DNA of 64,000 bases. Source: Camelus dromedarius (lineage: Eukaryota). Positions 1-64,000 of this stretch are shown here, piece by piece; within the stretch, counting starts at the first letter, position 1; every line of letters begins with the position of its first letter. Position numbers and translations under genes: made by a program. The notes below the pieces were generated by a model. It made no database searches and was not told where the DNA came from. It saw nothing but the letters and a program-made list of their open reading frames with translations. The stretch lies in NCBI RefSeq assembly GCF_036321535.1, contig NC_087436.1:28956001-29020000 (forward strand), written 5' to 3'.

Positions 1-163
1 CCTCAAGACTAACAATCTCCCTGAATTATTTTTATTATTTTAAACTATATTATTGACATCAATTTAATGTAACTACAGTTCTTCTTTCCATGCCCCCTCC
101 CCATGGCTCATTTTCAACTCAGTGTCTTTTATTTGTATAATTTGGTTTCGGTGTATCTTCAGC

Positions 164-174
164 TTCTTTTTCCT

Positions 175-258
<84 letters not shown>

Positions 259-292
259 TCCTTCTTTCTTCCTTCCTTCCTTCCTTCCTTTC
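164..292 (+). repeat. (TTTC)21 microsatellite followed by (TTCC)n
   Basis: Pure TTTC units at 177-260, then TTCC units; explains the FLSF ORFs at 103-337. Confidence 0.98.
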
Positions 293-2586
293 AGTATGTC
301 ATATTGCTTTTTCTTCTCTTATCAAGCTAGAGAATAATGTTTCTTCCCTATGATGGTGTCTCCCTCTGACCAAGAGATAAATTTTCTGACCCAACATTTG
401 CTAACAGACAGTAGGCATGGACTTTTCCTTGGGTGCTCTCATTTCCATGAATTAGCTGAGAAAATAAAGGCACAAGACAAACAAAAGCATGCACATGTGT
501 AGAGCTGGCGGACTACAAGTCATAGAGGAATTTCATTTATCTTGGATAATATAGGACCTGCCCCTACTCTTCATCACTTATTTTTATTTTAAATAAGGAA
601 TAAATGAAAATTTACAATATCTAATATGTCAGTTGCCAAAACACTTTCTTTTCACCATATCATGAAAGCTTAAGTATAAAGATCTCAATACTCTTTCCAT
701 CAAATTGCGATGAGGGCTTCTTCAAATAATGCAAGAATTTTCTGTCTCCTTCAAAATGCAATATATTTGCTGTAAAAAGGTAATAGCTAGGAATTTTGAT
801 GAGCAGAAACTCTGATCTCTGAGACAGGGCGTAAGGTTACAAGAATCTTTCACCTTTCGTAAGGTTGGCAGGTTTTTGTTCCGTTTCATAGAGCACAATA
901 AGCTTAAACCACTAAACAGAGTTCTCAATGCAACACAATAGGTTTGTATTATATGGCCATTCCTCTCCAATTTTAGCAAGATTTATCATTAGTTACATTG
1001 TTAGACCTTGCAGGCTTATATATTTTTTTGTTTTTATTCATAGATACATCAGTGGCAGACTGAATAAACTTTATCACATGCTGATTTAACTATCTGTCAG
1101 AAATACTTCGGAGTTCTATAGCTACGTGATCAGGTGATGGACTCATGCAGCTGTCTTCCCTCAGTAAATATTTTATTTCTAAATATTTCTAGCAATATTA
1201 GGTGTTTTCTCCCATCCAAAATGAATTATTTAATTGTGCCAGTCATACATGAAAGTGGTCAAGATGTTTCATAAAAATTATCATTTATTTGGTTTAACTT
1301 TTAACTTCCTAAGAAAATGAAAAAGGTTGTTTTTTCAGATTTGTTCATTTTGTAAACTTCCAAAACTTTTTGAAATGTAGACTCTTCTTGCTTTGAGCTA
1401 TAATCTTTCCTCAGAAAAAAATGAAAACTCCTATGGTCTAGAAATATTTCAATCCTGGAATGTGATGCAGGGATGAAAAGTTAAAACAGTGGAACATATA
1501 ACTTGCAGTGAGGAAAGGACTCTTTATTTTTATCACAATTTTTAAGATCACAACTACTATGTCTAGGTAGGAAAAACTCCTCAAGAACAAAAGAGAAGAG
1601 TCTCATTCAATTGCTGTTCAAATGCCATATGTATATTTTTAAGTTCTGTATAAATCCTGAAATGCTTTTTTAGACCCTAGTAAAAGTGTTTTCTTTAAAA
1701 TAAACAGTGCACTGGGGCTTCAGGATGTTTCTTCCTGAGAAAGAAAGTAACTCTGAATCCTTAAATAACTTACCTTTCAGTAAAAGGTAGCCATGGGATA
1801 TGTTCACAGATGAGCACATGATTTATAGCACTTAAAGGCAAACTTGATGTTTTATTCATTGAAAATCATGAAACTGCCTTGAAACCCTTTCTCACAAACA
1901 TAGTCCCTCGTTTGCTTACTAAAGAAAAAGGAATATAAAGAACTGTATTTGAGAAGAGAACCACAAATACATTTCCCCCTAAATTTCCAGGATCTTCTGG
2001 CTTTTCCTTTGAAGACTACAATGCTCCCAAAATATTTTGGAAATTTCACGCAAAAATTTTCAGTTGAAACAAAAACTGTAAAGTTAAACTACAATATAGC
2101 AGCCACAGTAATTCAGGAATAACTGTTTTCTTTTTTTTCCCCTCAGAATGAGATCATCATTATGATTGTAAAACTACATTTTATGTAATAAGGACTTTAT
2201 TTCAGGCGCAGAATTCTACATGGCAGTTGTAGAAAAATCGTCTTTTGTGCCACACGGATCCCAGTTTCTCCTGATAAATGCTATAAAGGATTGGTAGGGC
2301 CTGGTTCTATCATCCTTACTCCAGCATAATCCCTAATTATGAAAAATTGCAGTAATCAGAAACAAAATAAAATCTTTTAAATCTAGGAATTATATTTCAG
2401 TGATTAGAGTGTTCCTAAATCATCATAAATGCCTATCACAAAATTCCGTCAGCGAGAAACAAATGTTGAGATGAGAAAAAAGGGAAGAAGGGTCCATTAT
2501 TACTTATTTCTCTACTTTTGTTGTCTCCTTCCCAGAATAAAATGATTGTAATGAGAAAAGTTTCATTAAAACTCCCTCTCTCTCTA

Positions 2587-2625
2587 ACACACACACACAC
2601 ACACACAGACACACACACACACACA
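2587..2625 (+). repeat. (CA)n microsatellite
   Basis: CA run with one GA interruption. Confidence 0.95.
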
Positions 2626-5394
2626 ATATGTGGTACAAGTTTTTTAAAAAGCCTAGAGCTGATATTCTTGGTCATGCAACCTCTTAAATGGCCTCATTAA
2701 CTAGGCTAATAAAACCTAATGAAGTAGGCATTCATTGTCCTGCAAGAAGGTTGTAAGACAAACTTTGTGGTTCAGTTATAGTTGTTAACAGTAATTTTAG
2801 TATTTAATTGTCATTTTCAGTGATTTACCCAATTTCCCTTCCCTACTTTCAGATAAAGAATAGGCCACTGGGTAAAAGGAAAAAATATTTGCGTGAGTGA
2901 GATCTCTGAAAAAGGCATTCACTGGGAGGTGAGAAGTTTTTAGACTTGAAGCAGCAGCAGCTCAGAAAAATACCTTAGGATCCACAGGAGGGTCCGTTTC
3001 CATGATAAGCATGATTGGATATCCCTCATCGTCCAGCAATGTGGTGCTTTTAGGAATAGTTGTGAACACGGTGAACATGTAACATACACACAGGTATGTT
3101 TACAATGCTCTAAACCCCAAGAGAAAACTCCCACAGCTAACAGTGGCAATGTCTGAACCTGGGAAAGCAAAGGCATCAATACAGAGTGAAAAACACTTTG
3201 GGATAAAGCAGAACTGAGCTCCAACAGCAATCATAGGAGACCAGAGTCCAGCATCTCTAGTAGGATGTGATCTATGAACCATCTGCATCAGAACTGCTAC
3301 CTAAATCAGAACTCTGGAGGAAAGGCCTTGAAATTTTTAACAAGAACTCCACATAAGCCTCCTGCATGCTGGAGTTTGAGACCCACTGAATTAGGTTTAT
3401 CTGTCCCCTGTATACTTGAGCCAGGAGGGTTTGGACAAATAGGAAGAAAGGAGCCTTAAAAGAAAGCACACTGTATTCCCTGCAAATTAGACTGAAGGTC
3501 AGATACTCATCTGTTGCTTGAAAAATAAATGTTGACACTCTATTTATATGCTCAAGTGTGTGAAGCAAATCTATACAGTTCATATCCATTTATTATCAAC
3601 AATGTCTTCTCCAGTGCTGCACAGAGCCATCATTTAAAGAACTATTTAATCTTGTTTGCAGTGAAAGGCGATATATCTACATGTACACTATATCTAGATA
3701 TAGCTATATCTATATATACACCTATATATGTGATTTTATGTATGAATTAATCTTGTCCAGTTATACAGATTCAAACCCTGTCTCCCAAGATGCTGCCCAA
3801 TGTCAACTCCTCCCATGAATCTGTCAACTAGAAGAAAGTTCTTCTTCTTCTGAACCCCAAGATCGTATTACCTAGACCTTTCATGGGGCTTCATCAGCTG
3901 CTACCAGAACTGATCAGTCACAATGCATTATGAAGGCAAGCAGGACCCAAGAGAAAGTAAGTAAAATAAGAAAGTTGGACACAGGTTGGGACAGGAATAG
4001 AACTCCTTTTCAGGTTGCTGTTGACTGGTCATATTACTCAGACAGGAGCAAAATAACCGAAGGTCAGGGAGACATAATTACCAGAGTAAGAGGAATCGGG
4101 TTCTAGGATCAAGGACTAGAGGGGACAAATTGGAGAGGACGGTGTACAGCTGGAGTTCACACCCATTCTTCCCCTGGCTGGGGAGCAGTGGGCTAGAACT
4201 GGAAGAGTGTTAGAATAAACTCAGCTCAAGTGTGCTGAATGGTGATGAGAGACAAATTATGATCACCGGTTGCATACAGGACCAGAATTTCCATAAGCCA
4301 GAGATGCAAAGGGGACGTGCCAGAGAAATAAGCCATGGGGAGTCAGTTTATCAATACTATAGCTTTGAGGTTATTAAGTTGTATAACATTTTCACATGCT
4401 TGACTTGAGAAACATGGCATTAGAAGTTTATTTCTAAATAATTTTTCCTAATTGAGAATACCTCCAAGTTAGATGTCAGTGTTTCAAGACTGCAAATCAA
4501 GAGACTTCAGACAGGACAATTTAACATCTAGAATTTGGTGAGAGGTTAGGATTTATCACTTTTTGTCTTTTCTCATTTACTCTAATATAAGTAAATCCCT
4601 TAGAGTTATTATTTACTTCCAATGTTATTAGTGCTCTGCATTTTATAAACAAGGGACTCAAAATAAATTTTAAATTAATAATCAAAAAGCAGTGTTTTAT
4701 GAAATTAAGCTCTTCAAAAAATTCTCTCAGTTATACTGAAACCAAGTCAGAGACAACGAAATGAGAAGATTCATACTGTCCTTTACAATGCCTTATTCAG
4801 AATACAAATATAAAAAAATGTTTTGTTGTAGAAAATATCATCTTATGATTATTGAATGTATAATTATGTATAAAGGGATGTGTATGTTTAAATGTATATG
4901 GATATTGAGATCCTTTTATTTCAGAGCCCTTGCATTAATTTTTAACTGAATACATTGCAATATGGTTCTTTAAGACCATTTTATTGGTTTTCTATAAAAG
5001 TTACCTGTTTTATTATTAACTAAATTTCCAATCAATACTAATAGTATAAATTCAACTGTACCTGAGAATTTGTAACATTGTCTCCATGGGCATGCAGGAG
5101 GAGGGAAATTTGATGATTCTATTTGAATGTTAAGAATGTATCTCCCCACCCCATTCCCATCCCAGGTGACAGTTTTCCCAGCAGCAATAATAGACAGAGA
5201 TTCATCTTTTGTGTTAAACACTTCTGGTCACCAGTGATTTATTATCTTGTTCCCTGCATTTCTACACACACCTGCAAAAGAAGGATGTCTTTGTGTCAAT
5301 CTCTGCTCCTTGTTTTGCAAAAGATAGTTGACAATAGTTTCTAATTAATTACAACCCCATCTGAAAGCAGAAACGATGGCTGTATGACCCCTGA

Positions 5395-5500
5395 CTGAAA
5401 ACACAGTGCCCACTATATTGCCTAGCACAGAATAGGTACTCAGGAAGGATATGTTGGATGCATACATGCCTAGTTCAATTAACAAGTAACTGAATGAAAA
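5395..5500 (+). mobile_element. L2 3'-end remnant
   Basis: 'gcctagcacagaataggtactcaggaaggatatgttggatg...tgaatgaa' resembles the L2 3' terminus. Confidence 0.5.
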
Positions 5501-6813
5501 GAGTAGGGGAAGATCTACAATCTGATGTTCCTTTTGATAGAAAGTTGACTATTGTTAAATCAGAAACTTATTTACTAGTTTCCTTAAGTCAATACATTTT
5601 TCATGTGCCTTTTAGGCTGGATAAAATGGACCACGGAGAGAAAGCTGTATATACTAGCAAACAAATATAAGGTCATAAATATCTTCCAAAAGAATGCTTC
5701 AGATTGAGTGTCATGACATATTTGCTACCTTCCTGATTCAATATATGTCGTGTGTCTGTGTGTGATTGAGTTTTAAGGCTTATTACTGCTTTAAATATGC
5801 CTAAGGAAAGAAAGATTCCCATGTGTTTTCTAACTGGCTCCACTTTGCATACCCATCTTACAAAAAGCACACAGATAGTGTTTCATTGTAGATTGAAGGA
5901 CTGCCATAATGCACACTGCATCATTGTTTCTGAATCAGCGGTAACAAGAACAGTGTTGCCATTAGTGTGACAAGGGCTAAAGCAATTAGATTTAAACTTG
6001 ATGAAATAGCTGTACCATCCATTTACTAGATCATGTTGAAACATTTCCACATCCTTTTATGTGTTTGTAATGGCAGGTGCACTGTGTGTTAGCCCTAGTG
6101 TTCTTCTCTGGCACCCTGACTTGTAACCATGCATACAAAGAACACATTATAGCCTCAAGAGACTGATTATCTCTATTGTCATATCTCTCCATGGTACCAC
6201 ATAATTGTTTCAGCTGCAAGTAGATCCTGAAATGCTTAATACTGCACACTGGATGAATGTCTGCTCAACCTTCCAAAATACTAGAGATTATCCAATGGGG
6301 AAAAAAGGCCTCTTTAGAGGCATTAAGGTTGCAATGCATTCTTTATGTGCTGACCTGTGAAAGCGCAGATGTTGTTGCCAAAACTAGCAAGTCAAATGGT
6401 AGCCACTAAAGAATTCATAGGAACTAGGTAGTGAAGAAATTTCTTCTTCAGTGATTTGGACTGTATATTGTAAAGGAGTGATTTCATCTACCATAAATAC
6501 ATAATGGTTTGAATAGATAAAAATGAACATGACTTTGATGCTTTGGCTGTTGGCTATTTAGATGCCAGTCTTTTATTTACATTTTCATTACCTCCTATAG
6601 ATAATATGCATAAGGATGTCTACCTTCAGCTGCTAATGGCATAAAATAATCATGAGTGAAGCCTTCTTCCTAAAAATATATGTGTGTTTAAATTTGAAAT
6701 ATCTTTATTTGAATTCTCAACAACCAAAAGAAGTAAGCAAACTCATTTACATTAGAATTTTCCTCTTAATCAAATCTTACTTAACCTTTTATCAGATGTT
6801 TTTAGAGTTATAT

Positions 6814-7296
6814 TGAGGCGGGAAGCCCCATAAAAAGATTGGCAGGACCCCCAGGCAGGGCCACTACTCTCCTGCCAGCACCATCTGGTTCCCTGGCCCA
6901 GAGGCTCTATCTCACTTTTTGCCTCTGAAATGGCTTATCCCTAAAATTCTATTGGTTCCCTGAGCTCACTCCTGATTGGTTATTTCTCTCCCTCCTGATT
7001 GGTCTATTTCTACAAAGCTTGTTCCTAATTAGTCAACTTTTGTTATACCTTATTTGCATATGATGTTGCAAAGTGTAAACTGCAGCCTATAAAAGCCTGT
7101 ATAAACCTACAGACAGGCTCTAGAGCTTGGAGTGTTAACTCCTATGGGCCTGCTGGTATAATAAACCTGAGTTCTCCAATTATCCGAATGCTGCTTGGTC
7201 TCTCTCCGGGATCCAAGTTGCTATCACAGCTGAGCTATAATACCGAGCTGTAACACTGAACTATAACACTGAGCTGTAACACATTTTTCGGCAACA
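6814..7296 (+). mobile_element. Solo LTR, ERV1-type, relatively young
   Basis: TG...CA termini with a perfect 4-bp TSD ATAT (6810-6813 / 7297-7300); three ATTGG (inverted CCAAT) boxes, TATAAAA ~7088, AATAAA ~7160, tandem 13-mers in U5. Confidence 0.9.
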
Positions 7297-8579
7297 ATAT
7301 AATGATGGCTCAGTTAAAACACGGTATTTTTGATTGTTAGATGGTGCCTGAAACTGATGCTCTTCTAATTATCGATTTTCTACTTATGTGATAGCTAGGC
7401 TACACTTGCACTGGTTTCAGAATTAAGCTGGAATATGTTTATAATATCAGCATATAAAAAGTAACACCTTATTAAAAAACTGGAAAAAATAAAGTACTGA
7501 ATGCATAAATTGTATTGGTGTTTATATCTTGAAGCCAGTGATGTGGCCAAATTGAGTTACAAAATTCAGTTTATGTTCATGAAGTAAACAATTATTGTTT
7601 TAAAGTTAATCATTTGAATATTGTCCATACCATATAGTGAAATGAATATCTATGGTCTATAAATATTTTAGTAAATATTTCAAGAAACAGAAATATGTGT
7701 TATGGCATCTTTTGACTGTGAATAACTGTTTCTATTTAATGAGAAAATGCAATAGCACCATTTCTGGAGACTGCCTACTTTTCTTCAATTCTCCTGCTGT
7801 TTCTACACTTAAATATTTTCTTTACAGGCACTAATTTGTATGCCAGTGTAGTACTGGATTGACAGGTAAATTACCCTTTATAAACATTAAGAATATTCAC
7901 CAGAGAAACCATTATACTTAAATACATCACAGAGCTTAGTTTTTTTTTTTTTCCTTGACCTTAGTCATGAAAAATATTACTTTTGAATCTGTAATGGAAA
8001 TGAACATAAATTATAACATTATTTAAAAGAGGTTCTCCTCTCCTATACAATAGAAAACACAAGAAAGCCAAAGTTGCAACAAGAAAATAACTAAGCTCTG
8101 ATTCTTCCCTTTAGAAATCAGTATGCACAACCTCAAATTAACTGCAAAATCTTTGTATATGACCCAGGCAATAGAACATACACCAGTTGTTACCTCTGAT
8201 CTGCCAGAGAGTTAATTTCTGGATTTGGCTGTGGTGTCTGCCAAATATAATTCCGGGCTTGTACCATCTTTTTTTGCTGCTGTTGTTGTAGCATATTTTA
8301 TTGTACTTTCAAAAGAGATCTGTAGCCATGCCTTCTGGAAACAACTATTAGGCTGGCACCTTGGAAGTAGTATATCAGGTTACATGAGTGTTTCACTTTG
8401 GTCACAAATAAAACATTTGAAAGAGAGTCTTCAGAAGTTTCTAGAAAACTTCTGAGGGATTTACATTACATGAATTATTGAAGTCAAGTTATTATATTTC
8501 TATATAGTTATAGTTGCCTAAAGTTATATTTATTTTTACTTCTATAAATATAACTATATAAATTTCAATGATAATATTT

Positions 8580-8700
8580 ATAATAATACTGCTAACATTT
8601 TTTAGTACCTCCTAGGTGCCTTCACATTTGTTAGCTGACAACAAAACAATGGGGTAAGTAACAATGTTATCCCTCACTTTATTATAGAAAAATCTGGGGT
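8580..8700 (-). mobile_element. MIR SINE remnant
   Basis: 'aataatactgctaacatttttt...tgttatccctcactttattatagaaaaatctgggg' resembles antisense MIR core. Confidence 0.45.
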
Positions 8701-9309
8701 CCACCTGAAGCATAAAAACAAATTAGGGTAAATTTTGACTTTTTGTGCACTACATATAAGCAACTATTTACATAAATAGGCTGAAATCTAGTACTGTTTC
8801 TACCAATAATATATTCTATACCAGATAAGCCATTTATTATTTCTCATTTGGAAAAATTTTCCTCATTTGGAAAATGAGGAGCTCTAAAGAGAGAGAGAAA
8901 GAGAGATCTGTCCTAAAGCACTTAACTTAAAAATCCATGTATATCTACATTAGCTTACTGAATATTTTTACTTAATAATTTAAAATCATTGTGTAACTTT
9001 TTTGTTTCTGTTTTCCTAAATGTGATATTCTATAAAAAAGAGGAATATTGACATTAATACACTAAAAAGACAATGTACTTACCTATTAATTCCCACAAAT
9101 GTATTTCTGAAATGTATGAGTAAAGACGAAGAAAGGCAAACTGGAACACAGCAGCCCACATCAGGACAGGAACTCTCAATTCCTTGTTGGATTGAGGTGA
9201 TACGCCTTTAGAACAGCCTGGCTAGGACAAAAGTAAATTTCTTTCTGTAGTAAAGTCACAGCATCAGGAAGCTCTAATCATTTCCATAATTTTGTCACAT
9301 ATTATATAA

Positions 9310-10680
9310 TCAACACAAAATTGTCAAATAAAAAACTGATAAAATAATACATATAGAAATGCAAATATCCAAAATTAGCCAAAAAGAATCTTAAAAATCA
9401 AAATCAAAATTGAAAATTTACTTCACTCACTAGCAAGTCTTATTATAAAGCTACAGTAATTAGAATAATATGGATTTATTACATATAAAAACATGTGGAC
9501 CAATATAATAAAAAATAATGTTCAGAAACAGATGAATGTAGATATGCAAACTTGATTATTAACAAAAGTAGCACTATGGAGGAATGAAGAACAGATAATC
9601 TTCAATAAGTTGATACCTTTATGGAAAAAACTGTTTTTGAAAACCAATAAAGAAAGTACATGGAGATAGAAAAGTATATGGTGAAATCCACATAGGTATA
9701 TTATAGAGTTAACATTCAAAGTTAAAAAAATAAAGTTTTTAGAGGGAAATATAGGTGAATATATTAATTACTTGAACTTCAACAATGTTCCTTAATCATG
9801 ATATATAAAACACTACCTATAAAATAAAATATTTAAAAGTTGGGTTATAATAAGAATTTATGCACAAAACAGACACCATTCAGGTCATAAAAGAGAAGCT
9901 ATAGAATGAAAGAAGATATTTCAACACATAAAAACCAAAAAGAACTTGTAATCACAAGATGTTTATTGAAATCTTATAAATTAATAAGAAAAACAAACAA
10001 ATAAATATTAAATTAATGTATAAATTAGTAGATAAATGGCAAAAGAATTAAACAGGCACTTTACAAAACAACAAATCTAAATGCTCAGTAAGCCTCTGAA
10101 AAGATGCTGAACCTACATCAGAAGAATGAAAATTAAAACTATAATGAGTACACAACCACACACATGTACACACACACGCATGTAAGAATAGCAGAGCAAA
10201 AACAAAAACAACATAAAAAGAGCAACATAAGAAAACAAAAACAAAACTCGGCAAGTTTTGTTGAAGATGTAGAGCAAAGGGAAATCACATCGCCAGTGGG
10301 AATGTAATTGGGTACTACCTCTTTGGAAGATCGGTGGTATATATTAAGCTGAACGTACTCAAAAATTATATATTTATGTATGTATAATATAAATGGTCCA
10401 TATATATCAAGACATAAGTCCAATGTCCATCAACACTAGAAATTATAAATAAATTGTAGTATATTCCAACATTCATTACTATTTAGAAAAAAAATGAATG
10501 GACTAGTGTTATATATAAAACATGGCAAAATGTAGGAACAAATAACTTAGATGGTTTAAGACATATAAAAGAGTATATAATATATGAGTCTATTTAAATA
10601 ATGTTTTAAAATAGTACAAACTTACAAGAGCAGCATTTACTTTTTGAAGCGTGGGAGGGATTGAGAGAGGGCAAACCATT
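9310..10680 (+). mobile_element. Old L1 (L1M-type) ORF2 3' end and 3' UTR
   Basis: Degenerate L1 motifs: 'tattataaagctacagtaattagaa', 'gaaagaagatatttcaacacata', 'gatgtagagcaaagggaaatcacatcgccagtgggaatgtaattgggtac', 'aatgtccatcaacactagaa'. Confidence 0.85.
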
Positions 10681-10689
10681 TCTGTCTGA

Positions 10690-10758
10690 AATAATACAAA
10701 CTTATTGTTTGAAGCTGCAAGCATTATGGTAATTTGTACACAATAATAGATAACTGGT
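10690..10758 (+). mobile_element. MaLR (MLT1-type) LTR 3' fragment
   Basis: 'ttgtttgaagctgcaagcattatggtaatttgtacacaataatagataact' resembles the MLT1 3' terminus. Confidence 0.5.
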
Positions 10759-12059
10759 TCACCACATATTATGCTATTAAGCTCTGAGTCAGAATGAAAC
10801 TGTTTTTAGGTCTATCCCTGGCTAAACGCAAAGCCCCCTTTTACAAAGAACAACTGTTACTATAAAATATATTTACTAAATTGAATGCCAGAGATCTTAT
10901 TCTCTCACATGTGTGTTTACTCCATTTTTGAACAGTCTTAGTTATTAAAAAATTAACCTTCTGTTAAGAAAAAGACTCCATAATTTTCACTTATTTTTCC
11001 TAATTCTGCATGTTAGCAGTACAGTAAAATGTAACTTTCTTCTAATAGGACAACCCTGCACACATGTGGGAAGCAAACTGTTAAGACTTATTTTAGGTAT
11101 TTGTACCTCTATGGCTTCTGCACATTCATCCAAAATACAACTTCAGCATTTCTGCTAATTTTATCTACTAAAATTTTCCAGAAAGAAGAAATTTTAGTGA
11201 GTTCCTGCTAAGAAACGTCAAACCAAAAGGATTAGTATTGCCCTAGGTTCTAAAGGTCAATGGGTTTGTTAAAGAGGGAGGGTGAGAGATTTCCTGAAGC
11301 AGATTTCCACCATCAGAAATGCCCTTGTTGCTTCCCAGAAGCCCAAATCTGCAGGCTGCTCACAAGGCCATATTTATAAATCTTTTATGAAAGGGTCAAG
11401 GCTAGGGTATGACAATACAAGCCATCATTACTAGAAATAACATAATAGGTCCTGCTGAAGGTTACCAGGGTAGGTCCAACACACATGGTAACAAAGCAGA
11501 ATTACCTATACTAGTTAAACAAGAGCCATTAGGATTGTTATAGTTGAATTTCATCTTTCTTAATCAATAACCTATCATGAACTACATCACAACTCATTGG
11601 AGTATATTTAAATAGTCCTTAGAGAAATTCAAAGCATGCTCAAGTCTAAAAAGCTAGACTTGACAAATATAATCATTAACAAAGAATCCAGGGCTAAGTT
11701 AATCAAGTAGACATGGATGATGAGATAATTGGTGATACTGGTTGCAGATGTGAAGAAATTATTCAGATATGCAGCGTACTTTCACAAGAAGCAGAAGTAA
11801 GAGGTGATAAAAAATAATGGATGATAAAATGAGAAGGTCCTAACTTAGCCTTACTGGATTTCAGAAAAAAATAAATAAGAGAGAAAATGATTGACAGCCT
11901 AAATTAAAGAAATACAATAACTGAGAATGATCCAGAATTGATAAAAAGAAAACAAAACAAAACATGAATGTTCTTATTTAGGAAGCACAAAACACACCAA
12001 ACAAAACACATTAAAAATTTCCATACTACAAGAGATTGTACTTTTACAAAGACGACTGC

Positions 12060-12622
12060 ATCAGTCTTGTACTCAAACGCTTTTCTATAATGCAACCATA
12101 CCACTCTCCCACCAAGAGGAGAAACTGAATTCCTTTCCCTCTGAACCTCAGATGGCCTTGGGACTGGTTTGTAAACCAACAAATGTGAGGGAGGCGATGT
12201 TGCCTGGCTGCCTGCAGCATGGTCAGAAGAGGTCATGGGGCCTCCTCCTCTTTTCAAATGCTTACTCTTGGCAAGTTTCCTCTCATAAATCTCCCTCTGG
12301 GAAGATTCAGCCCGAGGCTGTGAGAAGCCCCAGCTCAAGCCACACGGAGAGGCCACACATAGGAACTGCACCCCACTATTCATGCTCAGCCCAGCCTTCC
12401 TGGCATCAACGCAGCCAGCAGCCGAGGTGTCAGGCATTTAAGTGAAGGGGCCCCCTGACGATTCCAGCCCCAGAGGTTCAAGTCCCTGCTGTGGCCCCAG
12501 GTGTTCTGGAGCAGAAAGAATCCAGCCCTCCTGGGCTCTCCCTGGATTCTAGGCTGCATAGTCCCTATACGCCTCGTAAAATAGTTGTTTTATGCCACTA
12601 AATTTAAGATGCTAACTGGAAC
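12060..12622 (+). mobile_element. MaLR LTR (MLT1E/F-like)
   Basis: 'ccactctcccaccaagagg', 'tggccttgggactggtttg', 'gctgtgagaagcccc...ccacacggagaggccac', terminal 'gttgttttatgccactaaattt...taactggaac'; accounts for ORFs 11904-12445. Confidence 0.8.
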
Positions 12623-13306
12623 GCTTACCTAAACACGTGGCAGTTTCCCTGAAGAATTAAAAAAAATGTGGGAGGCGGGCTGATTCAAGGAGGAATCATG
12701 GTGTTCTTTTGTCTCCCCTTTCTCTCATATCCTCAAAGAGGTGGTCTTTGGATTGATTAACAGCTCTTGTCCCTGAAATGCTTAGTCATGTTTAATCCCT
12801 TTGCATACATACTTACCCATAGTGTACATAGAAAAACCCAAAAGGGGCCTAAATCATAATGTTAATTATAATACAATGGACATTGCGTCATGTCTGATTA
12901 AGTCCTTTCTGCTACCCTGCTGTTAGGACTTAATCGTGTTTGTTTGTTTGTTTTGCTGGCACTCGTTAGGAGGAGTAAAGACCCTTAATGCTGGAGGCGG
13001 GCGTACCACCATATTCTGGACAATCCTCCCTCTTCCCCACCTATCTGCACGGTGCCCCCACTTACCTAACTACCTAACAGATACATGAATAGCAAATTAT
13101 CAGATGGACTTTGCAGATCCTCTAATTTCCTTTTTTTTTAATTTTTTAGATGGTGCATTTAATTTAATTGCATTATTTCTGGCCAAGAAGTTTTCTTTTT
13201 TTAGTTGACAAGTAATTTCTCTAACAATTATCTATACCCACCAAATAATAATATTAATTAATTTAAATATATATGTTTATATACACTAGTGTATAAAATA
13301 TATTTA

Positions 13307-13656
13307 CAGTCATCCCTTGGTATCTGTGGGGAATTGGTTCCAGTACCCTCTAGGAATACCAAAAATTCAGATTCTTAAGTCCCTGATATAAAATGGCATA
13401 GTATTTGCATATAATCTACACATATCCTCCCATGTACTTTAAATCATCTCCTTGTACTTATAATATCTAATACAATGTAAATGCTATATAAAATAGTTGT
13501 AAATACAATGTAAATTCTATATAAGCAGTTGCTGGTGCTCAGTGAATTCAAGTTCTGTTTCTTGGAAATTTCTGGAATTTTTTTTTCCTGAATATTTTTG
13601 GTACATGGTTGGTTGATTCCCAGGATGTGGAACCCATGGATAGCGAGGACCAATTA
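13307..13656 (+). mobile_element. MER2-like non-autonomous Tigger (TcMar) DNA transposon
   Basis: Starts after TA with 'cagtcatcccttggtatctgtgg', has internal 'gtccctgatataaaatggcatagtatttgcatataa', and ends in an inverted terminus 'cccatggatagcgaggaccaatta'. Confidence 0.9.
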
Positions 13657-13702
13657 TGTACATGTATAAAAACACAAACCTTATAGAAATAAATGGACAA
13701 AA

Positions 13703-13728
13703 TGTGTGTGTGTGTGTGTGTGTGTGTA
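13703..13728 (+). repeat. (TG)n microsatellite
   Basis: Pure TG run. Confidence 0.95.
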
Positions 13729-14878
13729 TACATATATCAATGCAGGAGTAATGACTTCATGTAGTTGTTCAAAGCTATCAGTCCAAAGAAACAGATTTGT
13801 TTGGCCAGTCACAAACTGCAAATAAATCCTATGAATCAATTTTTAATAATTTTTTAGAATTAATATCTTCCACTTTTGAAGTTCTTTCATATACTTTAAA
13901 TTATGAAAAATGTATGCATGAAGTAAAGTTTTAAAAATATCATTCTATGATTTTCTTTTAAATCTAAAATTTTTGAACCTCTTCCAAACAAGGCCAAAAA
14001 CTAACCTTCAGAAATTGTGCAGAAAAGAGTATTTTAGATGAAAGATAATGCCCACAAACTTGCCCACTTCTGACCATTAAAAGGTTTTGATCACTTCTCT
14101 GCTTATGTTTGATGATGAAGGTGAAATACACTAATTAGGCTTTTTGCTGTTACTTGCTTAATCTTTTTCTTATCTAGATTTTAGGGAATGTGTTTGATCT
14201 TAAGATATGATTTAGAATAAATTTCAATGAGTACAAGATGGAATTTTAAAAATGTAACACATTTAACTTCTGATGAATTAGAAGTTTTATATAATTTCTT
14301 ATAACATCAATTTGGGATCTGCAAAGAAATATGTCAAGGTAATATATATATGAAGTAGCAATTTTGGTATAATTCCTATATAAATTTTGTTAATTAAAAA
14401 AAGATTCCAATAATAAAAAATATACAAAATATTTAAAACATCTGAAATAAAAAACTATTTAAAAAACATTTTATTTGAAGCATTTTTGTTCTGCAACATT
14501 TAACTATGAATTATTTATAAAACACTGCATAATTAGAGAAAGAGAACATCAATTTTCTTGAGCCCTATTTTAATATTTATTATGATAAAAGTTTGTATTT
14601 TCCAAAAGTGGGATATAAAATATTTTTAAAAGCTTTTTGGACTTTCTTATTAAAGAGCTGCTAATAGATCTTTTATCCAGTTGAAAGATTTTAAGTGTCT
14701 TAAATCAAAAAAAAAAAAAAAGAGAGAGAGAGAGAGAGAAATGGGTGAAGGGGGTATTTTAAAAAATCTAATTCCCAAGAGATTAACAACCCAGCCAAGT
14801 ATTAACAAACATCAATAAATAATTCTGAGAACAATGAAAAAATTTTAAGTTACAGAAGAACACAATTGTAAGAGCTAG

Positions 14879-15350
14879 TATATTAGCTAGGGTTCTCCAC
14901 AGAAACAGAACCAAAAGGACATACATATATACAGAGACACAGAGAGAGAGAAATTTATTGTAGGACTTGACTCATGCAATTATGGAGGCTGAGAACTTCC
15001 ATGATTTACCACCTGCAAACCGTAGACCCAGGAAAGCGAGTGTTGTAATTCAGCTTGAGTCAGAAGGCCTGAAAGTCAGGAATGCCAGTGTTCAAGGTCA
15101 GGACAAGATGGATGCCCAGCTCAACTAGAGAGAAAATTCATCCTTCTTCCATGTTATTGTTCTATTCAGGCCCTCAAAAGATTGGATGATGTTAACCTGC
15201 ACTGGTAAAAGTGTTTTTGTTTACTCAGCCTACCAACTCAGAAACTAATCTCTTCTGGAAACACCTTCACAGACACACCCAGAAATAGTGCTCCCCAGCT
15301 CTGTGGGCATCCTTTAATCCTGTCAAGTTAACAGCAAATTAACCATCACA
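14879..15350 (-). mobile_element. ERVL solo LTR (MLT2 family)
   Basis: Antisense MLT2 hallmarks 'tattagctagggttctccacagaaacagaacc' ... 'cacagacacacccagaaat...ttaaccatcaca'; near-TSD GCTAG (14874-14878) / GCTGG (15351-15355). Confidence 0.9.
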
Positions 15351-15827
15351 GCTGGGGAATAATCTTGACCCCTAAACTCTATGTTTTAAAATTCAAAAGA
15401 GGCTGAGAAAAGAATGAATTTTGGCAGATATGTATTACTCAAAAAAAAAAAAGTGATTAAAAAAAAAAGAGGCAATTATAAAAAAAAAAAGAAAGAGAGA
15501 GAAAAAAATTTTTAAGTGATTTGAAGAGAAATTCAAGTCACCTAAAACATTATACCAATGTTTTTACCATAGTACACAATACATGGGCCTGACTTGGCAC
15601 TTACATCTCTGTAATAATAAAATTTGAATTACTACAGTCTTATGAAAACAACTCTTGGAACTCAATACTTCAGGATCATTAAAAGAAAACTGTGAGTCTT
15701 TTGTAGAGAAAGAAAGAATTTATTAACTACTAATATTTTTTTATTTGATAATCTTATCATTTATAAAATTAATAATTTAGCATTCTAATTTTAATATGAC
15801 TTTCACAAAAATTAATTACTTTACCAA

Positions 15828-16075
15828 GGCAGCAGAATTATAATGGAAATAATACTAGATATGAATTTAAAAGCACTACGCATCGAGTCTTGTCTTCCAT
15901 TTTCTAGTTCTATGGCCTTCAGCAAGATACTTAAGCCCTCTGAGCTTTAGTTTCTTTGCCTACAAAATAGGGATATGAAAATAGCATGTATTTCATGAGG
16001 TTAAATTAGGTAGACTTACCTAGGTCAGAAAAGAGATATTTGTTAAGTGAGAATTCTGTAAACGCTGAATATATT
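15828..16075 (+). mobile_element. MIR SINE
   Basis: Core 'ggccttcagcaagatacttaagccctctgagctttagtttctttgcctacaaaataggg'. Confidence 0.75.
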
Positions 16076-17899
16076 AAAACTAAAAAACTTAAAAATCATT
16101 GAATTAACAAGATTTCAGCCATATAAAAGGTAAAAGCAGGAGAGTCTGATATTAAATATAGTACTCTAATTCCTATGGAAGTGATATGAAGTATTCATAA
16201 TATGCCAATAAAATCTGTTTTTTTGATTAACCTATGTATGTCATAAATTAATTATTATATTATAGTTGATCCAATTTTTAAATGCCAGTTAAGGACAGAA
16301 TCACACTCATGGCCACAGTGGCCATTAAGTGCAGCTTTCTATTAAAATAGGAAAAATTATTTTGGCTTAAATTTGTTAATATCTGAACATTTTCCAGGAT
16401 TGACTGAGTGAAATTTCTTAATCATTTACTTGATATTTACATTTACCAGATATTTGTTTTCCTCCCAATCAGTGCATTCTATTGTTTGTACCATCTAGAT
16501 ATGAGAAGTGCAGAGAAGCTGAACTATTGATGCCAGAGAGCTAAGAAAGCTAATGTAAAACCAGTGAAAATTTTTTAAATACTTCTTTTTTCTTATATAG
16601 TTTCGAGTATAGTGACCAATAAATTATAGTGTATATCTAAAGAAACTGCAAAGTATGAACAAATTAAAGTATATATGTTTGTGATAAAGCTTTACTTTTT
16701 AAATATAATTTATGAATTTAATATTAGTATACAAGACTTGTAAACTTTCATTGACATTTATGGCCAAGATATTAAAAAAATATATAAAGTTATGGATTTC
16801 AATATTTTAGTTGTATATTTTCAGCCCCAAAGAGCCAGATGTATATGAAACATAACAGTAGGGAACAGGTTGAAAGCATTTGTTTTTAAAGTACTTTGAA
16901 CTAAAAGATATATGCTTATGGAAACTCATGCTACAACATAATGACTAAGGAAATTTCCTTTAAAGGAAAGCATATTTTATTATGAATTTCACTAGTAATT
17001 CAGTAAGCAAATTTCCTTTACCATTACTCAATAATGTTATTTTATATAAAATTAATTTACGTGTCAAAATAGTTTATTAAAATTTTCCAATTTGTAAATA
17101 CGTTTAAAGGTACATATAGTAACACAAATTGAGGCATAATATGGTCCTCTAAATTATCATGTGGAGTTGGGTAGAGATCAAATATTCAATATTCTTTATT
17201 CTATATAATATTCAATATTCTACATGGTTTAAGCTAAAAGTAAATATGACATCCAGTATTGCATTATTTATCTTAAAATCGATTGCTGGAACCATGTTTG
17301 CATTCTCAAGAAAAGTCCATTTTAAGTGCTGGGGATTTATATTCTCTCTCTTTCCTGTTTTGTAGTAATTTTAGTACTTCCGTAGTTGATTCAGTAGTCA
17401 AGATGAGCTTATCAAAAACAAGTTTCACTGAATTGAAATCACTTTGTTTTAAGATGGGGTTTCTACTTTACAATCAGAAGGAAGTCTTGGATACAGTAGA
17501 TTTTGTTTTCTAGAAATAAAATACAGCTGGCTAGCTATTTGTCAGAATTCTGTAGGGATTCTGGGAGTGGATAGAGAGTAGATTGATCTCCCAGTGTGGC
17601 CTCTCCCTGGTCTAATAATACCTGATCATGTTTTTTCCCTGTTCTGTACACTGGATTTTTTTCTGTTCTGGGACAAGGGCTGCGAGGGTTGTGTCACTTG
17701 TTCAGTGATATGACTTCAATTGGAGTGTCCAGCTCCATGAGTTCCTCTGCTTTCCCACTCATGTCCTATTATAGTTTTGTATTCCACTCGTTTACTTGAC
17801 ACAGATTAATAATTAGCACTGAACTTTGAACTTAATTCCAGTATAAAGCCAACATAAACTGATATGTATAGAGAGAAACAAAATATGTGATAAAATCTT

Positions 17900-18830
17900 C
17901 ACTGCGAACACGGCTGGACCTCTCATATCTTGTCTTGACCTTGGCCCTTGGTGTTCTGTATGCTGTCTCTCTAGACACACAGAGGGTGTTCAGTTACCTC
18001 TATGCTCTGTAAAATGATTATCTCCTGCCTAAGTCTTATTAAATGTCATGTCCCCATATACATTTATGAATCATTTTACCTTCAAAACCTATGCTCCTTA
18101 TGACAGCAAAGGACAGTGGTCCTTAAGTTACAAACTTTGGACTTGTTTTCCCCTTGCTCTTAACTCCTAACACAGTTACTAATTTCTATCAATTTCACCT
18201 CCCAGATTTCTCCCAGTGTGATTTAATTTTCTCAGTGTCTGTTGTTTCTGTTCCTATTCTGGCCACTATCTCACCTGCCTTGCAGAAACAACCTCAAATT
18301 AGTCTCTCTGGGCTTGGTTGTTAAACCCATCATTCAATCTATCCTTCACCCAGTGCCAAACTTATTATACCGATCTTTTGTTTAAACCCTTTAATTGTTC
18401 AGATTTAGGTCAAAACTTCTTAACATGATTTACAAGTTGTTCAGAATCAAGACCCAGGGCAGCATGCTAAGTATGTTTCTAAATTATTTTCAGTACCACT
18501 GAAGTGCCAGGTTCATTATGTTCTAGCTCAACTTTTTACCTCTGAGAAGGCTATTTTCTTTCTGGGAAATGTTTTCCCCTGACACTCACCTTCTTTTACT
18601 TTGATATATACTCATCATCAGTTTAAATTATCCTTCCTTGGGATTGCCTCCCCACCTCTAGCACACTCAGTTTTGAACATTTCATAAGTGAATTTATGAA
18701 ACCTTAGGGCCAAACTTCTACGCTGATAGGAGAACTTGCCCTTATTTGCAATTTCTTACTTACTTGTTCCTTTCTCCTAGCAGAGTCTTTGGTACAGAAT
18801 GAGCACACGGTACCATTTGTGAAAGGAAAG
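17900..18830 (+). mobile_element. Degenerate L2 LINE
   Basis: L2-like tracts 'ttcaatctatccttcacccagtgcc', 'aaaccctttaattgttc...aaaacttcttaacatgatttacaag', terminal 'cctagcagagtctttggtacagaatgagcac'. Confidence 0.6.
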
Positions 18831-19879
18831 GAGGAACGGAGAAAAGGAGGGAAGGAGGGAGGAAAAGAGGGAGGGAAAAAAGAACAACTGAAGTAAGAAG
18901 AAAAGAAATAATGTTTTAATCAAATAAGAAATACTTAGCTGAATTATCAACCTACACTTCATTTGTAAGAATTAATTCATTTCTAATAACTAAAGTATCA
19001 TCTTTAATAAAATAAGCATATTTTCATTTTCCTCAATATTGAATGCTAAGAATGACCACCAATGACATTTTTCATTATGTAAAAGTTATAGACAAATGTT
19101 TGCTTTTTCTTCTTTTTTAGTGTTAGTTCTTAAAATCATGATGTGCTACTCATTGGAAGAAAAACTCATTGAAAGGAAAAGAAAAAAGATATCCCAGGTG
19201 ATAAAGTTGCAATTATAATAGAAAAGTAGAAAACAATCTATTTGATATCTTTTCTTCAGTAACACTACAATTTTTTAATATTTTAAAAGTGTTATTTTAA
19301 GTGCTATAATCAGGTATTTAATTGAACAGAGCTGACAAAATATTAAAACATGTTAATATATTTGCTTGTTTGTTCAATACTTTCACTAACTCAGTGAGAG
19401 TCATATGCAAGCTACTAATTTACTCCACTGTGTGATTCATTATTACAGAACACTATTTAATTTGAAAATCTCAGAGATAAGGTGATGATAGTCTGTATAA
19501 ACACATAAGTTAAATTATCTTGCTAATATGAAACTTAGAAGGTAGACTCAGAACATAAAAGACAAAGTATGGGAAAGCTAGTTAGAAAATACTAAGACAG
19601 ACTGATTTATAAAAGGAGAGAGAGAAAAACTCCTGCAGTATTCTTATTCCAACTTGTTTTCAAATGCAGTTCCCAGGTCAGTGACTTCAAACGGCTGATT
19701 TTTATTCACATAATAAATATTGAATCTGTATTTGGTAATCAGAGCTTAGTAATTTTTGTGACCAAAGTGTGAATTTAATTTGAAAAAAATTGTATATGAG
19801 TCTCAAATAAACATGTTAGCTAAACTATCATTTAAAAATCATCATGGACACTGTAAGAAATCAACATCAATTCCTGAAA

Positions 19880-20330
19880 GCTGTGTTGTAATCGTGGAAA
19901 CTTTTCAACTACAAGTGAGACACAACTAATTTGATATGTTCTTAAGCAAGAAAGGGGATTTCACAGACCCATCTCTCTCCTTCTTCTCTCCTTCCCTCCA
20001 TCACTCTGTTCATCTTTCTTTCTTTTTCTCATCTCTCTCCCCCTTCCCCATCCCCTTTTCCTCTTACTACTCACCTTTGTCTGTCATTTCCGGATGTTTC
20101 TTCTTTTTTGTGCAGACCAGCTTCTTCAGCTTGGCCTCGATCAGGACTGCCAAACACCCTAGCACCTCGTACCGCCACTACCAGGAAGGTAGTGCTGGCT
20201 GCTATCCTGGGAAGGATGCTGATTTGCCCAGTTTGAGTCAGATGTTCAGGCCTGACTTATCCTTAGTTCAGGCCAAGCAACTGTGCTTGGGGGAGGGAGT
20301 AATGACTACCTTAACTTCCAAGCTTCTTTC
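19880..20330 (-). mobile_element. Old MaLR LTR (late MLT1-like), interrupted by L1
   Basis: 'caactacaagtgagacacaactaatttgatatgttcttaagcaagaaagggg' and 'gatgctgatttgcccagtttgagtcagatg' resemble antisense MLT1K/L/N; probably resumes near 20700. Confidence 0.55.
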
Positions 20331-20347
20331 CTTTGTATCTATTATGA

Positions 20348-20690
20348 TTTTATTTTATTTTTATTGAAGTATGGTCAGTTACAATGTGTCAGTTTCTGGT
20401 GTACGGCATGATGTTTCAGTCATACATATACATACACATATTCATTTTCATATTCTTTTTCATTATAGGTTACCACAAGGTATTGAATATAGTTCCCTGA
20501 GCTGTACAGAAGAAACTTGTTATCTATTTTTATGTATAGTGGTTATCATTTGCAAATCTCAAACTCCCAAATTTATCCCTTCCCACCCTCTTTCCCACCA
20601 TAACCAGAAGATTGCTTACTATGTCTGTGAGTCTGTTTCTGTTTTGTGCGTAAGTTCATTAGTGTCTTCTTTTTCCTTTTTGGGGGGATT
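20348..20690 (-). mobile_element. 5'-truncated L1 3' UTR, camelid/artiodactyl type
   Basis: T-rich tail, then 'ttattgaagtatggtcagttacaatgtgtcagtttctggtgtac...attgaatatagttccctg...tctgtgagtctgtttctgttttgt'. Confidence 0.85.
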
Positions 20691-23009
20691 CTAAGGTAAA
20701 ATCTCTTATCTAAACCACATGTTTGAGAGAATTTCCAGATTCAAAGGGTGATGTTTTTGTCAGACAGATGGTCTTTTACAAGGTTTTCTGGATTATATGA
20801 GAACTGAAGGAGGCAAAGATAAACCTATGACATTTTTCTGAGGAATATTTTCTAAAGATACATAACAATGCCGATATATCAAGGGACGAACCAAGGCTAT
20901 CTCTCTGTGAAGTGATCTAAAATTAACTAGAATTAGTCAATACGTCCATTTAAAGCTGTTTATAAAAGCTACTTCCTTCTTGTTCTCTTTGTACTGTCTG
21001 AGCTCACTTTGCCTGACAGCAAACTATGAAACCTTGGCAAACTTACTTTCTGGCATTCACAGGGGAGTTACACACAATCGAAGCGCAGAAGGCCATGTTC
21101 ATCCCTGTTCTAGGGGAGAGTGAAAGCAAATAAACAGGCTTGCCAGGGCGTAATGCCTCACAAACCCACTTCTGGTCTGGGAGTTTGCCCAGGGTAGAGG
21201 AATGGATATTTGGGCAACCGTTTTGCCCACTTCCATCTCAAAAGTTTGTTTACTCTTCATGACTCGTGAGAATATCTAAATTCTCATAGTGCCTTAAGTT
21301 CAGATCCACAAATGCATTCCGTCTTTCATTTCCATTGAATCATAGTATTATCAATACTTAAAACATTTTGAGCCTTTATAATTGTCTAGGTATTATGGAT
21401 AGAATGAGCACTGGTTACTCATTGCAATACAGTTTAACCCAAATAATCCCCAATTCTACTCTATATTTAACTAAACGGGCACTTATTTAAGGTCCCCTTC
21501 AAATATCAACCTCTTTGTGCTGCCTGCTCTGTACTAGTCCGAAATCATGGGCTCTACTTCTCAGCCCCTATAGAACTCACTTGGCATGCCATATATCACC
21601 TAAGAGTTTTACACGTATCCTCTCTATAACTGATCGGCCATGTACTGGGGACCTGAGGTGAGATAATGTGTCTTCAACTTTGTGTATGCCAAAGAGCATC
21701 TAACAATTGACTTGCATATAAATCATACAAAAATTTTTTTAAAAACCCTTACTTTCTTATAGTTACTTTTGATCTAAATTAATTACAGGTAATTTCATAG
21801 TAGGATTAAAATATTCTCAAGTAATCATTTTAGTTCTAGTTAAGGTTTTACCACCTACCTCCTTGGTGCTTTTTTAATTGTAAGGGATGAAAAAGATGAA
21901 TTCAAATTGGAAAAGAGGGCTATGATAGCCTAGAGAATGTCTCCACCAGATAAAAACGAAAAGTAAAATAGAACAGGCCTGTTCCGAGAAGGAGAGAAGG
22001 AGAGTAAGGGGGGATAGTTGTAAGGAATTCATATAATCAGACAAAGATGTTCCTGCTCCTATCCTCCGAGACCAGATCCTAGAAAGTGAGATGTTGCATG
22101 ATTCAAATAGAAAGACAAGAGACTGTACCCTGATCCACTTCTGGAATTTTGTGAGAAGCCCACTAAGTAGGCATTCCCAGATTAAGCCAGAAGATCTAAA
22201 ACAAACTAAAAATGACAGCATGACGTGGCAGGCTGAGAGAGGACCAGAGTAGTATTGCAAAGGGCTTTACAGGTTCTATTCATCAGGAAAATGATCCTCA
22301 AATTTCCAGCATAGCTCAAGGTTGAGTTGAGATACATAGGTGTGTCATGCAAGGAGAGAGATGACGTTACCCTGAAGGGTGATAATGAATGGACGTTCTA
22401 ACCCGGGCGCCAGGTGGAGGACATGGCTGAAACTCAGGAAGAGTCTTGGCGATTAAAACTGGATTTGGCAGGAAGAAGCACTGGGCACTCACCCAATGAA
22501 AGAATGGAAAATTTCATCAGTGGTCATCTTGACAGATACAAGTACAAGCAATTTGGAGACCACTCAAGCCAACAATCTTGGAGCTGAGTCCAACTCAAGG
22601 ACAAAGGAATAAGCTCTGTGTTATGTTATGGAGTCTCCTCCTCCATCCAGGGGTTGCAGAAACTTTCACACTCAGACAGCTTCTGGGAAAGGCAGAGAGG
22701 GAGAAGGAGGTGGCTATAAAGAGACTGGTTAAAATACAGAAAAATTGCCTCAAATAATTGCAGATCAAGATACCCTAACCAGAATGTTTAAGAATCTCTT
22801 CACTCCAGTAACAACAGAGGGGAGGGATTCCTGAGAGTAGGTTTAGAAAATGTAAAACAAATAATAAGTTGTTGTTTCCTTCCCATTTAAATAAAGGGCA
22901 ACAAATTTGGGGTCCTGGTGCAGTTTTAATCATACCTGCAAGGGGTAAGTATTCAAGCATCTTTGTCAAATGTTCTAATTCAAAGTTAGGGGGAAATGTG
23001 AATTAGGCT

Positions 23010-23260
23010 CTTTGGCAGAGACTGGGATATGTCTCCCCCAATATCTACCCTCTCCTACCCCTTTAGAATAAAAACCTCTAAGTGTTTTGGCCAAGTACAT
23101 AGTCATTCAAAATGAATTATTCAGTTCCTGGCAACCACCTTACCCGGAGATGTGACTGAGTTCTGGATAGTGAAATATGTGAATTGTTGAGTGACAGCTT
23201 CTGGAAGAAAATCCTTAGCCTTCAGTGTACCAGGAAATAGCCATCACCATCTGGCTCCAA
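23010..23260 (+). mobile_element. ERVL LTR fragment (LTR16-like)
   Basis: 'tggcagagactggg...ccaatatctaccctctcc...atgtgactgagttctggatagtgaaatatg' resembles the LTR16 5' half. Confidence 0.6.
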
Positions 23261-23674
23261 AGGACTTTTTGAATTTTGAAGTCATTTTATATATAATGTA
23301 GAGTAAGAATGAAGGGATAGTAAAAAAAAAAATCTTTATTAGAAAGTTTAATAAAAAGTAAGTATAATAAACCTCTTTGTTTCACGTATATCTTGGAGCA
23401 CAAATGTCGTAAAGGCCGAAAGGGTACTGCCATTCTTCCTTGCAGCAAAAGAGAGCAGTCTAAGTCTTCTAGAAATGTATTGTATGATGAAGTCCTTCTG
23501 TTGAATGACTCCCTTGATAAGGATGTCATATATATTTTATTTACTAAAAAATTTATATTTTACAAATTGATTCTTACATTTGAGAAAATGCAATGAGGCT
23601 ATTGTAGCCTGAAAATGCATAGTCTTCAGATTGTGTTTGTGGGATCAATTTTACTATCATTGCTAGAGTCTAGG

Positions 23675-23978
23675 AGGCTGCTGTCGATAGAATCATATGA
23701 GACAAAAGTGTAATTTTAAAATTTCTTGTAGTCACATTGGAAATGTTAAAAAAAAGATTGAAACTATTTTAACAGTACATTTAATTTAATTTAATACTTT
23801 TAAAATATTATCATTCCAACATGAAATAAATATAAATTATAATGAGATATTTTGCTTTCTCTTGTTTCATACAAGTTTTCAAAACATGATGTGTAGTTTA
23901 TGCTTACAGCACATCTTGATTTGAGTACATTTCAGGGGCTCACTAGCTACATATGGTTCTTAATAGCTCAGTGTAGCT
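23675..23978. mobile_element. MER33-like hAT-Charlie MITE
   Basis: 'ctgtcgatagaa...tgtaattttaaaatttcttgtagtcacatt...cttacagcacatcttgatttg...acatttcaggggctcactagctacatatgg'; flanked by TCTAG-containing target-like sites. Confidence 0.75.
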
Positions 23979-26900
23979 CTAGACAATTTTATGTCTCCTT
24001 GTGTTTATCTTCTAATGATTGCCAAACATCTAATGTCACCAATTTTATTCTCTGTGCCCTTATAGGTGGAAAATGAGAAACTCTGAATTTCCAGTTGTGT
24101 TCAATGAAAGCTAAAAGCAGACCATTGGTTAGTTTCCTTTGTACCTTCTTGAAGTAATAATATAATACCGAGAACAACTGAATAATAGCCTGGTGATATT
24201 ATTATAGCATCTTTTCATATGAGTTTTTTTAGCATAGTTTAGAATAACTGCTGAGTGATGAAATAATTCCTAAGATGATGGCAGCAAAAAGTTTCAAGAC
24301 ATCCAAAAAATAAGTTAAGAACCCATAATGTATCTGAGATTTATAAGAGAATCCAATGAATTCATACAAGTAATTGTAAGATACAATGAATTTTATTCTA
24401 ATACTAAAAAAAACTCACTGGTGTTCAGAAGACTCCTAGAATATTGTTCATGGCAAATAGTTTAAAATGTTCAAAAATAAAAACAAAAACTAAAATTAGA
24501 TACATTGCACATTATTAATATACTGAGGGTTAAAGACATATGGTGGACCAACTTGCCAGTTTGTCTTTGTCCATCCCTTTATTCAACTGCCTAGAATGTG
24601 ATTAATTTCAGACACTATAGCAGTCATCTCAGCCCGGAAGCACAAAGTGCACACACTCGGAAATATTACATTGTTAGATGAAAGAATCTGGTTACCAAAA
24701 AAATGTCTGGTTACCCTGACTTTTTATCATGAGAGACGTTACTTGGCAGTTGTCATCAATACGGCTTTCTTACATAATTATTGTGTACCAATAAGGATGT
24801 TGCCCATGTTTTTAATACTATTCCACCATTCAAAGACACTTTCATATAATAATAAAGTCAATACTGAATTACACTGAAAAAACTCTTATTAAAAATATTA
24901 TTCACCTAACTTTCAATTTCCTTCTCCTTTCCTCTCTGTGCTTGTTTAATGACTGTCCAAACAATTCAAACATTAATCAAGATTTCTTTAATTTTTAGGA
25001 CTACACTGAAGCTGAAATGGTGAGAACTAGTGAATAATAATCATATAAACTGAAGTTTATTGTAAAAATATGGACAGATTTGTGAGTAGGTGAAAATTCT
25101 ATCAGTGCGCTTATTGCTATCTCCAAAATAGTGCTGGCTTATTCAAATAGGACTATAGTTGTTACAATATGATGTTTGCCCTTTGATTTTTGTGTGCTTT
25201 CTTAAGTCTGGGCACTGTGTTATGTATATTTGTTTCACAGTCGAATATGAATAAAACATCAGAAACTAAGTTATATGTTCAGGTAATATAAAATTGGCTT
25301 GACCTCTTTGTAAATATCATCAAATCTAGCAGAAAAACACATTTTCTTTATTTCCAAACTAGAGGGTGGTTTCTTTTGAAATGAATAGGTCAAGCTGCCT
25401 ATTGTACGCATTTTAAAATATGAATATAGGGAACTACAAAGAAGAAAGAGAGCGTGTAGGTCAGGTTAATGATCCTTTGCTTATCACAACCTGACCAACA
25501 TCTATAAATGTTAAAATATGTTTCGGTTATTTCCTAAAGCATTTCAAGTATTTGAAAGCTTGGCACAGAAATGCTATTTCATACTACTGTTTTCTAAACA
25601 CTCAGCCCAATTTTCCTTTTGGTGTTCACACATCTAAGGAAATATGTAAACACTGGGTTTATGACTGCAGGGTCTTATAGGGAAAGAATTAGAATGACTA
25701 AGTCTGAGAGAAAAAAAAAAGATTTTGGGGGGGTGAAACCAAAGATGAAATGAATTTTTCTTAAAGAGAAACAATAACCAGAAGAATCATGCTTTTTTCT
25801 TTAATCAAAAGCGTTTAGTCTTTGTAACCGTAGCACAAAATGAGAGGTGAAATTCACAGATAAGTTAGGATTTTGAGTTTTCATGTTTTGATTATTCCTA
25901 TCTAGTACCTGCAAAATACTTGAAACCAATACTGTTCGTTCATCTTAAAAACAAATCTACTTCTGAACAGTCTCTCCGTTTGAATTAATTTATTGGAAAT
26001 TAAGAGGCATAGCAACAAACAGAGGAGACAATGACTGCATTCTGAGTTCTGCCCTGACCTTTATCTTTCAAAACAGTAACTCTCCAAAATTTCTGAAAGG
26101 TTAACTAATCTCTTAAAAGGTCACCTGTCTTTAAACTAGCTCCAGTATATAAATGCTTTTCTGCCTTCCTGGAGCAATTCATCAATAACTCATTAAAATA
26201 GCACTGTTTCTTTCTTGAAGTTTTTACTTTCTTGCAAGGCTATTTCCTCTCAGTCAATATAACATTTAATGTATATCATAATTTATGAAAATATGATTAT
26301 ATAAGACTATTATAGTGCTATTCAGTTAATTAAAACTATTGATTGAGTACATAGTATATGCCAGCCACAGATCTACTTGCTAGGGAAAGAAGGCAAAGAG
26401 AAAGTCACCAGAAGAATCGTTTCTCATGATGTGTGTTTGTGTATACTGAGTGTGGGGTACATCAGCATGTGCTATTTAAGCCAATATAATGGCTCATAGA
26501 TGCTTTGAAAGATAATATACTTATGTTAATAATAATGAAATTGATTTAAACATTTTCAAAACTATTTTTTTTCTAACTCACTTGGGAACCACTCTTAATA
26601 TAAATGTAACTTAATACAAAATTTTATCTTTGGAGGTACAACTGGATATTTTAATGTGATCGAAAGGCATTAAAAGTTGAATGGGCCAAATAAGGTGGCT
26701 ACAGTAGGTTAAAAGGGCTCCTATTTGCAGACAAGGATAGGATTTTAAAATAATGACACGGAATTTGCCTTTATGTTCTACAAATTGATCCAAAGTATAT
26801 TTTTTGTTATTGTCATTGTTCTGATGGAAAAAGAAATATTTTTGTCGAATCCTTGTTGTTTATTGTTTAAAAATGAATCTCACTAAATCCCACTGATATG

Positions 26901-28599
26901 TGTTAGAGTTACCCGTGACCATTAATTAAGGCCCAAATGCCATTCTACTCAGAAGGGCAATGATATGCTTTATGAGGAAAGGTCTTTCTTCCAAAGAAAT
27001 AGCAATTTGTCCACCCTTTGGCTGAACAATTATAGTTGATTATAAAAGCGCAAATGCAATTTATAAACCCATCTTGCTTAAAAGTGTTCTCCTTTTTTGG
27101 CATTTATTAAATTCATGTTTTTCAAACTGTGGATTTGACATACATTATTTAGTTTTTACTCAACACGCAAGGTTATAAAACAGAAAATGCACCCATAAAT
27201 ACCAGACGTATAAATCACATGCACTAGAGCCGAGAAGTGCTTTATGAAACTTGTTTTTTGGTCTTGTTTATTTCTGTGTCCCTGCGTATGCATTTATAGA
27301 TATTAGGCTACAATGTAAATTGCATTTCTTACAAAGTTATTTTTAATTTGAGAAACTCAATTAGAACATTACATGAAACAGTCTGAAAGTCAGTAAGAAA
27401 TACTACTTGATTTTCACAGCTATGCATCATCTACACCTCTTACTTTTCCCCAAAATGAGCTGAAAGAGTCAGCGTTCACAAAATTGGTTGTATAAAAGTT
27501 CGTGTTGACTTGAAAAGAGTGTTCAGAGTCGTGATCAGCGTTGTAGGAGTAAGAGAAAAACAAACGAAAGTTATTTAAATCCACTCAACATATATGGGCA
27601 TTCAAAACAGAAAAGTTCATTCATTCCAACACACAGCTTAGATACATGACCATATGAATATCATTTACAATTATAGCTATGTTAGCATTCTAACAAGATT
27701 GTTTTAAGTGAGATTTTACCTATCAGATCTATGCTTTTAAAATAGTATAATCACTCAGTCTTCCAATTCAATGAGGGAAACTGAGGCATCATCACATTAC
27801 CCTGTGGGAATCAGGGCTGGAGGAACCGATGCAAACAGCTATTGCTGTCAGTAATTGACTGTCTTTTGTCTCAGATCTGTCAGCAACCATGAAGTCGTGG
27901 CAGGCTACCTTATTAGCTTGAAAATCAGGCAAAATCAGACTCTTCACAGTTCTTGATGATTACCTACAGGTACTGATCATTTCTTAGTTCCTTAATACAT
28001 AATGAGAATGCATATACTTAGCTGTTAACCAAATACTCTCTTGGTTCCCTGACCTGTAGAGTCGGAGCTATTATAGTGAAAATGACCAATTGGAAGCCCT
28101 TAAACAGAGCGTTCCCCCCACCCTGGCCACCATACACCTCTGCCTTCTAAATGCTTCCCATACATGATCACCTGTCAACATTTCCACAACTAATGTTGTA
28201 ATTCAGCCATCCTCAAAATTCTAGATTCCTGTAACGGAATCCTAACACTGATGTCCCTGATTCCACTCTCCTCCCCCAAATTCAGGGATTCAGTATCAGA
28301 TCAAGAGGTTTTCTCTTCTGCTATTTCTCTTGAAACTCAGGAGGCCTCGGGTTAGAGCTTCATCAAAATTTCCACAACTTTGTTGGATCTGCCAAATACA
28401 GGAGCCCCAGGAGTTAGTATCCAGTTCGCTTCCTCCTTCCATGTAGTATCTAATGGACAGAATCTTCTTTGTATCCAGAGCCTCACTTAAAGAGGAGTCT
28501 ATAAAAAAAAATTTAGCTTTCCAACCCTAGCAAATAGGCAGAAGATGTAACTCGGTCTAGAGAGAGCCAGTGTCAATTCCTACCACACACCCCTGTGAT

Positions 28600-28990
28600 G
28601 CTTTCTACACAGCCACCTGGATGATTCCACGCTGCTACATACAACCCAAAGCCTAGCAAATCAAATGCAAATTTCTTATTATGGTTTAAAGTTTGTTCCA
28701 TGATCTGGTCTCTTCCTTCCCTCTTCTCCTACCTGCCCCCTTTCCTACATTCCACTTCATCCACACTGACCTTCTTTCTTTTCTGCCAACCCCAGTTTCT
28801 TTCTCCTTATACTTTAATCTCCCTGGAATTTTCCACTTGATTTTTGCGTACTGAATGAGTATTGAGTTTAGCTCCAATGACACTCCCTGTGAGAAACTTT
28901 TCATTTACACTCCAATCTAAAGTACTATCCCCCTTTGCAAAACCAGTCACTATTTACAATGCCATTTTGTATAACTTTCTTGATAGGAAT
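28600..28990 (+). mobile_element. L2 fragment
   Basis: 'caaatttcttattatggtttaaagtttgttccatgatctggtc...ccacactgaccttctttc' is L2-like. Confidence 0.5.
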
Positions 28991-29729
28991 GATAGCACTT
29001 GATTGTAGAAAATCAACAAAAACAATGAAAAGTTAGAAGTTATCTTAATATAAAGCCTTTTAAAGAAATTTCTATTCAAGAGAAGCTATATAGACAGAGC
29101 AGAGGACAGATCAGTACATTGTATTTAGATACCGTTCCTAAGCTCTTAAAAACTCCAGCACATTCTGTGCGTGTCTAACTTCATTCACTTGGAAATGAAG
29201 GCAGTTTAACCGGAGGAGAAGAAACAAGCTTCAGGCGTGCTTGAAGTTCTTTCCTGCAATACACCTCACCTTTGATTCAATATTTTTACACTACCACTTC
29301 GCCAGTTCTGTCATTATTTAACTTTCTAGAATATTTCTTATATTTTGTACACCTGTCTCTTCTACTGTGATAAAGTACTTGTACTACTCAGGAAGGGGCA
29401 GGGATTATATTTAAGCAAATCTAAGTATCCCACACTTCTTTGTGAATGGAAGGATCTGCTTCCCTCCCTTTTCCTGTGGGAAAGTACGATTAATTGACTT
29501 ACGTGGGTAGGTGTGCAGCAGCATCATGGCCCCGAGGCCGAGCACAAACCCATCTCTGTCTGTTGCACTGCTTTCCTGCTCTAACTCCAGGGCCAGTGCT
29601 AACCTTTTAGCTGGATCTTTTTTGCCAACTCCAGATACACATACATGAGAAATTCATAATTTCTTGTGAAAATACAGCAATCCAGATATTCTTTAGTTCT
29701 TTTGGCCAAGAACAAGCTAATAACCATTT

Positions 29730-29744
29730 CTATATATATATAGA

Positions 29745-29775
<31 letters not shown>

Positions 29776-29828
29776 ATATATACATATATGCATATACATT
29801 AATATAGTATATTATATACATATATATC
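29730..29828 (+). repeat. (TA)n/(TG)n compound microsatellite
   Basis: Directly visible. Confidence 0.95.
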
Positions 29829-29834
29829 TCTTCA

Positions 29835-30710
29835 GGATTTACAGCTATAAACAAAGAGTTCTTAAACTTAACACAAAAAAACACTAACCATAAAGGCAAA
29901 AATTTCTAAATTTGACCTTAAAGAAACTGGAAAAAAAAGTAAGTTAAAGATTAGAAGAAAATATTTGCAAACCACATATCTGACAAAAGACTTGTATCTA
30001 GACTATACAAAGGATTCTCAAAACTCAACAGTAAAAACCAAAAAATCCATTAAAATGGGCAGAAGACGTAAGAAATTTCACTGAAGAAGATATATGGATG
30101 CCAAATAAGTGCATGAAAAATATTCAGCATCATTAGGCATTAAGAAAATGGAAATTAAAACTACAAGGATGTATCACTACACATCTATCAGAATAGCTAA
30201 AATTTTAAAATATGATAATAACAAATGCCAGCATAGATACAATGAAACTGCTTAGAATAAAAAATAATATAGACATTCTGGAAAAGAGTTCAGCAGTTTC
30301 TTAAAAAACTAAAACTGCAATTATATACAGCCCAAGAATTATACTCTTGGGCATTTTAACCTAGAAAAAAAAAAATTGGATTCACACAAAATCCTGTACA
30401 TGAATGTTTAAAGCAACTGTATTCATGTTGCCAAAAAGTGGACACAACCCAGATGCTCTTCGGTGGGTGAATGGCTAAGCAAATTGTGCGACTTCCATAC
30501 CACAAAGTGCCACTCAGAGATAGTTGAGAAATTAACTGTTGGTACGTGCAACAATATGGGTACATCTCCAAGGAATGATTCTGGGTGAATAAAGCCAATT
30601 CCCAAAGGCTACATACTATATGCATGTGTTTGTGTAACATTCTTGAAATGACAAAACTATAGAAATAGCTAACATTTCTTGTAAATAAGTAAGAAAAAGT
30701 CAGTACCATC
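29835..30710 (+). mobile_element. L1M (L1MB/MC-like) ORF2 end and 3' UTR
   Basis: 'gaaaatatttgcaaaccacatatctgacaaaagacttgtatctag', 'atcactacacatctatcagaatagctaaaatt', 'aaagccaattcccaaaggctacatact'. Confidence 0.9.
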
Positions 30711-32709
30711 CGAAAAGGAGGTTCAGACTTGAAGAAAATTAAAGTCAGTTTGTAAATGAAAGCGCTTCAAAATCTCAAACTTTGTGTGAGATAAAATAAA
30801 GCATAAAGCATTTTGTTGGTATATGGCAATTATGAACAGTTTGTGCCAATCACTATAAATTGGATTGATAGTAGTAATAATCAAAATGTTAGCAGATAAC
30901 TTTTCCCCCTGTTGTATAATACATACAAATGTTGATTACATGAAATGTTATACAATAAAGGAAGTGCATTGTTTCTTGTAGTATTAGTGAAACAAACTGA
31001 AAATTTATTTTCCCGCTGAATATTTTCTAAGCAAATAGAAGGTTTTCAAAATGAAATTATCTTGACACCATTTTACATCAGAAAACCTAAGATCTGCGTG
31101 TATATTAGCTTCATAAAGTATTCTGTTTATTTGGAAATTTAGATCACTGCCTAGTAAAAATATAGATACTTCAGGAGGCATATTTACTTATGCAAAATAC
31201 TACCACATGTAATCCAGCTCACTGTGGCAGTCAGGGTCTTTTATGGTTCATTATGTAGAAATTTTTCTTAGAAGAGCTGCTAATCTCTTTCAGGACTCAC
31301 AAGTAGGACACAGAAAACTCCATTTTCAGTACTAACCTAAAGTTGCCAGACTTCAGACAAGTGCTCATTATCAGTACAATCAATTTTTTTTAAAGAAATG
31401 AACTAATTGTCAGCTTTGTGGCCAAATCTTAACAAAGTATTGAATATTTTTAGGTGCTCAGAAGTAATCTATAAACTCTCAGATAGAAATTTGTTCCTCA
31501 CAACTGCCATTAATTATTCTGAAATTTTTTAATTTTACATAAAATATATTTGAGGAGTGCTATAAATCAAATATTGAATAAAATGACAGTTTAGATTAGC
31601 TTTTCAAAAGAAAAGGCATGGGTGATGACCACTTATGAAAGACATTAGACAGTTTTTTCTACAATATTGCAGAGGTTGAATTGGAACGTGGAATTATCTT
31701 CCATTATCTCCTCCATATAATATTTCTTGGATACTCAACTTCAGTACAGTGGAGGAAGTAAGAAATTTCCAGAGATAATTTTTAAATGGATTTATTTAAT
31801 TTATTCAATATCCATTTGAAGGAAAGTTATTAAGCACCTTCTATTTTAATCAATATTCATTAGGTTGCTAAGAATAGAATACCATCACAAGTTAATTCAT
31901 TGTAAAAAGGTTTTTGGACTGAACGCCTACACCCTAGGTCTAGGTGCAATGAATGATAATCCCACCGGAGCCACAGGTAGTGGGGGAGAAGTTCTCTAAA
32001 GGAGATGTGGTGATTTTTAGAAGAAAAGGTGTAGAATAACATGCTAAGCAGACAAAAGAAAGATGTTAAAAAATGACAATATTTCAAAAGTCATACAAAT
32101 ACATAAAAAAAACATAGTTCACTACATCTTTTATATCCAAGGTATTTGAAACTTACATATACAACAATTCATGTAGCCTTCTCCAAGATACATGAAACTA
32201 ATATACTTTTCAGTATAGAGCAGGTAGTTATAATTTTATTTCATTGGTACAAAATGATATCATGCAATCATAACCATCAAGTAAAGTACCTAAAAAATAC
32301 AAATTCAGGAAATGACAATATTTCAAAATTATTATTTCCATTAGTGACTTTCAAATTGTTATTTTCCTTAATTTAATACTACTTTCAAGAAATACATGAA
32401 GAAATAAAATATTTTCCTTCACATTATAATTCCAACACTTTGCTCTTATATAAACCATGTTATCTTGCACCTAAAGTGCTATGTCTGGAGTATCATGTGC
32501 AATTTGAAGGGCCAACCAAGATTTAGGAAAGATGTGGATTCTATACGTTGTCAAACTCGGCTCTCTACAGCCTCCATTGTTTCAGCACCTGAACTGAGCA
32601 ACATTTTCCTAGTTGTAACTGGCTGGCCTTCTTTTTTGTTATCTTCCAGAGCACCTAATACCATGCCTTGTACATAGTAAGACCTCTCAAATTACATGAT
32701 TCTATATGC

Positions 32710-33310
32710 CTGTGATTCTCAAAGTATGGTTCAGAGTCCCTGAGACACCTTCATGTGGTCCACGATGTCAAAACTCTATTCGTAATAACACAGAGTTCAA
32801 AAATATTTTTGACGTAGCTTCTGCATTGCCACTAACTTTTAGAAACAATTTGTCAGGTGGTAGTGTGGTATCAAAGAAAAACATCCACATTATCTGAAAA
32901 GACTTAAAATACCTCTCCTTTTCCAACTACATACCTGTATATCTTATACAGCTGTTTACTTCATATTGTTTAATCATAGAACCGTATAGCAAGAGATTTA
33001 ATGTGGAAGCAGTTATAAGAATCCATGTGCCTTGTAATATCTAGACATTAAAGAGATTTACAATGTTGTGAAATAAGGCCACTCTTGTCAATTCTTTTTG
33101 GAAATACAGTTTTTATTTATAAAAGCATATAATTTATGGTAACATATAATGATTTTTATAATAAATACCATAAAAATATTTAAAATTTTATTTTTATTTT
33201 CAATACGGAAAATATCAAAGATAAAACCTATGTAAACAAAAGCTCAATGGTGTCCTCAATAATCTTCAAATGTGTTAAAGAGTTACTGACCAAATGCTTG
33301 AGAACCACTG
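32710..33310 (+). mobile_element. Charlie1-type hAT DNA transposon deletion derivative
   Basis: TIRs 'ctgtgattctcaa' / 'ttgagaaccactg'; perfect 8-bp TSD CTATATGC (32702-32709 / 33311-33318); Charlie1-like subterminal sequence. Confidence 0.92.
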
Positions 33311-33782
33311 CTATATGCAAAGAAATACATAAACATATGTGATGTATGTAACCAAATGCAATCCCATATAAGCAACTGAACTAATTTTACTGAACGGCAA
33401 AAGTGTTGTCAGCATGAGCTGAGCACTTTCCATGGGAAAGAATCTCATGAATGAAGAATCTACTTCCCTTTTTCTTTCTTTTTATTCTTCATGTAATCTT
33501 CTAATTAGTTCATTTATTATTAAGTATCTGTCAAACTTATTCCATGTGAAGAAAGATGACATAAACAGGACATCTGAGCATTTTACATACTGAAAAGAAA
33601 GCTCTTTAAATAGATTCTTAAATTGAAATATTTCATATAATTGAGATAGCATTAATACTTTCCTACAATATGAAAATCTCTGAAATGAATAGGAAAATTT
33701 AAGTTTCTACCATCATACCTGCCTATGATAGCTATTTGTCATGATAGGCTCTATCTATGAAGAACATACATACACTTTTTTT

Positions 33783-34700
33783 GCATTCATTCATTCATTT
33801 ATTCATTCATTCATTTTTGACAAATACTCATTGAGCCTTTACCTTGCCCGCGCACTCCACAAGATATTCAAAGTATTCTATGAAAGGAGACTTGCCTTGC
33901 AGTCCAGTGCTGGAATCTGGTCATACTATAGAAATCACAACCAGCACTTTATATTCAATAAAATAGGAATCCCACAAATTCTAGTGGAAACATGAGATGG
34001 GATACTCTAGAGACTTCTTGGAAGTTAGAAAATGGTTTGTATTATTTTACATGAAACTAGGAACAGAGAGTAAGGAAGGTAGTCCAAGCAAGGGGAACAG
34101 CACACTATCTAATTGGCACATTGTATAAAATATTGTGGCAATATTTGAAAATAAACTGAAAAGGTCAGCAGCAAGGGGAAGAGAAGAGGGTGGGAAACCA
34201 GAAACAGAGGAAAGGATAAGGAAGCTATTTGAATAATCTTACGTGAACTCCCTGAACTAAGACAGTGGCACTTGGGATAAAGAGAGGCTTCCAAGTTTCA
34301 GACTTTGGCATTTGGAGACAGGTGCTGAGAGAAAGATGGAAGAGAGATGGGGACATCCACCTGGGAATGTCTGGTAAGATGGGCAGATCTGGAGAAAGGC
34401 TGACATTTAACCCATAAAGCACAGTAATAGCAACAATAGTTTGTTATGAATGTGAATATGAAAAGCCAAGAAGAGTAAAGAGAGACAAACACCAGAGGCA
34501 GAGCCCAAGAAAAGAGAGTGTACAGGCAGAGGAGAAAGAGCATGTGTGTGAAACTGAGTGGTCATAGACAGAGATACGCATATGCAAGTAATGGGGTGCA
34601 GGGTCACGAAAGCCAAGAGAGGAGAGTACTTTGAGGAGAGAAGAAATAATAGTGCCAGAGGACACAACTGTAAATTAAAAATCATAACACTTGACTATAT
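33783..34700 (-). mobile_element. L2 LINE, 3' portion
   Basis: Starts with a (CATT)n tail and 'caaatactcattgagc'; purine-rich antisense L2 body. Confidence 0.75.
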
Positions 34701-34859
34701 TTTGACATAGAGATGCGAGATGAAGGAAACGAATATAGCAATTCTCTTGCCATCATGAACAATGGTCAGAATTTTGCTAGGAGAGTGCACCGATCTCTGA
34801 ACAATGTAATTCAAGAGAAAGTTCTTTGGGGAAGGTTTGAATGATAGTTAAAATACTTC

Positions 34860-35050
34860 AAAAGTTGGCACAACAGCAGAAGATTAAAGAAAACAGAGAT
34901 CTTCGGTCTATAGAGAAGAGGATTTAATGCGGTTCTTCAAGCAGCCCTTACTTACATGAAGGACTCTTAGAAGCAGCGCCTTCTCCGGAACCCACCACTG
35001 GGAGTTAAGAAGTTAAGACCAGAATGGCATTTACTGGGAAATGCTGTACT
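34860..35050 (+). mobile_element. Possible CR1/L3 LINE 3' remnant
   Basis: 'gagatcttcggtctatagagaagagg...ttacatgaaggactc' weakly resembles the CR1 ORF2 end. Confidence 0.3.
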
Positions 35051-37759
35051 CTAATTTGAAAGAATAGAACAAGTTTGTGATGAATGAAGAGAAATACATA
35101 TTTGAATTTGTTCGAAATGGAAATGGTAGGTAGGGGGAAGTTATAAAGACACACATTATGGTACCTAAGGGAATGTCAGCATTTAATTGAGGAAAATAAT
35201 GCCTTACTGAAGTATTTTTGGAGGTTTTATAGTCAGAATAATAAATATACATAATTTTGTTTGCAGACTACCTGACTGTAGCTTTTTATGGAGACTAAAC
35301 AGGTTTTGCTTCCAGTTATAAGAGAGTAATACTATGTCACTTTTGTATTTCCCCTAAATTTCAATTGTTGATGCAGTTTCATATTTCTAGAATGAGTACG
35401 GTAAACACAGTAAAATTTTGCTTTTTGTCTCCAATTGCTTCTGAATTGGAAGTATTATAAACATTAGAATAATTATTTAAAATTTATAGGGTACTGTAAC
35501 TTGTATACTCTGGGAGCATATGAAGATTAAAACTATAGTTCAGTAACAAAAGGAAGTATAAGTCTACTGAATTACTTTCTTAACCTAGGAAAATAATATA
35601 ATCTAAATTATCCTGTTAATTCCAAGTTTTATGATGCAATCTTTTGAGTGATCTCATTAGTATGAAAATGGCCAAAAATAGCCTGCTTGGCTGTATGTAA
35701 AAACTAAACCTTAAGTGATAGAATAGAATATTTTAGGAAGATATGATTGACCTTTCATGACTAATGGTTTGTGATTTATTGCTTTACCTCCCTTCCATAA
35801 AAATGGACTGTAGGAGAGTGATAGATACTTAAAAGGAACCTAGGGTCCTTTTTCCTGGCCAAATTTATGATGGACTTTACTATGCTTCCAAGAAGGAAAA
35901 GGGTATCTTCAAGGATGGTCATCTTGGGCATAAATTTAGCCATTATTGATTATATTGTCCTCTAGTTGAAGTAACTAATCTTTCAGCTGATGGCAAATGG
36001 AAGTAAAATGGTCTGATTATTTCACTTTGAATTTTAAAAGGCACGCAGTCAAGTTTAAACTTAGCCAGCTAAAAATAAAATAATGGAAAAAGGTGTTGTC
36101 ATCTCACTCAACAAAAATAGAAATGTTTTCATTACTTCAAAAATAATAAAAATATATTTTAGTAAAGAAGAAATCAACACTCCATTTCCCAGCAATATTT
36201 TGGAAACAGATCATAGAATGATAATGTAAGAAGACCAGATGGGAAACATAAGAAACCAAAATTAGACTTTCAAAATAATTCAGTTTAAGGTACATGGGAA
36301 CCTTGAAATAACTCCATGCTTTATAAACATTTATTATTAATTACACACAAATTTACCGAAGACAATTTATGTGGAAAAAATTAACCAAAAAACACATATA
36401 TACTTTTTTCTTAATGAAGTGAAACAGAAATTGGAAACTGTTTAGTGGTTTTTGTAGATCTTATTAAAAATAAAGCACAAAGTCCTTTCTGAATGTTATA
36501 ACACGTAGTATGTTACTGAGTATGAATCAACTGTAGCATATTACCAACTTTTACACAAAGAGCTTTTATTATAAGAAAAATTACTGCTAGTGTTTTCCTC
36601 ATTGGACCTTGTGCTTTGTATTTAAGAAGAATTTTTAAAAAACAATTACAAAGAAAAATTATGCACTATTTGATGTGAGGTGTAACACTAGTTGCAATTT
36701 AGCATATTTCTTTTGAAAATAATAGGGTCAATCATTTTATTTCAGGTCATATGATAAATTTGCACCCCACCTAAAATAGGGCCAATGCATCATATATTCA
36801 ATGTAACATTTGGTTAAATGGACTATTTAATCAAATTTCAGTGCCCAATTTTAAAAATCAGAGTTTATAATTTCTTAGTCAAACACTGTTGAACAAAGTT
36901 ACTTGTAATATTTCACACAGCTGTGAAATATTAAATATGATCACAGCTCCACAGTTAAAAATAAACAAAATTTATGAAATTATTTAGATAATTGAGAACA
37001 ATATACCAATATATTTTTATATGACTTCTTTTGCCAAAAAATAAAATAAAACTAAACAACATATATAAGGAGGGATTATGAAATTGAGGCAATTGACAAT
37101 TAAAAAGCAGGTCTCTGTATTTTCACGTAATAGGTTAACCTTAGAGAAATCTATGCTAAAAGTGAAGATTACCAGTCATGAGACTTTGACCTATTAACAT
37201 ATGTTCCTGTGAATACAGCTTAAAACTATTTATAAAAAAGGAACTCACAGAGCTCTTCGATACATTTATATAAGGTGTTATCCTAAATTCACTCATTACA
37301 AAAAAGAAGTTTACTATTAGCTTGGAACTCTGCAAGGTGGTTAGAATAAAGAAATGCATAAAAAGTAGTCCTCAACTTGAGTAATGAGGATCCTAAGCAA
37401 AAGACAGACATTATTACCTAGACTTTGTTTCTCTCAGTCCATCACCTACCATACCTCATCTGTCTATCAGGCCACAGGATCCTATCTTTATTCCTCAGAT
37501 ACACGAAAGGCTTTCCCACTGGAGGTTCTGTCGGCCTGGGATGCTATTTCTCAACCTTAAAGTCTTTGGCATTCACTAACAGCTGCCAATTCAGTGTGCC
37601 TACCTCTTGTCTTTTTGCTTAAAATTTTGTATAGAGGAAGAGATCGTATCTATCCCAAGCCAAATGTAATAATAATAGTCTACAGTTTCTTAAACCCCTT
37701 TGCTACTAGTGCATACGTATTTCCCATTTGCTGACAATACAACGTGAGCAAAAATTTGT

Positions 37760-38060
37760 TGGACGCTTTTATTTTCTGGGAAATCTGTTGCTTCCCTAAA
37801 AACAGACAACAGAGGTAAGTGTTCTTTACCTCTTTCTGCTTTGAGCAGAGGTGGGATGAATGGAAATGCAGACGCCATTAGGTGAGGCAACAAGCTTAAA
37901 GGAGAAATCCAAGAAGCGAGGGATACGTAATCACTGGTTTCATCACTGAATAACTAAACCATTGTAGCAACAGCCTAGCTCTGGAATTCTCAAATGAGAA
38001 AAAAACTATACATACATGCCATTACTGACTGGTTCAAAGCTCCAGCGCAAGTTCTGGCTC
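37760..38060 (+). mobile_element. Old ERVL/MaLR LTR fragment
   Basis: 'tgatgaatggaaatgcag'-like motif 'gatgaatggaaatgcagacgccatt' and 'cagcctagctctggaattctcaaatgagaaaaaa'. Confidence 0.45.
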
Positions 38061-38299
38061 AAACATAAGACTTGTTCTCTAAAATTCCTTACCCCACCAG
38101 TTATATTCAAGTGCCACCACCTTTTTAATTTATTTCCAAGCATGTGATTTTTCTCATTTTTTTATTCCTTCATTGTTTATTGTCTGTTTTCAGTTCTGGA
38201 TGGAATGCCATCTCTGTGAGGGCAGGGACTTCATCCTTTTGCACACCTTGTTCCTTTTGTACCCTTAAACCTGTCAGGGAGACAACACAGAGAGGTGGT

Positions 38300-39560
38300 A
38301 ACTGCCCAAATACAGGAGGCAGAGGAGGAGTTTTCAAAGTGCATGTGGAGGAAACATATCTGACAAGATAAATAAATACGGAGTAAGACAAGGAAACACG
38401 AAGAGATGGCAAGTGGTTATTTCTGAGTAGACCAGAGGGTCTGGTGAGAAGTAGCACAAATGAGGCTGAAAAGGGCATTTTAACATTGGAGGGAGTTTAG
38501 ACTTCACCTGCTATAACACGAGGGGTCTCCAATTAAATTAGTAAAGCAAACAATATGATAGCTATGCACTTTGGAAAGGTAAGTTTGATGCCTTGTGTAT
38601 TAGAAGGGAGAGAGATGAGGTTTGATGACCAGTAAAAAGAAATTGTTGCAGTGAGTTACGTGAAAAAGTGAAGGAAGCTTCTGTCAGGTTAAATTCATTG
38701 GAATGGAAGAGGACAGACATACTAAAGAGATTTGGGTCTAGAATCTATGTTGTAGTGATAAATTATAAGAAAAAGTTAATAATTTTATGTAAGTGTTTCA
38801 AAAGGAAGAAAACTTTTGGTATAACAGTAAAATTGGTTTTATTCATCTTGATTATAGAGTGCCTGTAGAATGGTAGGGTAATATATGTAATTATCATCAC
38901 CAGGCAGTAGTTAATCCTGGATTGAGACTAAGATAAACTGTCAGGCCAGAAGATACAAAAATGTAGATATTAGTTAAAAATATGAAGGTGGACAGAAACC
39001 TTTTAGACAGAGCATGCAGAGTGAGATAAAAAGAAGACCCAGAAGGGGACTTTGGGGAAACCCAACACTGAGTAAGAGAGGATAAAAAAATGATATGGAG
39101 AAGTTATAGTTAAAGACCTAGGAAAATCAGAAAAAAATTTCTTCAGACTACAATTAAAAGGACAAGTAAATACCTGGTAAGAAAATATTTTAAATGCCAC
39201 CAAAATATCAAGTTAGAAAACAAATATAAAGTGCATGCTATAGACACAGAACACAAACTTGTGGTTGCCAAGGGGGCGGAGAGTGTGAAGGGATAGACGG
39301 GATTTCAAAATTGTAGAACAGATAAACAAGATTATACTGTATAGCACAGGGAAAGATACACAAGATCTCATGGTAGCTCACAGAGAAAAAAATGTGACAA
39401 TGAATATATATATGCTCATGTATGACTGAAAAATTGTGCTGTACACTGGAATTTGACACAACATTGTAAAATGGTTATAAATCAATAAAAAATTAAAAAT
39501 AAATAAATAAATAAAGTGCATGCTAGATTCAGCAATTAAGATATATGGACTCTTAGAGCA
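38300..39560 (-). mobile_element. Degenerate L2, host of a young L1 insertion
   Basis: Antisense L2-like 'atgcactttggaaaggtaagtttgatgccttgtgt', 'gaagacccagaaggggactttggggaaacccaaca'; resumes after 39525. Confidence 0.6.
39241..39510 (+). mobile_element. Young 5'-truncated L1 3' end, camelid type
   Basis: 'aaacttgtggttgccaaggggg...actgtatagcacaggg...gacacaacattgtaaa', AATAAA plus (TAAA)n tail; perfect flanking repeat ATAAAGTGCATGCTA (39226-39240 / 39511-39525). Confidence 0.95.
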
Positions 39561-40249
39561 ATAGAAAAATTTCTGTTATGTATAAATGTTTTTCTGCTGA
39601 TCTCAGTGTATGTACACAACTTACTGTTTTTGTCTAAAGAAGAACAGCAGGAAAAGAGGAAGGTCCGCATTAGTTGGACACCTCTCCACTCTGGAAAGTG
39701 TGATAGTAGAGCCAGATGCAATTTAATTTCAGAATCCAGAAAATGCGCTGTTTCTGGCACACACACACAGATTCTGGAGCGTGTTATACCTACAACACAG
39801 AGCTTAAATCGACAGCACAATTGAATATGACTACCTGGTGCAAAACAAAGAGAATACAACTTGTCAGTCACATCACTCCATCAGAAACAGCCCCTCCACT
39901 CTTAACTTACCATTTCCGGTCATTTAAAACATCTAAAATGATAACTAGCAGTGAACATTATTGAGTTGGGAGGAGTGGCATGCATCGTTCCTTTAATATG
40001 GCAGAAAATACCCCTCTATTTAAGGAGGGATATTTCTAATTTAGAGTTACGTGGTAACAGCTGCATTTGTATCTCCATGGTCCATGGTATTTCATGCACA
40101 AATGGGTTAGCTCTACCGTGGGCTTTTCTGAATTCTCTTGGCTACTACCTGTTTGTGCATTAGATGCAGTTTATCCCCACAAAAAATTCTCCAGCAAGAA
40201 AGAGCCTTTTTATTTGTATGTGCCTATTGAATAATTGTGTTCTTTCCAG

Positions 40250-41450
40250 TTTCTTTAACATTTAGCTGAAATTTAAACTGCATATAGAAGATTGCACATG
40301 TCACAATCATAGTATTGCTCACAAACTAAACACGCCTGAATAATCAGCACTTGGATTAAGCAACAAAATTATACCAGCTTTCTGGTACCCCTCCTGATTG
40401 CCTTTCAGGTGCTACACAGCAAATGCTTAATAACCATTAACCTGAACTCTAACACAGTATGTTACTTTGCCTCTTTTGATATTCTATAAAAGACAGAATT
40501 ATACAATGTGTACATTTTTGTGTCAGATTTTTTTTAGCTCAACTTTTGTTTAGGAGATTTGCACACGTTAGAACATGTCATTGTAGATTATTCATTCTCA
40601 TTGCTATGTAACATTCCATTGTATAGCTAAGACTAAAATGCATTTGTCCATCTACTTTTGCTGGCCATTTGAGTAGCTTTATTTTGTTTGTTTATTTGCC
40701 TATTTGCTTTATGAGAGTTATCTGTTTGGTTGTTTTTTTGTTCCATTTTTGTTAGCTTTCTGTTTGTGTGAATGAATGCTTACTACACTAGAAATATTCT
40801 CAAACATGTCTTTTGGTGAAATCATGTAAACACTACTTTGGAATGGATTGGTCTTAAAATATGTATATGTTCTTTGGTAGATATGGGCCATTTTTCCATA
40901 CCATATGAGAGGCCTCTTTGCTCCACACGCTGCTCAAAAACTTGTATTGTCTGTTTTTCATGTCAGCCATTATAGTGAGTATATAGTGTATCTGATTTTG
41001 GTCTTAATTTGCATTTATCTGATGACCAGTATATTTAGCACATTTTTATATGTTTACCATTATTGGTTATTTGAATTTCTTCTTCTGTTAAGTGTCTGCT
41101 GAAAACTTTCGCCCATATTTCCACTGGGCTTATGTCTTTTTACTGTTAATTTGTAAGAGTTCTTTTTATTTAGTTTGGATAAAAGTCCTTTATTTGAATA
41201 CATGTGCTGTAAAGTCATCTTTCTTCTGTGGGTTGCTTTTTCACCCCGTGTAGTGCCTCATGAAGGCAGAAGTTCTTATTTTTAATGCAGTGCAAATTAT
41301 TATTTTCACTTATCATTAGTTATGTCTAAGAAATCCTACTTACTCCAAAGTCACAAAGATACTGCACATTTTCTTTTAAAATATGCAATTAATCTATAAT
41401 TGACTTTTGTGTATGATGTGAGGCAAGAGTGTATCCAGTTGACTCTGCTT
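40250..41450 (-). mobile_element. Old L1 (L1ME-like) 3' region
   Basis: Antisense L1 motifs 'ttcattctcattgctatgtaacattccattgt', 'ttaatttgcatttatctgatgacc', 'ttggataaaagtcctttatttg'. Confidence 0.85.
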
Positions 41451-42759
41451 ATTTCAGTTTTTACTTGGGCAACATAAATGGATAGATTTCTAAAGCTGTG
41501 TATTATGAAACTCATTATTTTTAAGTGCCAACCTTGAACCTTTGAAACTTTCTTATAATTTTAACAAGCAAACTAATGTTACGATAAAAGAAGACCCCTG
41601 CAATCCCAAAAACTACTACGGAGAATTAATTACAATAAAACACAGAAGATCACAAGCTAAATCTGCATCCTTATTAAAAAAATCCAGGAAAGGGATACCC
41701 ACACAGAGAGCATTGAGCTCGGGAGAAAAGCAGTGACCAGAGACACAGAGGCTGGAAGGCAGAGTACAAAGAGGTATAAAAGAGACATATTTAGTGGAGG
41801 TTTTCAAAGAACTCAAGCATACTATATAATACAAAACATTCTGCTTCCCGCCCCGCTACCAAAATCTTTAGTAAATTTCTAACAATGTCTGCTGAATAAA
41901 AAAAAAAAATGTTAATTTGAAAGCACATCAAGCTATTAATCAATGTTTCAGCGCTGTTTCTCTCGCAAATGCTTGTATATATTAGAAGCCTTATATATTC
42001 CATCATGTTATTTGCCAAGAATATGTAGTCTGATACAATGTCTGAAAACTTAAAAAAATTTGGTGGATATGAAATGAAAAACACAATATCTGGGTCAGAT
42101 TTACATAAGAGATTTCAGCAGTCTTCCTTGTTGAACACGTACTTTGGTCTATAACTCATTAGATGGCCCAGCATACTTTTATAGCAAATAATGAAAGATA
42201 TCAAAGTTGTACTGTTTAATGTGTATGAGTGAAATGACGTTGATGCTCTAAGTTACCTGTAATATACAAATACATGACAGAGAAATACATTTAAAAAAAA
42301 ATTGTCTCTGAAGAACCACTGTTAACTATTAAGCAAAACAATGAATTCATCATTGTCAGAAGTTTCTTTTAGCATTTTATGTATGTAGATCAATTACCAC
42401 TGATGCTTAACTTGCCTTGATGGGAAAATAAAGTCAGCATTTGTTCCCTATATAGTTTAATAATAAACTTCACCAGGCTAATCATATTTTGCTCAGTTTT
42501 AGACTTGATTTCAGACTCAAAGGATGGCTGGTCTACTGTGGAGCTCACAGCAAAACTCAAACTGAAGAATGTGCTCAAGAAACATATTTTTCCAGTTTTT
42601 AGAGAATAAGAAGTAATGAGTACACTCTCCTTCTCTAATCAGAGGAGAGGTTCTTCTTTAGTGGCCTTATGTCCAACATGTACGTTGTAAACACAAAAGG
42701 ATGTGTTAATTTGTTGATATAGAAATCAATAGTTTAGAGAGCTTTTTGCTGATGAAAGT

Positions 42760-42990
42760 TTATCCAAAGTAGCGGTGGCGTCCTCGTCACAGCAGTTCCC
42801 TGACGATGACAATGTTGTGTTGAGGCACCTACTGAACACAGAGAAGACAGTAGTTCCCTTAGGAACACGGTTCTGCTGCATGTCTTTAAAAGAATTCCTA
42901 AAATCTCAGAGATCTCTCTTTCTTTAACTCTATCCAGGATTGTGTGAGATATTTAATAATTTGTAATAAATTCCTTTCTACAAAAAATAG
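42760..42990 (+). mobile_element. Old ERVL-type LTR 3' part, interrupted by a younger LTR
   Basis: 'gtgtgagatatttaataatttgtaataaattcctttct' is a typical ERVL LTR poly(A) region. Confidence 0.45.
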
Positions 42991-43498
42991 TGTCGATGAA
43001 CATAATCAATAAACAATCAATAAGAAGAACAGAAAAGGTTTTATTTGAGCCAAACTGAGGGCTAGCCTGGAAGCCCGCTTCCCAGATTACTCCGGGAGAT
43101 TTCTCTCAAGGAGCAAGGTTTTCAGCACAGTTTTATATCCTTTCGGAACAAAGAACATTCAACAAGTCAGGGATACATTTCCTCAAGGCTTCAAAGACAA
43201 CAGAACAGCACGTCCACGTACAGCACACACAGTGTGGCCTTGGCGTCCGGGAAGGGGGGGGGTCTCACCGTCAAAGGAGTACCAGCTTCGACGTCTGATG
43301 AAGAGGAGCATTTAATCTTTATTTTTCACCTAGACATTCTTTACTCTGGTCAACATGCCCTTTTCTTTAATAATTAAAGCAGATGTACAATGTATGTTTG
43401 ACAGGCCGCAAGCAGGCTGTTTCAGTTAGCAAAAAAAGTCAAGTTAACTTATGTAAGAGCCGGAATGACTTCCCCATATGTGAAAATTTCTTTTATCA
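42991..43498 (-). mobile_element. Solo LTR, MER41-like ERV1
   Basis: TG...CA ends; antisense AATAAA in 'ttttatttgagccaaactgag' and TATA in 'gttttatat'; the start 'tgtcgatgaa...tttatttgagccaaa' resembles antisense MER41; CpGs retained; TSD imperfect (ATAG/GCAG). Confidence 0.8.
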
Positions 43499-44259
43499 GC
43501 AGCTCAAGGGAATTTCTTCTTTCTCATGGTAATTTGACCAAGAGGGTGTGTTGTAAGAATGAAATGTAATGTAAATTGTTTAACACAGTGATTGGGAAAT
43601 AGTTAATGTTCAACAAACGTTAGTGAGTATCATGGTTATGGAGAATTCCTCAAATACGTATGAGGTATAAATTACAGGTAAGCAATCACAGATGAAATAC
43701 TTTTGAGAAAAGTTAAAAGTGAAGTAAATTCCTGGGAATTTTAGATTACCTCTCTATATATTTTACAATTTTTCCTTACTGTCTACTGCAATGTACTTTA
43801 ATCTGGGGGTGTTGACCTTATTCTTATCCTCACAGCTGAATGTTCTGATGCCGTTCTGCCTCAGTTATAGTTCAGAGACTATATAAAGCTCAGTTATGAT
43901 CACTGGCTTTTAAACAGAGTCTGGAACACAAGGATATACTTGATGACTGAATGAAGAACACAATCCCTCTTTGGATGTATGCAAGCTCACTTACCTAAGT
44001 ATTGGTTTCAAGGCAAAGGATGTTATTCTGCTCTGTCTGATATAAGGAGAAAGTGAAAGCTCCAGATCAGATGAAGACAATTCTGTCTTGGTCCATTCAC
44101 ATCACAGTATTTTTCAAAACAGTGGAAAATCTGTGTGTAATAGGAACATTAGAATATGAGGTTCTGAACAGTCATTGTGTCCCATGGTCTTTGCTCAGAC
44201 CCTGATGTGATGGCTCACTTAAAAATCACCATCCTAGAAACAATAAAAACTCTACCAAT

Positions 44260-44410
44260 TATTATTACTTTATAGTTTTTCCATATAACAATGCTTAGGG
44301 AAAGTATTACAAATCCAGGTTTACCCGTGGGACCTCTGAGGCTGAGAGATTATCCGCTGTTACAAAGTTGGAAATTGGCAAAGCCAAGCATTGAACACCA
44401 GTTTGTTTAA
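44260..44410 (-). mobile_element. MIR SINE
   Basis: 'tttacccgtgggacctctgaggctgagagatt...ggcaaagccaagcattgaacaccag' resembles antisense MIR core. Confidence 0.55.
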
Positions 44411-45479
44411 GAAATCTCACGGAATGAATACTAGAAAGTCCCTTTAGTGAGAAACATTATTTTTACTATATCACTCTAGAGAGGCTGCTACTATTTGCTT
44501 TTCCCAACTATCATTTTAATCAACTGAGTACAATGGGGATTTACTGATCCTTATGCTTCTACACCTAAAGCTGTTGTGTCAGTTCAAGTTTCTCCTGTTT
44601 TAAAGAGAAAAGATATCCCATAGGAATTTCTTGCTTGAAGCCAGTTTTCTCAGTGTGATTAAATTAAATAATCATATTTAGAAAAAAAATGACACTGCAT
44701 TAAGAAATGGAGAAATGCCAAAGAAAATAAGATACATCTAAATTAAAAATGCAGATTCCACAGCAAAAACAGACAAATATTTCTTGTAAACATTAAAATA
44801 TAACATAAAAATTTTAAATAGTGAACTTTTTTTTGAAAGCTATCATATGTATGTACAATTTTCTCTACAGAATACATGAATTCTTCAAAGAATTCACATC
44901 ATTTCATTATAAGCAATTAAGTTACACTATGAAGACAAAAATCACAAAGAGTTGAAAAGTTATCCAAATATCCCTTCTGTTCCCAAATCAATTTGTCTCT
45001 GCTTCTACAGCATTCCAGGAAAAAAAATTACATTACTTCTCTGATTAATGCAGAACATCAATCTGAATTGAATAGCTTCATTCATAAAGCCTTTTAACTT
45101 ATATTTATTTATACTAAGTATACTAATTTATTAAACTAACTGTACTAAGTACTGTGCATATTGCTAAATTCCTGGGAAGAAAAAAAATGACTTCTTTGGA
45201 GTTCCTGAGACTGATAACACTACTGGCAAACTAAACCCTGAAAACAGAAAAATCTTTTCCAAGTTATTTAGATAAACATGGGGAAAAAACTCAAAATGCC
45301 TTCTATTTCAATATTCATGAAAGTTTAGGCTTTAGTTTGATGACAATATATAGATAAGGTGATAACTGATACATTCAGCAAAAAAAAAAAAAAATAACTA
45401 TTCCTAGAGCAATTAAAAATTCCTCCATGGTTGTTGTATTAAATTGTTCATTTGTCAACATACTACTTTAATATGCATT

Positions 45480-47260
45480 GTGTAGGCATTATGGCATCAA
45501 CAAAATAAAGTGAAATCTCCACCACAACATTTATAAAGAACATACAGATTATTACTGATCGATTATAATAGAGACAATCTACTCAAACAGTTCAGCTTCA
45601 TTGTCTTCTCTAATTGCTACTTAAACTAATCTCTGTAGAGAAGTCTCTCCAGTAAACTTTACATAGACTTCACTGAATAATCTCTTACCTCAGAAGCATA
45701 TCTTAGACGATGCTTGTATGTTGTCCTTTTCATTCCTAAGCATTTTGTACGTAATTCTCAGATGTCTCCAGATTATAAAGACCATGAAGGCAAATGTCAT
45801 CCTGTGATTCATTTTCAAATCGCTTCCAGGAGTTGTGGAGGAGGATCAAGTAAAAGAAGTGTAGACATCTATCTACAGAAGTCAAAGATGTCAGATAAAA
45901 ATAAGCAGTTTGCGCCATTGAGAGTGAAGGATGAAAAGGTGTCCTCCAGACAAAAAAAAAGTGACTGAGGATGGTCCACACAAAATGAATGCCAAGTGCA
46001 AGGGGCAACGGGGTTGAAAGAGGGTTATGCAGGGGGAAATACTATTCAGGGTTCCTAGACTGAAAAATTCAAGGCAAACTTGGGGAAAAGGAAGGTTGAA
46101 TTCATCAGTCAGAAGATGAACTGAAGCTGTTTGTATTTTATCTAGCAAAACAATGGTTGTTTAAATATTTTTTAGAAGTGAAAATCTTTTCAAATATTGT
46201 TTGGTCTCTAAGATATAAAATGATACAAGCAGAACACCAGTAGTTGAGATGCTCGCCCAATATCTAAAGATCTTGTCTCTCCTTCTGCCACCACACCCTC
46301 CCCCAACACGTGGCTCAGTCTTCCAAGTCTGAGGACGTTATATTATGTTGAGACTTCATGACCTCAGTAAGAGGAGGCCAAGGCCCATCTGAGTTGGAAG
46401 TGAAGACTGAAGGGCTCTTAGAGATGCAGAGCAGAGCCGGAAGCCAAGGCTACTCAGAGATTGGATTGTGAAGGGTGCTGGCTTGGAGGCTACCTGCATC
46501 ACTTCTGTGGCAGAGGTGAATCAGTAGCACCTGGACAAGTTCTGTAGGTTTCGACGTGAGACTTTAATTTTCAGACATACTGAGTTTGAGGAGCTGGCCT
46601 TAGAAAATGAAGATTGAAATAAAGGTATACCTGAGTGGTTGAGTTGAGATATGTTGAGACAAAGTGAGAGATTACACATATAAACGAATCTAGGTATGGA
46701 AGGATATATTTTTTAAGTTAGGACCATTTGAACATGCTGATATACTGAGGAAAAAACATTGGCAAGGAGGCAAAGGAAGTAGTTGATAGGGAAAGATGTC
46801 CAAGGTGGCAGGCAGGAAGAAATGAGATTAAAATCATAGGTGACTAGATCTGCCTTGGAAAGAGTTTTCACATTTGGATCTTTGAATAGACCCACGCGTA
46901 GAACTTTCAGTTACCTGAGCCAAAGTGGCCCTTTTCTATTCAGCTAACGTAGACTGACATTCTGCGGCTTGTAATCACAGCAGACCCGACTTATACAAAC
47001 AGTGACAAAAATGTTTCCTTTGAAGATGTAAGGATAGGAGCCAATGATATGGAGATTTTGAGACTCTTAGAAGTTGTAAGATTCCTTATTATGCTTAAAT
47101 TATTTCTCTAAACTAGGAAGCAAGGTCAACCACTGAATGGTGTGTGTGTGGAAGGGCAAGCCTGGATTTCAGGCTTGAAGCAAGGAGTTAGAATTTAACA
47201 TTGGGAGGGAAAGGAACAGAAAGTAGACTGCACTGAGACTACAGAGCAATATTTAGTCTA
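45480..47260 (-). mobile_element. Patchy L2 fragments
   Basis: 'ttcagacatactgagtttgag', 'gtttcctttgaagatgtaagg', 'aagcaaggtcaaccactga' are antisense L2-like. Confidence 0.45.
46830..46997 (+). mobile_element. MaLR LTR 3' end (MLT1J/K-like)
   Basis: 'aactttcagttacctgagccaaa...gcttgtaatcacagcagacccgacttataca'. Confidence 0.6.
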
Positions 47261-49928
47261 TGTGATAACTGATTTGACGAAATTTAACAAACTATGGAAG
47301 ACAATGTAGTCAGATTCTCAAATTTACTGAAAAACATTTCTCAGAACAAACTTCCTTTTCTTAAATCTAATTTTATGTCTTTATATCCCTTGTCTCTTAA
47401 AATGAGAATTTACACATACTTACTCTGCATGAACTATTCAAACATGAAGAAATAGTTACATAATCTGCTCTTACTGGTAACTGTACACATCAAATATTAC
47501 TCAGGCATATCATGTTAAAGGCTTTCTATTAGCAAGGGGGAAAAACATCATTGTTCCCTCCAATGCTTACACTAATTTCTTTCTCTCCCTTTTTAATTAA
47601 GAATAAGTAATGAATACAATTTATCAGTGTCTTAAATAGACCCTTATTGGCCTTGATTACATGCAAATTAATTACTAATAATCTGTTTTTAAACAGATGG
47701 CATTGTTTGTCACAACATTTCTGAAGGATGGTGATAAACTTTTAGATCATTTGGTGAAATGTTTATTAAATTATATATATATGTGTGCATATACATGTAT
47801 GTACACTAAATATATATACATAAACATATGTGTGTTTGTATTTATATGTTTGTGTGTATATACACATACTCATACACTCAATATATGTGCTATGTAAACA
47901 TATGTAAACGTATATAAATATTTTATATTGGTGAATATGTTCTAAACTTTTTAAAAACGTGTTTTTTTAATTTTAATTTCTGATCTTAAAAATCAGTAGA
48001 GTTCAAACATTTTGATGTGTAAAACAAAAATAAATTATATGCCCATATTCAGTGACTTTCTCTGTAAAAGAAATTACCCTCCAAAACAATTTTCTCTAAC
48101 ACTCATGTCAATAAAATGTGTTTTATCTATGTATGCAGAAAGAGAAAGAAAAAGCATTTAGTTTTATTTTCATTTGTGCTATCCAAAAGACATGGTTGAA
48201 GAACATTACTGTTCAACAGTCCCCAGCTTACAAATAATTTCTTTACTTAAGATGAATTTTTAAAACAGGGCATTTTTTTATAGACATAATGTCATGAATG
48301 CATTCCCAGGTTCCCTGTATACCACATAAAGACAATTTGTTCTACAAATGGTTGAAATTGTATATGTTGACAATAGAAAATAATTTTGTAAAAGTCAATA
48401 TTGTTACAAATAGAACACTCAGCTAAAGCTCCTCTATATGAATATTCAAGACAGAGTTGGATAAACTTCAGATATGGCTTTCATTCACTGACATAACTGA
48501 TATCAAATCTGTACTGTCATCTGATGTGAGAAGCAGAAGGTTGGACAGGTTAAGATAAACACTATATTCCTGAAAAAATAAAATGTGTGTGAAAAGGAGA
48601 TTTTTAAGGTGCTTTACCATTGTCATAATTTTAATCACTTTGGGTTCTTTCTTACTGTTAAAAATTCTTAAACTGGTACACCATTTGTGCTATCTTCATA
48701 TAGATTTAACAATCCATCCCCTTCTTTTCAATATTGTTCTCCAAAAAGTCTTCAAATAGAAAATGTAAAAATCACTGACATGATTAAGTCCATGATAAAT
48801 AGTCTGATTAATTTTGACTTCTAGAAAATATATCATTGCCATAAGTATGGTGATGAGAATCAGGAAATATGTCTTTCAGATGTTATTAAAAATTACTATT
48901 TACAGAAGGACTTATTTAATCCTCCAAGGGTCGGTGTTTGCCTCCTCACCAATGATCCAGGGAATGATTTAGCCAAAATTAGAACCCATATCCATGGATT
49001 TCAAAGCCCATGTTGCCATTTTAATTATTCCTGATATGCCAGACAAGCTGTTCTTTTACGATAGTGTCCAAATGTTTGTTTTTCTTAAGTGAAGTTTCAA
49101 CAGGAGTCTCCTTCCTCCTAGCAGCACACAAATTAGATCTTAACCTCTGTTTGCAAACTTCAGGAAAAAGAAGTATGTAGAATTTGTAGCACAAAACGCC
49201 TTGTAATGATTTTTCTCACTTCTTCTGTAATCCATCTAAATGTATACAACGTACTACAATCAAAATAATAAAAATGTATTTTACACTTACTGTATGTTCA
49301 ATAATACAAATTTCATATGAATTAAAGCACAGAATGTGCAAATAATTCAGTGGGGGAAGTTAGTCATTAGTTGCAAATTACAAAGAAGAAAATTAAAAAC
49401 AGATTGGTTAAGTGAGTTTTCAAAAGTCACACAGATTTAAAGTATTATAAAGTGGATTTTAACCCAGGCCATCTAATGTCATAACCTGAGTTTGACATAT
49501 ATACAAAATGCACTGTCTGTGTATAGTTCACTTCTGCTTCTAGTCTGCAATGTGAGTTTAAGTCATACCCCTCAAGGCTTAATTTTCCTCTTCTGCAAAG
49601 TATGTGAAATGGTAAATCAACATTTCCCAAATTATATGCCTCCAAACTCTCACTTTTGAAATGTAAGTTTGTAGGGGAAAAAAAGGATTTTCATAGTCAA
49701 TTGTTGGGCATACGAGGCTGAATGTCCATTGGAAAATGAAAAATCCTCTACCTCTCCCTTTCTCTCCACTTTCAATCTAACGAAACTAAGCAAGGGTTCG
49801 TGAAGAGTACTTTAGAATTTTAGACAAAGATCTCTCTAAACTCCATCTTACTCCAATGTACACTGTTCTACACTATCTTATTTGCCTTCAATATTGTGAC
49901 CATCCAGTCCCTATCTCATTTTGCACAT

Positions 49929-49973
49929 GCACACACAGACACACACACACACAGACACACACACACACACACA
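49929..49973 (+). repeat. (CA)n interrupted microsatellite
   Basis: Directly visible. Confidence 0.95.
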
Positions 49974-50269
49974 TGCTCAGTATAATGTGAGATATACTAT
50001 TATAGCCTGAAGATGTCAGGAAAAGCATACAAGCTACAATAGAAATTTTAATTTTTGTTATCATTTCTAATACTTGCACCATAAGCTTTGTTTAAACCAC
50101 AAGGCTATGCCTTTTAAATGAGAGAGGAATTTATGGATATAAAAATAGTTTCTCTTTAAAATTCAGTATATAATAGATCTTTCTATTTTGCATATTTCTA
50201 ATGAAGCATTATTTGCTTAATTGCCTCATTATATTTGATCTTATTCCCATACTATTTAAGGTAGCTAGC

Positions 50270-50445
50270 AACAGGGGTCCTGAAGGCAGACGTTATCTCC
50301 CAACACTCACTAGCCTTGCAATTAAGAATTATGCTTCTCTTAGTTCATAATCTGAAAATGGGTTTAAAATATCATCTTTCTATATAAGTTTTGTGATAAC
50401 CAACACAGTACTTGTCACAGATGGAAAACTCAATAAACATTAGCT
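50270..50445 (+). mobile_element. MIR SINE
   Basis: 'cttagttcataatctgaaaatggg...cacagtacttgtcacagatggaaactcaataaacattagct'. Confidence 0.6.
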
Positions 50446-52721
50446 TTCACTGTAACTTTAGAACTATTATGGTTTGGATTTTAATGTGAGTCCAATATGC
50501 TTATCTTGGTTTGTCCTAGAGTTTGGAATTGTATATAAATCATAGTAGAGATGCTTTTTTATCATCTATGTCAAGAGAAGATTTCTTGTAACAACACCTG
50601 CCAGTGTAACTTAGAAGCTACTATTACCCATCACTAATAACTAGAAGCATTTTTGTAGTCTGTTCAGAGTGTTGTGGGTGGGGGTGGAGTGGGGGAGTAT
50701 TGCTTGTTTTTTATTTCTACCCAAAAGTTTCCCTGACCAGGAAATTTCATGTGAAGTTATGGGATGCGTATGTCCCCCTTTCCAAATCTCTCTGTAAAAG
50801 ATTCTCTCTATAAGCTGGAGATTGTTTTGTTTGACATCTTTTCCAACTAAAATTCATTTCATGACCCTAATTTAGATATGAGAACTGATTTGCGTCTCCA
50901 AGTTAACTGCAAAACTTGACCAGGGTCACATCATTTTAAGTAGTAGAGCTAAAATAAAATCCAGCTTGAAACAATTTCAGAATCACCGTGCTATTCTTCC
51001 ATATTGTCCATCAATTTCCCATAGTATGAAAGTTAAGGGGGAGTGATACCAGCCCGATGTATGCATTGAGTTATATGTTTAAAGCCTTTGAATTTTTTTC
51101 AAATCCTTGCTGATTATTTCAGAAAAGAGGCATTTTAGTAGATTTCTTATTGCAGTGTCAGAGCTAATTAATAATTATGTTTTTCTTAACTACTACTTGA
51201 GTTATCATCATTTCCTTCTATACATACTTTGCAAATTAATAAGTGGTGTGCTCTGCAAAGTGCCAAACACGGCAAAATGTCCTAGCCTAGGCTGAATACA
51301 TAAATATTATACGCATCACCTACTCACTTCTACTTTAATCAGTATTAATTTCAAAGTGTATATTTTGTTTAAAAAGTTTTATGCCCCTCTTGCTCTGATT
51401 TCAATTATACCTCCTTAATATCTGCACATTCTAGAAGCACCAGAATTTTAGGGCCTTTTTGTTTTCAGTTTTGAGATGTATTCCTTTCTGCTTGACAAAG
51501 CAAATAGAGTGGATATTCTATTCTTTTGCTTGTATTATAATTTCAGGAGACGATATGCCTTTTAGGTAGGAAAAAAAATTTTATTCATGCTTGATACAAA
51601 AGAACAATTCTAAGAGGTAATTTACTTAAAGCAGAGGATGTAGTAAATGTTCACAGGACATACTCTTTCAGCATAAAGTTGGGGGGGTTTTAATCTGTTT
51701 TTAAATAAATAGTGTTAATTTCAAGGTTTTAAACATACAAAAATCCACTGTGTTTCTTTTATCTTCCTGTTGGCAATAAGAAAGAATGTGGGTGCTTTAA
51801 ATCCTCCTGATGGGTCTGTCACTGGCACAATAAACTCTCCTCCAGAGCAGAAGAGGCCCTTTTCTGTCACTGTGATCTCTCGGAGTTGAAGATTGCCACG
51901 TGGGATCTCTGTCAACTTCCTAAAATGCAACCTCCTCATCTAGGCTGCCACCCGTAGCCTGACAGATTGGGTAGATGATCCCATCATCAGATCGCACTGT
52001 GTTTTACAATTTGGGGCCAGGTGTCATCTTTGGGGAAGAGACTTAAAGCTTTTGTCAGAGAGTATTTCTCTCGTTTCACTTAACATCTACTCACCTTTTG
52101 GTATCGAAAGAATAAAAAATACAAACTGATAAGGTTATCCCCAGGCAGAGTTTTCATCCAACCCAAGGCAGTCTCGGCAGTTATAAGGATCCTTCAATAA
52201 TCTGTCAAAAACTGAACCACTGTGTAAAGAGCTGTTCATTTCTATATCTCATTTTGGATTGACGTGCGTGCACCTTTATATCCTTCAGTTTGATATAACA
52301 TTTGGCCTTTCATGTTCTCAGTTTCAGCTACAGGGAATTCAAAGCTATTTCAAAGCGTAATTATACCAATCTGCATATAAGAGGCTGTATGTCCTGTAGA
52401 GGGTTGGATGGAAAAGCAAACTCTTTCAAAAAAGAAAATTAGAAGTAATTCCCACAACTAAAATTCACTAAAAGTTAATACATTTTTTTTATCTGTTAAG
52501 AACAGTTTTTTTAAAAGCCAATAGAAGATTAATCCAGAAGTGATGGGCACTTTTTGGCGAGGTAGGGAGGAGAAGAGGAACGGAGAACTGAAAATTGAGA
52601 AGGACATCAAAGAAACAGAGCAAGTACATTACATGAGTTATCTGTGAAAATGGCCACATCGCACCAGAAAAATCAATACTTCATATTGCTGTAGCAGACA
52701 ATAGGATTCTCACTTACACAG

Positions 52722-53236
52722 TGTGTTAGTTACCTGTTGCCATGTAACAATATACCCCAAAACACACTATCATCTCACAATTTGTGTGGCACACAATCCT
52801 TAGTGCAGCTTAACCGGATGCCTCTGGCTGTGGCCTCTCTTGAGACTGCAGTCAAGCTCTTGGCAGGAACCATGATCTCCTTTGAAGACATGGCTTCTTC
52901 AAGTTGAGGGAGAGGGTCTTGCTTCCAAGCTCACTCTATGGTTGTTGATAGGACTTGATCTCTGGCCACCTGGGTCTTACCACAAAACTGTCCTCATGAC
53001 ATCTCCACAAGCAGTCCACAAGAGAATGAGAGAGAGCACAAGACGTTCCCCAAGATGGAAGTCATAGCCTTTTTAGAACTAATATGAGAAGTGACATTCC
53101 CTCACTCTACCACATTCTATTCCTTAGAAGTGGGTTACTGTATCCCACCTAACTTCAAACGAAGGGGACTACTCATGGTGTAAATACCAGGAGATGGAAA
53201 TCATTATGGGCCATCCCAGAGGCTGCCTACTCCACA
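52722..53236 (-). mobile_element. MaLR LTR (MLT1F-like)
   Basis: Antisense start 'tgtgttagttacctgttgccatgtaacaatataccccaaaac', internal 'gcttccaagctcactc', end 'ggccatcccagaggctgcctactcca'. Confidence 0.85.
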
Positions 53237-54291
53237 TATATACACTCATACTAAGTTGCTTTTGGTACTTTTTAATATTACAAAAGACTTTTCAAAATAA
53301 ATGTAAATGTGGTTTTAAACTAAAAGTAATTGCTACTACAAAAATTTTGCAGTTCTATTTCTTCGCAAATATTTCCTCTCCAATGATAATCTTGCTAGTT
53401 TTAGAAAGTTTCATAACTTGAAAATGATGAGTGCAGTTAGTTAAATCTTTAAAATAACTGTTTTTATCTTTTTTTTACCATGAGAAAATTGAGATATAAA
53501 AAAACCTTACAAACATAATTGTGTAAATTCTGGAGCTAACAAAATACTTAGCACCGAAGTTATGTAGCATATGGTTATCCTAGTCCCAAACAGTAAAATG
53601 TGTCTATGTGTGCCAGCTCTTAATTACCAGCTCATTAACACTCAGGTGTCAATTGCTGGTGGCAAAGGCAATACCCAAATGGCCTCGTTTCTGTCATGCA
53701 TAGTGTAATTAAATTGACCTCAAGTACTGAAGCTTGCAAGTCGCCTGATACTATTTGGACGCTAATTTCAGGCACTATTCAAAGCAGAGTAATATGGTGA
53801 ATAAACCAATGTAATGAGAGAAAAGCTCTATTGGGGTTTAAATTGTATTTTCATATGTAATTATAACCTTAAAGACAGTTGTGTAAATACTCACCATTCT
53901 AATCAATATCAGATATCGCAATGCATATCACGTATTTGATGTTAACATTGTTGATCTAAAATTCCACTCGCTCTCAAGGATAAAGTTGTTACTAATCAAA
54001 AGTGAAAAATAAATTATTGTAATAGTCGCATTTGGGGAAAATGGGATTACATATCATGTTTTATGATCTCATCTATTGATTTGAAAGGAAGTATTTAAAT
54101 TTTAAATTTAGATTATCAATTTCTAAATGTGACCCAATAGCAAACATATCAGTGCTTTCTATGTAGCCTTAACAACAACAAAAAATACACTAGCAAGAAT
54201 CTCACAAACCCTCAGTAATCTAATGAATCTTCACGACACTCTCTGTCACATTTGTAAGCCTTTGCTCATTATGCTCAAATTTCATTTTCAA

Positions 54292-55720
54292 GCTTCCGGT
54301 TGAAGACAGAGAAGAGGTGAATTCATGCACTAACCTTCCCTCTTCCTAAAACTTCACTGAGATTAAAAAGAAAATTTTAAACGTACAAGAGCAAATAAAA
54401 GACAAATAAACAAGTGAGGGAAACAATAGTGACAACATTTTCTAAGTTTGGAAGTAGATCAATAAGTTATAATTGACTTAGTAGCTTTGAAAATATGTAA
54501 TCTTTAGCTGGAAGTTTAGAGCATAAAGAAGATAACTGATTTATCCCACTGAAAATTCTGAAGGCTTAGGAATTGATAGAACAAATTAGTTCTGAAGTGG
54601 GAGTGAATATAAAAATAAAAAGGATAAAAAATGTCATTAAGAAGCAATTAGACTTCCAACTTACTCTCATCGACAGTACGTGTAGCTGATCGATTATCCC
54701 CTCTGGCTAGAAGACACGAGATTTGTCCTCAAGGAGGTTAAGAGAGAGATGCCTAGATTGGAAGACAGCAGGCATGTCTAATGTGAGATGATCATACCAA
54801 GAGATTTTGAATCGTGCATCTTTTCCCAGCTAGCTTTCAGAATACCATTGCCCAAGCTTATACCTCCTGGCAGAAACCCCAAAAATACTTCTCTTTGTAT
54901 TAACTAGCCCAAGAAGAAAAATATATCTAACACACTGATATTGAGGATTTCTTAATCAAATGGTCCAGACAGATCATCCTACAGACAAAGATACTCCACA
55001 GGCCCTCCAAACAAGCAGAGTGTTTGCCTTTAGCATTTTTTGAATACTGTTGTTAAATATGAGCAGGCAGCCAAGTATCACAAGACATTTGCAAAAAAAA
55101 TCTCTTCTATAATTCTTGGAAAGAGACACTATTCAGGGAAAATAAAATGTAATACAGACCATCATCAATATCTAGAGATGAATAAGAGAAAATACTGCAT
55201 ACATGAAAAACAGTTCAAAATAGCTTAAAATAGGAATATTCAGAAAACAAAAAGAACTTGGGTTCAAAATAATAATAAAATAATTAAATAAAAAGCTCAA
55301 TAGAAGCTTGGATGATAAACATGAGAAAATCTCCCAGAAAGTAGTTTTTTAAAATACAGAAAATAGGAAAGAAAAAGTGAAGAAAATTGGTAGGTTGGTG
55401 GAGGAGTTTCAGCTTCCAAATAAGGAACCAAACAAGATGAAGAAAATAAGAGTAAGAAATGATGAAAGAAATAATCCAAAACTTTTTCCAAAAACTGAAA
55501 AGCTTGCATTTAAAGATTGAAAGAGTTACTAAGTACCTACAATATGATTTAAAATAGTTACACATCAAATGACAGGATGCTATGTAATTTCAGAACTTGA
55601 TGACAAAGATCTTCTCATAAGTTTCCAAAGATGTTGGGGAAACTGCGCTCATGAAAAGTTTATTTATGAAAATGTTCTACTTCAGAAGACGATATAAAAA
55701 ACCTTTCAAAAAATCTAAGC
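54292..55720 (+). mobile_element. HAL1/L1M 5' UTR and decayed ORF1
   Basis: Start 'gcttccggttgaagacagag'; ORF1-like 'aaatctcccagaaagtag', 'aaagaaataatccaaaactttttccaaaaactgaaa...agattgaaagag'. Confidence 0.65.
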
Positions 55721-55794
55721 TTAACTTCTAACAAATTTGGCTTGAATCAAGCCTGATCAAAACCTAAAATTCTTCAGTTCTCAGAGATTTTGGT

Positions 55795-55867
55795 CCTCTC
55801 CATCCCCCTGACTTTAGGGTAGGAATCCTTCCCTCACCCATAGGGTGAACAGGAGTCAAGGAAAATA
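55795..55867 (+). mobile_element. 5' LTR remnant (U5 end only)
   Basis: 'ccatccccctgactttagggtaggaatccttccctcacccatagggtgaacagg...aaaata' aligns with the end of the 3' LTR 'ccatcccaaaaccctagcgtggcactctctccctcatcaacagagtggatag...aaaact'. Confidence 0.8.
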
Positions 55868-55869
55868 AC

Positions 55870-55884
55870 TTTTGACAGAATGGT
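55870..55884 (+). promoter_or_regulatory. Putative degenerate primer-binding site, tRNA-iMet-like
   Basis: Two nt after the LTR end: TTTTGACAGA--ATGGT versus the iMet PBS TGGTAGCAGAGGATGGT; correct position but several mismatches and a 2-nt gap. Confidence 0.4.
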
Positions 55885-56981
55885 CCAACAATGACCAAGG
55901 ACGCTCAGTCAGCCTGAATCAACTGCTCTTCAATAGCTCAGTGGTTTCATGATACAGGGAAGGCTGCCTCGGATTCAGCCGCTGATTGCTGGTGGAGTGG
56001 ACCTGTGCTTTGGTCTATTGAGCACTGTGTTGTCTGTATCTGGTGTTGCCTTTTCTTCCCACCCTAAAATGTTCTTGTCCTCAGGAGAAGAGTTGTTAAT
56101 TGACTAAACGTAGGCATGGTGTGCTTTCAGATTCAGTCTGTTTTTGGCGTTGGCGGGGGCAGTCTCTGGGACTCCTGCCTTTAAACAAAGAGGCAACACG
56201 GCACCTTAACCGGTCGGTTGGTGCTTGAGTTCCCCTTACCATGGATGAGCTAGAACTCTCTGGTCACTGTGTCTAACCTGGTATCCATCACTAGCTGCTT
56301 AGGGCAGCCATATGGACATTATTTGTGATTGTACACCCTCAGGAGGAACCCAGGGGTGGCGCACTGTGAATTTTGTGGAAATGGAGATCACCGCCCTAGG
56401 AATAATTAAGCAGGGCATCCAAATCATCTAACAATAACCATTCAGGCCAGGTAGCTAGCTACCTGTGCTACCGTTTCCCATGCTGCTGTCCTGTGTGTTC
56501 TCCCGACCCTAACAAGGGTATCAAGATACTTATCTTCAGAAACCTATGGCCCAGGCAATGATAAAATAAAACAATAATAATGAGAAGTAGAAGGAGCATT
56601 GGGTACCAACCCCTCTTGAAGCAACGGAGGTGGTGACACAACTGCTCTTCCAATAAAAAGCCCCTGATCCACGTGCCAGGGCTTTTGTTAGAGCTGCTGA
56701 CTACTAGGTCCAAAGGCTAATCTGATTGCATGGCTTGATTGCCCAGCCAGCACTGTCAACATAAAAACCTTCCTGGAGGTGGACCCTGACCCTGGGAACA
56801 CTGCCTGATACTCCCGGGAGGAGAAGATAGCTGAGATAGCTCAGCTCCCAAACTCTTTCCCCTCAGCAGCCCAGAAGGTCTGCCCCAAGAGTATCAGATG
56901 GAGACAGAAACTGAAAGCCACATCTATTTTACATGACTATAAATCCAAAATATTCTGAGAAAATTATACAAAGAGAAAGAG

Positions 56982-57131
<150 letters not shown>

Positions 57132-57157
57132 GACAGGCAGGCAAGCCCATAGGGGTA

Positions 57158-57228
57158 TAACAGAGGCTGATTTTGAACAATGACCTCTGGGTTTGGGGCC
57201 CAGAACCCTTCTAATGTGCCACTCTGTT
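57158..57228 (-). pseudogene. Full-length initiator tRNA-Met-derived pseudogene (anticodon position now CCA)
   Basis: Minus strand reads AACAGAGTGGCACATTAGAAGGGTTCTGGGCCCCAAACCCAGAGGTCATTGTTCAAAATCAGCCTCTGTTA; 56 of 72 positions match recalled mammalian tRNA-iMet by hand alignment. Acceptor and anticodon stems pair fully; D and T stems are damaged. Confidence 0.9.
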
Positions 57229-57689
57229 GACTGTTTCTCTGTTGCAACAAAGATCCTAATTCTCAGGATAATAAGGAAAAACATCCATGACACCCCTATG
57301 GCAAAGCAAAGGGACTCCTGAAATTCTATAATGTAGCCATTGCCTTGGGGGAGGTTATAATACTGATGATACTGGTTTAAAGCTTTCTGAGTGAAAATCT
57401 CATACATAAGAGCAGGATACAAAGAATCTCCACCACTATCACCACCATCAAATGAATCCAGTGGCAAAAGGAAGAAAAAAAGAAAGGAAGGAAGTAGGAA
57501 GGAAGGACTGAATCTTGGTTATAAAGAGAGAAAACAAAAAAGTTAAAACAAATGTGTAGAATTTGGCCTTAGAAATCCAAAACTTACTAAAAGAATATAA
57601 CAAAAAGGTAAGAACACCGCTAACTGGCTTTTGCGCCTCTGTAACATAGGTTCTGAATTAATTAATGTCTGTTCAGATGTACCAAATGG

Positions 57690-59850
57690 CAAACTCTTAT
57701 GGATTTAATCAATACTGGGACTTAAGTGACAGTTATACATTGGATCCCACTAAATTTAAATATAATACCACTTATAATGTTAGAGGAATCACTGAATACA
57801 AAATAAAGGACAAATCAGTAAGCACCACTTTAATCACCAAACTATTAACGTTCCTAAATTTCCCATGGTCATAGCACCCGTTTCCCTAATTTTAGCACAC
57901 TTCTAGAATGGGCATGGATGGTTGGACATAACAAGAAATATATTGTAATTAAAGTAATACTTTGGCACTGAATTGTCCTGGAAAAAATGGGAGCCAATGG
58001 ACCCCATTTCCCCAGTTAAAATAATTAATACGACCAAATGTAAATTAAAACAAAGCATCCAAGTATTGAAACATAAAAGACCTACTGAGTGAAGGAGTGG
58101 TTATCCCCTCTGCTTCTCCAGTTAACAGTACGATTTGTTCTGTTCTTAATCCTGGAAAGAATGAATGGCATCTCATGGTGGATTACCACAACCTTAATGC
58201 TATGGTCCAATCCAATAAGACCACCATAACCAACACCCAATATTGTTTTAAATTACCAATTCAACCCAATCAATAACCAATACATATTTTGCTATTATAG
58301 ATTTGTCTACTATGTTCTGTTCAATGCCTATTTCAACAACTTCTGAGCCACAGTTTGCCCTGATCTCCAAAATAACACAATCCACCTCTCTCAGGCTACC
58401 CAGAGCACCTCAGTAGCCTGGCTGCCACACACAATCTTTGCTGCTAAGACAGTAACTGCATGCCCCCTTCTCCAGGAGCCCAGGTATGATATTACGTTGA
58501 TGGCATCTTCTGAGGAGGTTTGTCAGACATATACATTTAGGAATATAAATTCTCAAAAAGGAGCTCACAAAAAAGGGGATGGGCCGTTGCCCTCCACATA
58601 GTACAGGACCCTGTCACTTCTGTTAAATTCCTGAAAATTCTCTGGTAAACTGAGGGCTGCTCCATCTAGACACTGGCAAGAAGCAGCAACTGACTCTTCT
58701 CAGCACCTACAGTGTTTATAAAATCCAGTATCTTTTAGGTCTTTGGAGGTTCTGGAGGCAATGCATTACTTATTTACAAAGCTCATGTATGCAGTCACTT
58801 GCAAATCATCCCACCTTTAGTGGGGAACGCTCAAACCAAAGGCTCCAGAATCTGTCCAAATTGAGATCAGCAGGCACTCTCATTAGTGTCTGAGTTTCCT
58901 TCACTGTAGAGACTTTAGCAACCTCTTCTCAAGGCATGTGGCGTCTCTGGACCACCTAGGATTGCCATAAAAACTGCCCTCCTTGGCCTGCACCAGATAC
59001 CATTAGAGTGGTGACGGCTGGCCACATGCTCAGCAATTCTGAAAGCAGTCTCTCACAGACCCTGGACATCTGTTCCTCCACACCAAGCTGGCCATTATGC
59101 CTCAGGTCATGGGAGCAGCACTCCACCAGCCCTGCAATGTGACTGGGGCCTCCTTTCTCCAGGCTGGAGCCAACCTGGACCCTCTGACCACATCCCACCT
59201 GCAGGAGGGGCTAGCCTCACTTCTCCTCTGTCCTTTGCCAGATGCCACAGTGCTAGAGGAGGTCAAACCAGTCCCAGAGAGTCCCTTGGGAGCAATTGAG
59301 TGACCATTAATAGGTGTTTATACACTTTGTGGACCATATTGCCACCATTATATAGGATGGAGCTCAGTGGAATGTTGCTGCTTTCCATTCCTAATCCAAG
59401 GTGTCCCTGATAAGTGACAGGAACTAAGGGTCAGCACAGCTGGCCACACATCAGACAATCATCTTAGCATCAGAGACCTTGGCCAGTAAATGGCCCCATC
59501 TGTATATTTTTTATAAATTCTTATGTGTTGTGTAAAAATTGACTGCTTTGAGGTAAAGGAGTCTGACAATCTCTTGCCTCACAGAGATCTAAACTATAAA
59601 TAAAGGCAATAGTTGTTATTACCTGTACTAATCCCCTAATCCAAGGCCTCACCTGAACACGCCTTATCCCTTCGGAATTCCGGAGATCATTAATAGTCAC
59701 CAAGGCATTCATTTCACTTTTCAAAGCAGACAATATTGTGCTCTTGAAGAAGTCATTCAATGCAATTTCCATGTCCCTTCAAAGCCCCAGACATTCAGTT
59801 TAATTGAGGCACAATGGCCCCCTCAAAGAGCTCCGAAGAGAGCAAATGGA
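57690..59850 (+). pseudogene. pol: ERV-L-type pro-pol remnant (protease, RT, RNase H, integrase core) with many stops and frameshifts
   Basis: Hand translation: PR 'LINTGT*VTVI' (NTG 57711-57719); RT 'EGVVIPSASPVNSTICSVLNPGKNEWHLMVDYHNLN' (to 58198), 'YFAIIDLSTMFCSMPI', 'YVDGI' (58493; the YIDD motif), 'SVKFLKILW', 'LLGLWRFWRQCI'; RH 'FVDH...GSAQLA' (from 59326); IN 'FGIPEIINSHQGIHFT...FHVPSKPQTFSLIE-HNGPLK' (from 59671). Confidence 0.93.
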
Positions 59851-60116
59851 CGCCCTGCTATTGCCACAGGCACAGATTAATCTGAAGCCACATCCCCTGA
59901 GGACAAGCGCTCCCTATACTAAAGCCACACAGATTCCTCAATTTCCTTTATCGGCCACAAAAGGACTGCCCCTAAAGTTCACGTTTTTGAAAACCACCTT
60001 GCTACGTGGCCCTCCTCCTCTTCAAGTGCCTGCTTCACGTCCTAAAGAGGCACTTCTTCCTACTCCCTAGAAATCTCAGTTCATCGCCAAGGTAAAAATT
60101 GATGTCAAGTCATCAA

Positions 60117-60593
60117 AGAGTTAATTATGGTCCAAGAATGAAAATTAAGGCCCAGTGTTGTGCACTGCCTTGACATCTGGAATAACCAGGAGTGCCTTAA
60201 ATAACCAAACCTCACCTTCCTCATTTTCCTCCTGGAGATAAGATCCCTTAGCCAAACCATTCTCCTCATCAGTGAGTTTCATTTCCTGACCAGCCCCATT
60301 GAATTCAAACAAGCCAGTCCCATCCTCCAGCCGGAACCAAGGAGAACACCTCCCTCTCGAAACCTGCTTCTTCTAGCCCCTGGTTTCCCCTCTGTCCCTG
60401 AGTGTAACCTCACACTGTGGCCCTGTGTTTTGTGTGGTGTCCTTCTCCCCCAAAGCTGGGAGAATATGTGACCAATAGTTGTTGTCAGTTTCACCCGTCT
60501 GTCCAGGGTCAGATGTTGTGTGTTCCCCATCCCAAAACCCTAGCGTGGCACTCTCTCCCTCATCAACAGAGTGGATAGCTGACGGTTAAAACT
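60117..60593 (+). mobile_element. 3' LTR, MER74/LTR53-like (ERVL)
   Basis: 'ttaattatggtccaagaatgaaaattaaggcccagtgttgtgcactgccttgacatctgg', 'gataagatcccttagccaaac', 'ttcaaacaagccagtcccatcctcc', 'atatgtgaccaatag'; its end is homologous to 55795-55867. Confidence 0.85.
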
Positions 60594-62989
60594 ACCCTTT
60601 TCCTGCCTTATTTTTCTTTCAGCATTGGGATAAATTAGTTGAAGTTGAGCTACGTTGGGTGAACTTACTAGGTGGGATGATAATGACTTTGTAAAATCAG
60701 GTTATTCAGCCCTATTCTTGGTGAAGCAGCAGTTTGTTAAATCTGATTTCCCTGGGAGATGTACTCATATTTGTTTGACTCTAGTTTTGCTTATTCGCTG
60801 CCAACATAACATGTTGTTAAGGGGAATAAAAATGCATATATTAAAACAACATTCTAAATATAAACCATAAAAGGACAGTCAGAATAGTCTTTAGTTTCTT
60901 AGTCCAAATTTTATGGTGCTTTATACGTGAGAATCATCCTTACAAATGAGCATGTGGCAGGGAGAGCATTGAAATTTTAAAATATAAAATGAAGTTCTAG
61001 ATGCTATGACTTATTTGTGTGTTTTTAAGTAGAGTTATTCCCAGGATTTCAAGTTAAAGTAAGACACAGAGACCAGAAACGTATCCTGGCACAGACTGAG
61101 AACTCAGAGTCCAGAGAAAGGGTCGGGGTAAGTAGAGTTAGGTTTATGGTTAGGTTCTTCCGTAAGTTGGTCTATATTTGTCTCCTTTATTTCATGGGTA
61201 GGATAAGGACCAGAATATTCTCAAGGCTCAGTTCTGCACTAAAATTCTATTATTTTTCAGGGTCCACTTTAAAAAAAAACCCAGAAAATCAGATTAATTG
61301 CTACGAAAGTTCAGATACTAGTTGATGAATACAAGCCAACCAACATGAAGGTGTTAAGACTTTTTCAAAAATAGTTCCTTAAAACATTCTTCGAAATCAG
61401 ATGCAAAGGGAAGATAAATAAACAAATTTTTATAATTATTATGTCTTGTATTTATTTTTATTCACATTTCTTCCTTTTCATTATATAATGTCATGGATGT
61501 ATCACAAAAAGAACCAGAGAGTTTGATTTAATCTGTATCCTTTTTAAATTGGTCAAGCCCATTTTTGGCACTGTAATACACTAGCCAAAGTTACGGGGAC
61601 GGAGGGTGAGAAACCCTAAAAAATATTTATAATTTACATATTACACGTTTCTAGAATGATTTCCAAATAAGCACAATTAATGAAAAAAATGTACTTAAGA
61701 GATATCATTTAAATAGTGGTAATAATCATCAGTGATCACACAGAGAATAAAGTGCAATGCAGTAGAGAGACTATCATTTCATAGAAAGATAAAAACTTAA
61801 AGTTCTCTGGGAATGTGAATATATAATGCAGATCAGGTCCCACTTGGATAACAAGCTCCGTAAAACTTGAGTGATAAGGAGAAAGTTAGCAGGCTCTTCT
61901 ACAAATAAGATTTCCTTCCTCATAAGCCTTTTTCTTTCTTTCATGTTGTCTTGTTTAAAGACAGGAGGATCCACTTAGGCAAGAGCCTCTTCTATTAAGA
62001 GGGTTGAAAGAAATGTTACATCTTAAACTGAAATACTGGGTTAATACCTACACTTTAAAAATACCTAATACCTGCTCATCCCATGTAACTGATTTTCAGT
62101 TGAAAATTTGCCTCCCACCCCAGCAGGAATACCCTTAACTGATAACCACAGTGCTGCCTCCTTGTCTTAGAGATTTGTGAAATATTATGTCAGTGTCACA
62201 TGATTCCACGTGATCTGTTCATGGTATCGCCACTTGTTTCCTTTCTGGTTTCTATAATTACAAGTGCATGATCACAGGTCACTGAGACACCTCTGAACTG
62301 AGTAACATTTGCAAACACTGGTATGGGAATCCATACATGTTTTCAAAGAAACGGTGAAAACAAAGCGAGCATCTACCAAGGCATCCCAATGAAAACGTTT
62401 GGTATTACTGTATTTGTAAATAAAATGTGTATCTTTCTTCTCTTTCTGACTTCTTCCTGGGGCATACTGTACCACTTTATTAAATTATTTGCCGTATTTT
62501 AACTAGAATTATTCAACAATCATTTATTTTTATTACTTTTCTTTTTGTTTTAACTTACATATGTATAGGACTACGTGGACTTCAGAAATCAAAACTGCTT
62601 CTCAGTCTCTTAAAACTTACTGGAGAATGAAGATGATTGTATTCTTTTTATTTTTCTCTTTCTCATTTCTCACTTTCTCTCTCTAATTTAACTTTACTTG
62701 GCATATTTTATTGTAACCATTGTGCTGTCTATTTGTGGTCTATGTAGCCCAGTAATAAATAAGGGTGGTTTTCACACAATGTCAAAAAAAACTGATCATT
62801 GAATGCCCGAGTGTGTGGAAAAGCCCAAGCCAGCTTGTTGATGATCAAATATTATTATCTTCTAAACATGCATTTTGATATTCCAAACATTAATTAATAG
62901 AAGGCCACAGAATTTGTTTACCTATAATACAATTCTATCTCTTCATGTATATAAGTTTCTCTTGTGTTGATTGATAACTCCAGCCATCT

Positions 62990-63016
62990 CACACACACAC
63001 ACACATACACACACAC
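62990..63016 (+). repeat. (CA)n microsatellite
   Basis: Directly visible. Confidence 0.9.
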
Positions 63017-64000
63017 GGATACCATTTTTTGAGAGAAATAATTGCCAGAAAACTTAGAAAGCGGTCGTACACTCCATTATTAATTAGGAAACACAACTGA
63101 GCATGACAGAAATCTCATACTTTTAGAATAAAATTCAGAATTTCATGTTTATGCAACTCACCATGTTGACAATTGTTTTCTTCCCTTTGTCATAATTAAA
63201 GAAGAGTCACTTGCACTGGCAAGGGGAGGGAGGGAATGGGGATTGTGTTCCAGATTAGGTGATGGCAATGCTAATGAAATGTCCCTTCCTCCTAGGTTGA
63301 CTGGTTGAGGAGTTGCCCAGTGATTATGAGCTGTTCTCAAAAGTACATAACTTAAGAGAAATAAGATAAAAAATATCTTCATCTACACAATTTTCTCAAT
63401 AGACATTTTTACATGGATTAATAAATTTTCTTTAAACGATAAATGTTCCCTTAGACATGTTAATTTAGTCAAAGATTAATATGAACTTCCTTATTTCAGC
63501 TGATAAATTTAAATCCTATTTTTCATGACAAAGACATAAAACTTTCAACGGATTAAAAAGTAAGAGAAAAAATCTTAAACTTTTTGCACAGCCAAAGGGC
63601 AACTCTAGAGAACAGAGTCTTCCAAGCTAAGAAATGGCAACTTTAAGAAGTCTACTATTAGAACCATTAAAATGAAAAGAAATCCGATTTCTATCAAGCA
63701 GATAGTGAATACTGCCCACATTAATTTTTATAATATAATAAGTCATATGCAAAAAGTATGATTCTGTCAAATATGTGTAATTCCAACCAACATTTATTTG
63801 CATGGTAATTGAAAGATATTCAAAAAGCACATCAGGGTCAGGCCAAAAAATCAGGTAAATATGTCCTAGTGCAATCATACATATATATTTTTCATTAGTA
63901 GGGATAGAGGGTGACTTGAGATTTTCAGGAAGGAATTGAAGGAGATGACTGGACTTCAGCAACTGAGATTTGACTTCCTGGACTCCACACCACCAATAAA

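Follow-up and report, generated by a model that had tools for sequence, protein, structure and literature searches.

An initiator tRNA-Met (iMet) sequence is carried, in antisense orientation and at one and the same site, by independent copies of an endogenous retrovirus (ERV), and most probably records an event in which an old ERV subfamily of class III type captured a host tRNA and multiplied it together with itself without giving it a function. The window, by which is meant the whole 64-kb stretch of DNA that was analysed (C1:28956001-29020000), holds one of these copies, and the others were obtained from searches of the 2.3 Gb assembly (sequences of the assembly are designated C, and loci L).

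The copy in the window is a genuine, decayed, full-length initiator tRNA-Met, as had been claimed in the original prediction, which was made from the letters of the window. It covers the full length of the Rfam tRNA model at a score that does not reach the gathering score of 29, and is identical to the intact host iMet gene L036 at 56/72 positions (22 % divergence, one base deleted; z = 15 against 300 shuffles). A reverse transcriptase (RT) fragment found with phmmer (MLV RT, E 3e-4) is on the + strand of the element, which makes the tRNA antisense to it, and the protease-like motif starts at 57711, which is 483 nt from the tRNA and agrees with the predicted distance of about 480 bp. The absence of a 3′ CCA, a poly(A) and a target-site duplication (TSD) was likewise borne out, the longest flanking direct repeat being 5 nt. 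The downstream flank is T-rich as described, but mainly because an (AAAG)n microsatellite (approximately 56975-57130) is read there on its reverse strand, and a run of four or more T within 20 nt of the tRNA 3′ end is seen in 4/9 copies (L002, L066, L026, L019), not including that of the window. The placement of the tRNA between gag and protease has to be corrected, since the only recognisable Gag-like piece (~57546-57690) is downstream of the tRNA, and the sequence in which the tRNA stands is probably non-coding. The features of a functional tRNA-iMet gene were not found: there is no intact cloverleaf or CAT (the anticodon is now CCA), the Rfam score is below gathering, and ARAGORN at default settings called no tRNA gene in the 64-kb window. 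The fold z was -1.4, compared with -2.8 for a host iMet gene. The stretch is present in 20/24 listed sequencing runs (three labelled organisms, 8 studies), 13 of the 20 being possible sources; contigs of two other runs, possibly close to the source assembly, span 57135-57800 unbroken and without difference. None of the listed runs with the stretch was labelled as RNA. Short contigs over 57135-57465 only were obtained from two runs guessed to be RNA, which says nothing on expression either way.

The element is about 5 kb long with gag-pro-pol remnants, and the tRNA is located about 1.3 kb inside its internal region (Table 1).

Table 1 Features of the ERV and of its tRNA insert, in positions of the window
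Feature	Position	Strand	Evidence or remark
3′ end remnant of 5′ LTR	55800..55865	+	aligns to last ~65 nt of L009, L002 and L080 LTRs; 66 % to window 3′ LTR over 88 nt
Primer-binding site (PBS), decayed beyond recognition in window	55866..55890	+	10/18 Ser, 9/18 iMet; paralogue PBSs are of Ser(CGA) type
Subfamily-X internal 5′ region (“leader A”)	55885..56965	+	65-74 % to L007, L002; no Pfam hit; stops in all six frames
Purine tract, expanded to (AAAG)n/(AAGG)n microsatellite, bounding the tRNA-bearing segment on the left	56966..57134	+	
tRNA 3′ trailer, no CCA	57135..57157	-	T-run next in several paralogues
Full-length decayed iMet copy	57158..57228	-	RF00005, 27.5 bits; 56/72 to host iMet, z 15
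Flank common to tRNA-bearing and tRNA-less copies, ending in ATG at 57287	57229..57289	+	
Broken fragment like start of ERV-L capsid (Gag)	57546..57690	+	by-eye match to HERVL Gag; out of frame with protease
Broken aspartic-protease-like region	57700..57940	+	motif 57711; by-eye match to HERVL Pro
Broken pol region	57990..60150	+	RT confirmed ~58067-58240; rest by homology to paralogues
3′ LTR (type X)	60198..60591	+	aligns over nearly whole L009 LTR; 68 % to L002 5′ LTR

Both LTRs and a PBS are present in the proviruses L007/L009 and L005/L080, and a short purine tract is found in paralogues at the place of the microsatellite, also in the tRNA-less copy L005. The ATG about 58 nt downstream of the tRNA 5′ end is kept in 18/25 covered copies of both subfamilies described below. 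The Gag-like piece stands 37 nt before the protease motif with the same +1 frame offset in 17/23 copies, and in 19/24 copies the protease is followed by a stop at a single homologous codon (counted from translated peptides). These lesions, common to many copies, point to defective masters, so that the family was probably non-autonomous and mobilised in trans. The identities of LTR pairs are 80 % (226/282) and 72 % (322/445), and the terminal branches in the trees are about 0.2. With a neutral rate taken as near 2e-9 per site per year, an age of roughly 60-100 million years would follow for the element.

The assignment to a class is based on several lines of comparison. The Gag, Pro and Pol pieces are like those of HERVL by eye, and the best PDB match by phmmer was MLV RT, followed by foamy-virus Pol (E 4e-3, RT region). 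No retroviral domain was detected by Pfam in sets of 6 and 33 single-frame translations, and searches with the Gag-like piece gave no match by any tool, so its identity rests on by-eye comparison with HERVL Gag (PMC4724089 supplement). The RT stretch retrieved 36 mostly short unnamed proteins with phmmer (of 10 looked up, one was named, and was unrelated), and for the best of these matches no relative of greater length was found. Taking the Gag/Pro/Pol likeness together with a HERVS-type PBS, the element may well be of the ERV-L/ERV-S type (class III). The names MER74 and HERVL74 occur, as names only, in the accessible part of PMC5753468.

Several other features of the element and its surroundings were observed. 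A splice-acceptor-like motif is located about 20 nt before the shared ATG (window 57260-57270) in many copies, by eye. A Cys-X2-Cys..His spacing like that of a zinc knuckle is present at ~56360-56400 of the window and ~920-960 of L002, in some X copies and not in all, far upstream of the place expected for a nucleocapsid. The truncated 5′ LTR adjoins what we take to be L1-like sequence (54600-55730), and an LTR further upstream (52720-53230) is presumably MLT1-like. Long, opposite-oriented (AAAG)n tracts at 166-317 and 56975-57130 are the top inverted-repeat matches in the window, and are simple repeats only.

Paralogues from the genome searches are approximately 65-75 % identical to the window, and the site of the tRNA was readable in 26 copies, not counting L079, a segmental duplicate; some 16 other loci were without the site or interrupted there. 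The copy counts are lower bounds, as 40/113 candidates were scored and loci were examined for 30/62 matches plus others from further searches. The tRNA was found at the same site and in the same orientation in 9/26 readable copies, including the window. Rather than being absent from other copies of the family, it is thus present in eight of them, on C6, C8, C13 (two), C7 and C37 (three), and these tRNA-bearing paralogues are only ~69 % identical to one another. Six copies are full length (window, L002, L060, L011, L066, L063; 48-59/72 identical to host iMet, z 7-16), two partial copies are above background (L007, z 3.4; L026, z 5.4), and the partial copy in L019 (z 1.5) was recognised by eye only. 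The Rfam scan of 19 paralogous loci detected the tRNA of L002 alone (E 0.55), and the other copies were recognised through direct alignment to host iMet. Searching the genome by pattern, with up to 3 mismatches, gave no additional ERV-borne iMet copies. No TSD was found at the tRNA in any of the 7 copies tested, the longest flanking repeat being 4-6 nt. Since independent paralogues have the tRNA at one site and with one orientation, it was replicated with the element as cargo of the family and is not a later single insertion, and the predicted capture and propagation by the ERV lineage is upheld.

Some of these loci have rearrangements of their own. L026/L062 and L079 (C8:16.07 and 10.00 Mb) are a near-identical proviral pair, apparently a segmental duplication, in which L079 breaks off inside the tRNA and retains its 3′ half. 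In the copy made up of L060 and L081 (C37:33.39 Mb), the 5′ LTR and leader are inverted relative to the tRNA-bearing part. L061 (C24:19.10 Mb) is an X copy with a good PBS from which the tRNA, gag and protease region is deleted, and L063 (C7:68.58 Mb) has a tRNA with an intact CAT anticodon and an insertion of ~25 nt near the 3′ end, preceded by unrelated sequence.

Two subfamilies share a common gag-pro-pol core. Subfamily X is defined by one LTR type and its 5′ region, and subfamily Y by a different 5′ region and, where visible (L012; also the unassigned L013), a different LTR. The tRNA is present in 8/9 readable X copies and in L063, of which the 5′ region is missing, and in 0/16 Y copies. 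Accordingly, 16 of the 17 readable copies without tRNA have the other leader, and one (L005), the X exception, has the same leader. Another segment of ~90 nt takes the site of the tRNA in 16 copies (L071 was placed among them from its leader and by eye) and is deleted in L012; it is unrelated to iMet in 8/8 copies tested (z under 2, both strands). L005 (C37:21.43 Mb) is chimeric, with X LTRs, PBS and 5′ region but the Y segment at the tRNA site. In the trees, which have a star-like shape, the tRNA copies do not come together as one clade, though the AU test does not reject such a grouping (p 0.22). Tree 1 (30 rows, 1271 columns), with 20/27 inner branches open and three rows on long branches, probably owing to non-homologous tails, is uninformative; tree 2 (24 rows projected on L007, 2178 columns; a one-copy projection can bias) has 14/21 inner branches open, and groups L005 and the window copy as sisters (97/85, starred). 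A reading of L005 as the ancestral empty allele is weakened by this sister position, which fits later loss of the tRNA by recombination as well as an ancestral state. The tRNA can serve as a marker for sorting recombination among old class III families. A later insertion of ~630 nt was also observed inside the protease region of L005.

The carried tRNA is not the primer of the element, because all six readable PBSs match host tRNA-Ser(CGA) and not iMet. Compared with the 3′ end of that tRNA, the matches of 18 are 17 in L007, 16 in L011 (L082) and L061, 15 in L026 (L062) and L005 (L080), and 13 in L079, and among the six 5′ regions compared the match to iMet is at most 10/18. Decay has gone too far in L002, L066 and the window for their PBSs to be assigned (10-11/18). 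The suggestion that the ERV supplied its own iMet primer for reverse transcription is therefore contradicted by PBSs that match Ser(CGA) at 13-17/18, including those of the tRNA-bearing L007, L011 and L026, and iMet is moreover abundant in the host, with its 12 genes; we give self-priming an almost negligible probability. In its favour are the ambiguous PBS of L066 (Ser 11/18, iMet 10/18) and the Met-type PBS recorded for 33/87 HERVL chains by Vargiu 2016 (PMC4724089), the accessible part of which does not state which Met is meant and the supplements of which contain 0 occurrences of the iMet-type PBS string. One HERVS chain in the supplement of that study, as far as available, has the same Ser(CGA)-type PBS.

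Decay of the tRNA was compared with that of its surroundings. Over the 15 pairs of the six full copies, the tRNA has a mean identity of 0.694, against 0.693 for the 110-nt flank, and 0-1 of 5 CpGs survive in the six copies. With the tRNA no better kept than the flank and its CpGs lost, there is no sign of constraint on it after integration, and the view of the tRNA as a working gene finds no support here. Identity to iMet outside CpGs is 297/366 (81 %), about that expected of neutral decay from intact iMet, and the masters may consequently have carried a near-intact iMet. Shared non-CpG changes number 24 versus 15.9 expected (P 0.035, simple independent-decay model), among them one that affects positions 8-9, where the A box begins, in 3/6 full copies; the excess over independent decay suggests that replicating masters were drifting while the lineage was still active. 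The best-kept parts are the acceptor 5′ strand, the anticodon stem and the T-loop (0.90-0.93), and the worst is the T-stem (0.65); the T-loop retains 27/30 positions and the D-arm/A-box region 56/71. The antisense tRNA also makes two upstream ATGs on the sense strand of the element (anticodon and T-stem positions). Most copies have lost the original third base of the anticodon, with replacement letters that differ among them, which could be selection against upstream starts and is not significant when all columns are counted.

Other iMet sequences of the genome served as controls. The host has 12 intact initiator tRNA-Met genes by pattern search, and ARAGORN called L036 as tRNA-Met CAT. Ten of the 12 are clustered on C19, where two (L039/L040, 17.88 Mb) form an inverted duplication with common flanks and a T-stem variant. 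Six iMet pseudogenes outside this ERV (L059, L074-L078; on C9, C2, C7, C4, C19 and C21) are 3′-truncated or internally deleted; four of them end at the anticodon loop, and L074, L075, L076 and L078 have flanking target-site duplications by eye. These six are tailless retropseudogenes. As they are truncated or deleted and four have the duplication, traits that are absent from the ERV tRNA with its six full-length copies and seven tested sites, the ERV tRNA is not an ordinary L1 retrocopy. The original preference for a tRNA gene over an L1 retrocopy was correct to that extent, but an intact, working gene is not supported.

For the route of capture, a template switch onto a pre-tRNA, with the tRNA carried thereafter as a passenger, is the best explanation, to which we give an even chance. 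A class III LTR element, primed on host tRNA-Ser(CGA), would have been copied in trans by a helper, and in one subfamily-X ancestor a full-length iMet with ~30 nt of trailer would have been placed ~58 nt upstream of the conserved ATG, at the end of the 5′ internal region. Reverse transcriptase would have switched template onto a co-packaged pre-tRNA, 5′-trimmed, with its trailer kept and without CCA; plus-strand copying would have run to the tRNA 5′ end and jumped back at 5-7 nt of microhomology. Copying into the plus strand would render the tRNA antisense, in the same polarity as the primer tRNA copied into the PBS. The new allele would then have spread in the subfamily by replication, the tRNA being tolerated as a passenger, with neutral decay since integration.

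The ends of the insert are consistent with such a switch. Every tRNA copy starts at position 1 and adjoins sequence common to tRNA-less copies, and the 5-7 nt at the join also end the ~90-nt segment of the tRNA-less copies. None of the tRNA-bearing copies has a 3′ CCA, and a common trailer of ~30 nt with a T-run leads to the purine tract that L005 shares. In tRNA processing the 5′ end is trimmed before the 3′ end, which gives a 5′-trimmed, 3′-unprocessed pre-tRNA, and the start at +1, the lack of CCA and the trailer with its T-run correspond to this form. Packaging of pre-tRNAs with leaders and trailers by MLV is reported in PMC4378196, in the accessible part of which pre-tRNA-iMet is not named among the packaged RNAs, and retroviruses patch in host RNA via microhomology according to the available text of PMC4997597. 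No trailer or leader of the 12 host iMet genes matches the copies beyond chance, so that the trailer is only presumably of cellular origin. A BLAST extension of L002 into the trailer of one host gene was dismissed as chance, as the other copies are without it.

The antisense orientation, the lack of CCA and the terminator-like T-run would equally be explained if the tRNA were a passenger acquired from a read-through transcript of a provirus beside an opposite-oriented iMet gene, co-packaged and recombined with the terminator included, a mechanism described for oncogene transduction (PMC4997597, accessible part). We regard this route as unlikely though worth serious consideration: the copies have no 5′ gene flank, the junction at tRNA position 1 needs a chance microhomology, and host iMet gene flanks are not matched. 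The +1 junction also occurs in the L1-type iMet pseudogenes and so does not by itself single out the template switch. Placement of a tailless pre-tRNA copy in a master provirus by L1, with a target deletion instead of a TSD and subsequent amplification, could draw on the existence in this genome of iMet copies of that kind that start at +1, and L1 makes tailless tRNA copies from processed or unprocessed forms (PMC5322556, as far as available). That insertion is nevertheless improbable, since the L1 iMet copies of the genome are 3′-truncated, have TSDs and mostly T-rich priming ends, and the ERV copy spans the entire tRNA, shows no TSD and is purine-rich on the priming side.

A further alternative is that the tRNA was retained as a cis element, as an antisense Pol III promoter, a TFIIIC boundary or an RNA segment able to pair with host iMet directly before the start codon, comparable to the tRNA-Lys3-like sequence of HIV-1 U3-R. 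A near-intact tRNA in the masters may also be predicted by function, and the presence of the tRNA in nearly all readable subfamily-X copies, together with the good preservation of the acceptor 5′ strand, anticodon stem and T-loop, would fit. Against this, conservation does not exceed that of the flank, the T-stem is the worst-kept part, the start of the A box is changed in half of the full copies with shared changes in excess, and the sister subfamily Y spread in 16 copies without the tRNA; retention for a cis function is accordingly quite unlikely. It is doubtful to the same degree that the lineage domesticated iMet as a working cis element, be it an antisense Pol III unit inside the element or a full-length anti-iMet RNA 58 nt ahead of the start codon, that pairs with or recruits host iMet for packaging, strand transfer or translation control. 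If that were true, no earlier retroviral lineage is known to have borne and exploited a tRNA gene that is not that of its primer, and a functional tRNA segment would represent a type of retroviral cis element not known before; the present evidence favours a passenger.

A tRNA-Lys3-like sequence related to the virus's own primer was reportedly described in HIV-1 U3-R by Piekna-Przybylska in 2010, and is said to aid strand transfer. HIV-1 U3-R thus likewise embeds a tRNA-gene-like sequence, but the tRNA of the present ERV is not of the primer species and is in the 5′ internal region. No report of this iMet insert was found in full-text searches of the literature, and subscription papers or Repbase/Dfam entries may note it. 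Helenus and the Cassandra/Ajax TRIMs are likewise non-autonomous LTR elements that amplify host small-RNA-gene sequence; according to the accessible part of PMC10886601, Helenus and Cassandra have the tRNA or 5S in the LTR, with A/B boxes kept and a proposed promoter role, and are ~1 kb in length. Unlike Helenus/TRIMp3, this ERV has its tRNA internal and antisense in an element several times as long with coding remnants, and the main text of PMC10886601 contains 0 occurrences of “ERV” or “mammal”. HERVL and HERVS, as presented in the available part of PMC4724089, which makes no mention of a tRNA insert in them, are similar by eye in the Gag piece, protease and RT (HERVL) and have the Ser(CGA)-type PBS (HERVS); unlike in these, most of the capsid is missing here and lesions are common across copies. 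The tailless tRNA retropseudogenes of Noll 2015 (PMC5322556) are likewise tRNA copies without poly(A), but those in the part of that study available are 3′-truncated single insertions with TSDs, and the present copy is complete, lacks any TSD and was multiplied by an ERV, a route for the multiplication of tRNA pseudogenes in mammalian genomes that is separate from L1 and SINEs. Capture of host sequence by retroelements is already known, and the tRNA cargo is a variant of it. Retroviral transduction or patch repair and pre-tRNA packaging (PMC4997597, PMC4378196) supply the substrate and the microhomology-guided template switch. The cases in the accessible parts of these two sources are single-cycle laboratory or clinical events, whereas here the product is fixed in a replicating lineage, as a germ-line fossil of a retroelement that captured a whole host tRNA and then amplified it, a process otherwise known from cell-culture packaging and recombination work.
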